Below the pieces are notes generated by a model. That model made no database searches, was not told the origin of the DNA, and worked only from the letters and a program-made list of their open reading frames with translations. Made by a program: the position numbers and the translations under genes. Positions 1-64,000 of a stretch of 64,000 nucleotides of DNA are shown here, in pieces. The first letter of the stretch is position 1, and each line of letters opens with the position of its first letter. The DNA is from Octopus vulgaris. Lineage: Eukaryota. The DNA is taken from assembly GCA_951406725.2 (NCBI GenBank), contig OX597819.1:35588001-35652000 (forward strand). The letters are read 5' to 3'.

Positions 1-2
1 GT

Positions 3-509
3 AAGGCATTCAAGAAAGTCCTGCGCACTACGGGCCTAAAAGTTAAAGTTGTAGAAAAGACAGGTAGGACTATCAAATCGGCATTATGCAGATCATATCC
101 ATTTGATAGAATCACCTGTCAGAGTAATTGTGCAGTGTGTTCGACAAATCCACACGTAAATTGTAAAACCAAGGGCACTGTATACCAGATTAAGTGCCAG
201 GAGGGAGCTTGCGCGGCTAACCCGGAGTCATACATAGGTGAGACCTCTAGAAGCATCAATGATAGGTTCAAAGAACACCTGGACAACTACATTGAAAGGA
301 AGCCAAACTCCATCTTCTACCAACATGCTGTAGACTGCCACAAGGGATCCTTAGGGGAGCTTAAGTTGAACATCCTATCTACACATCCCACCGATGCAAT
401 GTTGAGACAGGTCACAGAAGCTGTTTGTATACAAGAATACAAACCTACTCTCAACCGAAAGTCCGAATGGAATAACATCCAGATCCCATTCAGAAGGACT
501 ATTCTATAA
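3..509 (+). mobile_element. Penelope-like element, C-terminal Cys-rich linker and GIY-YIG endonuclease; ORF open from the window edge
   Basis: Frame is stop-free from nt 3: KAFKKVLRTTGLKVKVVEKTG...CQSNCAVC...NCKTKGTVYQIKC...YIGETSRSINDRFKEH...HAVDCH...RQVTEAVCI...LNRKSEW. Shows the VY-YIG pair, catalytic R/E/N and the Cys/His residues typical of PLE endonucleases. Confidence 0.9.
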
Positions 510-1645
510 CCACCCCTCTCTCTCTCTCCCTTTCACCTGTAGTCCTTACATACAGGTTGCAATGCGTATGTGCAGTTATATACAACGGTATGAGCAGACG
601 TTGTTTGATACGAACAGTCGCACCTAGGCGTTGTACCCATTCACGGTTAGACGACGATGAGAGGAACAAACACACACCCACACACATATATATATATGTG
701 TGTGCGTCTATACAAACATATATGTAAATATGTATACAACCTTCAGCTAAGTAACAGTCATGTACACAACTTGGACGGACACATGCCAGTACACGGACAT
801 ACGTTCACATACACATACACATGTACACACTCTCACGGACACATCTGCCCATTCTCCTAGACACTCACATACATACGTAGCACATGAATACAAACATACA
901 TACATACCTACGTATGGGCATACACACGTACATACGCACGTACATGTACACACACACATACATGGGCACATGCATACGGGCGCGTATACATACATACGCA
1001 CATGCGTACGTATGTACATACATACATACATACATACATACATACATACATACGCACATACATACATACATACGAACAATAGTAAAACATTAGTTCTGTG
1101 ATATAGAGATAGAAATCTGATAATAGATTTTAGGGTATAGTTCTTGTGAGCAAGCGTCATAAATTCACTTTCTAGCCTCGGCCGTAGGGAGTTGAAATTT
1201 GATAGCGTTGTGATGAGTGGTCACTCTACATCCATCCATCGCTACAGGTTTATAACTTTATGTTTTATAGAGTGTATGTGCGTGCTTATACACACACATA
1301 CATATATACATACATACATACATACATGCATACACAGGCGTATGTGCGGACATGAATACGTACATACATACACACATGTATGCATACATACACACATACA
1401 TACGTACATACATATATATGACGAACTAACTGTTACTTTCTTAGATGCAGCACGGACTTTGTCAGTGAACAGGTCGCGGATTTTAGCGACGAAAATATTT
1501 TGACAAATTAAACTTAAATGTTGGAGTGAATCGAACGGCTTTTGTGTGTTTCTTAAATGGCTTATAAACACCTCCCACGCTGCAATTGTTTTCGTTTCAG
1601 CACACGATCTCAGATCAAATTACTTGCTATGCGAGTACATCTCCG

Positions 1646-1702
<57 letters not shown>

Positions 1703-1704
<2 letters not shown>

Positions 1705-1935
1705 ATCATCATCATCATTTAACTTCCAGTGTCCATGATAGCATGGGTTGGATGGTGTGATCAGAGCTGGCACGCTGGGGAGCTGCACCAGGCTCCGCTC
1801 TGATTTGGCTTGGTTTCTATGGCTGGATGCCCTTCCTAATACCAACCACTTTACAGAGTGTGCTGGATGCTTTTATGTGGTACCATACCACATGAACACT
1901 TTTACAAGATGCTGCTTGGGTGCTTTTATGTGTAA
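1703..1935 (-). mobile_element. SINE family C (RTE-like tail, (GAT)n end), partial
   Basis: Shares GCATGGGTTGGA and CTGGATGCCCTTCCTAATxCCAACCACT with the other family C copies. Confidence 0.8.
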
Positions 1936-2298
1936 CTGAGGAGGACATACAGACATATATCTGTCTATCTAAGTGTTTGTGTGTGTGTGATCATCATCAT
2001 CATCATCTAATGCTCATGTTCCATGCTGGCAGGGGGCTGCATGGTGTGACAAGATCCAGTGGGTCCAAGGACTGCACGAAACTCCAGTCTTTGTTTTAGC
2101 ATTGTTTCTTTGGCTGAATGCCCTTCTATGGTTAATGTTAACCACTTTACAGCACATACTAGGTGATTTTTTCCATGATACTAGCACTAGTGAGGTTGCC
2201 ATGCAGCTATCACCTCTGAGTAGGTGGCTTTATGCTTGACAACGAGAGAGGTAAGTATGAGAGAAGATGCCAGAGTAGAACATATTCTTGCTGTAGAA

Positions 2299-2528
2299 CA
2301 GTGGTTCCTAAAGTGGGTGATATTGCCCTCCTGGGGGCAGTGGATAGTTCCAAGAAATGTAGGGTGATAATAGGGTAGCAATTCATGTAAAAAGTGGGGC
2401 AATAATGGGGTAGCGATTCATGAAAAACCAACAAAATAATGGGTTTCTTTAGGTTAAGTTATATTCGTGAAACACAGTTGCTTTGAATTTGCTTCAGAAA
2501 GGCAGCCAGAAAAAGTTTGGGAACATTG
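2299..2528. mobile_element. hAT (Charlie-like) MITE
   Basis: TIRs CAGTGGTTCCTAAA / TTTGGGAACATTG; 8-bp TSD CTGTAGAA (2291-2298) / CTGTAGAG (2529-2536). Confidence 0.8.
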
Positions 2529-4025
2529 CTGTAGAGGAACCACATGACTACTCATATTTTTAGAAAAGAGTATGCGAGTGACTGGGTGGAGTTAGAAAAG
2601 ATAAAGGAAATGGTGATGAGTGCCTAGGTGCCATAATAAAATGCTTCCAGTACATTCTGCAAAAAGGATTGTGTTAAAAAAAAGTAACTATACATGTGCA
2701 TGCATCTTTCTTAATCATTCCTCAGATTACCATATATGCCTATACAATTTTTGCACTTAACAACTCTGCAGAAAGTATTTCATAATCTCTTATCTATCTA
2801 ACCATATTGAGATCTACAAGAACATATCCTTACCAATTATAATCACTCATGCAATTCCTAACTCTTCTTTTTCTCTCCTAATTCTATTTTTGTTTCTTTT
2901 TCCCCTCCCAAACTTCCCTTTACTTTTTTTTTTTGCTTTTTATCTCTTCTCTTTTCCTCCCTTCCATCTTTTAGCTGTATTTTCTATAATTTTCTTCCAT
3001 TAATAACTTCATTTTTTTAATGCATTGTTATCAAAGCATTTCACATACTAACAGTTGCTTTTCCATTTCAATAACGATCACTACAGTTTACAGACACGCT
3101 CGATACCTCAGTCAATTTCTGTTGCATTGACGAAACTATCAAAAAGTAATTTATGGAAAGTTCTGTAGTAATTTTGTAAAGTCTGCACTAGAAAACTAAA
3201 TTTATGTTAGATTTCCAAGAAGGATTTTTCAGTGCAATTTTTAATTGTTGATTTCCTAAATAAGCACAAGTACACAAATTTGTGGGAATACAAGAGTTAA
3301 CATTTTAGCTGCAAAATTAGATTCCATGGTTATTCCAGAAATGATGTTAAATATCAGCCAATAAGAAATAGAATTGGTATTTTCTGTAAGACATGTTGCC
3401 ATATCTCAACTTGACATATCTCAAACAAAAAATAGTTTTAAGCAGGGCATTCCTCACCAAAAGATATATTGGGATATAAGACTGCTTTCTGCAGTAAAGA
3501 GTAATGAAATTTTGAAAGGATATATCAGATTTCCACAGTAAAAAAGTGTTAATTATATAGAACTGCAGCACTTGACTGGTACTTATTTTATTGAATTCAG
3601 AAGGTTAAAAAGACATATACTAACTCAGATTGTAAAGAATCATAACTAGATAGCAGAAGGCAGTTTGTGGTTTGCTCTACTGATTAGGTCGAAACTATAC
3701 CTTTGAAAAGGCTACATCTAGATATTTACAGAAATAAATTTCTGCAAAAACAACAACAACAAAATTAAGAGTAGAGTTAGCTTTAATAAAAGGAAATCTA
3801 AGAAGGAAAATAAGAGAAAAAAAAAAGTAAGAATGAAGAAGATTCTTGTATTTTCCTTACTGCTATTCCATGTTAACATACTGATATAATCTGCATTCCA
3901 TTGCATGTGAGGTATTGTACGATCAAGAAAAAAATTCTGTTTATGTTTATTGTAAGTCTATACACATATATATATACACCACACACATACATATACTAAC
4001 ATACATGTGTGTGCATGTGTGTGTA

Positions 4026-4065
<40 letters not shown>

Positions 4066-4112
4066 CTATATATATATATATATATATATATACATAAATA
4101 TATACATAAATA

Positions 4113-4699
4113 ATTTGGCATTAGAATTTTTCTTTTGCCCTTATATTGTAAATTATTTATAAATTTAACCTTTAAAGGTATTTTTTGATATGCTGGCCAT
4201 TGATGAAATTTTTTTCCCGAAAAAAATTTTATCCTACATTAGTTATAAATTGATTAGTGTTCACTTCCGGATTCTATCACTCTGTGAAAGTTTCTAGTTC
4301 GAATCACACGTGCTGACGATTTTCTATTTTGGATATATTTGGGGTACTTAGGTCTGCTCAGGACTTGGTGTTTGCTTTTTCCATGGGTATGAGTAAGTAT
4401 TTCACTTATATCTCGCGTATTTGTCACTGAAGAGGAGAAAATTCTTATGAATTAACTCCAAAATTGGTCCAATACGGTAATAACGAATTTTTTAGAAATT
4501 TCTATCGGTTTGTTTTGAGACGCATAAATTATAATGGTTAATTGACAATTTTTGTCTTTTTTTCGACATATTTGGCATTAGAATTTTTCTTTTGCCCTTA
4601 TATTGTAAATTCTTTATAAATTTAACCTTTAAAGGTATTTTTTGATATGCTGGCCATTGATGAAATTTTTTTCCCGAAAAAAATTTTATCCTACATTAG

Positions 4700-4704
<5 letters not shown>
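4113..4704 (+). mobile_element. Terminally redundant, hammerhead-bearing insert between (TA)n tracts (Penelope pLTR or retrozyme-like)
   Basis: 135-bp direct repeats at 4113-4247 and 4570-4704 (one mismatch seen), period 457; hammerhead-like motif at 4421-4480; TA-rich microsatellite on both sides. Confidence 0.7.
4421..4480 (+). ncRNA. Type I hammerhead ribozyme, degenerate (G12>A)
   Basis: TTGTCA-CTGAAGA-GGAG(aa AATTC ttat GAATT aa)CTCC-AAAA-TTGGtCCAA-TA-CGGTAA. Stems II and III pair; stem I pairs with wobbles and one mismatch. Confidence 0.65.
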
Positions 4705-4772
<68 letters not shown>

Positions 4773-4846
4773 CACATACATACATATGTACACATATACA
4801 TATACATGTATATATGTATATATATATATGTATACATATATGTGTG

Positions 4847-4898
<52 letters not shown>

Positions 4899-4995
4899 TA
4901 TATATGTATGTATAGATAGATAGATTGATAAAGATACAGATACAGACACACACATGCACATATATGTTCTATAATGGTATATATATGTGTTTGTA

Positions 4996-5067
<72 letters not shown>

Positions 5068-5110
5068 CATACATACATACATACATACATACATACATAC
5101 ATACATACAT

Positions 5111-7350
5111 GATGGCTGCCCCCTCGTTATCGAGTATGGCCATTGCACGAAGCTTAACTATTACTGGTGCTGTGATCAAATGTGACTTTTTAGCCCAGCT
5201 AAAGATCTACAATGTCTTGTACAGAATTGGCAACTAAAACCTTTACGGGTAATAGCCGGCTGTAATTGTAACTGGGCTTCATGTACCTTTGCATGTCGTT
5301 TAAGTCCTCCTGCCAAATTACACTCTCTTCCACATGCCCGACAGATATGATTAGTATGGTGTGTAACACCACCACCAGTAGCCAGGTTGTCACTCATCTG
5401 TCTCACTATATGACTATGAAGATGACTCTTGAGTCCAGCTTTACTGAGGCAGGGTCTTGCACAGACACTGCATGTCAGCATCATAGGAAGACCCTTCCCA
5501 TCTGGAAGTGTAATAGCGATGCCCTTCCTGACATCCCTCCTTACTTTCTCATGTGCAACTCAAGATTTCTCAAAAGTGGCTGTCCCCTTGTGCACAATCC
5601 TTCTCCACCTGCTGCGACCAACAGCTATGCCTTCCCATGTGTCAGGAGAGATGCAAGCATCTCTTTAGGAAGCCTTCAGCGAGTCCTTATACCTCTTTTT
5701 TGGTTTATGTGGAGGTCGTTCTCCTTTAGCTAACTCTCCATGAAAAAGTTGTTTTGGCATCCTTCAATCCTTCATCCTGACCAGATGACCACTCCATCTG
5801 AGCCTTTGCTTTAACACAAGAGCTTCTATATTTTCACACCGAGAGCCTTCCAGTATTTCAAGATCACTGATGTGGTCCTTCCACTTAATGCCATAGATCC
5901 GTCTGAGACACATCTGATGGAAATGTTCCAGTTGTTGAAGATGGTATCGATATGTGATCCACATCTTGCAGACATAGAGAAGAGAAGGGAGCACACATGC
6001 CTTGTATACCTTTATCTTTGTCTTTCTGCATATGTCTCGCCGACTCCAGAGGCGCTTTTCTTGCCTTCTGAAAGCAACACTTGCTTTCCTAATTCTATAT
6101 GGAATTTCATCATCCAAATTGCTATATCTATTAATAGTGCTTCCCATGTAGACAAACTGATCAACTACATCAAGTCGTTTACCATACACATAGATATTTG
6201 GTACACTATACTGCTTACCAGGGGCAGGTTGATGCATGACAACAGTTTTCTTGAAATTGACTGTCAATCCTAAGGCAGTGCAAGCATCAGAGAATGCATT
6301 CAAAATGTGTTGCATATCAATCTCTGTGTGTGCTACTAGCTCACAATCATCTGCATACAAAAGATCTCTTATGATAGAGGTAAATACCTTTGCTTTTGCA
6401 GCAAAGTGCCTGATATTAAATGTAAAAGGTTCGATAATGGATGTAAATACCGTATCTGCAGTTTCTGAATGCAATACAGAACACCATCGCAAAATATATG
6501 GAAAATAGGGTCGGTACCAGAGTATCCCCCTGTTTCACTCCATTTTGTATTGAAATGGGCTCCGACATTTTCCCTCTAACCATTCATGTCTTCATGAAAA
6601 GACCTAACCAAAGCAAGGAACTTTTCAGGACACCCAAGTTTCTGGAGGACTTTCCACAATGCTTTTCTATTGACGGTATCAAAGGCTTTTGTCAGATCGA
6701 CAAAAACCTGATACAAATCCAGACTCTGTTCCACACACTTCTCCTGAAGCTGTCTAGCTGAAAAGATCATATCAGCAGTGCCACATCCCACACAAAAGCT
6801 AGATTGATTTTCTGGAAGAACACAATCTGCAACATATTTCAGCAGATGATCCAGAAGTATCCTGCATAAAACCATTCCTACGACAGACAGCAATGATACT
6901 CCCCTGTAATTACTACAATCATTCCTGTTGCCCTTTCCCTTATACAGGACCACCATTACTGTATCTCTCCAGTCCTCAGGTACAGATTCACTAGTCCATA
7001 TCTTACCAAACAAAGAGTGAAGTTTCTGCAGAAGTTTCTCACCACCATGCTGTAACAACTCCGCATGTATGCCATCCATACCAGGAGACTTCCCATTATT
7101 CAACCCTGAGACAGCCATTGCAACTTCTTCCAACTTTGGTGGTTCTACGAGTGCTGCCTTCACAGGCAATCCAGGGATGAGATTGAGAACATCCTCACTA
7201 ACTACAGACTGCTGATTCAAAAGTTCATCAAAGTGTTCTTGGCCACCTACGCAGAATTCCTTGTGAATCACGAAGAAGTTCTTTACCATTCCTGCTTCGA
7301 AGTGGTGTCATCAGGGAAGATGTCGGTCCATAAACTTCTCGCAAGAGACC
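5111..7350 (-). mobile_element. RTE-clade LINE, 5'-truncated and frameshifted; RT plus C-terminal C2H2 fingers
   Basis: ORF 6576-7289 (KSPGMDGI, CSNYRGVSLLS, FVDLTKAFDTV); ORF 5764-6492 (LLYADD, RLRWSGHLVRM); ORF 5176-5484 (three CxxC-x12-H fingers). 3' end ...GCAGCCATC followed by (ATGT)n. Confidence 0.95.
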
Positions 7351-7689
7351 ATACAACATTTATACATACATACATACATACATACATACATACATACATA
7401 CATACATACATACATACATACATGTCTATACATGTATATATGTACATAAACACTGGAAAACCTTACTGTAGGTCAAACAGGAATGTAAACACATTCTTCC
7501 TAAGATATTTAAGTCTTTCCACACATCAATAACACAGAAAGAATGAGCTTGCAAACTTATTTAACCCAGAGTGAGTCTTTGCAATGTTTAAATTGATTTC
7601 ACTTCTTTTCATATGCAGTGTCGTGTATGAAATAAAAACATGAATACACAGATGCACACACCCACACACACACACTCACACACACACAT

Positions 7690-7712
7690 ATATGTGTATG
7701 TGTGCATGTATA

Positions 7713-7778
<66 letters not shown>

Positions 7779-8041
7779 TATGCGTGTGTATGTATATGCT
7801 CACACACACATATATATACATGTATATACATATATACATATATATACATATATATATGTATATATATATGTATATATATATATATACACATACCTATATA
7901 CATATATGCATATATACATACATGTATATACATGCATGTGTGTATATATATATATGTACATATTTATATATATATGTATACATATATACATATGTATATA
8001 TATTTATATATATACATATACACATATACATACATGCAATC

Positions 8042-8091
<50 letters not shown>

Positions 8092-8345
8092 CACATACAT
8101 ATATACATATATGCATATATACATATATGTATATATACATATATGTATATATATGCATGTGTGTGTGTATATATATGTACATATTTATATATATATGTAT
8201 ACATATATACATATATGCATATATACATATTTATATATATACATATACACATATACATATACATACATATATGTATATATACATATATATATATAAACAT
8301 ATATATATATATATATATATATGTTTATATATACATACATATATA
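7690..8345. repeat. Compound (TA)/(CA)/(TACA) microsatellite block, representative of many in the window
   Basis: Direct inspection; source of the spurious YIYI ORFs. Confidence 0.97.
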
Positions 8346-8640
8346 GAGGCACACACACACATATGGCACAGCTGATGTTGCTTTTGAGTTGCTGTTGAAA
8401 TCTAATCTAATCAATTCCATACATGTACAGATATTTTATATCTCCTTTATTTGAAATATGTAAACATGTAAGAACCCAGTAAACACAGATTGTAAATTGC
8501 GTAACGATTGTTATACATGCGTAGAGAACTACGTAACTTCATAGTTATACACGTAATCACACCTGTACACACAAACCTGTACACACACGCACACACATGT
8601 ACACACATACACATATGAATGCACTGACATATCTATAAGA

Positions 8641-8684
<44 letters not shown>

Positions 8685-8687
<3 letters not shown>

Positions 8688-9285
8688 TCATCATCGTTTA
8701 ACGTCCGCTTTCCATGCTAGCATGGGTTGGACGGTTCAACTGGGGTCTGGCAAGCCCGAAGGCTGCACCAGGCCAGTCAGATCTGGCAGTGTTTCTACAG
8801 CTGGATGCCCTTCCTAATGCCAACCACTCCGAGAGTGTAGTGGGTGATTTTATGTGCCACCGACACAGGTGCCAGACGAGGCTGGCAGACGGCCACGCTC
8901 GGATGGTGTTTTTTATGTGCCACCGACACAGGTGCCAGACGAGGCTGGCTGACGGCCACGCTCGGATGGTGTTTTCTTATGTGTCACCGACACAGGTGCC
9001 AGACGAGGCTGGCGGACGGCCACGCTCGGATGGTGTTTGTTACGTGCCCTCAGCACGGAGGCCAGTCATTGCAGTACTGGCTACGGTCACGTTTGGATGG
9101 TTTTCTTATGTGCCACCGGCACTGGTACCACAAGGATACAAATTCCATTGATGTTCATCTATTTTGATTTGGTTCGATTTGATTTGATTTGATTCGATTC
9201 TCACTTGCCTCAACAGGTCTTCACAAGTGTCACAAGAAGGAAGGTATGCACAGGTGGACTGACTACGTCCCAGGTAGGGGCCACG
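8685..9285 (-). mobile_element. SINE family C, long copy with internal ~63-bp tandem repeats
   Basis: Tail CATCATCATCGTTTAACGTCCGC; TATGTGCCACCGACACAGGTGCCAGACGAGGCTGGC repeated at about 8851, 8915 and 8978. Confidence 0.85.
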
Positions 9286-9512
9286 GATATATATATATAT
9301 ATATCTTTATGCATTATGATTGCTAATGTGATTTTTTTCCTCTTTTACTTGCTCTCGGTGTGCCTAAATGTAGATGTTGGCATAGACAGACAGACAGACA
9401 GACATACACCCCACCCACACATAGATGTAAAGATACATATAAATATGCATACACAAACACACATACACTCTCACACACATATATATGTATGTAAATGCAT
9501 ATTTTTCTGACT

Positions 9513-9589
<77 letters not shown>

Positions 9590-9813
9590 TATAGATATAT
9601 AGATATATATATGTATATATATATATATATATATCTTACCAATCAGTTTCGTGTAAAGAACACAATGGAATGTTAGGTAACAATCCGATGATATAACTTT
9701 ATGGTCATCAGTAATAGCCGATATTGAAGGGAATATGGTGATTGCTCTCTATTGTCAGAGGTGGATTAGCACAACATCACTGGGATGTTGAATAAGGACT
9801 TTAGCTGTGCACC

Positions 9814-10250
9814 TTGGTTAAAAAAATTTTAGTAGGTAGGCCCAGACCAGGGTCTGAGGCAGGATGCTCATGCAGAGGTAACACAACTTGTCCACTAAGC
9901 AGCCACTGCAATACAGAAACAGTGGTTTATGAGGCAGAAGTAACAGCAATAGGACCCAGTGGACAACTGAACATGCAAAAGTATGTGGGGTCAGTAGAAG
10001 TCCTCATGACCACAAGTCCTCATTCAACATCCCGAGACGTAACACCACAACCCTAGCCTAGCACATCTGGGCTTTGAAAGAAAGCGCCACAGAATACAGC
10101 ATAAAGTGGAAGATCTTACAATCGCAGCAGGAAGTGCAGATTATGCTTGGCTGAGAAGAAAGTGATTTTAAAAGGTATCCAATATCCAGATGTTTACCTG
10201 AATAGTGAGTTGTTTAATCCTTGCCCACACGAAAGCAAGTACATTCTACC
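9814..10250 (+). mobile_element. Penelope-like GIY-YIG endonuclease remnant (second family, disrupted)
   Basis: CSCRGNTTCPLSSHCNTETVVYEAEV...KYVG, then across frameshifts HIWALKESATEYSIKWKIL, RKCRLCLAEKKVIL and SELFNPCPHESKY. Confidence 0.85.
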
Positions 10251-10456
10251 GTACCTGCACGCTCCATCATGACTGCAGCCACAAGTCTCCTGTTTCAACC
10301 TTCCACCAATGCCCTTGATCCTAGCAAAAAGAATTTAACCAAAGCACACACCAATGCACCCATGTACAAACAGGCACACCCCTATAAGGCGGATACCCCA
10401 CAAATAACTATCCCCCACACATACCCCTCATGCAAATTGTACCCCCCCACACACAC

Positions 10457-10576
10457 ATTACACATTACACAGCACATGATAATATAACCCCACTCCCATG
10501 ACTTTATCCTTTACAGAAAGAAAACAGACCAATGAACATAGCTATGTATACCTACACCCCTGGAAAAAATTGTATA

Positions 10577-10625
<49 letters not shown>

Positions 10626-10833
10626 GTATATATATATGTATATATATATGTATATATATATATATGTATATATATATGTATATATATGTGTGGTATGTGT
10701 AATGGTGTCATATGTACAATTTTTTCCAGGGGTGTAGGTATATATAGCTATGTTCATTGGTCTGTTTTCTTTCTGTAAAGGATAAAGTCATAGGAGTGGG
10801 GGTTATATTATCATGTGCTGTGTAATGTGTAAT
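10457..10833. repeat. ~118-bp inverted repeat around a (TA)-rich spacer
   Basis: 10457-10574 is the near-exact reverse complement of 10715-10833. Confidence 0.92.
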
Positions 10834-12450
10834 TGCATTGTCTAAAACAAATTCATCAACCCTGTTCAATAGCTCACTGTAGTGTTCCCTCCCTCTAGCC
10901 TCTATTTCTTTTAGCTACTTCAAGATCTTATTTCCATCCTTGGCCTTAACAAGAGCAGAAGATGGCATTTGTGGCCTGTAGACTTTTTCAGCAGTTGGTG
11001 CATTGTCTTACAATCCCTAGCAACTGATATATTTTGAATGGACTGAGATTTTACTTCCTACCAAGCATTCTTGATGCCACTCAAATGCCTTTGGACTTCA
11101 TCTTTTTGTCATCCCTAATGCTTCAATTGCTTTTTCCTTATTGACTAAAGATAGATTTGGAAGAAGTGTCTTTTGATGTAGTCTTTGTTTCCCCTTCAGC
11201 AGGCTGTGAATTTCTGTATCATTCTCATTGAACCAGTCTTGATGTTTCTGTTTTCAAATGCCCAGTTTCCTTAGATGTGTTGTATGTCTTATCCTTAAAA
11301 TTCTCCCAAATATTCAACTGGTTTAAAGGTTTGAGACTGTTAATGGCTGATATCAAGCAAATTCTGAATTTGTCCACATCAAGCTTTTTGCATGCAATTG
11401 CTTTGCACTGAAACTTAGAGTGTGTCTTAGTCCAAGCTTAATTTTGACCAATCCACAATCAGTCTGGCACTCAGCACCTCTCATGACTTTCACTATTTTC
11501 ATATCCTATAAATCAAGCATTGTAGTGATAATACAGTAAATGATACGCCAATGCTTTGAACATGGGTGTATCCATGTCCCTTTGTACTTGCTTTTTTGAT
11601 GAAAGAAAGTGTCGCCTATAATCAGGTTATGTTCACTGCATAACGGCAAGAGGTGCAATCCATGGCTGATAAGGCACTGAGCTGGCAGAAACGTTAGCAT
11701 GCCGGGTGAAATGCTTAGCGGTATTTCGTCTGCCGCTACCTTCTGAGTTCAAAATCCACCGAGGTAGACTTTGCCTTTCATCCTTTCGGGGTCAGTAAAT
11801 TAAGTACCAGTTACACACTGGGGTCAATATAATCGACTTAATCCGTCTGTCTGTCCTTTTTTTGTCTCCTCTGTGTTTAGCCCCTTGTGGGTGGTAAAGA
11901 AATAGGTTTTACCAAGACCCTGTTTTCTCAGGTAATGCTATATATCATGATCAATTCCTACTCTAGCATGAAAGTCTCCTATTAGAAATATCTTATCATC
12001 CTTGTGGAAACCAGATGACAATTTTCTCAGATTAGCATAGAACGCTAATATATCATTCTCAGAAGGTGCCATATACTTTCACCAAAGTGGTGTATCTTCC
12101 TTTATCCAACAGCAGTTGAAGGCTTTTTATTCTATCTAATGTGCAAAATGTAGTTCTTTGAAATGCTTAATTAACTTCGTCTTTATAACAAATCCTACAC
12201 CACTCTCTTTGTTCTTGTTCTCGGCTTTTCCTTTCCAAAAGAATGTATAGCCTACACTGATTTCAGTGATCTGTCCTTCATTAGCAAGACATATTTCTGA
12301 AACTGCTGTGATATCAACGTCATCTCTCCTTAATTCTCTGCTAAAAGAACAGTCTTTCTTTCCTGTCAATTTTCCTTGCCTGAATAAAGCAATGTGTATA
12401 TATACCAACAACCAGCCTTAAGATTCATGCTAGCAATGTATTTGCATTTT
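10834..12450 (-). mobile_element. RTE-clade LINE, degenerate APE endonuclease and linker; a separate copy from 5111-7350
   Basis: RELRRDDVDITAVSE...GYTFFWKGK...SGVGFVIK (12136-12411); LCSEHNLIIGDTFF...TWIHPCSKHW (11506-11700); ends at EHYSELLNR, which overlaps the region homologous to EHFDELLNQ in the other copy. Confidence 0.85.
11673..11905 (+). mobile_element. SINE family A (tRNA-like head) nested in the RTE remnant
   Basis: GAGCTGGCAGAAACGTTAGC...GAGTTCAAA (B-box-like)...GCCTTTCATCCTTTCGGGGTC...GTAAAGAAATA. Confidence 0.9.
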
Positions 12451-13651
12451 TTGTTTAGCTATTGCTGCTTTTCTCCTTGCCATTTTACCATTAAAAAAAA
12501 ACAAAAACAACCATTAGCTGCAGCAGGCTTAACAGTTTGAAATGAGACAGGCATTTTCTAGTTTCCTCTCACATTGTGAATAAGTAGCATTGTCCTTAAC
12601 AGCCTGCTTAGTCATCGAGTGCACTGCTGAGCTGCGGTCACCACCTCCTTTGACTTTCAAAACAACGTTATAATACACATTGGACTGCCAAAGTGCAAGT
12701 TTTCAACTACATACTTTCGGTTTGTTAAATCTGTATGTGTCACTGCTCTTCCATTGCCACTGGACATTCAAGAATAACAAATCATTCTTTTTTTTCTGAT
12801 TATAATCAATTCATTTCCAAGATAACTGGTGTATGAGTATGTTTCATGTGTATAAGGCTTATATCTGCTTTTTGAATGTTGCAAAGCTTACCAATAGCAC
12901 ATGAGATGCCTGGCATTTCCAACATTTCCCCTCACCATGGACTCAGCATACTCAAGATGTGTTCTTCATTTGACACTCTTTGCCATGATGCTGATCTGTT
13001 GACTTATGCCTCTAGAATTACTGCTACCCATATGGTTAGGGATCAATGTTAGATGGGTTCAAACAATTGTAGTGATCAATAAACATTCTTGTATCTTCCA
13101 TCTTCTACTTCTCTTATTAATCAAAGTAGATACATGCATACATACACACATTGTTAAATTAAAAGCAGGAGAGAGGAGGGGACTTAGAGGAAGTGAGAGA
13201 GAAAGAGAGAGACACAGTAGATACATAGATCGAAAGAAAAGCTGATACATTGATACACATACACATTGTTAAATCAAAGGCAAAGCTACAGCGAATATTG
13301 GATGTCACTTTCACTTTTCATTACCATACGAGGATAAAATGAACTCTGAGTACTCCACAGACATGCATACAATTAATGTAGTTTTCAGGGAGATTCAGAT
13401 TCACACAGAATATGACAAAGCTGGCTCCTTTCAATTTCAACTCATTTTTGCCAGCTGAGTGTAATGGAGCAAGACAAACCTACAAGTGGTAGGAAGAAAA
13501 TGAAAAAGAACCTATAAAGGGGCAGGAAATCTTTTTAGTTGTTAGGGTTGCTATGGGTGTATATATACAGTGAAGCTTTATTATAGTGTTGTAAATTTAT
13601 TGACTGCTATTTCCAGTAAGCAGTGGTGTCTTGTTGTACCATTACTTTCTC

Positions 13652-13689
<38 letters not shown>

Positions 13690-13778
13690 CATATATATAT
13701 ATATATATATTTATGTATGTATGTATGTGTATATATATGTATATATATTTATATATCATTATATATATATGTATATAG

Positions 13779-13809
<31 letters not shown>

Positions 13810-13940
13810 TGTATACATACAGCCTTGTGAGTGGATTTGGTTGATGAAAACTGAAAGCAGCCTATTATGTATTGTGTGTGTGTATGTGTGTGTGCGTGCA
13901 TGTGTGTATGTGTGTGTGAGTTTGTCCCCAACTGTCCATA

Positions 13941-14292
13941 GGCGCAGGAGTGGGTGTGTGGTAAGTAGCTTGCTAACCAACCACATGGTTCCGGGTTCAG
14001 TCCCACTGCGTGGCATCTTGGGCAAGTGTCTTCTGCTATAGCCCCGGGCCGACCAATGCCTTGTGAGTGGATTTGGTAGACGGAAACTGAAAGAAGCCTG
14101 TCGTATATATGTATATGTATGTGTATATGTTTGTGTGTCTGTGTTTGTCCCCACCCAACATCATTTGACAACCGATGTTGGTGTGTTTAGGTCTCCAAAA
14201 AGAATAAGTCCCGGGATCGATTTGCTCGACTAAAGGCGGTGCTCCAGCATGGCCGCAGTCAAATGACTGAAACAATTAAAAGAGTAAAAGAG
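13941..14292 (+). mobile_element. SINE family B (tRNA head, CORE-like segment, internal microsatellite)
   Basis: GGCGCAGGAGTGG..GTGTGGTAAG (A box), GGTTCAGTCCC (B box), CTTGGGCAAGTG, tail (GTAAAAGA)n. Confidence 0.9.
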
Positions 14293-14356
<64 letters not shown>

Positions 14357-14358
<2 letters not shown>

Positions 14359-14850
14359 TGCAGGTGTGGCTGTGCGGTAAGACATTTGCTTTCCAACCAC
14401 ATGGTTCTGGGTTCAGTCGCATTATGTGGTACTTTGGGCAAATGTCTTCTACCATAGACTTGAGTCAACCAAAGCCTTGTGAGTGGATTTGGTTGATGAA
14501 AACTGAAAGCAGCCTATTATGTATTGTGTGTGCGTGTACATGCGTGTGTGTGTGTGTGTGCATGTGTGTGTGTGTGTGTGCATGTGTGTGTGTGTGTGCA
14601 TGTGTGTGTGTGTGTGTGTGTGCATGTGTGTGTGTGTGCATGTGTGTGTGCTTGTCCCCTACTGTCCACTGCTTGACAAATGGTGTTGTGTGTTTATGTC
14701 CCCCATAACTAAGCGGTTCAGCAAAACAGACTGATAGAATAAGTATTGTGCTTAGCAAAATAAGTACTGTAGCCGATGCATTTGACTAAAATTCTCCAAG
14801 GTGGTGCTTGTGCATAGCCACAGTCTGAAGACTGAAACAAGTAAAAGAAT
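14357..14850 (+). mobile_element. SINE family B, diverged
   Basis: Same head, core and tail motifs as 13941-14292. Confidence 0.8.
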
Positions 14851-15210
14851 AACAGAATGTATTTTTAAAGGATAAAAAAATATATTAAACAAAAATGTCA
14901 GGTCACTCAGGTGCTACAGGTGCTATAGGTAACATGTGACCCAGTACAACCTGCTGCATAGCTAGGTCATCAGTGACTAAACTGGCAACCCTACCATGCT
15001 TGTTTGGCAAGATGGGTGGAGATGAAAACAAAACCTTGTTAAGAAACCATGGTAATCTAGTATTATGTGCATATGTAATTGTTTTACATCTTATATTTTT
15101 ATATATTTATATTTTTATATTCTTTTATATTCCTTTTTTTAAATACATACATACACACATATATTTTTGTGCATGCATGCATGTATATATATGTATGTAT
15201 ATGTGTATAT

Positions 15211-15830
15211 ATCATCATCATCATCATCATCGTTTAACGCCTGCTTTCCATGATAGCATGGGTTGGACGGTTTGACTGGGGTCTGGGAAGCCAGAAGGCT
15301 GCACCAGGCCCAGTCTGATCTGGCAGTGTCTCTACAGCTGGATGCCCTTCCTAATGCCAACCACTCCATGAGTGTATTTATATTTATTATATATACATTA
15401 TTTATAATACATTGTACATATGTATGTATATCATCATCATTTAATGTCCATTGTCCATGCTGGCATGGGTTGGACAGTTTGACCAGAGTTGGCAAGCTGG
15501 GGAGCTGCACCAGGCTCCAGTCTGATTTGGCTTGGTTTCTACAGCTGAATGCCCTTCCTATTACCAACCACTTTACAGAGCATACTGGGTGCTTTTACAT
15601 GGCACTACATGGACACTTTTATGTGGCACCGTATAGGTACTTTTATGTAGCACAGCATATGTGCTTTTATGTGGTGCTGCATGGATGCTTTTACATGGCA
15701 CCTCATGGGCGCTTTTACAGGTCAATCCTCACTGCCAGTGGGACATGTCGTAACACTTCTACTGTGGAGTAGGGTCTTCTTGAATACAGCAAGGCACCAG
15801 GCATCTCAGTCCTTTACCCTCTTACCTGAA
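15211..15830 (-). mobile_element. Two adjacent SINE family C copies; the second has ~21-bp internal repeats
   Basis: (CAT)n tails at 15211 and 15430; CTTTTAYRTGGCAC units at 15590-15720. Confidence 0.8.
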
Positions 15831-16581
15831 AGGTTCAGTATCCAGAGGTCATTCTTCAGTGCTTCATGCTAATGTCTTTCTGGGTTTCCAACTTCTATGT
15901 GTTCCATTTACTTTGAGAGATTGGTACTTCTTTATGGAGCTGTCAGCATCCATCTGCAGTCTTCTCTCTTGCACACATCAACTAATTCCTCTTATACATA
16001 GCTCCTCTCTCAATACACTAGCACTCGAACATGTAAACTTACATTACACATCCAGTGGAGCATACTAGACTCACTCCTCTCTAACCTTCACATGTCCTCT
16101 GCATTCAGGACCCATATATCACTGCTAATTAGAATTGCTGTCCATATACATGCATCATACAATCTTTCTTTCACTCAGAGAGGGAAACCTTTCATAGCTA
16201 ACAGAGGTAACAGCTCTCTGAATTTCCTCCATCCTAATCTTATATGCACATATATATGTATCTATGTACATATATATATATATGATAAAAACTTACTTGG
16301 AGAAATAAGAAAGTGACGTGAGGCGTTCAATCATATAATAACAATTTAACAAATAAAACATATGCATACATACATACATATATGTACATACCTACATCTA
16401 TATGTATATATACATACATATATATATATATGAGTACAGGACACCATAAATAAACGTAGAACACAACGAGAAACGAAAACATAAAAACAAACAAGGAAAC
16501 GGACTTTTACGGCTTTTATAATTATTTGTTATATGATATTATGTTATGTTATATTCATAGTATTTAATGTAATATACATAC

Positions 16582-16646
<65 letters not shown>

Positions 16647-16710
16647 TAATATATATATATATACACACACATATATATGTATATATATATATATACATAC
16701 ATATATATAC

Positions 16711-16745
<35 letters not shown>

Positions 16746-16967
16746 TATATATATACATATATATATATACATATATATGTATATACATATACATATATAT
16801 ATATATATACATACATATGTATATATATATATATACATACATATACATATATATATATATGTGTATATATGTATATGTATGTATATATATATATATATGT
16901 ATGTATGTATGTATATATATATATATACATATATGTATCTATCTATCTATATATGTATGTATGTATG

Positions 16968-17027
<60 letters not shown>

Positions 17028-17989
17028 TATATATGCATATATATATACATATGTATTTATGTATGAATCTATCTATCTATCTATATATATAGATATTTTT
17101 TTATGTATGCATAAATATATACATATATATATTATGAAATCTCCCGTCGATTTTGACATATGAGGATCTGACAACCCACTTTTTCTTTGTCAGTCACAAT
17201 GCTTATGTCGAATGTGACATTTAAATCCTGTCAACGACTGTATATTTGCAGCTACTTTTCTCCTTTGCATTGCACCCCTAAGCTGGTTGCAACAAAAGTT
17301 TCTTATACCATTTTGACAACAACCATCTCCAACTCGTTCACTCCAAACATATATACACAAATATACTTACTTATACATTTACATTTTATGAGATCGATTA
17401 TTGTTATGTACTGTACTAAACTGATATCATGTTCAGGTTGGCCTGACCTTTTAGCTCTCTGCTATTGATAACACTGCAACCGGTGACCTACTGAAAAGTA
17501 AACACAATGGTTAAACCAGATAAGGCTTTGTGTGGCTTTTGTTGACTCTCTATGGAGTAGGTCAACAAGAACAATAATAACAATCAATGATAACTACTAT
17601 TTCAAATAGCCTCAAAACAGTGGTTTGATCTGTTAGACATAGCAGCTAAATCTACTTGACTCTAAACTGAGTGAGTGGTGGTTGTTGGAATGACTTTGAT
17701 CTGTTCTCAGGTTTGTTCAGTCAAGGCTGCACTCATGATAAGCATTAACAACAATAAAAACAATGAGTGTCATATCAGGTAAGCTTCCCCGAAGCAGTGG
17801 CACGATCTGCTGGAAATAGCAGCCAAATCTTTCTTATATCACACAGTGCTAACTTAAAAAGTGAAGACTATTGGATTAATATTTAAAAAGGAAAAAAAAA
17901 ACAAAACAAAACAAAACAAGTGAAAATGGCAATGGCCAAAATGTCTTTGATTATAAGTTTGTATGATCAGTGATGGTCTGGTAAATGCC

Positions 17990-18388
17990 ATCACCACCAC
18001 TACCACTACCACCACCATCACCAAGTACAATAACATCTACAACAAGAGCACAAATCTCAAGGACACCATCAATACTACTACCACTGCCACCCATACCCTC
18101 CCTAACCACCACTACCAAAAATGGAAAACAACAACAGCAGCAATATCAATGAAAACAAAAACAGTCACAACACCACCACCACCACCACCACCACCACCAT
18201 CACCACTACTAACGACAACACTAACACCACCATAACCATCACCAACACCACAAAAACTAACAACACCAGCACCACCACCACCATCATCGCCGCCACCACC
18301 ACCACAACTACAGTCGCTGCCATCACCACCACCACCACCACTGCCACCACCATTGCCCCCCCACTAGCTGCTTCTGCTGCTGCTGCTG

Positions 18389-18430
<42 letters not shown>

Positions 18431-18435
18431 TAACA
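17990..18435. repeat. (ACC)/(AAC)/(ACT) trinucleotide low-complexity tract
   Basis: Direct inspection. Confidence 0.9.
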
Positions 18436-18689
18436 ACAGATAGGTCCACTGATCTATTCTGTGTAATCTTTGCTACTTTTAGGTGACAAAGTTAATTTTT
18501 TTTACCCCATTGTTTGTAAAGTATAAGATAATAATTATAATGTCATTTATCAATATCCTAATTAAATGACCAATATCTTATGATCGAAATTTGGTAGAAG
18601 GAAACTTAGCAGAAAGTTGTCAAATAAGTACATTCATACAGAGAAGTACAAATAAACACCTATCTACCTATATATATATATATATATGT

Positions 18690-18885
18690 CTGGCACCTGT
18701 GCAGGTAGCACGTAAAAAGTACCCACTACACTCATGGAGTGGTTGGCGTTAGGAAGGGCATCCAGCCGTAGAAACATTGCCAGATCAGACTGGGCCTGGT
18801 GCAGCCTTCTGGCTTCCCAGACCCCAGTTGCACTGTCCAACCCATGCCAGCATGGAAAGCGGACGCTAAACGATGATGATGATGA

Positions 18886-18889
<4 letters not shown>
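18690..18889 (+). mobile_element. SINE family C
   Basis: GGTTGGCGTTAGGAAGGGCATCCAGC...GGACGCTAAACGATGATGAT. Confidence 0.88.
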
Positions 18890-18920
<31 letters not shown>

Positions 18921-18924
<4 letters not shown>

Positions 18925-19470
18925 GTTGTTTCACATGAAATGTTGCATTTTTAATTACTTGTTATTTCAATCATTTAAAAACTCAATTATGTATACCTTG
19001 CAATTAATCTTGACTCTTTTTCTTTGCCAACAATATTAGTATACAAGATTTGTACCCACAGACCTTATGAAAATGATAACACCCAAACTATGGTGAGTGA
19101 TTTTCTCGTATGAGTCACTCTGCCACAGAAGCTCTACAGAATATCAAGCAGGCCTTTGGTAATGGTTTTGTTGATAGAACAGTGTAAAGATGGTTCTAAA
19201 GCTCTTGTTTAGGAGATGATAGCCTTTAAAATAAACCAAAGGGGTAGGCAAAAATTAGTTATTTGGCACGATAGGTTAAATGCTTTGGTTGAACAAAATC
19301 CAAGAACAGGTTTGAAAACTTTCATCAGAACTCTAAACATCTCACACAACTGTTTTGGACAACTGTAAAATATTGGAAAAGTCAAGAAAATGGATAGGTT
19401 TGTTCCACATCAATTGAATGAGATTAAAAAAAAGACAGATGCCTCGAAGTGTACTCCTTATTGCTTTCTT
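18921..19470 (+). mobile_element. mariner-type transposon, degenerate 5' part
   Basis: TA-flanked TTAGGTTG terminus; remnants HSATEALQNIKQAFG, RTV*RWF and VKKMDRFVPHQLNE (WVPHEL-like motif). Confidence 0.7.
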
Positions 19471-19479
19471 GATTGGAAA

Positions 19480-19864
19480 AAGACCATTGGCTGTCAGACA
19501 ATTTCTGTGGCCACATTTGTCCACCTAGCTCTCCAGACTGCAAACCACTTGATTATTATGTGTGGGGCGCAATTATGCAAGAGACCAGCAAAACTCCTTG
19601 TAACTCCAAAGATGAACTGAAGGCAAGGATTTTGACAGCATTCACCAACTTAAACAAGGAGACCATCTAGAAGAGTTTCAGGAGATTCCAAAGTCATCTG
19701 GAGGTGATGGTTGAAGCCAACGGCGATTTTATTGAATAAACTTACTCTTTTGCATTTCATAATATTTTTATGTAATTTTGGTAAATATATCTGTTAAAAT
19801 TAGATGTCACTGTTATTTACATTTTTGCGTAATTTAGATGACAATTTATTCACCACACTCTGTA
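19480..19864 (+). mobile_element. Tc1/mariner superfamily (maT-like) transposase 3' fragment
   Basis: CPPSSPDCKPLDYYVWG (WPPxSPDLNPLDY-like) and a possible terminus CACCACACTCTG-TA. Confidence 0.7.
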
Positions 19865-19892
19865 TACATGCATACATACATTCATATATGTA

Positions 19893-19975
<83 letters not shown>

Positions 19976-20025
19976 TATCTATCTATATCTATATCTATCT
20001 ATCTATATCTATCTATCTATCTATC

Positions 20026-20058
<33 letters not shown>

Positions 20059-20162
20059 TATATATTTATATAAAATATAATTAAGATTCAGTTGAATTAG
20101 GTACTTAAATTGAGACACCTTACCAGTTTGGTATAGTCTGCACAGCTCCAAGTTAGGTGAAC

Positions 20163-20378
20163 AGGATGTAAATAAGTAACAAGGATGTAGAGGTATCAAT
20201 ACATTTTGGCCATTTCCAGCGGCTCCATTTAATAGATCAGTGAAAACATTAGGTCAATTTGAAAGAAACCGCACTCTTTCAAATTGGTTTAGAGTTTTCA
20301 TTGATCAATTAAATGGAGCCACTTGAAATGGGCATAATGTATTGGCACCTGTACATCCTTGTTACCTATCTACATTCT
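20163..20378. mobile_element. Foldback/MITE-like imperfect palindrome
   Basis: GTAACAAGGATGTA...GGCTCCATTTAAT...CAATTTGAAAGA mirrored by TCTTTCAAATTG...ATTAAATGGAGCC...TACATCCTTGTTAC. Confidence 0.85.
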
Positions 20379-21148
20379 ATATATACAAGTAAAATGGCCC
20401 TCATCCAATGGACGGTACTGAATCATATCTGCTGAATAAAAAGCAATCAGTGTTTTCTTTTCAATAAAAAATAATCATACAAACGCAGACAAGCACACAG
20501 ACAGAGAGGCACACACACATACACACACATGCATGCACACACACATATATAGAGAAGAGATTGGTTAACAGAAAAACAAAAGCCTGTGTGAAGTTCTAAA
20601 TGCAAAATATTTATTGTCATTAACATAAAAATGTTGTGACAAATGATAAATAAAAGATATTCACATCAAATAAATCAGCTTGTGTGTGCCCTTGAAAGAT
20701 GTGTATACCAACAATGACTGTAGACTGTGGCAGTTATTGAATTCTGTAGGCAAAGTAGACTGGTGTAAATTCCTGCAGTCAAGGCAATGTATGACCACTA
20801 ACTACTTACAGTGCCCCATCTATTTAAAGCCAAGCTCTATCAAAGAAAAGGCGCCAAAGACAAAATTGTTAATGACAATCCCAAATGTTGTTTGTTACAA
20901 CTGGGATGTAATGATTAAACATCTGTTGGTTCTGTTCTATTATTTTCTCTGGTCAGCCCAGCTACTGATAAAAACATGAACTTAATTTATCATAGACTTG
21001 AATGAGTTAGTTGCTTGCTGATGCCATCAATCTGCAAGAGAATTTTGCTGTGAGGTTTAGTTGTTTTTATATCCAAACACTATGATTTAGGTTTGATTCC
21101 TAAGCAGTGAGTTGATGTTTGGGTTAAGGTTTACTATAACAACAGAAA

Positions 21149-21958
21149 GATGAGCATGAATCTAGTGATTAGTGTCTAACTTTACTGGACCAATGAGCAT
21201 GCACCTGGTGATTATTATCTTACCAATTTGGATAGGTGAGTATATACCTGGCTATTATTATCTAATCAAACTGGACCTGTGAATATGCACCAGATAATTA
21301 TTTCTAATCAAACTGGATAGGTGATTATGTACTGGGTGATTATTATATAACCAAACTGGACAGGTGAATATGCACCTGGTGATTATAATCCATTCTACTG
21401 GATAGGTGAATACCTGGTGATTATTTTCTATTCAAATTGGACAAGTGATTATGTACCTGACGTTTATCATCTAACTAATCTGGACAGGTGAGTATGTACC
21501 TGATGGTTATCATTTAACTATCCTGGACATGTGAGTATGCACCTCATGATAAGTATCTAACTACACTGCACAGATGAGTACCTGTTGATTATCATCTATT
21601 CAAACTGGACAGGTGAATATATAACTGATTATTATAATGTAACCAAATTGAATAAGTGGAGATGCACCTGGAAATTATTATCTAATCTAAATCTAATTTG
21701 ACAGGTGAGTATCTGATGTTTCTTATCTACCCAATTCGGACAGGTGAGTATGTACCTGATGATTATCATCTAACAAATTTGAACAGGTGAGTATGTACCT
21801 GGTGATTATTATCTAACTATACTGGTCAGGTGAGTACCTGTTGATTATTATCTAATCAAACTGGACAGGTGAATATGTACCTAACAATTATCATGTAACA
21901 GACTGGACAGGTGAGTATGTACTTGGTAAATATTATCTAATCTAATTTGACAGGTGAT
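21149..21958 (+). repeat. Minisatellite, about 18 units of 39-43+ bp
   Basis: Consensus close to TGGACAGGTGAGTATGTACCTGGTGATTATTATCTAATCAAAC; unit starts at 21314, 21357, 21399, 21438, 21481, 21524. Confidence 0.95.
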
Positions 21959-22061
21959 ATTATAATCAAAGCTATCTAAATAAAGTCCTCTTCTGTTCTT
22001 ACTCAATTACTTTTCATCTTTTTTCATATCTCCATTTTTTGTTTGTTTTCAGTTACATTAT

Positions 22062-22248
22062 TGAAGTAAGACAATTTACAAAAGACGGGCATGACCTTAT
22101 GATAGGCTTCATTTAACATTCAATACAGCATAATTCACAGTATGTTCCACAATAAAAGCAGGCAAGGTGGCAAGAGTTAACCACGAGCAATGAAACATCT
22201 AATGAGGACAAACTTTAGATACAAACACAAATCATACTATTTAGGACA
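22062..22248 (-). repeat. 3' LTR of the Gypsy element
   Basis: Direct repeat of 25104-25254 with an extra 36 nt (about 22085-22120). Confidence 0.88.
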
Positions 22249-22250
22249 AA

Positions 22251-22480
22251 GGTGGCGAGCTGGCAGAAGCGTTAGCACGTCGGGCGAGATGCTTAGCGGT
22301 ATTTCGTCTGCCGTTACGTTCTGAGTTCAAATTCCACCGAGGTCGACTTTGCCTTTCATCCTTTTGGGGTCGATAAATTATGTATCAGTTATGCACTGGG
22401 ATCGATATAATCGACTTAATACCTATGTCTGTCCTTGTTTGTCACCCCTATGTTTAGCCCCTTGTGGGTAATAAAGAAAT
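22251..22480 (+). mobile_element. SINE family A inserted next to the 3' LTR
   Basis: Full-length match to 11673-11905. Confidence 0.92.
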
Positions 22481-25103
22481 ACATAATGGATCATACATAA
22501 AAGGAAGAAACATTTTACAATACGTGTTTGTTTAAACAGTTTTGTTGTTTGTTCAGGGATGTTAAGGTTTCTCAACCTTCAGAACAATTGGACTATTTAG
22601 AGTCTAGGTTTCTCTATTACGCAAGTTGTAAGGTCTGGTTCTGATAAAGGAAGTGTGGTGACGGTGTGATCGCAAAATAGTGGAATGATTAGGGTTAGTA
22701 TTGGAGTTAAGGGATTCATTTTGATTAGTATTATAGTCGGCAGAAGACTTCACATCATGTGTCTTATCAGGTAGTGCACCTATGTCTTGGATTTGATCGA
22801 CAGCTCCCTCTACAAGAGAAGAATGTTCATATTGTTCACAAGTGTAAGTAATCTTTGCTTGAGGGATACTCATGTCTTTCGGCAGGTGCAGCTGGTCTGG
22901 GGGCTGCTGTGAGATAGGGGCTGGCTTTTGAGCGTACAGGTCTACTACGTCCTTTTCTTTGGGTGGAGCCTGGTGGCTTAGAGACACTGTAGTTTCTCTT
23001 CTATTCTGCAGTTTAACATGAGCATAGAGTGGATTGCAGTCCAGTAACTCCACTTCATCCACCAGCAGTTCATGTTTGGAAGGTCTCACATTTTGTCTCA
23101 TCAGAACAGGACTTGGTGATAGAAGCCAACTGAAAAAGGCAACAGGTTTTCTACTTTGATTAAGAGTTGCTGCAATAGCTATGTCTGAGGCATCCATCTC
23201 AACCACTAGGGGTAGAGTTGGGTCAATAGTCACAATAAATGCTTTTGTGATTTCTGCTTTTAAATACTCAAAGGCATTTTTCACTTTTACTGGTAAGGGG
23301 AATGTTTTATTTATTATGAGAGGACAAACTTTATCAGAAAAATGTGAAATCCATAATGAGTAGTTAGAGAACATGCCAATGACCCTTTTTGAAATTTGGA
23401 GTCATGAGGGCCAGCTTGTTCCTTCAAAGATTGCAATCTCTCAGGATCAGGTTTGATGTTTCCTTTTGATACTTGAGACCCTAGTAACTTGATTTCCTTT
23501 GCACTGTAAATGCTCTTTATTTTCATTGAAGATTATGTTATTCTTCTTAGCACAGTTGAGGAAGTGCGCGCGATTTTTGTCATGGCTTTCTTGATTCTCT
23601 CCACAGAAGGTAATATTATCCAAGAATGCAAAAGTATTCTTGATCTCTTCTCTAATCATATTGTCCATGATGCGTTGAAAACAGGCAACTCCATTGGTGA
23701 CCCCAAAAGGAATATGCTTAAAATGGTACAAGTGGCCTCTGGCTTTGAAAGCTGTAAAATGTCTCTCTTCTTCCTTAATTGGTATCTGATGATAGGTGCT
23801 GTGGAGATCTAATATACTGTACATTTCATACCTTGACATGCTCTCAACTATCTCATTGATTCTTGGCAATGGATAAGCATTGAGCTGAGTGAAGCGGTTA
23901 ATGGTCTGACTGTTTTCAACTACGAGTCATTTCTCATGTCTTTCATTTGTTGTTACCAAAAGCTGAGCCCTCCAAGGTGATTTTGAAGGCTCAGTGATGT
24001 CATCACATAACAGTTTTTGTATTTTGAAATAAGAGTGGTGCTTCAACTTTTGCTGCTGCTATTCCACACACAGAAAAAGTAAGTTTTTCTCCTTTGACAG
24101 AAATCTGAAGTCCTTCATGCTCATCCAAGAAATCATGTCCCAGTATAACATCTGAACACAGTCTGGGTACACTTGACCTTGGTAGCAGAGTTGCACAAAA
24201 CAATGTCCTTCTGTTACACTTGAAAGTTTCGTGGAAGCCATGGAAGTCTTTCTCTCTGAGGGATAAGTGTTTAGTTCCAGGGATTTGGCAAGATCAGTGA
24301 AGATGTAGCTCTCAGAACTTTCAGTGTCAACAAGAGCTTTGATAGAGGTGTCATTGATGGAAATATTGATGATAGTTTTAGACAGGCTAGTAGGTGCAGC
24401 TGCAATAATAACTACACTTAATTGAGGATCAGAGGCAGATACAAATTCAGACCATGTAGAGTTAGGCCTAGATTGGCAAACCTTTAAGAAATGTCCCTTT
24501 TTACCACATCTTTTGCCAGTGGCATTCTGTGCAGGACATTTTGACCTAGGATAGGTTGTGTAAGTAAGGGATTGCCTTTCAGCCATTTCAAGAGATTAAG
24601 CCAAGTCAAGACCCCTTTGAAGGTCAAGAGTTTTATTTTCCAACAGTCTCTGCCTGATACAATTTGAGCTTAAACTACTGATGGATGCATATCAAATGGC
24701 GTGTTCACAATTCTTTTCTGCAGTAACAACTTTAAAGTTGCATTCTTTGGAAAGTCCTTTAAGCTTTTGTAAAGACTGGTCTAAGGTTTGACCTAGATCT
24801 TGTTTTGTAGTAGCGAGAATACGCCTGGTGAATATTTCATTCCGTGGTTTTAACATCCAAGTTTTCAAGAGTTTCATTAGCAGTTTCATAATCAGGGCAT
24901 TCTGTAATATGTTTGTACACTGATGGAGCCAAAAAATTTACCAGCAAGTGGAGTGTATCAGGATTTTGATCTTCAACAGAAGATAAGAAATTGTTGAAAG
25001 TTTGGTGCCAGTGGTTCCAGTTCTTTGCAGCATCAGGAGAATCAAGGTTGGCATCAAAGCATTCCAGTTGAAGAAATCATTCCGTTTTGAATGTTAAATA
25101 AAC

Positions 25104-25254
25104 TGAAGTACTACAATATACAAAAGCAATACATCGTACTTCACAGTATGTTCCACAATAAAAGCAGACAAGATGGTAAGGGTTAATCATGAGCAATTAA
25201 ACATCTAATGAGGACAAGCTTTAGATACAAACACAAATCATACTATTTATAACA
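25104..25254 (-). repeat. 5' LTR of the Gypsy element
   Basis: Direct repeat of 22062-22248; gag remnant starts about 18 nt downstream. Confidence 0.88.
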
Positions 25255-26077
25255 ATTATATATGCCTATGTGTCAAGACACCACCATCACCACTACCACC
25301 ACGATCATTACCACTGCTGCTGCAACCACCATCACCACCGCTGCTGATATCCACCACCACCGCTGCTGATATCCACCACCACCGCCACCACTGCCGCTGC
25401 TGCCGCCGCCACCATCTCCACCACCACCATCCTCCTTTTGTCATCATCATCATCATCATTGTCGTCGTCGTTGTTGTCGTCATCGTCATCATCGTTATCA
25501 CCATCATTATAATGCCCCCACCGTTCTCCTCTTTTTCTTCCTCCTCATCATCCATCTGTATGAAGACATTATTATTTATATAATCATCATCACAATTATT
25601 CAACAATATACTAAGACACCATCATCATCATCATCATCATCATCACCATTTACCTGTGTGACAAGACATCATCACCATTATTTTATTCATTCACCGATGA
25701 ATGAAGACATTAGCATCTTCAACATCACCATCACCATCATCACCATCATCATCACCATCATCCTATTAGCAACATCTCCTGTCCTGCAATAATATACATG
25801 TCAGTAAGGTTGGTAAACCGAAATTAGATAATTAGCAAAAGTTAAGTAGATAGGGAATCTTATTTACCACTGGAATGTATAAGACACTGTGTAGTTTATA
25901 TTATTTGTCAATGTATGCTGCCAAACACACACACACACACACATGCACACACACATGCACACATACATGCACACACACACGCACACACACACACACACAC
26001 TCACATCAGATGCATACACACAAACATTCACATACATATCTACATGCATAAGCTACACATACATAAAAATAAACACA

Positions 26078-26495
26078 GGTGCTGGAGTGGCTGTGTGGCA
26101 AGTAGCTTGCTTACCAACTACATGGTTCCGGGTTCAGTCCCACAGCATGGCACCTTGGGCAAGTGTCTTCCACTATAGCCTTGGGCCGACCAAAACTTTG
26201 TGAGTGGATTTGATAGACGGAAACTGAAAGAAGCCCGTCGTATATATATATGTATGTATATATATATATATGTGTGTGTATATGTTTGTGCATCTGTGTT
26301 TTTCCCCACAACATCGCTTGACAACTGATGCTGGTGTGTTTATGTCCCCGTAACTTAGCGGTTCGGCAAAAGAGCCAGATAGAATAAGTACTAGGCTTAC
26401 AAAGAATAAGTCCTGGGATTGATTTGCTTGACTAAAGGCGGTGCTCCAGCATGGCTGCAGTCAAATGACTGAAACAAGTAAAAGTGTAAAAGAGT
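26078..26495 (+). mobile_element. SINE family B, full length
   Basis: Head, core, internal (TA/TG)n and (GTAAAAGA) tail are all present. Confidence 0.9.
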
Positions 26496-27226
26496 ATACA
26501 TATATATATACACACCTTCTCAGTATAAATTTCTGTGAGTAAAACTTTTTCTTTAGCTCCCTACGATAATTGTTTACTTTTATTTGAGTTTACTCTCGAA
26601 GCATAGGTACTGCCCTTTGATAATCATGTTAGTATTTTCCTTATAGTATAGTTTCTTGATAACTTCTTTTTTAAACACACTGACACCACCCCCTAAAAAT
26701 TGCACCTACCTGTTAATAAATTGTAGTATTCCCTCGACTTTTACTAGCAGACCCTGTAGCCCTGATGGTAAATAATTATTTGCTAATAACATATTGGGCT
26801 TCTAGACTACTTGTCCAAGCCATATATTCTTTCCTTTTCCTTCTTCCTTTTGTTTATATTGTATGCTCTTGGTTGTCACTCTGATGAAGATCTGTTGCCT
26901 TAATTTGATTGGCCTGTGAAGATGAAGAATTTTATTCACGCATTTATGTATAGACTGCATTTTGGCAATCTGATCAGTAACAGCCCTAAGATATGTTGTG
27001 TCACCTATTTTGTTATGCCATGCCTTGTATTAAAAAATAAGCTATAAATATGGTCCAACTGATGTGTTGGTTAATCTATGGTTTTCTCCATTTTCTAATT
27101 ATTTGCATAGGTACATATATATATAGTTAATCCAAACATGAAAACACAAAGAGAAAACACAACAATGCAAGGACATAGAACAAATATAGCATTATTGGAC
27201 GCTCAGGAAGGAAGGGAAGAAGGACG

Positions 27227-27261
27227 GTTTTACGTTTCGAGCGGAGCTCTTCGTCAGAAAC
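27227..27261 (-). ncRNA. Minimal type I hammerhead ribozyme, intact core
   Basis: Minus strand GTTT-CTGACGA-A-GAGC(TCC)GCTC-GAAA-CG-TA-AAAC: stem I GTTT/AAAC, stem II GAGC/GCTC, palindromic stem III ACGT, GUA cleavage triplet. Confidence 0.85.
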
Positions 27262-27809
27262 ATAGGAAAAGGAAAGATCCAGAGAAGGAAAGACGGAGGA
27301 AAAAAATCGCCAACGGTACACACGTGGTCATCCAAAAACAGAACAAGAACATAATGGACGACAATGAAAACATATGGACAAATGGACGATACAAGGATGG
27401 ACAGGAAAACAGGACGGAACATTTGTGGCTTTCTATTCATCAGTCAGGATTCCAATTATCATTATGGCCTGTTACACTCGAGACTGTTCAAAATTGGTAG
27501 GCCCCAAAAATCTAAGCTAAGGGCATTAAATTTTTGGAAGAAAGTGGGCGAATATGTGTGACAACACAGAATACAAACAACAAGAATAACAAGGGGTGTC
27601 TTTTGACAAAAAGGACAAGTTAGATTAAGCTGGTGTGTGAAATGGAAGCCTTTTGGCAACAAACGTGGATGAAAATCAGGAGACAGGAAAATAAGGTGTT
27701 GTGCGAGTGGCGGTCAAGCAAAGGAAGATCATGCTTGGTTGAGCACCGGTTAGGTGGGAGTAACAGAGAATGGTGGGGAGCAGAGGGATTGAAGAATTAG
27801 GGTAGGAAC

Positions 27810-27861
<52 letters not shown>

Positions 27862-28233
27862 AGGAGAAAGAGGGAAAGGTACAAGGGAGATAACAAAGGA
27901 AAGTAGAGAGATTAAAGAAAGAAAATGTCAAGAAATGTGAGAGAGGGGGAGCAAGAAAAAGAAAAGAGGGAAGAAAGAAGAAAGTCGTTTAGTATTTAGA
28001 TATATAGAAGAGAAAAAAAGAGAGACGGACAGACAGAAAAAAAGGAAAATGTCCCTTGCATTTAAAGACTATGGAAATATTTTCAAAAACACATTTAATT
28101 TAATTTTTCCACAATTTAATTGCTTTTCATGCTTTACTCTGAGTAGAAAAAGTCGCAAAGATGGAAACCGGTACTAAAATGTTTTTCATGATAAAATTAT
28201 TTTAGCATTTTCTACCTTGTCTTAGTTTCCTTA

Positions 28234-28312
<79 letters not shown>

Positions 28313-28328
28313 ATATATATATATTATG

Positions 28329-28420
<92 letters not shown>

Positions 28421-29124
28421 AATTTCCCAGTTTTCTTTTTCTCATACATAATACACACACATATATATATATGTGTGTATATGTATGTATATGTATGTAT
28501 AAATATTTATATATATATATATGTGTGTGTGTGTGTATATATACTTTTATTTATATCTATATATATATCTGTATATATATTTTTATTAATATCAATCTAT
28601 ATATATATGTATATACATCTTTATTCATATCTATACATATGTATATAAACATAACCACACATATGTGTTTATGTATGCATGTGCATATGAGTGTGTGTGC
28701 GAGTGTGTGTATGTATGGTATATGTTCCTCTGTGCATGTGTATATACTCTGGAGCTGGATTACGACTAGACTGGCAGCGAGAAAGAGAGAGAGAGGGAGA
28801 GAGACAGAGAGTGTGGGGGAGAGAGGGGGAGAGAGGAAGAGAGAAAATATGAACCATAGATGTACCAGATGTTGAGGAGTAAGTACCAGCAGGTGCAGCC
28901 AATGAAATATAGCTCAAGAATTCCTCAGATGACTTGCTAGTTGTGGTAGGTTACAGTGCTTACCTATGAAATATAATTAGTATTGTATGCGGCTGTAGTG
29001 AAAGTAAAGTATCTAGGATAGAAAATAAGTAGAAGCGGCTTCAAGAAGCTGTTACATCTGTTGGCATAAAAAGTATACAGGTTTGTATACTTTTTGTGTG
29101 TGTATATATAATACATACATATTG

Positions 29125-29156
<32 letters not shown>

Positions 29157-29162
29157 ATATAT

Positions 29163-29325
29163 ACGACAGGCTTCTTTCAGTTTCCGTCTACCAAATCCAC
29201 TCACAAGGCATTGGTCGGCCCAGGGCTATAGCAGAAGACACTTGCCCAAGATGCCACGCAGTGGGACTGAACCCGGAACCATGTGGTTGGTAAGCAAGCT
29301 ACTTACCACACAGCCACTCCTGCGC

Positions 29326-29326
<1 letters not shown>
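29163..29326 (-). mobile_element. SINE family B, 5' half
   Basis: Reverse complement of the 13941 head and core. Confidence 0.9.
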
Positions 29327-29406
<80 letters not shown>

Positions 29407-29557
29407 TTAGAGGGAAACCACTATGTGGACACCCTTATGCTAGAAATAGATCCGCTATGGTCTCACCACTAAGAAATGCTCTCAAGAAAAATTTAGCAAA
29501 ACAAACCAAAATGTAATCGAGCAAGACAAAAGAAAAAGTAATAAAAATATGGATTAT

Positions 29558-29615
29558 TCGTATACAGGTTTCACCATCAACAAATTACGTAATTGTCCGA
29601 AGATCATCGGTACGA
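29558..29615 (-). ncRNA. Type I hammerhead ribozyme, variant (U4>C)
   Basis: Minus strand TCGTA-CCGATGA-[imperfect stem II]-GAAA-CCTG-TA-TACGA; perfect 5-bp stem I in the correct register. Confidence 0.65.
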
Positions 29616-29664
29616 CCGTCCATGGTGAATATAATTTGTAGGACTGCATACTAAGACGTCCGCG

Positions 29665-29695
<31 letters not shown>

Positions 29696-30057
29696 TTATA
29701 TATATGTATGTATGTAAATACTTTCACATACACCACCTCCCCCAATCACATACACATATATTGATATGTATATATCTATATATATATATTAATATGTTGG
29801 GAAGACTGTCTCTCTCCTAGAAGACAGAGATAGTCTGACATAAGACTTGCAGTCAAAATACTACCAGATATTCTGCAATGCTTGTCACTGGAACCTACTA
29901 CGGTGACTGAGAGAGTGGCAAAAGTGTTACACAAGTTTTTGTCGTTTAAATTCAGTAATGTACTGATGCTTGACCAATTGAAACAATCAAGATCACTGTG
30001 AGATGGCTATCATTTGAGAAGATGAGACAATCGTCATGATGATGATGATATATATAT

Positions 30058-30297
30058 GTTTCTTTATTACCAACAAGGGGCTAAACATAGAGGGGACAAA
30101 CAAGGACAGACAAACGAATTAAGTCGATTACATCGGCTCCAATGCGTAACTGGTACTTAATTTGTAACTGGTACTTAATTTATCGACCCTGAAAGGATGA
30201 AAGGCAAAGTTGACCTCAGTGGAATTTGAACTCAGAACATAATGGCAGACGAAATACGGCTACACATTTCGCCCGGCATGCTAACGGTTCTGCCAAC
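30058..30297 (-). mobile_element. SINE family A
   Basis: Reverse complement match to 22251-22480. Confidence 0.9.
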
Positions 30298-30330
30298 ATG
30301 CATACATACATACATACATACATACATACA

Positions 30331-30364
<34 letters not shown>

Positions 30365-30575
30365 AATAAATATAAATAAATATATATATATATATACACA
30401 CACATATATATATAATTCCAAGATAGTTAGAGGTTGTGAATCCAACCAACTAAGGGATAATATCTAACCAATATACAGCTGGTAGAATACCCAATTATTA
30501 ATACACAAGTGTTTTTTCATTGCATGGCAATTACACTACTGAATGTAATAAATGGGTGAGGGCAAAATGTTGTTT

Positions 30576-30940
30576 TATGGCAATAAGAAAATGGAGGGGA
30601 TCAAGAGGTGGTATTCATCAGCTTTTAGACATTATATTATGTCTATTTTTTTATTTTTTTAAAAATACAATTATAACAATATACATACATGTATAACATT
30701 ATGCTTTACAAATATAAAAATACCAGTAATTATTAAAATATATAACGTATCTACTTTCTATGGTCTACGTTATATATTTTAATAATTACTGGTATTTTTA
30801 TATATGTAAATCATAATATGTTATACATGTATCTATATTGTTATAATTGTATTTTAAAAAAATTAAAAAATAGACATAATATAATGTCTAAAAGCTGATG
30901 AATACCACCTCTTGATCCCCTCCATTTTCTTATTGCCATA
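30576..30940. repeat. Near-perfect ~174-bp-arm palindrome with a 16-nt spacer
   Basis: 30576-30749 is the reverse complement of 30766-30940 with few mismatches. Confidence 0.95.
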
Positions 30941-30962
30941 TATATATATGTATATATATACA

Positions 30963-31158
30963 TGCAGGTGGCATGTAAAAAGCACCCACTACACTCTCAG
31001 AGTTGTTGGCGTTAGGAAGGGCATCCAGCTGTAGAAACTCTGCCAGATCAAGACTGGAGCCTGGTGCAGCCATCTGGTTCACCAGCCCACAGTCAAACCG
31101 TCCAACCCATGCTAGCCTGGAAAGCGGACGTTAAACGACAATGATGATGATGATGATG
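30963..31158 (+). mobile_element. SINE family C
   Basis: Family motifs and (GAT)n tail. Confidence 0.88.
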
Positions 31159-31671
31159 AATTAATTTTTTACTTTTAACTAGAACTTTTTTTTTAAAAGA
31201 AAACAAAGCAATAAAAGAATAAAAGTTCAAAGGATTGTACCCAGCAGCCTATAAGGCCCAGCAACTAGCTTTTCCTTTCATCGATGATTAAGCTGGGTTA
31301 CTGACACCCACCTCTCTCATCACATCCTTCCATCGTTCCTCATATAAACTCGGTGGCAGGGTCTTACTCTCCAACCCATCTTGCTCTTCAGATAATATCT
31401 GAAGTAGGAGAGTAACAGGAACCCACTCCAGCTTGCAATATATAGAAAATAAAGTGGCCATTGGTCACTGATCTTGCAACAGGCAAAGTGGCCAGTTAGA
31501 AAATCTCAATAAGAGATGAAAATAGTAACTATACAGACAAGTTATGTTTATCACCACATCAACATGGCTATTTGATGTTACTACCATTTTAACCTCAGGC
31601 AGATCTTCCACCAGCAGGTTATAGGTGCAGTCTGCATCCTGTATATATTGCATGTATATATATATATAATG

Positions 31672-31894
31672 TGGTGAGCTGGCAGAAACATTAGCACGCC
31701 GGGTGAAATGCTTAGTGGTATTTCGTCTGCTGTTATGTTCTGAGTTCAAATTCCGCCGAGGTTGACTTTGCCTTTCATCCTTTCAGGGTCGATTAAATAA
31801 GTACCAGTTACGCACTGGGGTCGATATAATCGACTTAATCCGTTTGTCCTTGTTTGTCCTCTCTGTGTTTAGCCCCTTGTGGGTAGTAAAGAAA
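31672..31894 (+). mobile_element. SINE family A
   Basis: Full-length family match. Confidence 0.92.
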
Positions 31895-31954
31895 TACGTA
31901 TATATTGCAAGTAGGGGAAAAAAATCCCTACCATCCTCCAGCAGACGATGGGCT

Positions 31955-31996
31955 CACGAGACCGAATCGGTTTCAGGCTGCTTGTGCCCATCTTCA
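31955..31996 (-). ncRNA. Type I hammerhead ribozyme, 5'-truncated by (TA)n
   Basis: Minus strand (TA)n-TGAAGA-T-GGGC(ACAAGCA)GCCT-GAAA-CCG(ATT)CGG-TC; C3 and the 5' arm of stem I are replaced by the microsatellite. Confidence 0.7.
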
Positions 31997-32200
31997 TATA
32001 TATATGTTTTTTGTTGGCTGTTTGGAAAAACACTACTCGATACCATAAAAATGATTAATAATATTTTATGTGGGTGCATAGGATCTTGCCTGAAGAGTCT
32101 TTGCACACACTTGCTGGGTACTCGCTGTTAACCCTACATGAGCACCCTGTCTTTGTGTGGGGTTTAGGGACTTGCACATATGTATGCACTCATACATGCA

Positions 32201-32232
<32 letters not shown>

Positions 32233-32664
32233 TACACTTACACACGCATACACACACACGCACACATGCATACACACACACGCACACATGCATACACACA
32301 CTTAAATATTTGTTTCACATTTTAGCACAAGGGACCAACTATTTTGGGGGAGGGCTAAGTTGATTACATTGAGCTAAAATTTTAATCAAGCTGTTTTTGC
32401 TCAATCAGCCTTCCATGCCTTGAAATTCTTCAATTCTTCGGATGTCTATCCTATATATGCTTCTTTTATTATTGTTAACATGCATCTTCATTGATAAATG
32501 TTGGATAATATTCTATCATAATATTCTATCATATATTCTATCATATAACTAATACATAAAGAGGTTGATTGCATTGTCAGAATGACTTGACTATGTTTCT
32601 CATGTGTCAGAATTGATCTCTTATATTTACTGACATTCCATCATATTTAAACAAGAACAATTAA

Positions 32665-32884
32665 CCCTTTAGCATTAAAATTGGCCATATCCAGTCAAAA
32701 TATTCTACTTGCTTTAAGTTCAAAATAACCAGACCCAGCCTCTCACATCTACCTTACAATGTCATTCTTAAAATAGACAATAACATCATCAAAATCTTGA
32801 AACTATGAGATAATACATGATTCATTCAAAACAATATGAATAAATAAGCATTACATTTGATAGAGTAATATGAATGCCAAAGGG
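32665..32884. mobile_element. piggyBac-like MITE
   Basis: TTAA-CCCTTTAGCATT ... AATGCCAAAGGG-TTAA. Confidence 0.82.
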
Positions 32885-32933
32885 TTAATTACGAATTTAG
32901 TCACTGTCTAGTTATTGCAGATGAATGCCTTAA

Positions 32934-33173
32934 ACCTTTCACTGTGAAATTAAATTTCATGGTTATTCTAGTATTGATGTTAAATATCTCTTTAGAAATA
33001 GAACTTGTATTTTCAGAAGTTATATTGCCTTGGATAAATTTGAGATATCTCTGCAAAAAATAATTTCAGACCTGACATTTCTCAACAAAGATAGACTGGT
33101 ATAAAAAAATGCTTTCTGTCATCAAGGATAATTAAATTTTGAGTGGATGCATCTGCTCACAGCATTAAAAGGG
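32934..33173. mobile_element. Second piggyBac-like MITE, degenerate
   Basis: TTAA-ACCTTT ... AAAGGG-TTAA. Confidence 0.5.
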
Positions 33174-33384
33174 TTAATTATGGAATTCCATGCATATAAC
33201 GTCAATAGTACTATGTCTGAGTTGTGCAATAGTTACTGACTTACATTTTTATGCTGAGATCTAGAAATATTTGAATGAATAAATTTGTTTAACCCTAGGC
33301 TTATATCTGACTGAGTTGAACTATAACCAAGGACATTTAAGTCATAACCATCTTGTCTATTTTTAATGTAAGATTACTTTACTT

Positions 33385-33672
33385 TTTACTCTTTACTCTT
33401 TTACTTGTTTCAGTCATTTGACTGTGGCCATGCTGGAGCACCGCCTTTAGTCAAGCAAATCGACCCCGGGACTTATTCTTTGTAAGCCTAGTACTTATTC
33501 TATCAGGCTCTTTTGCTGAACCGCTAAGTAACGGAGACGTAAACACACCAGCATCGGTTGTCAAGTGATGTTGGGGGGGAGGACAAACACAGACACACAA
33601 ACATACACACACACACACACAGACACACACACACACACACAGACACACACACACACACATACACACACACAT

Positions 33673-33737
<65 letters not shown>

Positions 33738-33903
33738 TACGACGGGCTTCTTTCAGTTTCCGTGTACCAAATCCACTCACAAGGCCTTGGTTGGCCCGAG
33801 GCTATGGTAGAAGACACTTGCCCAAGGTGCCATGCAGTGGGACTGAACCTGGAACCATGTGGTTGGTAAGCAAGCCACTTACCACACAGCCACTCCTATG
33901 CCT
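33385..33903 (-). mobile_element. SINE family B, full length
   Basis: Family motifs, with an expanded internal microsatellite. Confidence 0.92.
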
Positions 33904-34696
33904 ATTGAACCAATATGTCTTTTTTTTAAGATGGTAGGATGAGCCTAAATGGTACAATGATTATAGTTAACACTGGAAGCTTGAAAAGCTACAATATGAA
34001 TCTGAAATATGAGAATCAAAAGTATTGGATAAATTCTTGTGGAAAATATAAAGAGCCCAGCATAAAGCTAGGTTTGATCTACTCAAAAATGATGGAAGTC
34101 ACTACTGCAACATCCGCAACTGGATCTGAAATCTCACGTGAAATGACACAACAAGATATTGAAGAAAGAACACCATACAGCTGTGACTTGCTGAATTCTC
34201 ATTCATTGAAATGATGGGAGAGACCAGTACAGGGGTTGCTCAGACAGAGTAAATAACTCTGAGTAACATTGAACTCTTGAAGATGTTTAACATTTGATTT
34301 CTTCCTGTTAACATTGTTGGAATTTGAGTAAGGGTGACTGTTATTTTCATTTATAATTTTGTTTGTACCATATTGTATTTAGTTCAACTGTCATCAGTGG
34401 ATTGTATTGATCACATGAGCTGCACATCTGATGTATCTCATCTCCATGCAATAGCAAAATCAATTAGATGCCAATACCTTCAACAGAGATGCATCCATGC
34501 AGTTTCATGTTTGATATTTTGGCAGGAAATAGTGTTAGTTATGATGAATTCAAACTCTGGATAAAGTTGCAGAAGTTACAGGTTACAGTCCATTTGTGTT
34601 GCAGCCATCTAAACCATGCTTTCTGATGATATCTGCCCATAATTCAAAATTCCTTCCAACACAAGCATTAAAGTTCCCAAATAGTTGGGTTTTGGA

Positions 34697-35010
34697 CTCC
34701 CATTAGTCATGAATGACGATGGGATTGCACCTAGAATGTTCCCCTCCAAGGTATAAGTCCAGGCAAGGTTGTTTATGGAAGACCAGCAGTTGCCCATGCA
34801 TACTCTCCATGCCACCGATGTTATCCAAGGGAAAAGCAAAGGCCGATATAGCTTGGCACCTGTGACGTCACAACTCATTTCTACAGCTGAGTGAACTGGA
34901 GCAATGTAAAATAAAGTGTCTTGCTCAAAAACTCAACATACAACTTGGTCTGGGAATTGAACTCATAACCTCACAATTGCGAGCCCGACACTCTAACCGC
35001 TGAGCCATGC
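34697..35010 (-). mobile_element. SINE family D (tRNA head)
   Basis: Reverse complement match to 55138-55479. Confidence 0.85.
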
Positions 35011-35335
35011 ATATCATCCAGATTAATAGATCATAGAACTACCTGCTGTGATTTATAAAAAAACATCTGTGATTTCTTTATCAACCAATTTCGGTAACAT
35101 TGATAAACTGATTATTAAAGAGAATTATTCAAAGATCGATAAGATGTTTATTTTACAGAAACTGATAAAATATTGAATTTCTACACCAAAAGTGATTTTT
35201 ATGGAAAATTCACTCCAGTTCACCAACAAATCTTTCTTTCCAAAAGCTGTAACTTCTGCCATTCTTACTTAGGTTATTCCGGTTACTTTGTGCTGCAATG
35301 TCAACACGAGAATGTTAAAATTTCAAAGCTCACAT

Positions 35336-35750
35336 ACTCTCTTTTACTCTTTTACTTGTTTCAGTCATTTGACTGTGGCCATGCTGGAGCACCGCCTTTT
35401 AATTGAGCAACTCGACCATGGGACTTATTCTTTGTAAGCCCAGCACTTATTCTATCGGTCTCTTTTGCTGAACCGCTAAGTGACGGGGACATAAACACAC
35501 CAGCATCGGTTGTCAAGCGATGGTGGGGGGACAAACACAGACATACAAACATACATGCACACGCACATACATATATATATATATATACATATATACGACA
35601 GGCTTCTTTCAGTTTCCGTCTACCAAATCCACTCACAAGGCTTTGGTCAGCCCGAGGCTATAGTAGAAGACACTTGCCCAAGGTGCCACACAGTGGGACT
35701 GAACCCGGAACCATGTGGTTGGTAAACAAGCTACTTACCACACGGCCACT
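35336..35750 (-). mobile_element. SINE family B inserted in a duplicated segment
   Basis: Family motifs; its flanks are contiguous in the second copy at 38671-38938. Confidence 0.92.
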
Positions 35751-36199
35751 CATCTTTTTGTAAGAATTAACAACAAATGCACAGAATACAAAACAGAGCA
35801 ATTTGGATCATCACATATTGCTTACAAAACTAGAATAATGAAAATATAAGGGAAACTGGGCATTTGCTGGGTTCCGTCTGTTGCTGTAAGATGCCTCAGG
35901 TGAATGCAGCAAGTTCCTGTTCCCAATATCCTTCTCTCTACATGTCTATTTATTCCTCAGAACTCTGTTACAATCATAAAAGCTAGAACAGTGTTCTTTC
36001 TACTGAACATGGACAAATGCAAAGATTACAAACTAGTTGTGACAGTAGCAATGCCAGTTGCAGTAATGGTATGAGGAGAGCTACAGTACGGTCGTTGGTT
36101 TTTAAAACCTCTACTTGAATGCACAACACCACATCACTACATTGCCCTGTCACACCACTAGACCTCCACAGCCACATTGCCTTATGCTGGTGTGACCAC

Positions 36200-36640
36200 C
36201 ACCACTTCCACCCTATCCCACCCCCACCTCCCACCACTTCCAGTGCCACTTCCACCACCACTTCCACCACCACCACCACCACTTCCACCCCATCCCCCCA
36301 CCAGTTCCACCTCCACCACTTCCAGCTCCACTTCTACTGCCACTTCCACCACCACTTCCACCGCCGCTTCCACCACCACTTCCACCGCCACTTCCACCAC
36401 CACTTCCACCGCCACTTCTACCGCCACTTCTACCGCCACTTCCACCGCCACTTCCACTGCCACTTCAACCACCACTTCCACCGCCACTTCCACTGCCACT
36501 TCCACCGCCACTTCGACCACCACTTCGACCACCACTTCGACCACCACTTCGACCACTGCCACCTCCATTGCTGCCACAACTGCTACCACCACTGTTGCCA
36601 TCTCCACCACTGCTGCTGCTACTCCCACCACCACCATACC
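36200..36640. repeat. 12-bp minisatellite (CACTTCCACCGC-like) in a C/A-rich tract
   Basis: Tandem 12-mers, most regular at about 36335-36560. Confidence 0.9.
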
Positions 36641-37046
36641 ATTGCACAACTGTGAGCAACAGGATGACGTTTCTGTCTCCACCAGCACCACCACTACCAC
36701 CACTGCTATCACACCACAACCAAACTCCACTAACACCCCACCATTAAACACTATCACCTCCAACAGCACTGCTGCCATCACTGACATTACTGTTAATGCC
36801 ATGATTATATCCACCACCATCCACCCACACACAGCATACCATGACACACTACCACTACTATCATCACCAACAGCACCACTACATACCACCATACACCCAC
36901 AACACTACCATCATACTACACGATCACTTCACCATACTCCTAACACTACCACTCTCTCAAGTACTACACTGCCATCACCAATCCCATCATTACCATAATG
37001 CTGTAAACTTTTACCACTGATAATATTGTTCTTATATTGTGATATA

Positions 37047-37224
37047 GGTGCAGGAGTGGCTGTGTAGTAGCTGGCTTACGAACCACATGGTTCTGGGTTC
37101 AGTCCCACTGCATGGCACCTTGGGTAAGTGTCTTCTGCTATAGTCTTGGGCCAACCAAAACCTTGTGAGTGGATTTGGTAGACAGAAACTGAAAGGAGCC
37201 CATTGTGGTATATGTTATATGTTT

Positions 37225-37297
<73 letters not shown>

Positions 37298-37490
37298 TGT
37301 GTATGTATATGTTTGTGTGTCTGTGTTTGTCCTGCCACCATTGCTTGACAACCAATGTTGGTGTGTTTATGTCCCCGTAACTTAGCAGTTCAACAAAAGA
37401 AACCAATAGAATAAGTACTAGGTTTACAAAGAATAAGTCCTTGAGTCGATTTCTTCAACTAAAGGTGGTGAGACAAATAAAAGAATACAT
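37047..37490 (+). mobile_element. SINE family B, followed by an AT-rich minisatellite to about 37795
   Basis: Family motifs; AAAGATACATATAAAAATAT-like units downstream. Confidence 0.85.
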
Positions 37491-39148
37491 ACAAAAAATA
37501 TAAATATACATTTAAAAATATAAAAATATAAAGATACATATAAAAATATAAAAGATATAAATCAAGACACATAAAAATATATATATATATATAAAGATAC
37601 ATATAAAAGATATAAAATTATAAATAAAGATACTCATAAAAAATATAGAAATATAATTAAAAATACATATAAAAAATATAAATGAAGATACATAAAAATA
37701 TATATAAAGTTACATATAAAAATATAAAAGATAAATGAAGATACATAAAAAATATATATAAAGATACATATAAAAATATAAAAATATAAAAATATCTGTG
37801 TGAGTTCAGTCCTTGGCACCTTGCGTGGCACCTTGGGCAAGTGTCTTCTACTATAACCTCAGGCCAACCAAAGCCTTGTGAGTGGATTTGGTAGATGGAA
37901 ACTGAAAGAAGCCCATCGTATATATGTATATATATATATATATATATATAAAAAATTTTAAGTTTTAAGAGAGGAGAATAGTCAATTATATCGGCCCCAG
38001 AGTTTCACTAGTACTTAATTTATTGACCCCGAAAAGGATGAAAGGCAAATATGACCACAGTGGAATTTGAATTCAGAACATAGCAATCAATGAAATACTG
38101 CTAAGCATTTCATCTAGCTTGCTAACAATTCTGCCAGTTCACCGCCTTAACCATCGTCTTTAATAATAAAATCACTTATCCAACTGTTATCAATCAAGGG
38201 TTACCTATCTAATTTAATTAATGTTTTCCACACCCTAATTACATTAATATTGATTTCTAATATAGACACAATGTCTCAAATTCTATAGTGGATATAGTCA
38301 AGTATATCAACTCCCACTACTTGTGAGGTACTTTATTTTATTGACAATTCAATAATGAAAGGCCAGACAGTCCTCAATGGGATTTCAAGTTAGAATGTAA
38401 GCAGCTGTAATGAAATATCATAAAACATTGCTCTCCTAGACAGGTTGTCTGCATTGTGAATTGCAAAGCCAATGTCACTTTCATGTGATTTCAAACAATG
38501 TTGGCTTTCTTTAGAATGGCCAGTTTCCTAGATGGGTCACTATATCGTTGAAATAGAGAGAGATTGGCTGGGGATAAGGAAGCCCTGTCTTTCTGTAGTG
38601 TTGCTTGGAATAGATGGACTTTTACTACTAGAAGTATTTCATGTGGCTATTAAACACCTCCAAGAACAAGGGTTGTTTTGTGCTGCAATGTCGACACAAG
38701 AATGTTAAAATTTCAAAGCTCGCATGTGAATATCTTTTTGTAAGAATAAACAACAAATGCACAGAACACAAAACAGAGCAATTTGGATCATCACATATTG
38801 CTTATAAAACTAGAATAATGAAAATATAAGGGAAACTGGGCATTTGCTGGGCTCCATCTGTTGCTGTAAGATGCCTCAGGTGAATGCAGCAAGTTCCTGT
38901 TCCCAATATCCTCTCTACATGTCTATTTATTCCTCAGAAAGGTCTGAAATTTTGGTCTATTTGATCACATCGACCCCAGTGCATAACTGGTACTTATTTG
39001 TTTGGCTTCAAAAGGACGAAAGGCAAAATAGACCTTGGTGGAATTTGAACCCAGAACGTAGCAATGGATGAAATACTGCTAAGCATTTTACCTGGTGTGC
39101 TAATGATTCTGCCAGCTTGCTGCCTTACTAATAATGATGATGATGATG

Positions 39149-39206
<58 letters not shown>

Positions 39207-39395
39207 TAATAACAATAATAATGATGACCATCCTTTCTGCTGTAGGCAGAAGGCATGAAATTTCTGGGGAGCAGCCTAGTTGATTACATCAAACCTAGCA
39301 CTAACTGGTATTTATTTCATTGATCCTCAGTCGAATTTGAACTTAGAACATAATGATAGATGAAATGTTACTAAGTATTCTGCCAGCTCATTGCC

Positions 39396-39451
<56 letters not shown>

Positions 39452-39461
39452 TAATAATATT

Positions 39462-39513
<52 letters not shown>

Positions 39514-39527
39514 TTAATAATAATAAT

Positions 39528-39579
<52 letters not shown>

Positions 39580-39599
39580 GTAATAATAATAATTATAAT

Positions 39600-40112
39600 A
39601 ATAGGCCAGGCATCATATCGAAAGAATTCAGACAAAAAACATGCCTCCTCATTGATATGACTGTCCCAATCGATATAAATGTATCTGTAAAGACCTACCA
39701 AAAACTGAGCAAATATAAAGATCTTGAAATAGAAATCAGCAAAATGTGGAACCTGAAGACTAAAACAATACCTGTTGTCATAGGTGCCCTGGGAATGATA
39801 GCAAAAGGGGCTGATTGCTACCTAACTCAAATACCAGGAAACCCAAAATTGGCAGAAATTCAAAAGATAGTGCTCATGGGAACTGCTCATATTGTACACA
39901 AAATACTTTCTATGTAATCTCAAGTTTTAAAACAAACATAGTTTTCGTATGGTTTTTTTAGACATTCACTAGTACAACACTAAGTACAAAACCAAATATA
40001 TGGCACCCTAGGCATATCATCAACATGAACTTCCAACTTGTTGTCTCTTGAGGTTTCTGGGTGAGACTTGGAGCCAACTTGTAAAAATGTAAAGCAAAAG
40101 TCAAACATAGAA
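39600..40112 (+). mobile_element. R4/Dong-type LINE 3' end (restriction-like endonuclease) inserted in (TAA)n
   Basis: NRPGII..CLLIDMTVPIDINVSVKTYQKLSKYKDLEIEISKMWNLKTKTIPVVIGALG is an RPD-D-K..KY type RLE domain; (TAA)n on both sides. Confidence 0.85.
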
Positions 40113-40133
40113 TGATAATAATAATAATAATAG

Positions 40134-40677
40134 TACCAAACAGTGGCTCACATGGCTTCTGATCTTAACTGATTGGAAGTGTTATCATGTACATTGTTTT
40201 GTCTTGGTATAAAAGATTGGCTACAGCAAATATAATCTGTTCAATACCACAGATTTGCTTGTCAGTTGTTTGACCTTAACCAGTTGACCATGTCCCTTAG
40301 TGGCTGATGATATGTGCATCTCTGATCAGAAGCAGAAGTATTGGGGGAGCATCATAGCCGTGTGTTGAAAGGACTTCTTGGAGGTTTGGATAATTCATCT
40401 GTGGAAACATAGGTGGTTCATTCAACATCCTTAAACAATCCTTATTCAGGTACCTTTTGAGTGGGATGGGCTACTCAACCTGAAGAAAATTCTAACTGGG
40501 CCCCACCTGCAAGGTCATACACTGTTTATCTTGATATGAGATCAACAAGTCATGCACATATGGTTGTGATGCATGTGCCTGGTGTACCCTTATCAGACGG
40601 GTAGTCATGATGGGTATACGGGGCTTCGTATATTTTACCCCAGTGTCACTCTGATGGCATGCACTGCTCTCTCACTC

Positions 40678-40680
<3 letters not shown>
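40134..40680 (+). mobile_element. Probable LINE 3' UTR or non-autonomous element bounded by (TAA)n
   Basis: Complex sequence with sharp (TAA)n boundaries on both sides, ending ...CTCTCTCACTC(AAT)n; no ORF recognised. Confidence 0.55.
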
Positions 40681-40721
<41 letters not shown>

Positions 40722-41027
40722 TAATAATAATAGTAATAATAATAATAATAATGATTATAGTAACGATAAAAATGATAATGATGATGATGATAATAAAGTT
40801 GTTTCAAATTTTGGCACAAGGCCAGCAGGTCTGGGGGAGGAGTTACGTCAATTATATTGACCCCCACCCCAGTGTTCAACTGGTATTTATTTTATTGACT
40901 CTGAAAGGATGAAAAGTAAAGTCAAACTTGGCAGAATTTGAACTCAGAATGTCAAGACGGACAGAATGCTGTTAAGCCTGTGTGCTAACGATTCTGCCAG
41001 CTCACCAATTTAATAATAATAATAATC

Positions 41028-41084
<57 letters not shown>

Positions 41085-41603
41085 GTGCCCTTGCTATTCT
41101 TGGCCTCTGGAGGAAGCCTGGTATTAAGGGAGTTGAAATAAAATTATAATGAAAGGAAACCATGCCACATAAAAAGCACTAAGTCCACTCTGCTTAGTCA
41201 TTGGTGTTAGGAAAGGCATCCGGCTGTAAATATTCTGCCAAAATAGTTACAGATGTCTGGTGCAGGCTTCTGCCTGGTCAGCTCCGGTCAAACCATACCA
41301 CCCATGCCAGCATGGAAGGTGGACGTTAAACAATGATGATGATGATGATGATGATGATATACATATTCTAAATGATTGATACAGAAAACAGAGTGTATGG
41401 GCTTCCACAATGTTTTCACCTACCAATTTCACTCACAAGGCATTGGTTGGCCAGTGTCTATAGTAGAAGACACTCTGCCCAAGGTGCCACACAGTGGAAC
41501 TGAACCTGAAACTTCATGGTTACATAGTGAGCTTCTTAATTACACTGTCACGCTTGTGTCTTTTAAGAAAAGTGAAAGAATACCAACAAATAACAGTTGT
41601 GAA

Positions 41604-42012
41604 GGATCTTTTCGGTTTGAACGGCAATTTTTAACATAATTTCTAGGTAACTAAAAAATTTTAAACTTCGTATACTGGTAGAATGTGTTTATAAAACATC
41701 TTTTTCTCTTGGCTTTATTAAGAAAATTCTATAGTTTGTAAGATATTTGTTGCTTTTTTTCTTCAATTTCTGCAATTTCAACCAATCACTGACATCTATT
41801 GAGTTAAAAAGCATTCTGTGCCGTATGAATATGTCCCTCGTTTAAGAAACAGATTGGGTTTATTTACATTTGTGAAGAAAAAAATATACCCCCCCCTAAC
41901 CCTAACCCTAAAACAGATTGAAATGCAATAGATCGATACTTGTGTCATAATTATGGGTGACAATTTCATATGACACCGCTAGAAAAAACTGCTGTTCAAA
42001 CCGAAAAGATCT
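41604..42012. mobile_element. MITE with 8-bp TSD (Merlin- or MULE-like)
   Basis: TIRs GGATCTTTTCGGTTTGAACGGCA / TGCTGTTCAAACCGAAAAGATCT; TSD GTTGTGAA at 41596-41603 and 42013-42020. Confidence 0.88.
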
Positions 42013-42419
42013 GTTGTGAATGTAATCATAGACTTCAGTAATATGGTTCTTCCAAAATATAATTAATTAATTAATAATAATAATAAATAAGTAAACCAGT
42101 GCATTTGTTTCTGTTCACAAAAGTGACCTTTCAAAATATGACACTATATATTCCAACTCCTAGTTTCACATCAATAATCTTAGGAAACAAAAAAATATAT
42201 ATATGCTGACATATAATTTTAGATATTAATTATAAACAATTATAATAATTTATACAAATCAAGTTTTAAAATTTGTTGTAATTATTGCAAGATAAGCTGA
42301 AATAATGCAGCCTATGTTTTATTTTCATACAAAAAATAAAATATAAATAATTATGTGCTTATTGTTTATAGTGTTCAAATGCATTACAGCTTGTTGGAAA
42401 AGAGTAAAAAAGAAGAGTA

Positions 42420-42912
42420 TCATCATCATCATCATCATCGTAGTTTAACGTCCACTTTCCATGCTAGCATGGGTTGGACGGTTTGACTGGGCTGGCGAGC
42501 CAGATGGCTGCACAAGGCTCCAGTCTTAATCTGACAGAGTTTCTACAGATGGATGCCCTTCCTAATGCCAACCACTCCAAGAGTGTAGTGGGTGCTTTTT
42601 ACGTGCCACCTGCACGGGGGCCAGTCAGGCGGTACTGGCAATGACCTCGCTCGAATTTTTTACACATGCCAATGACACAGGTGCCAGTAAGGCGATGCTG
42701 GTAATGATCCCGCTCGAATGGTGCATGGAAGCCAGTTAACTGCTCTGGCAATGATCACACTCAGATGGTGCTCTTAGCACCCTACTAGCACGGGGCACAA
42801 GTGCCAGTAAGGCGAAGCTGGCAACGATCACACTCAAATGGTGCCTTTTATGTGCCACTGGCATGGAAGCCGATTAGCTGCTCTGTCAACGATCACGCTC
42901 GAATGGTGCTCC
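42420..42912 (-). mobile_element. SINE family C with internal tandem repeats
   Basis: Family tail plus repeated GCCAGT...GGCAATGATCACGCTCGAATGGTGC units. Confidence 0.85.
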
Positions 42913-43429
42913 CAAAAGTACATGTATTATACATAGGGTAAAACATGAGAAGATAAAAGGGAGCAGCAAAAGAGAGCCATAAAGAGGGAAGGGTGTGTAG
43001 GTATATCAGGCATAGCGTTTGCAGGTTTTAAGAAGTATGGAATTTTCAAAGGATGCAATATTCTGACAGTTAACAACTCCCATGTGTAGTTTATTCCATG
43101 TTTTGTGTTATATCATCAGTGATGATATATGATGTGTGTGTTTGTGTGTGTGCGTGTGTAGCAATATATCACAGTACCAAATATAACTATAACAATAAGT
43201 AATGTAACAAGACCTTGACTGTCTACTGATTCATCTATTTATAAGACTTGTCCAGTTCACTGACAGTCACATACGGGTGTGTGTGTGTGTGTGTGGTCAG
43301 TTCACTCCACAATACTTTGACGACAATTCTCAGTGTGAGACAATGTTTCCAAAAGTCATGGGTGTTGCTGCACTATTTTTTGATTTGATAAGCATGTCCA
43401 TAGGTGATAAGAGAACTCAGCAAAGTGAC

Positions 43430-43965
43430 TAATGTTGTCATTGAACGATCCACTTTATCAAAAGCTTTTGCAAGGTCAAGGTATATTACGTCCACATTTG
43501 AGTTGTTAAGTAACTGCCTCAAAACTCAGTCATAGTGCTGTAAGAGCTGGGTCAGACAGCTCCTACTTGGTTGAAAGCCATGCTCGTTATCACTCAGCAA
43601 GTCATTTTTTTCAAGGAATGCGATTAGTTTCACTCTGACTATCTGTTCCATGACTTTGCTGATGTGTGAAGTCAGAGAGATAGTCCTATAGTTTTTGGCA
43701 TCTGCTCTGCTTCCTCCTTTATGGATTAGGCATATTATTTCCTCCTTCAGTTTGCTTGGCAGCCTGCTATTTGCAAGAAAGCTCTGGAAGAGAATCTGTA
43801 GAGCTTTTGCCAGGGTACGCTTACACGATTTGAAGAGGATTGCTGAAAAACGATCAGGACCAGCAGTTGAGTTTGCATCCACCTCATCTATGGCTAGTAG
43901 TATATCTTCTTTGCTAATGACAATGTAATCCATTGTAACTGCCTTGCTGGTTATAGGTGAGGTGG

Positions 43966-43970
<5 letters not shown>
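43430..43970 (-). mobile_element. CR1/Jockey-group LINE reverse transcriptase fragment
   Basis: AGPDRF...IHKGGSRADAKNYRTISLTSHISKVMEQIV...HGF..SRSCLTQLL, then after a stop VDVIYLDLAKAFDKVD. Confidence 0.88.
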
Positions 43971-44000
<30 letters not shown>

Positions 44001-44001
44001 T

Positions 44002-44394
44002 ACTCTTTACTCTTTTTTTTCTCTTTTACTTGTTTCAGTCATTTGACTGCGGCCATGCTGGAGCACCACCTTTTTTTTTTTAGTACTTATTCTATCGGTC
44101 TCTTTTTGCCGAACCACTAAGTGACGGGGATGTAAACACACCAGCATCGGTTGTCAAGCAATGCTAGGGGGACAAACACAAACACAGACACACAAACACA
44201 CACACACATATACATATATATACATATATATGACAGGCTTCTTTCAGTTTCCGTCTACCAAATCCACTCACAAGGCATTGGTCGGCCCGGGGCTATAGTA
44301 GAAGACACTTGCCCAAGATGCCACACAGTGGGACTGAACCCGCAACTGTGTGGTTGGTTAGCAAGCTACTTACCACACAGCCACTCCTGCGCCT
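44002..44394 (-). mobile_element. SINE family B
   Basis: Family motifs. Confidence 0.9.
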
Positions 44395-45861
44395 ACTGTT
44401 TATTATACTATGTGGGCAATGTCTGATGATTGTGCTGGGACACCAGATGTGTTATAAAACAATGTTCTCAATACATGAAACTAATAGAAACACATAAAAA
44501 CATATATTGTGTTTGTTAAATTATATATAGCTTCCACATAGTTTCCTTCTACAAAATTCATTCACAAGACATTGATCAGTCTAGGGTAATAATACATGAT
44601 GCTCACCCAAGCTGCTGCACAATGGAATTGAACATGAAATCCTGTGGTTGCAAAGTGAGCTTCTTAGCCACACAGCCATGCCGTAAACTACATATTATCT
44701 AGTATAGTATTAGATACACTTTTTAAGATGGGTTGGGTGTGATTCAAAAGAAATTTCACTGCTATTTCTAGCAGTTAAGCCACTACAACAAGTTATCTTC
44801 TTGTCTCATATGTGGTCAGCAGTCCAGCATAATAGCCTCATAAACAATGTGCAAAGTAATTTAGATTGTTTTGTTACTTTTTATTTTATAGTTGCTTGTT
44901 AATTGTTGTTTAGTCTCATATTATTTTTCATCAAACAGGCCTTTTTTAAGGCATTCAAACTAACCATCCAACTTCTATATTTTCCAGCAGTGTCATCTAG
45001 GGCCTTAATATTCAATCTATCCTTCCATTTTGAGACAGCAGGATGTGATTTGAGGGAGATTTAGCTGTTATTTCTAACAACTGAAGTGACCGTTTAGAGG
45101 CTTCTTTGGTAGCCCGAGTTTTTTTTAAAATGCTGAAGACAATGTAGCACTGGACTACATACTTTACGATATTTAATACTAATAAGGCAGCAAGCTAGCA
45201 TAAATGTTAGTACACTGGGCAAAATAACTCATGGGATTTTGTATGCCTTTATGTTCTGAGTTCAAATCCTGCAGAGGTTGACATTATGTTTTATCCTTTC
45301 GAAATCAATAAAATAAGTACCAGCTGGGTACTGGGGTTGATGTAATTGATTTCTCCCCACCATCCCAAATTGCTGGCCTTGTGCCAAAATTTGAAACCAA
45401 TCTTTAGTACTATTTAGTCGTCTGATAATCAGCTCTTGTTTCAAATATAATATTGATCCTAACCTGAACAAATTATTATTTTTATTTGGTTATTTTGGTT
45501 ATGCTTATTATTATTTTCACAGAGATAGATTATTTATATAAAATATCACTTGATACACCAGCACTCAGATATTGTGTATATTGATATTTTTCTTGTTCCT
45601 CAGGGTTTCTGTTAGTGTTTTTAGTACAGCAATAAAAACTATCACATGGTGATTTTTTTTCTATATTATTTGTCAATTATGTTGATTAAGTTTTCTTGTT
45701 TATATGCATTGTTAATGCTTTACTGTCAATTATCATTATCATTCAATGCATTTGCTAAATTGATAAATATGGGTAAACGTTCTGAAATACTATTGTGTGT
45801 AAGCCTTTTGTAGTCAATAAAGATGACTTTTTCTTATTATAAATATATAAATCTGTAGGCT

Positions 45862-46290
45862 AAGGCAATGAGCTGGCAGAATTGTTAGCACCCTAGGCAA
45901 AATGCCTAGTGGTATTTTGTCCATCTTTATGTTCTGAGTTAAAATTCCACCAAGGTTGACTTTGCCTGTCATCCTTTTGGGGGTTGATAAAATAAATACC
46001 CCTATGATGGGATCATTGTAATTGATTTACCCTCTCCCTGTGAATGATGCTGGCCTTGTGTTACAATTTGAGACCAATATATATCTGTAAGGAGGCAGTG
46101 AATTGGCAGAATCATTAACAAGCTGGGAAAAATGCTTAGAATGCTTTATGTTCAAGTTCCAATGGGGGTCAGAGTGGCCTTTCATCCTTTTGGGGTTGAT
46201 AAAATAAGTACAAATTGGACACTGGTGTCAATGTATTCGACTTAATCCTTTCTCCAACATTGCTGGCCTTGTACCAAAATTTGAAACTAA
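45862..46290 (+). mobile_element. Two tandem diverged SINE family A-related copies
   Basis: GGCAGAAT..TTA...CATCCTTTTGGGG..GATAAAATAA...GCTGGCCTTGT repeated twice. Confidence 0.7.
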
Positions 46291-46336
46291 TATATATCTG
46301 TAGGTGGGGCAGTGGTTTGGCAGAATCTGTTTGCCT

Positions 46337-46755
46337 TACTCTTTACTCTTTACTCTTTTACTTGTTTCAGTCATTTTACTGCGGCCATGCTGGAGTACTG
46401 CTTTTAATCGAGCAACTCGACCCCGGGACTTATTCTTTTGTAAGCCCAGTACTTATTCTATCGGTCTCTTTTGCCGAACCACTAAGTAACGGGGACATAA
46501 ACACACCAGCATCGGTTGTCAAGCAATGCTAGGGGGACAAACACAGACACACACACACACATGCATATATATATATATATATATATACATATATACGATG
46601 GGCTTCTTTCAGTTTCCGTCTACCAAATCCACTCACAAGGCTTTGGTCAGCCCAAGGCTATAGTAAAAGACACTTGCCCAAGGTGCCATGCAGTGGGACT
46701 GAACCCGGAACCATGTGGTTGGTAAACGAGCTACTTACCACACAGCCACTCCTGC
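46337..46755 (-). mobile_element. SINE family B
   Basis: Family motifs. Confidence 0.9.
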
Positions 46756-48214
46756 GGAATTTCTTTAAGTTCTTTACATTCTGAGTTCAAATCACGAAAA
46801 GGTCAGCTTTGCTTGTCATCCTTTTGAGGGCAGTAGATCAAAGTTACTGAGCTTGATATAATCAACTGGCCACTTCCCAACATTTTGTGACTAAATTAGA
46901 AACAATATTTATCCAAAGGCCAGACATTATCGATACCTGTTCATAATGACTTTCTCAAACTTAAAACAGTGTTGGGGAGATGAATGAATTTAAGGAAGGT
47001 AATAAAATGCTTCAAGTTTTACAGATTTAGCAAGAATGATGAAGGTTGTTAAAGAAACTCTGTGTTTAGTAATCGTCTGTGTATCATACTAAATATATAT
47101 ACTCTGTCAATAGGCCAGTTACTGCAGTATTCATCCTGAGATAACATCTCTTCGGTGCTTTTGGTGTAAAGCAGAATACAGGAGATGATTAAAGGAAATA
47201 ATAATGCAGTGGTAGCATCAGGTGGGAAATGTCAATGCCAGTAAATTTAGAAAAATAGAGTCTGTTATGATAAAAAGATGACAAAAGCAGAAATAAGATA
47301 GGCTGATGAGATGTTAAAGAAGGAGAATACTTCAAAGAGATGAATTACATTCTTAATGTAATCAAAGATACTAGAAATTAAAGAAGATGCCACCTCTCAG
47401 AGAGAGAGAGAGAGGGAGAGAGAGAGAGTGAGAGAGAGAAAGAGAGAGAGAGAAAGAAAGAGATAAGTATATCATTGTGTGATGTACCAGGGCCTAAAAA
47501 AGCAAAAAAAAAAACAAACATACAAAAATAAACAAACAAATATACAAAAAACAAAAACTAACATAGAAGCAAAAAGCAAACAAAAATTATTACAAAAACC
47601 CAGCATAGGAGTCAGTCGGGGGGGGGGGGGGGGCATAGGCATCAACCACTTTTAGATGGTGCTTTTTATGCATCACTGGCATGGAAGGTAACAAAGGTAA
47701 GAGTGGCTTCACTAATTTTTCTTCAATTATTTTGGTTAGTTGAAACCTCTTTGATTTTTATTTGTATGTCTGAATGTCTGAGAAAGTCTGGTGGATAGGA
47801 TTGAGTTGTAGCTGTTGGGTTGAAAGAATTAAAACTGATAACCCTTGACTTAGAGAAACAAGGTTGAGAAATTTTACTGCTTATAAATCTCTTTAGTTTA
47901 CAAGAGAATTCTTTGAAGACTTTCATATGTTCGTTTGCTATGAAGAGTGAAAATTATAACACAGTTAGATCATCTGAGGGTTGGAAAAGAGGGAGAGAGA
48001 GAGGGGGGAAGAGAGAGAAAGAGGAAGAAAGAGAAAGATAGAGGTGTTAATACTATAGCTGGAGTCATTAAAAAAACATTGTTTACTCTCTCCCTTTCTT
48101 GATCTCAAAGAAGTGTATGAGTTAGAAATGTTAAATTCTCCCCTTCTCTCAACAACTGAACTTATCAAACTCTCGCTTTATCATTGTTACTATTCCTGTT
48201 ATTTTTTTTTATTT

Positions 48215-48550
48215 TGGCTCCCGTGCTGGTGGCATGTAAAAAAGCATCATGTGAATGTGGTCGATGCCAGTGCCCCCTGACTGGCTCCTGTGCCAGTGAC
48301 GCATAAAAAGCACCATCTAAACGTGGTTGATGCCTATGCCCCTGACTGACTCCCATGCTGGTGGCATGTAAAAAGCACCCATTACACTCTCGGAGTGGTT
48401 GGCGTTTGGAAGGGCATCAAGCTGTAGAAACCTTGCCAGATCAGATTGGAGCCTGGTGCAGCCGCCTGGCTTGCCTGTCCTCAGTCAAACCGTCCAACCC
48501 ATGCCAGCATGAAAAACGGACGCTAAACGATGATGATGATGATGATGATG
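48215..48550 (+). mobile_element. SINE family C with internal repeats
   Basis: Family motifs and (GAT)n tail. Confidence 0.85.
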
Positions 48551-50895
48551 GTGATAATTCATTCAATCTCCATATCAAAATCAACATGTTGATGTCACTG
48601 TTTCTCTAGTATTACTCTCTCCCTTATCATCCTCTGTTTCACCCAATTTCATTCATACACATGTTCTCTTTTCTGTTCACCTCTTGGTCATCTTTGATGT
48701 CAACAAATGGAAACAACACAGAGTAAAGAGGATTTTTCAGTCTAGCATAGAACAAGACAATCTCATTTTTGTTACTGCTATGATAAAATGCAACAAGTAC
48801 ACTTTGTAAAGTAGTTGGTGTTAGGAAGGCCATTCAACTATAAAAAAAGATGCCCAAAAAAATCGTGGAATGTACTCGTGAGATGTAGGAGAGTGCTAGC
48901 ACTGAATATGAACTGATTTAGACTGTTCCATCTGATCCAACATGTGCCGACATGGAAAGCAGACAACATCGATGACAATAATATGACGATGATAATGATG
49001 ATAATGATGACAACAGCAATGATGCTGGTGGTGGTTGTGGTGGTGGTTGTGGTGATGATGATGATGATGATGATGATGGTGATGACGATGATGATGGTGA
49101 TGATTATGATGATGTGATGCTGATGATGGTGATGGTGATGATTATGCTGACTCTGCTTTGGGCACATTGTTTCTAACATGGGCCACCATCATCAGTTCCT
49201 TCAGATTTTGGGATTTTAGCCTCTGAATATTTCTAATGTGAAATGAAACGATCCTGGCAATGTCAACTATGATTTGATCACACTCTGGTGGAAACTTAAA
49301 TATGATTACACACACACAGACACACATTTGCACATGCATGCACACATACACAAACACGCATGCACAGACACACACGCTCACATACATATACATGCACACA
49401 CTATTCCACTTAATTAACAGCATCTTGTATATTAACTGACAAGTAGAGTGAAGGCCATTTTTGTTTTTATTTCTTCAAAATCAGATCAGTGGCCTACTGC
49501 CAACTTATGGAACATTCAGAGCCAGAAATACATTTTAGTTATTTTTGTATGATATATAGAGATATGTCTTTAATGATAGTGACAGACCAAGTGTGGATTA
49601 ATTATTGATCAGCTGAACTTATCAGGGGACATTTCTCAAGAGTGGACAATACGAAAGAGTCACCCATTTGTTAGTCCAAGGTCAGAACAGTAAAACAACT
49701 GTTAAGATGCTGATGCTGATACTACTGCTAATGATGATGATGCGGCAATGATGATGATGGCACTAATAATAGTAGTGATGACAGTGGGAAGAGGAAAGAA
49801 AAAAAAAAACAGGAGGTAGAAGATTATGGTCATGGCAATGTGTCAACAGCAATAGCGGATGATGACATTTAAGTTTTCTGATGGGGATTTTTATTCCAGC
49901 AAGAAATTAAAACAAGATTGTGGTGGATTCATCTTTTTCTAACAATCTTGCCTCTCTATTCTATGGAATTTTTTCTGTGGCTGGAGGAATATCCAAATCT
50001 AGTATGTGGAATTGGAATTAGTAGGGAGACTATGGTCTTCATCACTACCTGATAACTGGTGTTGGTGTATTTATGTCCCCATAGCTTAGCAGTTTGGCAA
50101 AAGATATCAAAAGAATAAGTACAAGGCTTAAAAAGAAAATAAATACTGGAGTTGATTAGTTTGATTAAAATTCCATAAGGTGGTGCTACAGCATGGCTGC
50201 AGTCCAATGACTGAGACAAGTAAAAGATTATAGATAAAATATATAGATCTCCAAATATGGTAAAAAAAAGTGTAAATGTTATATCTTCTATTTTGGAATT
50301 TTTTAGTGGTGGTGGATGCTTTAGTCAAGCAGTTCCTGAATAAGTATAACTTGTTTGCATATACCTTGCCTTTCAAAATTGTTTTAGGTGCGCGTGTAAT
50401 CATGAGTGGATATATATACCCTCTTGGCCACCACTATTGAATTGGCAGATCATCAGCTGGTGTAAGATAAGGTCGCATCAGTACCCATATCAAAGACTAA
50501 AGTAACTGATAGAATAAGTACTAGGCTTACAAAGAATAAGTTCTGGGGTCGATTTGTTTGACTGAAGGTGCTGCTCCAGCATGGCTGCAGTCAAACAACT
50601 GAAACAGATCAAAGATTAAAAGAATAAAAGAATATATATATATACGGTAGTGCTCCAGTATAACTTCAGCCACCTGGCCGAAACACATAAAAGAATAAAA
50701 GAATGTATATATATATATATTTAAATACATATACTATTGTATATGCTTTGTATTTTCAGGTGGCATATACATTAGTATATGTATTTAGCAATATTTACTA
50801 TACTAGAGTTGCTTTTACTTCATATGTGAATATATATGGTGGGTGGGTGGGGGACAAATACAGACATACAAACATACATACACACATATATACAT

Positions 50896-50976
<81 letters not shown>

Positions 50977-52690
50977 CATATATATACATATATCTTTAAA
51001 TAAATTTGAGTGATGTTTCTCTGTCCATTACGTTTTTATGCTCATTAACTCTTCCTAGACTGTTGGCGCAAGGACAATGAAACTCAAACCAGCAACTCCC
51101 CTAATCTCAGGGAATGTCCTACAGGAGGGGGTCTATTTTTTAAGCACCCTCCGCCCATTTTTACTGCCTTTTAAAACTAAATACATGGCATTGGTGACCA
51201 AATCAGAGCAATGACAATGACTTTCGTATAATGAGTATCATAAGAAGGTTCAATTTCTGAAGGGCTGCTTAAATGGGGCCCCATTGCCCCCCCCCCCCCC
51301 TATTTTTACTGCATTTACCTCGCTCATATGCATATTGATTAAACTATGATCAGCATCAGTGCTTAGTACATTTTCAGAAATAAGTTTGGGCATTCTAAAT
51401 ACCTTCACGTACATTCAAATCGAGATAAAGAGTTATAACAGGTACATTTCAAGTGTGGCATGTGGATATTTATATTTTGTAGTTTATGAAACTTATGTCT
51501 AGGTGGAAAACTAATCTTCCTGTTCTGGTTAGAGTATCCCCTAAAGATTTATAATAGAAGATAGAATGAGATTGAGATTAAATGGATCCTATTAATTTTA
51601 TCCCAATCTCATTTTAATACTTTTTTGGAGATGGTGAAGTGATGGAAAAATTATGATTGCTATGATAGTCATACACTTCACTTGCTTAGTACGAACGGAG
51701 GTTCAAGTCTAGAAATATGAAGTAAATTAATTACCAGAGTGAATTTGGAAGCATATATAACTCAATGAAAGTACTGCAAAATAGATCCCAAAGACCTCAA
51801 AGATGCCCTCTTGAGGAGCTAGCCCGAATGCCACCAGAAGGGTGGCTTTAAGGTTTCAAGGCTAGTATATGGTGAATGCTTTGGACAGCAAGATAATATT
51901 CTTGTATTGCTATTAGCAGTCTCAAATCCTACGTTGCTCTCCCATAAAACACACACACACACACACACACACACAAAGAAAAAAAAAATCAGCACAAGGC
52001 CATGATAAAAATGTTTGAGAGTTATTGTGAAGGTTTTGTAATCTCTTGCCAAGAATACAAAGGGAGAATTCATTGTTTGCTTCCTTTATTCAAAAGCTTT
52101 TATCTTTGCAACAATTAATCCTCAGAAATTAAAATAAAACAAGATCCGATGCTTTTGTATATATATGTCTATGTACACCCCCGCCCCATATATGTAAAAA
52201 CTATATTATAGTAAAAAGCCTGACATGTCTTTTTAATAAAATCACACTATTATGCTATTAGATATAATCATTGAAAATGGGTTCATCATTCTTATTCAAG
52301 ATTTAAAAGCTTTCTATATGTTGTTTTCTTTCAAACATTACAGAACTGATGAAAAAATCACAAGACATAACTAAATAACACTATGCTATAGATTTGGATA
52401 GCTTTGCAGAGAATAATATATTATGGTCATGTGAATCTTTGTATGTGGAGGCATTTGTAAAGAAATGCGTATGTGTTTGCTTTGTTGTTGTTGTTGTCGT
52501 CACTAACAGAACTAAAGTGAAAGGCATAAGGTTGGTCCATCCACCCCCACCTTATTGAATGCTACTTTTTGGGGAATCAGTAAAAACTTAAGGAATGCCT
52601 TGGTGACCTACATGGGTATGCTGAAAAGTTTTTGGCTTTGGATAAAAAAAAAACACAGGAGGATCAGTTAATTATGATTTTTATTCAACA

Positions 52691-53043
52691 CGAGCAAAAC
52701 ATCCCGTGTCCAATGGGCGGTACTGAGTTGTCACACATTTAAACCAAATTTTCTCAAAACAACTTGTCCAACCGTCCCATAGGCCTTCCCTTTGAGAAAC
52801 ACTGATTTAACCTAAATTTGAGATACCAGTAAAAGAAGAAATAAAGATAGACTTTTTTTCTATTCCAAGAAAAACGATTTTACAAATGCACATTCCCACG
52901 GCTTTATCGATCGCATTCTCACCTGGAATCGATTTTTGTAATTTTTTCAAGACTTATACATATCAAATTTGAGTGCAATCGGATGGAGGATGCCCAAGAT
53001 CCTAGAAGACACACAGACAGACAGAACGATTTTATATAATAGA
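52691..53043 (-). mobile_element. Non-autonomous Helitron-like element, copy 1 (internally deleted)
   Basis: Minus strand a|TCTATTATATAAA, (CTGT)n near the 5' end, 3' end ...TTTTGCTCG|t; A/T target, no TSD. Confidence 0.7.
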
Positions 53044-53102
53044 TATTCACATCATTTGACCAATCCCAGATAAATAAGTAACCAATCTGTCTATATAGGT
53101 AA

Positions 53103-53558
53103 CGAGCAAAACGCCACCCATCCAATGGACGCTGCTGAGTTGTCAAACATTTAAACCAAATTTTATCAAAACAACTTTTTTGACCGTCCTATAGGCCTCC
53201 CCTTTGAGTAACACTGATTTAACCTAAATTTGAGACACCAGCAAAAGAAGAAATAAAGATAGACATTTTTTCTATTCCAAAGAAAAATGATTTTGTTCAC
53301 ACAAATATGCAACCAAAGTGTTTAAAGTACCAGTAAGTTCATCGTAACAGCTAATGTACTTGCACACACAAATGCACGCTCCCACGGCTTTATCGATCAC
53401 ATTCTCACCTGAAATCGATTTTTGTAATTTTTTCAAGACTTATACATGCCCTGATACTGTAGGTATCTACATATCAAATTTGAGCACAATCGGATGGAGG
53501 ATGCCCGAGATCCTAGAAGACACACACACAGACAGACAGAACGGATTTATATAATAGA
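53103..53558 (-). mobile_element. Non-autonomous Helitron-like element, copy 2
   Basis: Direct repeat of 52691-53043 with the same termini and extra internal sequence. Confidence 0.7.
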
Positions 53559-53769
53559 TATTCCCATCTCAGATTCACACTCTTATTGCAGCAGTCCTTC
53601 AGTTTTTCTAAGCCCTATAAAAGAACTTGGAAGATTAGGCCTCCAACCAGGCCTTTTGCAATACTCTTAGAGCTAGGAACTTCTCAATACCCACCCTCAT
53701 CTGTAAGCTCTAGCTTTGCTATTGGCTATAGTTGAGTTTCTAGATCAGTTATGAGTGAGCAGACCTTTT

Positions 53770-54156
53770 TATTCTTTTATTCTTTTACTTGTTTCAGTCA
53801 TTTCATTGCAGCCATGCACTGCCTTTATTTGAACAAATCAACCCCAGGACATATTCTTTGTAAGCCTAGTACTTATCCTATAGGTCTCTTTCGCTGTTAT
53901 GGGGACATAAACACACCAGCATCAATTGTCAAGTGATGGTGGGGTAACAAACACAGACACACAAACATATACATATACATATATATATATATACGATGGG
54001 CTTCTTTCAGTTTCCATCTACCAAATCCACTCACAAGGCTTTGGTAGGCCTGAGGCTATAGTAGAATACACTTGCCCAAGGTGCCAAGCAGTGGGATTGA
54101 ACCCAGGACCATGTGGCTGGAAAGCAAGCTTCTTACCACACAGCCACTCCTGCGTC
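53770..54156 (-). mobile_element. SINE family B
   Basis: Family motifs. Confidence 0.85.
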
Positions 54157-55137
54157 TAGAATGCGACTAACTCTATAGTACTAAAGTGCTCCCAGTATTG
54201 CCTAAAGTGGTAGCTGGAAATGCAGAAGCATCATAGGATTCAGGAGGACACTTTTGTCATGTCTTGTCAAGTACATAACAATCTCTCTAGTGTTGGTGCC
54301 ACAACAAGAATGCACTCACTATAAACTATAAAGGGTTTGATGCTAGGAAGAAGATCCAGCTGTAGGAACCATGCTAAATGAAAGTGGATATGAAGGACAT
54401 GGTTCCTGGTTACACCTGGAAGGGCAGTAACCTTAAACAAGAACTGATTTAGATTATGATAATCTGTCCAACCTATTGAAAGTGGACATAAAATAATGAT
54501 TATGATGGTGATGATGGTAACGATGACAATGACGACAACGACAACGATGATGATGAGGAAGGTGTGCAGCAAAGCATCTAGGATTAAGGGGGTCAAACCT
54601 TGCCTAGTCCAAAAATTGAACCCATGATCTCATGATCTTGAGTTGAACATCCTAACTTATTAGGCCACATGCCTTACTTCTTGGAGCTGATCATTAACTG
54701 TTTTGGAGGTAGAGAAATTAGCAAGTAGTTAGTAAGGGACATAACAATCCCCTTTGAAGTAAAATTATTTTCCAAGTTTCTATTTTTCTGACTAGATACA
54801 TGAAGAAATTAAAAAAATTTTTCTTTCCAGTAAATGATAATTCTGGACACAGTGTATCATAATACATCAATAGTAGTCGTTATTGTTTAAGGTTAGTAGC
54901 TGAGATGCCATCTAGGCGTATAGATTTGCCAATGATGTATATCATTATGTTATATATAAAAGGGTAAAGACCCCGTTCAATCATGAATGACCATGGGATT
55001 GCACCCAGAAAGTTACCCTCCAAGGCACAAGACTGGGCAAGGTTGTTTATGGAAGACCAGCAGTCACCCATGCATATCAGCCTCTCCTCTGCATGCCATG
55101 GATGTTATCCAGGGGGAAGCAAAGGCCAATACATGAA

Positions 55138-55479
55138 GGCACATGGCTCAGTGGTTAGAGCATTGGGCTCACAATCATGAGGTAGTGAGTTCAATTCCTG
55201 GACCGGGCTGTGTGTTGTGTTCTTGAGCGAGACACTTTATTTCATGTTGCTCCAGTTCACTCAGCTGTAGAAATGAGTCGGGACATCACTGGTGCCAAGC
55301 TGTATCGGCTGTTGCCTTTCCCTTGGATAACATTGGTGGCATGGAGAAGGGAACCTGGTATGCATGGGAGACTGCTGGTCTTCTATAAACAACCTTGCCT
55401 GGACTTGTGACTTGGAGGGAACTTTCAAGGTGCAATCCCATGGGTATTCATGACCGAAGGGGGTCTTTACTCTTTTATA
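55138..55479 (+). mobile_element. SINE family D, full length, preceded by an inverted copy of its 3' half
   Basis: TGGCTCAGTGGTTAGAGC (A box), GAGTTCAATTCC (B box), CTTGAGCGAGACACTT; 54955-55133 is the reverse complement of 55301-55479. Confidence 0.88.
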
Positions 55480-55792
55480 GATGAATGCACACATGTTTAA
55501 GCTGTAACAGTGCTATTATGATTATCTACTAATACATATGGCTAATATGGCACTTGAAAATGACCATGGCTTGTATATCATCTGTCGGCAGGTGTAAAAG
55601 GGCCCGGTTGAAGATCATTTGATGTCAGACACTTTAAGATGACCTGTAGAAGGCAGTCAGCACTACATTTGGATGGATGTGCAAAAGTAGCAGCTGACTG
55701 AACCTGGGGCAGGAAGCTTTCTGTTCAATATGCTGAGCAATGCAGGAGGACATGCAGCTAAAGCTAAAATTACGTTGGAAGTCGTGATGTTT

Positions 55793-56395
55793 TCATCATC
55801 ATCATCGTCATCATCATCATCATCATCATCATCATCGTTTAACGTCTGTTTCCTGTGCTAGCACAGGTTGGACAGTTTGACCGGGGTCTGGGAATCCAGG
55901 AGGCTGCACCAGGCTCCGGTCTGATCTGGCAGTGTGTTTACAGCTGGATGCCCTTCCTAACGCCAACCACTCCTTGAGTGTAGTGGGTGCTTTTTACGTG
56001 CCACCAGCACAGGTGCCAGGGGAGGCTGGCAGTGGCCATGATCAGTTGGTGCTTTTTACGTGCCACCGGCACAGAAGCCAGTCAAGGCGGCACTGGCATC
56101 GACCATGTTTGGATGGTGCTTTTTACGTGCCACCAGCACAGGTATCACAACTACTATTTCCATTTGATATTTATTTCGATGTTTATGTACTTGACTCAAT
56201 AGGTCTCCTCAAGCACAGCAGGTCATGTGCCACCGGCACAGAGGCATCGGCCACGTTTGGATGGTGCTTTTTACATGCTGCCGGCACAGGTGTCGTAACT
56301 ACAATTCCGTTTGATATTTATTTTGATATTGATGTACTTGACTCAATAGGTCTCCTGAAGCACAGCAGGTCACTCTACGAACCAAGGTAAGCACA
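55793..56395 (-). mobile_element. SINE family C with internal duplications
   Basis: Family tail; repeated GGTGCTTTTTACGTGCCACC; duplicated ...GATGTACTTGACTCAATAGGTCTCCT block. Confidence 0.85.
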
Positions 56396-56609
56396 GCAGG
56401 TACTTTGAGGTACTTAATTTAAAATAACATATGGACAGATTCATTTCTTCTTTTTTCCAACTTCTTTATTGTCTGTCTTATAAAAAAATGGCTAATACTC
56501 AAAATTTTATGAAGCTTTCCTTGCTCAAATGATTTTAGTACATTAAACTATAGTTTGAGTACAGATATTCGATGAAAGAATTAATAGATAATTTATAGGT
56601 CCATAATTT

Positions 56610-56998
56610 CCTCTTTTACTTGTTTCAGTCATTTGACTGCGGCCATGCTGAGCACCGCCTTTGGGCGAGGAAATCGCCCCCCAGGATTTATTCTTTGTAC
56701 TTATCCTATCGGTCTCTTTTGCTGAACCGCTAAGTGACGGGGACGTAAACACACCAGCATCGGTTGTCAAGCGATGTTGGGGGGACAAACACAGACACAC
56801 AAACACATATACATACATACATACATACATATATATGATGAGCTTCTTTCAGTTTCTGTCTACCAAATCCACTCACAAGGCTTTGGTCGGCCCGAGGCTA
56901 TAGTAGAAGACACTTGCCCAAGGTGCCACACAGTGGGACTGAACCCGGAACCATGTGGTTGGTAAGCAAGCTACTTACCACACAGCCACTCCTGTGCT
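56610..56998 (-). mobile_element. SINE family B
   Basis: Family motifs. Confidence 0.9.
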
Positions 56999-57682
56999 TA
57001 TATTTGTTTAGAATAATATAACATCACATTCCCTTCTTATCTCTTAGATTAAATGGTATTTCATTATCTGAACAACATTAAATGTTGATCCACATAACAT
57101 TTTGCTATTAATGTGAGATGGCACTTTTCTATGATGGTAGAGCAGGAGATGAGACCACTTAAGTTTTCAAGTCTGATACCTCTTGACCCTTTTTAGTGGA
57201 GGTCATCTGTAGTCAGTAGTCTATATGAATTGACCAAAAACTATCAATGCACTAAACAAGGTAACCATATCCACTTATGATAACATGGGTAGAGATAACC
57301 TAAGAAGTAAAAGTTCATGCATTTGTTGGAGTTAATTATTCTTAAAAGTGGAAGGACACCAGTTTTGGTTTGAGTGGTTAGTGTAATTTCAGACATTTAA
57401 ATAAATTATGTAAGTTCTCTTTCTATGGATCGGGATGTGTCTTGATTTGCTCTTGATTTCTTGATGGAATATTTGGGTCCCTGTCATATATGGTGTATCT
57501 TGGGTATATTTATACTTGGCAGACTCAGCCTTCTCTAGGTCTGAAGTCAGCCCACGGCTGATTTCACTTCTTCCGGAGAGAAAGAGAGAATGAGAGAGAG
57601 AGAGAGAGTGTGTGTGTGTGTGAGAGAGAGAGAGAAAGAGAGAGAGTGTTTGTATGTGAGAGTGTTGCGTGTGTGTGTGTGT

Positions 57683-57756
<74 letters not shown>

Positions 57757-57969
57757 AGAATTGATACTAGTACAAGATTGGTATTTATTTACTGATCCTA
57801 AAATGTTGAAAAGCAAAGGGATTTGAGCTCTGAAAGCAGAGAATTGGTACAGTTACTACATGGCAATGTATTTAATGGCCTAACGGCTAATTAGCTGTAA
57901 GCCAAATCTACTCTAATAAAGGAAAAATATGTAATGACCATTAATTATACTGTGTCTTATATATTAGGA

Positions 57970-58612
57970 CTCACCGAGGCAATGACTAGTGACTGAGACC
58001 TTTGGAAATATGCTGTTCTTGAGAAGACCTGGCAAACCAAGTGAGACCATAACCTCGTGGCCTATGCCAGGGGTGTAACCAGCCCACTTAAGCATACCTT
58101 TCCTTCATTGAACACTAAACTCTGTTTGCAAAGAGCTGTTGAGGCAAGTGAAATTGAAATCAAATTTGATGACTGGCATCCATTCTAGTGGAGTTCTAAG
58201 AGCACCATCCAAGTGTGATCATTGCCAGAGCAGCTAAGTGGCAAGTAAAAAGCATCATTCGAGTGTGATCGTTACCAGTGTCGCCTTACAGGTACTTATG
58301 TTGGTGGCTTGTGAAAAAACATTGCCAATGCCACTGGACTGGCTCCTGTGCAGGTGGCACGTGAAAAACACCATTTGAGCGTGGCTGTTGCCAGTACTAC
58401 CTGATTGGCCTTTGTGCCGGTGGCACGTAAAAGCATTCACTACACTCTCGGAGTGGTTGACGTTAAGAAGGGCATCTAGCAGTAGAAACTCTGCCAGATC
58501 AGATTGGGGCTTGGTGCAGCCATCTGGTTCGCCAGTCCTCAGTCAAATCATCCAACCCAGGCTAGCATGGAAAGCGGGCATTAAACGATGATGATGATGA
58601 TGATGATGATGA

Positions 58613-58614
<2 letters not shown>
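57970..58614 (+). mobile_element. SINE family C, long copy
   Basis: 5' part matches the 9200-9285 region (GCATACCTT.CCTTC, CTGTTGAGGCAAGTGA); (GAT)n tail. Confidence 0.8.
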
Positions 58615-58694
<80 letters not shown>

Positions 58695-59136
58695 GTATAT
58701 GTTTATATATATATGTATATTTATATGTACGTATGTATGTATGTATATGTACATGTATAAATAGTCATCTAAGAATCCGGGAGTCAGATAAAATGACACT
58801 TGTATATTGGTCAACAGAGAAAGTATTTTAATATATATACACTAACTCTTTCAGCCAAGTTTACCAATCAGTTTCAAATATGAAACTCTCCCACTCCCAC
58901 ACTTGTCAGAAGGATTGTTAGTGAACAGTATGGTGACAGCTGTACACTACTAGTTGTCACAAAGTGTCACAGTCAGTTGTGAGTGTTGCGGAAAACGGCA
59001 ATGGAGAATGTCTGGGAGAAGTTCAGAGGAAATCCTGGTAGAGTTATGCCCTTTAGATGAGGATCAGCAGTGCCTCCATGTTGTAAAAAGTATTGACAGA
59101 GTAATGATGGGGTTGGGTATGGTAGATATGTGTGTA

Positions 59137-59364
59137 GGCGAGCTGGCAGAATCATTAACATGCCAGGTGAAATGCTTAGCAGTATTTCATCTGTCGCTAC
59201 GTTCTGAGTTCAAATTCCGCCGAGGTCGACTTTGCCTTTCATTCTTTCGGGGTCAATTAAATAAGTACCAGTTACGCACTGGGGTCAATGTAATCGACTT
59301 GATCCATTTGTCTGTCCTTGTTTGTCCCCTCTGTGTTTAGCCCCTTGTGGGCAGTAAAGAAATA
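59137..59364 (+). mobile_element. SINE family A
   Basis: Full-length family match. Confidence 0.92.
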
Positions 59365-59624
59365 GATATGTGTGCAGGGAGTGGAAAACAGTGATGGGGG
59401 AGGTAGTCAATCTTAAAAACATGTGTGGACATCTATGGGTGAACATATGTGTGTTTGCATGAAGTGAGCTGGATGGGGAAAACCTTGTGTTGAAACTTCA
59501 GACTACTGTGATAGGAAATACTGATGGTCAAAGCCCTAACATTTACATTTTTGGGGCCAATCTGCTAATATCCAAGTATATATCTCTTTTCATGTGGGAA
59601 AGATCAGATTTCACTTTCACAGTT

Positions 59625-59950
59625 TACTCTTTTACTTGTTTCAGTCATTTGACTGTGGCCATGCTGGAGCACCACCTTTAGTCGAGCCTAGTACTTATTC
59701 TATCGGTCTCTTTTGCCGAACCGCTAAGTAACGGGGACGTAAACACAGACACACAAACATATACACACACATATATATACATATATACGACGGACTTCTT
59801 TCAGTTTCCGTCTACCAAATCCACTCACGAGGCTTTGGTCGGCCCGAGGCTATAGTAAAAGACACTTGCCCAAGGTGCCACACAGTGGGACTGAACCCGG
59901 AAGCATGTGGTTGGTAAGCAAGCTACTTACCACACAGCCACTCCTGCGCT
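59625..59950 (-). mobile_element. SINE family B with internal deletions
   Basis: Family motifs. Confidence 0.9.
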
Positions 59951-60329
59951 TATGTGAAACAGTGGGTGAGGTGAGAAGTAAGGGACATAATGATCTCCTT
60001 TGAAGTAACTAGATCTTGTAATGCAGGGAAACAGCTGCTTATTCAATTACCTGCATGCCTGGAGAACTATGTTGCATGGAAACAATTGTAGTGATTGAAA
60101 AATAAATATCCAATCATACCCCTTCTTGTTGACTCCAACTTTTTCAATTATCTATTCACACATGACAGATGCCTAAATGCAAACTTGGAAGTATGTATAA
60201 TATTACTAGTGGATAGCACAAGGTAGATCTGAATGTTGATGAGCTTTATACTGTACTCTACTATGTTCTTAATAGAATATTCCCCAACTATATATAAATA
60301 TACATATACATATGTACATACACACACAG

Positions 60330-60407
<78 letters not shown>

Positions 60408-60602
60408 TGAAAAAACCCACCTTTTATCAATACAAAACGAACAATTAAATTACACCATCTAGAAAATCACATATAATAGAAATATTAAAATTAAAATAAC
60501 AATAAAATATCAATGATTGAGTAAATTGCAAAAAACATAATAAAAACGAATATAATTGGTAGAATAACGACAAGTGTTTCGTGGCTAAGGTATTTTTTTT
60601 CA

Positions 60603-60935
60603 TATATATAATTTTATATATATATACATATGTGTGTGTGTACACACACATACATACATCAAAAGACACAAACACAGACACACACTTACAGATACATACA
60701 TAATTATGTGTACTAATTTGTTGAGGGATTGTTGAGGAAACTTCAGTTATAGTTACTTTGCATCTATGTATATATAATTTTATATATATATACATATGTG
60801 TGTGTGTACACACACATACATACATCAAAAGACACAAACACAGACACACACTTACAGATACATACATAATTATGTGTACTAATTTATTGAGGGATTGTTG
60901 AGGAAACTTCAGTTATAGTTACTTTGCATCTATGT
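60603..60935. repeat. Tandem duplication, period 166 bp
   Basis: Two near-identical copies (one mismatch seen: AATTTGTTGAG vs AATTTATTGAG). Confidence 0.92.
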
Positions 60936-61010
60936 ATGTGTGAGTGTGTGTGTGTGTATGTGTGTGTGCGTGTGTGTGTGCATGTGTGTGCATATATGCA
61001 TGTTTATGTA

Positions 61011-61415
61011 TCACCATCATCATCATCATCGTTTAACATCCGTTTTCCATGCTAGCATGGGTTGGGCAATTTGACTGTGGACTGGTGAGCCAGATGACTG
61101 CACAGGCTCCAATCTCTTCTGGCAGAATTTCTACAGCTGGATGCCCTTCCTAATGGCAACCACTCTGAGGGCCAGTGAGGCAGTACTGGTAACGGCCACA
61201 CTCAAATGGTGTTTTTTACATGCCACTTGCACAGGAGCCAGTCGAGTGGCACTGGCAACGACCTCGCTTGAATGTTTTCTCACGTGCCACCGTATCATCA
61301 TCATCATCATCATTGTTTAGTGTCCATTTTCCACGCTAGCACGGGTTGGATGGTTCGACTGGGGTCTGGGAAGCCAGGGGCTGCACCAGGCTCCAGTCTG
61401 ATCTGGCAGTGTTTC
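61011..61415 (-). mobile_element. Two adjacent SINE family C copies
   Basis: (CAT)n tails at 61011 and 61294, each followed by family motifs. Confidence 0.82.
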
Positions 61416-61634
61416 TATATATATATATATATATTGTTGGTTGCCATCCTTTCTGTCTCGGGAGACAATGGAGTTGCGCACAAGTAGTCTAGTCCGGCTT
61501 TTATATTTCATGTCCTGATACATTTCCTGCTGTGGCTGTGTAGTCATATACATATATACATATATATATACATGTATGAATATATATATATATATGTATT
61601 TATATATGTATATATAAATATATATATATGTATA

Positions 61635-61674
<40 letters not shown>

Positions 61675-61955
61675 TGTGTGTAGATATATAAGCATATATT
61701 TATAAACATTAATACATGTATACACACCCACCCACCCACCCACCAACACACACACACACGCATATGTATATATGTGTATACATGTTCATATACACAGACA
61801 TATATACACATGTATATATAGTCTTACATATATACACACATACACACATTTCATTAGGATAAGTTTGAGTACTCAGCTCATGAGTATTTGGCATTCTTAA
61901 TCAGCACTCTGTAACATACATCGCCATAGATAAGACAAAACATAAGCAGTTTGTG

Positions 61956-61999
<44 letters not shown>

Positions 62000-62142
62000 A
62001 TGTGTATGTGCATGTGTGTGTGTGTGTGTGTGTGAGCATGTTTGTACATGTATTTGTGTATATGTGTATGCATGTCTGGGTATGTGCATGCAGATATGTT
62101 TATCTGAATGGGTTAAATCTATATCTATATATATGTAATATA

Positions 62143-62208
<66 letters not shown>

Positions 62209-62316
62209 TATATATACATAGACACACATATCTATATATATATACATATGTATATGTACACATATATATATACATATATCTATATACACATATATACATA
62301 TATGTATATATATCTA

Positions 62317-62467
<151 letters not shown>

Positions 62468-62744
62468 ATATTTTATTTTATAGAAGGAGCTTCTACAGGA
62501 CTAGAACTGTTTCATTCAGATATATATAAGCATATCTTAAATAAAAATGGTCCGAAGACTGAAGAATACTTTGTAAACATCTCTTGGAGTACACCAAGAA
62601 TATAATCTTTTAAAGACAGAAGTTCAAATTGATAACTTGCTAGCTTTAGATTGATGAGTCTTGTCTTTGGAGTTTTGAGATTATGTCTGCGAATCAGTTG
62701 TAATGTAAAGTACTATGTCAGGACGATAAAGAAAAGGAAGATTC

Positions 62745-62858
<114 letters not shown>

Positions 62859-63257
62859 TGAGTGAGAGGGAGAGAGAGAGAGAGATAAAAAACAAAAAAC
62901 AAGCATAGTATTTTCATCGTCTGGTGGTTGGTATGGATTCTAGGTATACCAACTTGAAGTATCAAGTTTAAAAACAAAAACTGTTCGTGTGTGCTTGTAT
63001 GTGTGTGTGTGTGTGTGTGTATAAGTTTGAGTGAGTTAATGAAGGGAGAGGCAAGGAGGGGGAAGGAGTGGGAGGGAGTGGGAAGGAGGGGGAAGGAGGG
63101 GGAAGGAAGGGGCAGGAATGTGAAGGAGGGGAGGGAGTGGGAGGGGGAATGAGTAGGAGGGAGTGGGAGTGGTGAGAGAGGGTGGTAAGAGTGAGTGTGA
63201 TAGAAGGAGGAAAGTGGGGAAAAGAGAATGTGCATATATAAATATATTATCTGTCTG

Positions 63258-63297
<40 letters not shown>

Positions 63298-63532
63298 CTT
63301 TCTCTTTCTTCCCCCCCTCTCTCTCTCTCTTGCTATATATATATATATACATACACACACACACCAGCACCCCACCCCATGTATATATTTATACACTTAG
63401 AGAGAGAGAGAGAAAGAGGAAGAGAATGTTTGAGTGCATGAGTATGTGTTTTTAAAAGTGAGATAGAGAAGGAGAGGGAAATGAGAAGAGAGTGATGTTG
63501 GAGGTTGGAGGGTATGGTTAGAGATGGTGTGC

Positions 63533-63563
<31 letters not shown>

Positions 63564-63894
63564 TGTGTGTGTATGTGCATGTGTTGTGTACACCTACACA
63601 TACAAGCATTTACCCTTCCCCCTCTCTCTGTTGCATGCATACAGATGCATACATACAAGCACATGTTTATACTCATGAATATAGACACACACACACACAC
63701 ACATGTTTACATATTAATTCTCAACCAAAAGAAGACCATTCTGCCAATTGGTTGACTGCAACTCTTTCCCAACACCACTACCAATGGCCAATGGACACTC
63801 CCTTTCCTTCCATGTACAAGGACTCCTGTCCTTTGACCTTGTTGCTGTTTTAGTATTGTGGCTACTTTATGAATATTTAGAATATATAACTGTT

Positions 63895-64000
63895 TCTGTA
63901 ATGATGAAGAATATACGCCGCATCCTTCGTGTCCAATGGCATCACTTTGTCTCCAACAATTTGGTGCGACACCAGTGCAGAATCACCTCCCTCCGACAAG
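63895..64000 (+). mobile_element. RTE-like LINE C-terminal fragment running off the window
   Basis: MMKNIRRILRVQWHHFVSNNLVRHQC resembles the RTE motif LRRI..I.W.D.ISN seen in ORF 5764-6492. Confidence 0.65.

Follow-up and report, generated by a model that had tools for sequence, protein, structure and literature searches.

To our knowledge, animal LTR elements are as a rule taken to be primed by tRNA, and self-priming is regarded as limited to the Tf1/sushi group. In Tf1/Tf2 of Schizosaccharomyces pombe, Tj1 of S. japonicus, the Tf1/sushi group and Tcn1, the primer site beside the 5′ LTR complements the element's own LTR and not a tRNA (PMC4600332, PMC7175516, PMC6317226). Self-priming has been shown for Tf1 and, in the available text of PMC4600332 and PMC6317226, is inferred for Tj1, the Tf1/sushi group, plant Tcn1 and the plant TAR copia elements. 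According to the accessible portions of the respective reports, the Tf1 primer is 11 nt long and is cut by RNase H (PMC7175516), and about half of the Tf1 cDNA carries the primer site copied into its 3′ end (PMC11042837). The TAR elements (Houba/Osr-1) are plant Ty1/copia elements, in which self-priming was predicted from an LTR complement of at least 10 nt starting 0-5 nt past the LTR (PMC6317226, in the part available).

The element described here lies in a 64,000-nt stretch of Octopus vulgaris DNA, referred to below as the window. It represents a clade of Gypsy elements, in most families of which the primer site is likewise located beside the 5′ LTR and complements the LTR of the same element. 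The clade resides in invertebrates of many phyla and would use the mechanism that is proven for Tf1. The complement in the clade also has the length and starting position used for the TAR prediction, although the TAR elements belong to another superfamily and another kingdom. Since this signature is shared with TAR copia elements across superfamily and kingdom, it arose more than once.

Architecture and decay of the octopus copy

The Gypsy copy spans positions 25254-22062 of the window on the minus strand (3,193 bp), in a microsatellite-rich animal genome. It is a Ty3/Gypsy LTR retrotransposon, with paired TG...CA LTRs, a target duplication and the domain order gag-protease-RT-RNase H-integrase, which holds in the window remnants and in the relatives. 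The best solved-structure match of the relative P0007 was Ty3 Gag-Pol. The features of the copy are the following.

25255..25259, minus strand: upstream target-site duplication, ATAAT on the element strand
25104..25254, minus strand: 5′ LTR, 151 nt, TG...CA, without 36 nt between 25127 and 25126
25087..25102, minus strand: primer-binding site, 16 nt, one base (25103) past the LTR end, complementary to 22123-22108, no TGG
24590..25085, minus strand: gag remnant with stops and frame breaks, first codon position at 25085-25083 by homology
24015..24370, minus strand: aspartyl protease remnant, ends approximate, frame-broken
23450..23926, minus strand: open stretch of reverse transcriptase (RVT_1, E 3.6e-20), with the D-N catalytic motif found in most relatives
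23111..23401, minus strand: connection and first half of RNase H
22604..23131, minus strand: C-terminal part of integrase and end of the polyprotein
22249..22485, plus strand: interspersed repeat, likely a tRNA-derived SINE, 237 nt, with its head against the 3′ LTR, at the place of the purine tract in relatives
22062..22248, minus strand: 3′ LTR, 187 nt, TG...CA
22108..22123, minus strand: candidate self-primer segment of 16 nt, whose end falls at the poly(A)-signal position, the hexamer being non-canonical in this copy
22094..22107, minus strand: second conserved stem-loop, 4 bp with a 6-nt loop, starting at the base directly past the paired segment
22057..22061, minus strand: downstream target-site duplication, ATAAT

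The 5-bp duplication ATAAT on both flanks was absent from the first-pass annotation of this locus. The two LTRs are identical at 135 of the 151 aligned bases (89%; K2P 0.115) and are separated by one 36-nt gap. At about 23131-23111 approximately 330 codons are missing, which comprise the rest of RNase H and the zinc finger and core of integrase (residues 735-1061 of P0007 are unmatched). With this loss, and with stops and frame breaks throughout, the copy is dead. The annotation had placed gag about 18 nt past the LTR; homology supports the position, but the triplet found there does not encode a start, and a stop follows at codon 3. Its statement that no polypurine tract is visible holds for this copy, in which the repeat occupies the corresponding position, as had been noticed, whereas intact relatives have a normal tract.

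The repeat at 22249-22485 has 12 other matches in the window and contains a B-box-like motif recognised by eye; neither ARAGORN nor Rfam returned a match for it, and ARAGORN found no tRNA genes in the window. It directly adjoins the first base of the 3′ LTR, is oriented oppositely to it and is extremely abundant in the sequencing runs that were compared. Two further repeats were observed in the surroundings: shortly past the downstream end of the element, a degenerate minisatellite whose repeat unit measures about 43 nt (21162-21961), and another interspersed repeat present in two 240-nt copies of opposite orientation (26054-26293 and 29111-29350; 87% alike).

Primer site and LTR complement in the window

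The window sequence bears out the core of the first-pass annotation, which had described a 5′ LTR followed by no TGG-type site and an exact 13-nt complement between 25099-25087 and 22123-22111, extendable to 16 pairs with one G-U (25102-25087 with 22123-22108). The 13-mer occurs once per strand in the window. The 36-nt indel was also recovered, in that 22120-22085 of the 3′ LTR have no partner in the 5′ LTR. A complement of at least 13 nt appeared in 9 of 20,000 dinucleotide shuffles of the 3′ LTR (p ~5e-4) and in none of 86 other 30-nt windows of the element, where the longest was 10 nt. The best complement of the primer site to the 5′ LTR of the same copy is only 6 nt, with a duplex energy of -4.0 kcal/mol vs -16.0 kcal/mol with the 3′ LTR, and the gap removes 13 of the 16 paired bases together with the stem behind them. 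Therefore, the window copy itself could not form the structure and, since the two halves sit in different LTRs, the pairing is attributed to its parent element. The end of the 3′ LTR alone folds no better than shuffles (z +1.3), which is expected because the primer site is absent from the folded piece.

Whether the 36-nt segment is normal for the family was judged from contigs of 4 of the 24 sequencing runs, which were compared with the window through matches among the few pieces listed; depth in these contigs is no measure of copy number. No RNA data set was listed for the window, which carries no information on its expression. A 4,853-nt contig (run X9, for which RNA status is a guess) aligns without a gap to all 187 nt of the LTR, at 21 differences. 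The distance to its next matched piece falls about 220 nt short of that in the window, which would fit a copy free of the SINE. Contigs from runs X4 and X6 match 24721-25126 with 14 differences and continue with 96 letters without a listed fit, 25126 being the indel point. The segment is not unique to this LTR, a possibility raised in the annotation, as the X9 contig carries it and the X4 and X6 contigs leave the window 5′ LTR at the indel. Given the ungapped X9 LTR, these break points and the relatives, the simplest reading is that the 36 nt were likely lost from the 5′ LTR of this copy by deletion after insertion. The case made by the window copy is weak by itself, and the strength of the finding rests on the relatives.

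Relatives, hosts and placement of the clade

A search with the reverse transcriptase stretch gave 425 proteins at E <= 1e-30 among 520 candidates, and the best 120 of the 425 were listed, 51 of which are single polyproteins of 1,140-1,252 aa. Among the matches listed, the closest named protein is from Octopus bimaculoides (80%), and the named hosts are molluscs, coral, sea anemone, flatworms, nematodes and aphid. The earlier proposal of a self-priming lineage in a mollusc is thus supported as to self-priming, but not as to its restriction to molluscs.

Two CCHC knuckles are present in 44 of the 51 full-length relatives, and the RT motif Y/FxDN (D-N, not D-D) in 91 of the 120 listed relatives, many of them with intact polyproteins; the same D-N motif is described for Cer7-12, in which its activity is untested (available text of PMC554778). 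A chromodomain was found in none of the 12 full-length relatives scanned out of the 51, at E up to 0.05. The clade therefore differs from the Tf1/sushi chromoviruses in the lack of a chromodomain (12/12 scanned), in the Gag knuckles and in the RT motif. Two scans of viral contigs yielded no relatives, and an Atlas search returned generic Gag clusters only.

Searches at the locus level recovered 10 loci from the genome collection, and from metagenomes the best 80 of 309 were taken. A gag start was located in 85 loci, five of the 10 genome-collection loci having no usable one; the 79 with at least 110 nt upstream of gag were kept (6 dropped) and, at a gag DNA identity of 80%, formed 37 families. 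Gag identity between family representatives has a median of 47% and ranges from 32 to 80%. Intact copies measure 4.0-4.2 kb, with LTRs of 150-220 nt and a purine tract ending in AA before TG. Among ten two-LTR copies checked (three families, two loci being apparently one insertion), nine are flanked by 5-bp duplications, and in the copies examined the LTR does end at the CA. The contigs of L001-L010 were found in bacterial bins (Ekhidna, Rubritalea, Metamycoplasmataceae and others), where they carry animal-type LTR retrotransposons and long tandem repeats. They are likely host contamination of bacterial assemblies.

The clade possibly belongs to the Cigr-1 group, which is, on the circumstantial basis of host pattern and element sizes, the best candidate for a name. 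Cigr-1 has a 245-bp LTR and a 3,630-bp ORF, which fits the single ORF of about 1,200 aa and the short LTRs of the clade. In the available descriptions, the Cigr-1 clade of Gypsy is reported from Ciona intestinalis, molluscs and annelids and, among nine mollusc genomes, is listed only for Biomphalaria glabrata and O. bimaculoides (PMC6238403). These two are also the only ones of the nine species to appear among the named matches listed here (best 120 of 425, most of them unnamed). The primer site of Cigr-1 goes unmentioned in the accessible parts of PMC6238403 and PMC8556966.

The Saci2/lennie elements resemble the clade in their single Gag-Pol ORF, in variable LTRs and primer sites and in flatworm hosts. 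They differ in a 4-bp duplication, in greater length and in primer sites that were read as tRNA sites (PMC12471100, in the text available). Membership in Saci2 was set aside, as the duplication is 5 bp in the window and in 9 of 10 two-LTR copies vs 4 bp in Saci2. Duplication length and the published descriptions make it likely that Saci2/lennie is another clade. The peptide motifs of the clade had no match in the readable supplements of PMC6238403 and PMC12471100, and its primer-site starts had none in the accessible supplements of PMC13524379, a weak null in that the control terms were unmatched too.

Covariation of the primer site with the LTR

In 53 of 79 loci and 29 of 37 families (28/37 by first member), the 60 nt preceding gag contain a perfect complement of at least 11 nt to the LTR; the same was true of 2 of 740 shuffles and of none of 74 windows inside gag. 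For a position-by-position analysis, an anchored set of 32 cases, i.e. 31 families and the window, was chosen for an arm of at least 9 nt and a CA anchor, leaving out five of the 37 families with arms below 9 nt and L063, which has no CA anchor. In 31 of the 32, pairing begins one base past the LTR end (position 1 pairs). The 12-mers at the primer site are all different (32/32), each tracking its own LTR. Positions 5-12 pair at 7.8 of 8 with the LTR of the same family vs 3.8 of 8 across families, and none of 100,000 permutations reached the observed sum of 251 (best 163); kinship is ignored in this test, but the median gag identity is 47%. The covariation that the first-pass annotation had suggested looking for is thus strong. 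Three or four pair types occur at each of positions 5-13, and double changes are found inside families too (the L015 group; L061 vs L082).

Across positions 1-13 of the anchored set, 407 of 416 pairs are Watson-Crick and 2 are G-U. Pairing is kept in 30 of 32 cases at positions 12-13, in 23, 19 and 15 of 32 at positions 14, 15 and 16, and declines to background by 17-18. When G-U was scored equal to Watson-Crick, 62 of the 79 loci paired at 12 or more of 13 positions, with 785 Watson-Crick pairs, 8 G-U pairs and 13 mismatches. The scarcity of G-U, the 29 of 37 families, the covariation and the second stem described below refute, at the level of the clade, a chance complement in AT-rich sequence. 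Such an explanation is scarcely tenable, even though the window copy alone gives a probability of about 5e-4 and its halves do not lie in cis.

The complement falls below 11 nt in 8 of 37 families. The helix is retained but interrupted in L013, L060, L067 and L090; the primer site is missing in L080, and no good LTR partner was found in L084 and L089. In L064 and L066, CA-A-TGG lies about 14 nt ahead of the gag match, and these loci yielded neither a good LTR complement nor a pair of LTRs. Their TGG may be a tRNA site, possibly marking a tRNA-primed branch of the clade, or merely part of an in-frame start codon. As a separate observation, in the L011, L028 and L061 groups the primer site reaches or enters the gag start codon, where the helix may also influence translation initiation.

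Intact copies with a tRNA-complementary site, named in the first-pass annotation as evidence that would speak against its idea, were not encountered: TGG is absent from the primer site in all 32 anchored cases, L064/L066 outside the set being ambiguous. It is nevertheless worth considering that a host tRNA, half-tRNA or other small RNA primes these elements and that the LTR match is incidental, as tRNA priming is the usual Gypsy mechanism, TGG follows CA-A in L064/L066, and primer-site variation in Saci2-like tapeworm elements has been read as tRNA switching (PMC12471100, in the text available). This explanation is very doubtful for the clade, where 0 of 32 sites begin with TGG and 32 different 12-mers each follow their own LTR; the Saci2 elements, moreover, are described in the same text with 4-bp duplications and 4.7-5.2 kb, as against 5 bp and 4.0-4.2 kb here.

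The second stem and the poly(A) signal

Two further features were missed in the first-pass annotation. The LTR segment ends at a poly(A)-signal-like hexamer, which is AATAAA or ATTAAA within the last 10 nt of the segment in 21 of 32 cases; the other 11 have a degenerate hexamer but retain the pairing. Furthermore, a short stem of at least 4 bp starts exactly at +1 past the paired segment in 28 of 32 cases, compared with 6-16 of 32 at +2 to +8. Its mean score is 9.9 vs 6.7 +/- 0.4 in shuffles, and none of 2,000 shuffles reached this mean. The short stem is mostly RCCW with WGGY, varying in concert, and its first pair is G-U in 15 of 32 cases, so that in its behaviour it resembles an ordinary RNA stem, unlike the long helix. 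Judged by these patterns, the short stem looks like a selected RNA stem and the long helix like a templated one. Folding of the natural leaders from intact relatives gave the long helix, and the short stem was stacked on it in 6 of 7 (two leaders at z -3.1 and -3.3).

The extra stem beside the primer helix (28/32) is a likeness to Tf1, in which Lin and Levin reportedly found in 1998 that an extra stem is needed; the two stems may be equivalent. The helix itself measures 13-18 nt in the clade and ends at the poly(A) hexamer, vs 11 nt in Tf1.

In HIV-1 a poly(A) hairpin hides the poly(A) signal in the 5′ LTR. The position of AATAAA/ATTAAA in 21 of 32 segments might thus mean that the helix only hides the 5′ LTR signal, since a signal in R needs suppression at the 5′ end, and that priming is by something else not yet seen. 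We consider this improbable. The pairing is kept in 11 of 32 cases without a canonical hexamer, occlusion requires neither the one-base register to the LTR end nor the near-absence of G-U, and it would by itself leave no primer; it is, however, compatible with self-priming as a second role of the helix.

A model of priming

We consider it probable that the clade primes reverse transcription with its own RNA, from the 5′ end, in the Tf1 manner. The complement, its fixed register one base past the LTR, the covariation, the lack of a tRNA-type site and the second stem are observed, and from these sequence patterns we infer the start site, the cleavage and the primer. The transcript would begin 11-16 nt ahead of the helix end, at the 5′ edge of the segment or slightly within it, and its 5′ piece would fold back to pair with the primer site. 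Cleavage by RNase H where the long helix meets the short stem would release a 3′ end, from which synthesis would proceed through the 23-71 nt that make up U5 and what is left of R. The primer would be copied during plus-strand synthesis, so that the primer site would be rewritten in each cycle. Such copying would account for the near-perfect Watson-Crick match and for G-U pairs being so few. As the segment has the hexamer at its end, masking of the 5′ poly(A) signal is a likely further effect of this helix. An R of 11-21 nt is known in retroviruses (PMC3601003, in the part available), and the remaining R of the clade would be short.

In 9 of 31 cases the A of an initiator-like motif (TYAGT/TAAGT) coincides with helix position 11, while 11 other matches are scattered over the 75 nt examined; a start there would give an 11-nt primer, matching the Tf1 length. 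No TATA box at a fixed distance was found in the relatives examined. The contigs of L033 and L035 start at the 5′ edge of the complement, and a reading of these ends as transcription starts was rejected, as the 77 and 55 nt of LTR that they include are typical assembly word lengths.

The model contains a tension, in that pairing runs 2-5 nt beyond the initiator-like position, and a transcript starting at 11 would not account, from its 5′ end, for pairing at 12-16. Either transcription starts at 13-16, or the 3′ copy of the segment pairs as well. The latter leads to an alternative in which the partner is the copy of the segment at the RNA 3′ end, or a small LTR-derived RNA acting in trans, where pairing would circularise the genome, aid strand transfer and perhaps supply the primer. 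The segment is present at the 3′ end of every full-length transcript, and this copy could supply the full pairing 2-5 nt past position 11. Nevertheless, the short stem stacked behind the helix and the loop of 23-71 nt fit a local 5′ fold, a cut 3′ copy would presumably lose the R needed for the first jump, and no precedent for a 3′-end variant was found in the literature examined. It is therefore judged unlikely, and priming from the 5′ end is preferred.

The broader interpretation is more tentative, and we hold it as a possibility slightly short of even. It states that in an old, large animal Gypsy clade outside the chromoviruses self-priming evolved independently of Tf1/sushi and converged on a two-helix cleavage substrate, that the primer is the poly(A)-signal region, with a helix that both silences the 5′ poly(A) site and primes, and that the site is rewritten from the LTR in each cycle. 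Of its parts, an origin independent of Tf1/sushi appears likely.

Implications

No report of self-priming in an invertebrate, non-chromovirus Gypsy clade was found in the literature searched, with subscription journals, Repbase and GyDB outside the search. The existence of a widespread invertebrate clade able, as is likely, to do without a tRNA would mean that the priming mode switches more than once. Such a clade would presumably also escape control by 3′ tRNA fragments aimed at primer sites, and its elements would be missed or mis-annotated by tools requiring a tRNA site. Moreover, its many families serve as a natural set for covariation analysis, from which the cut site is predicted with single-base precision, and this would make the mechanism directly testable.
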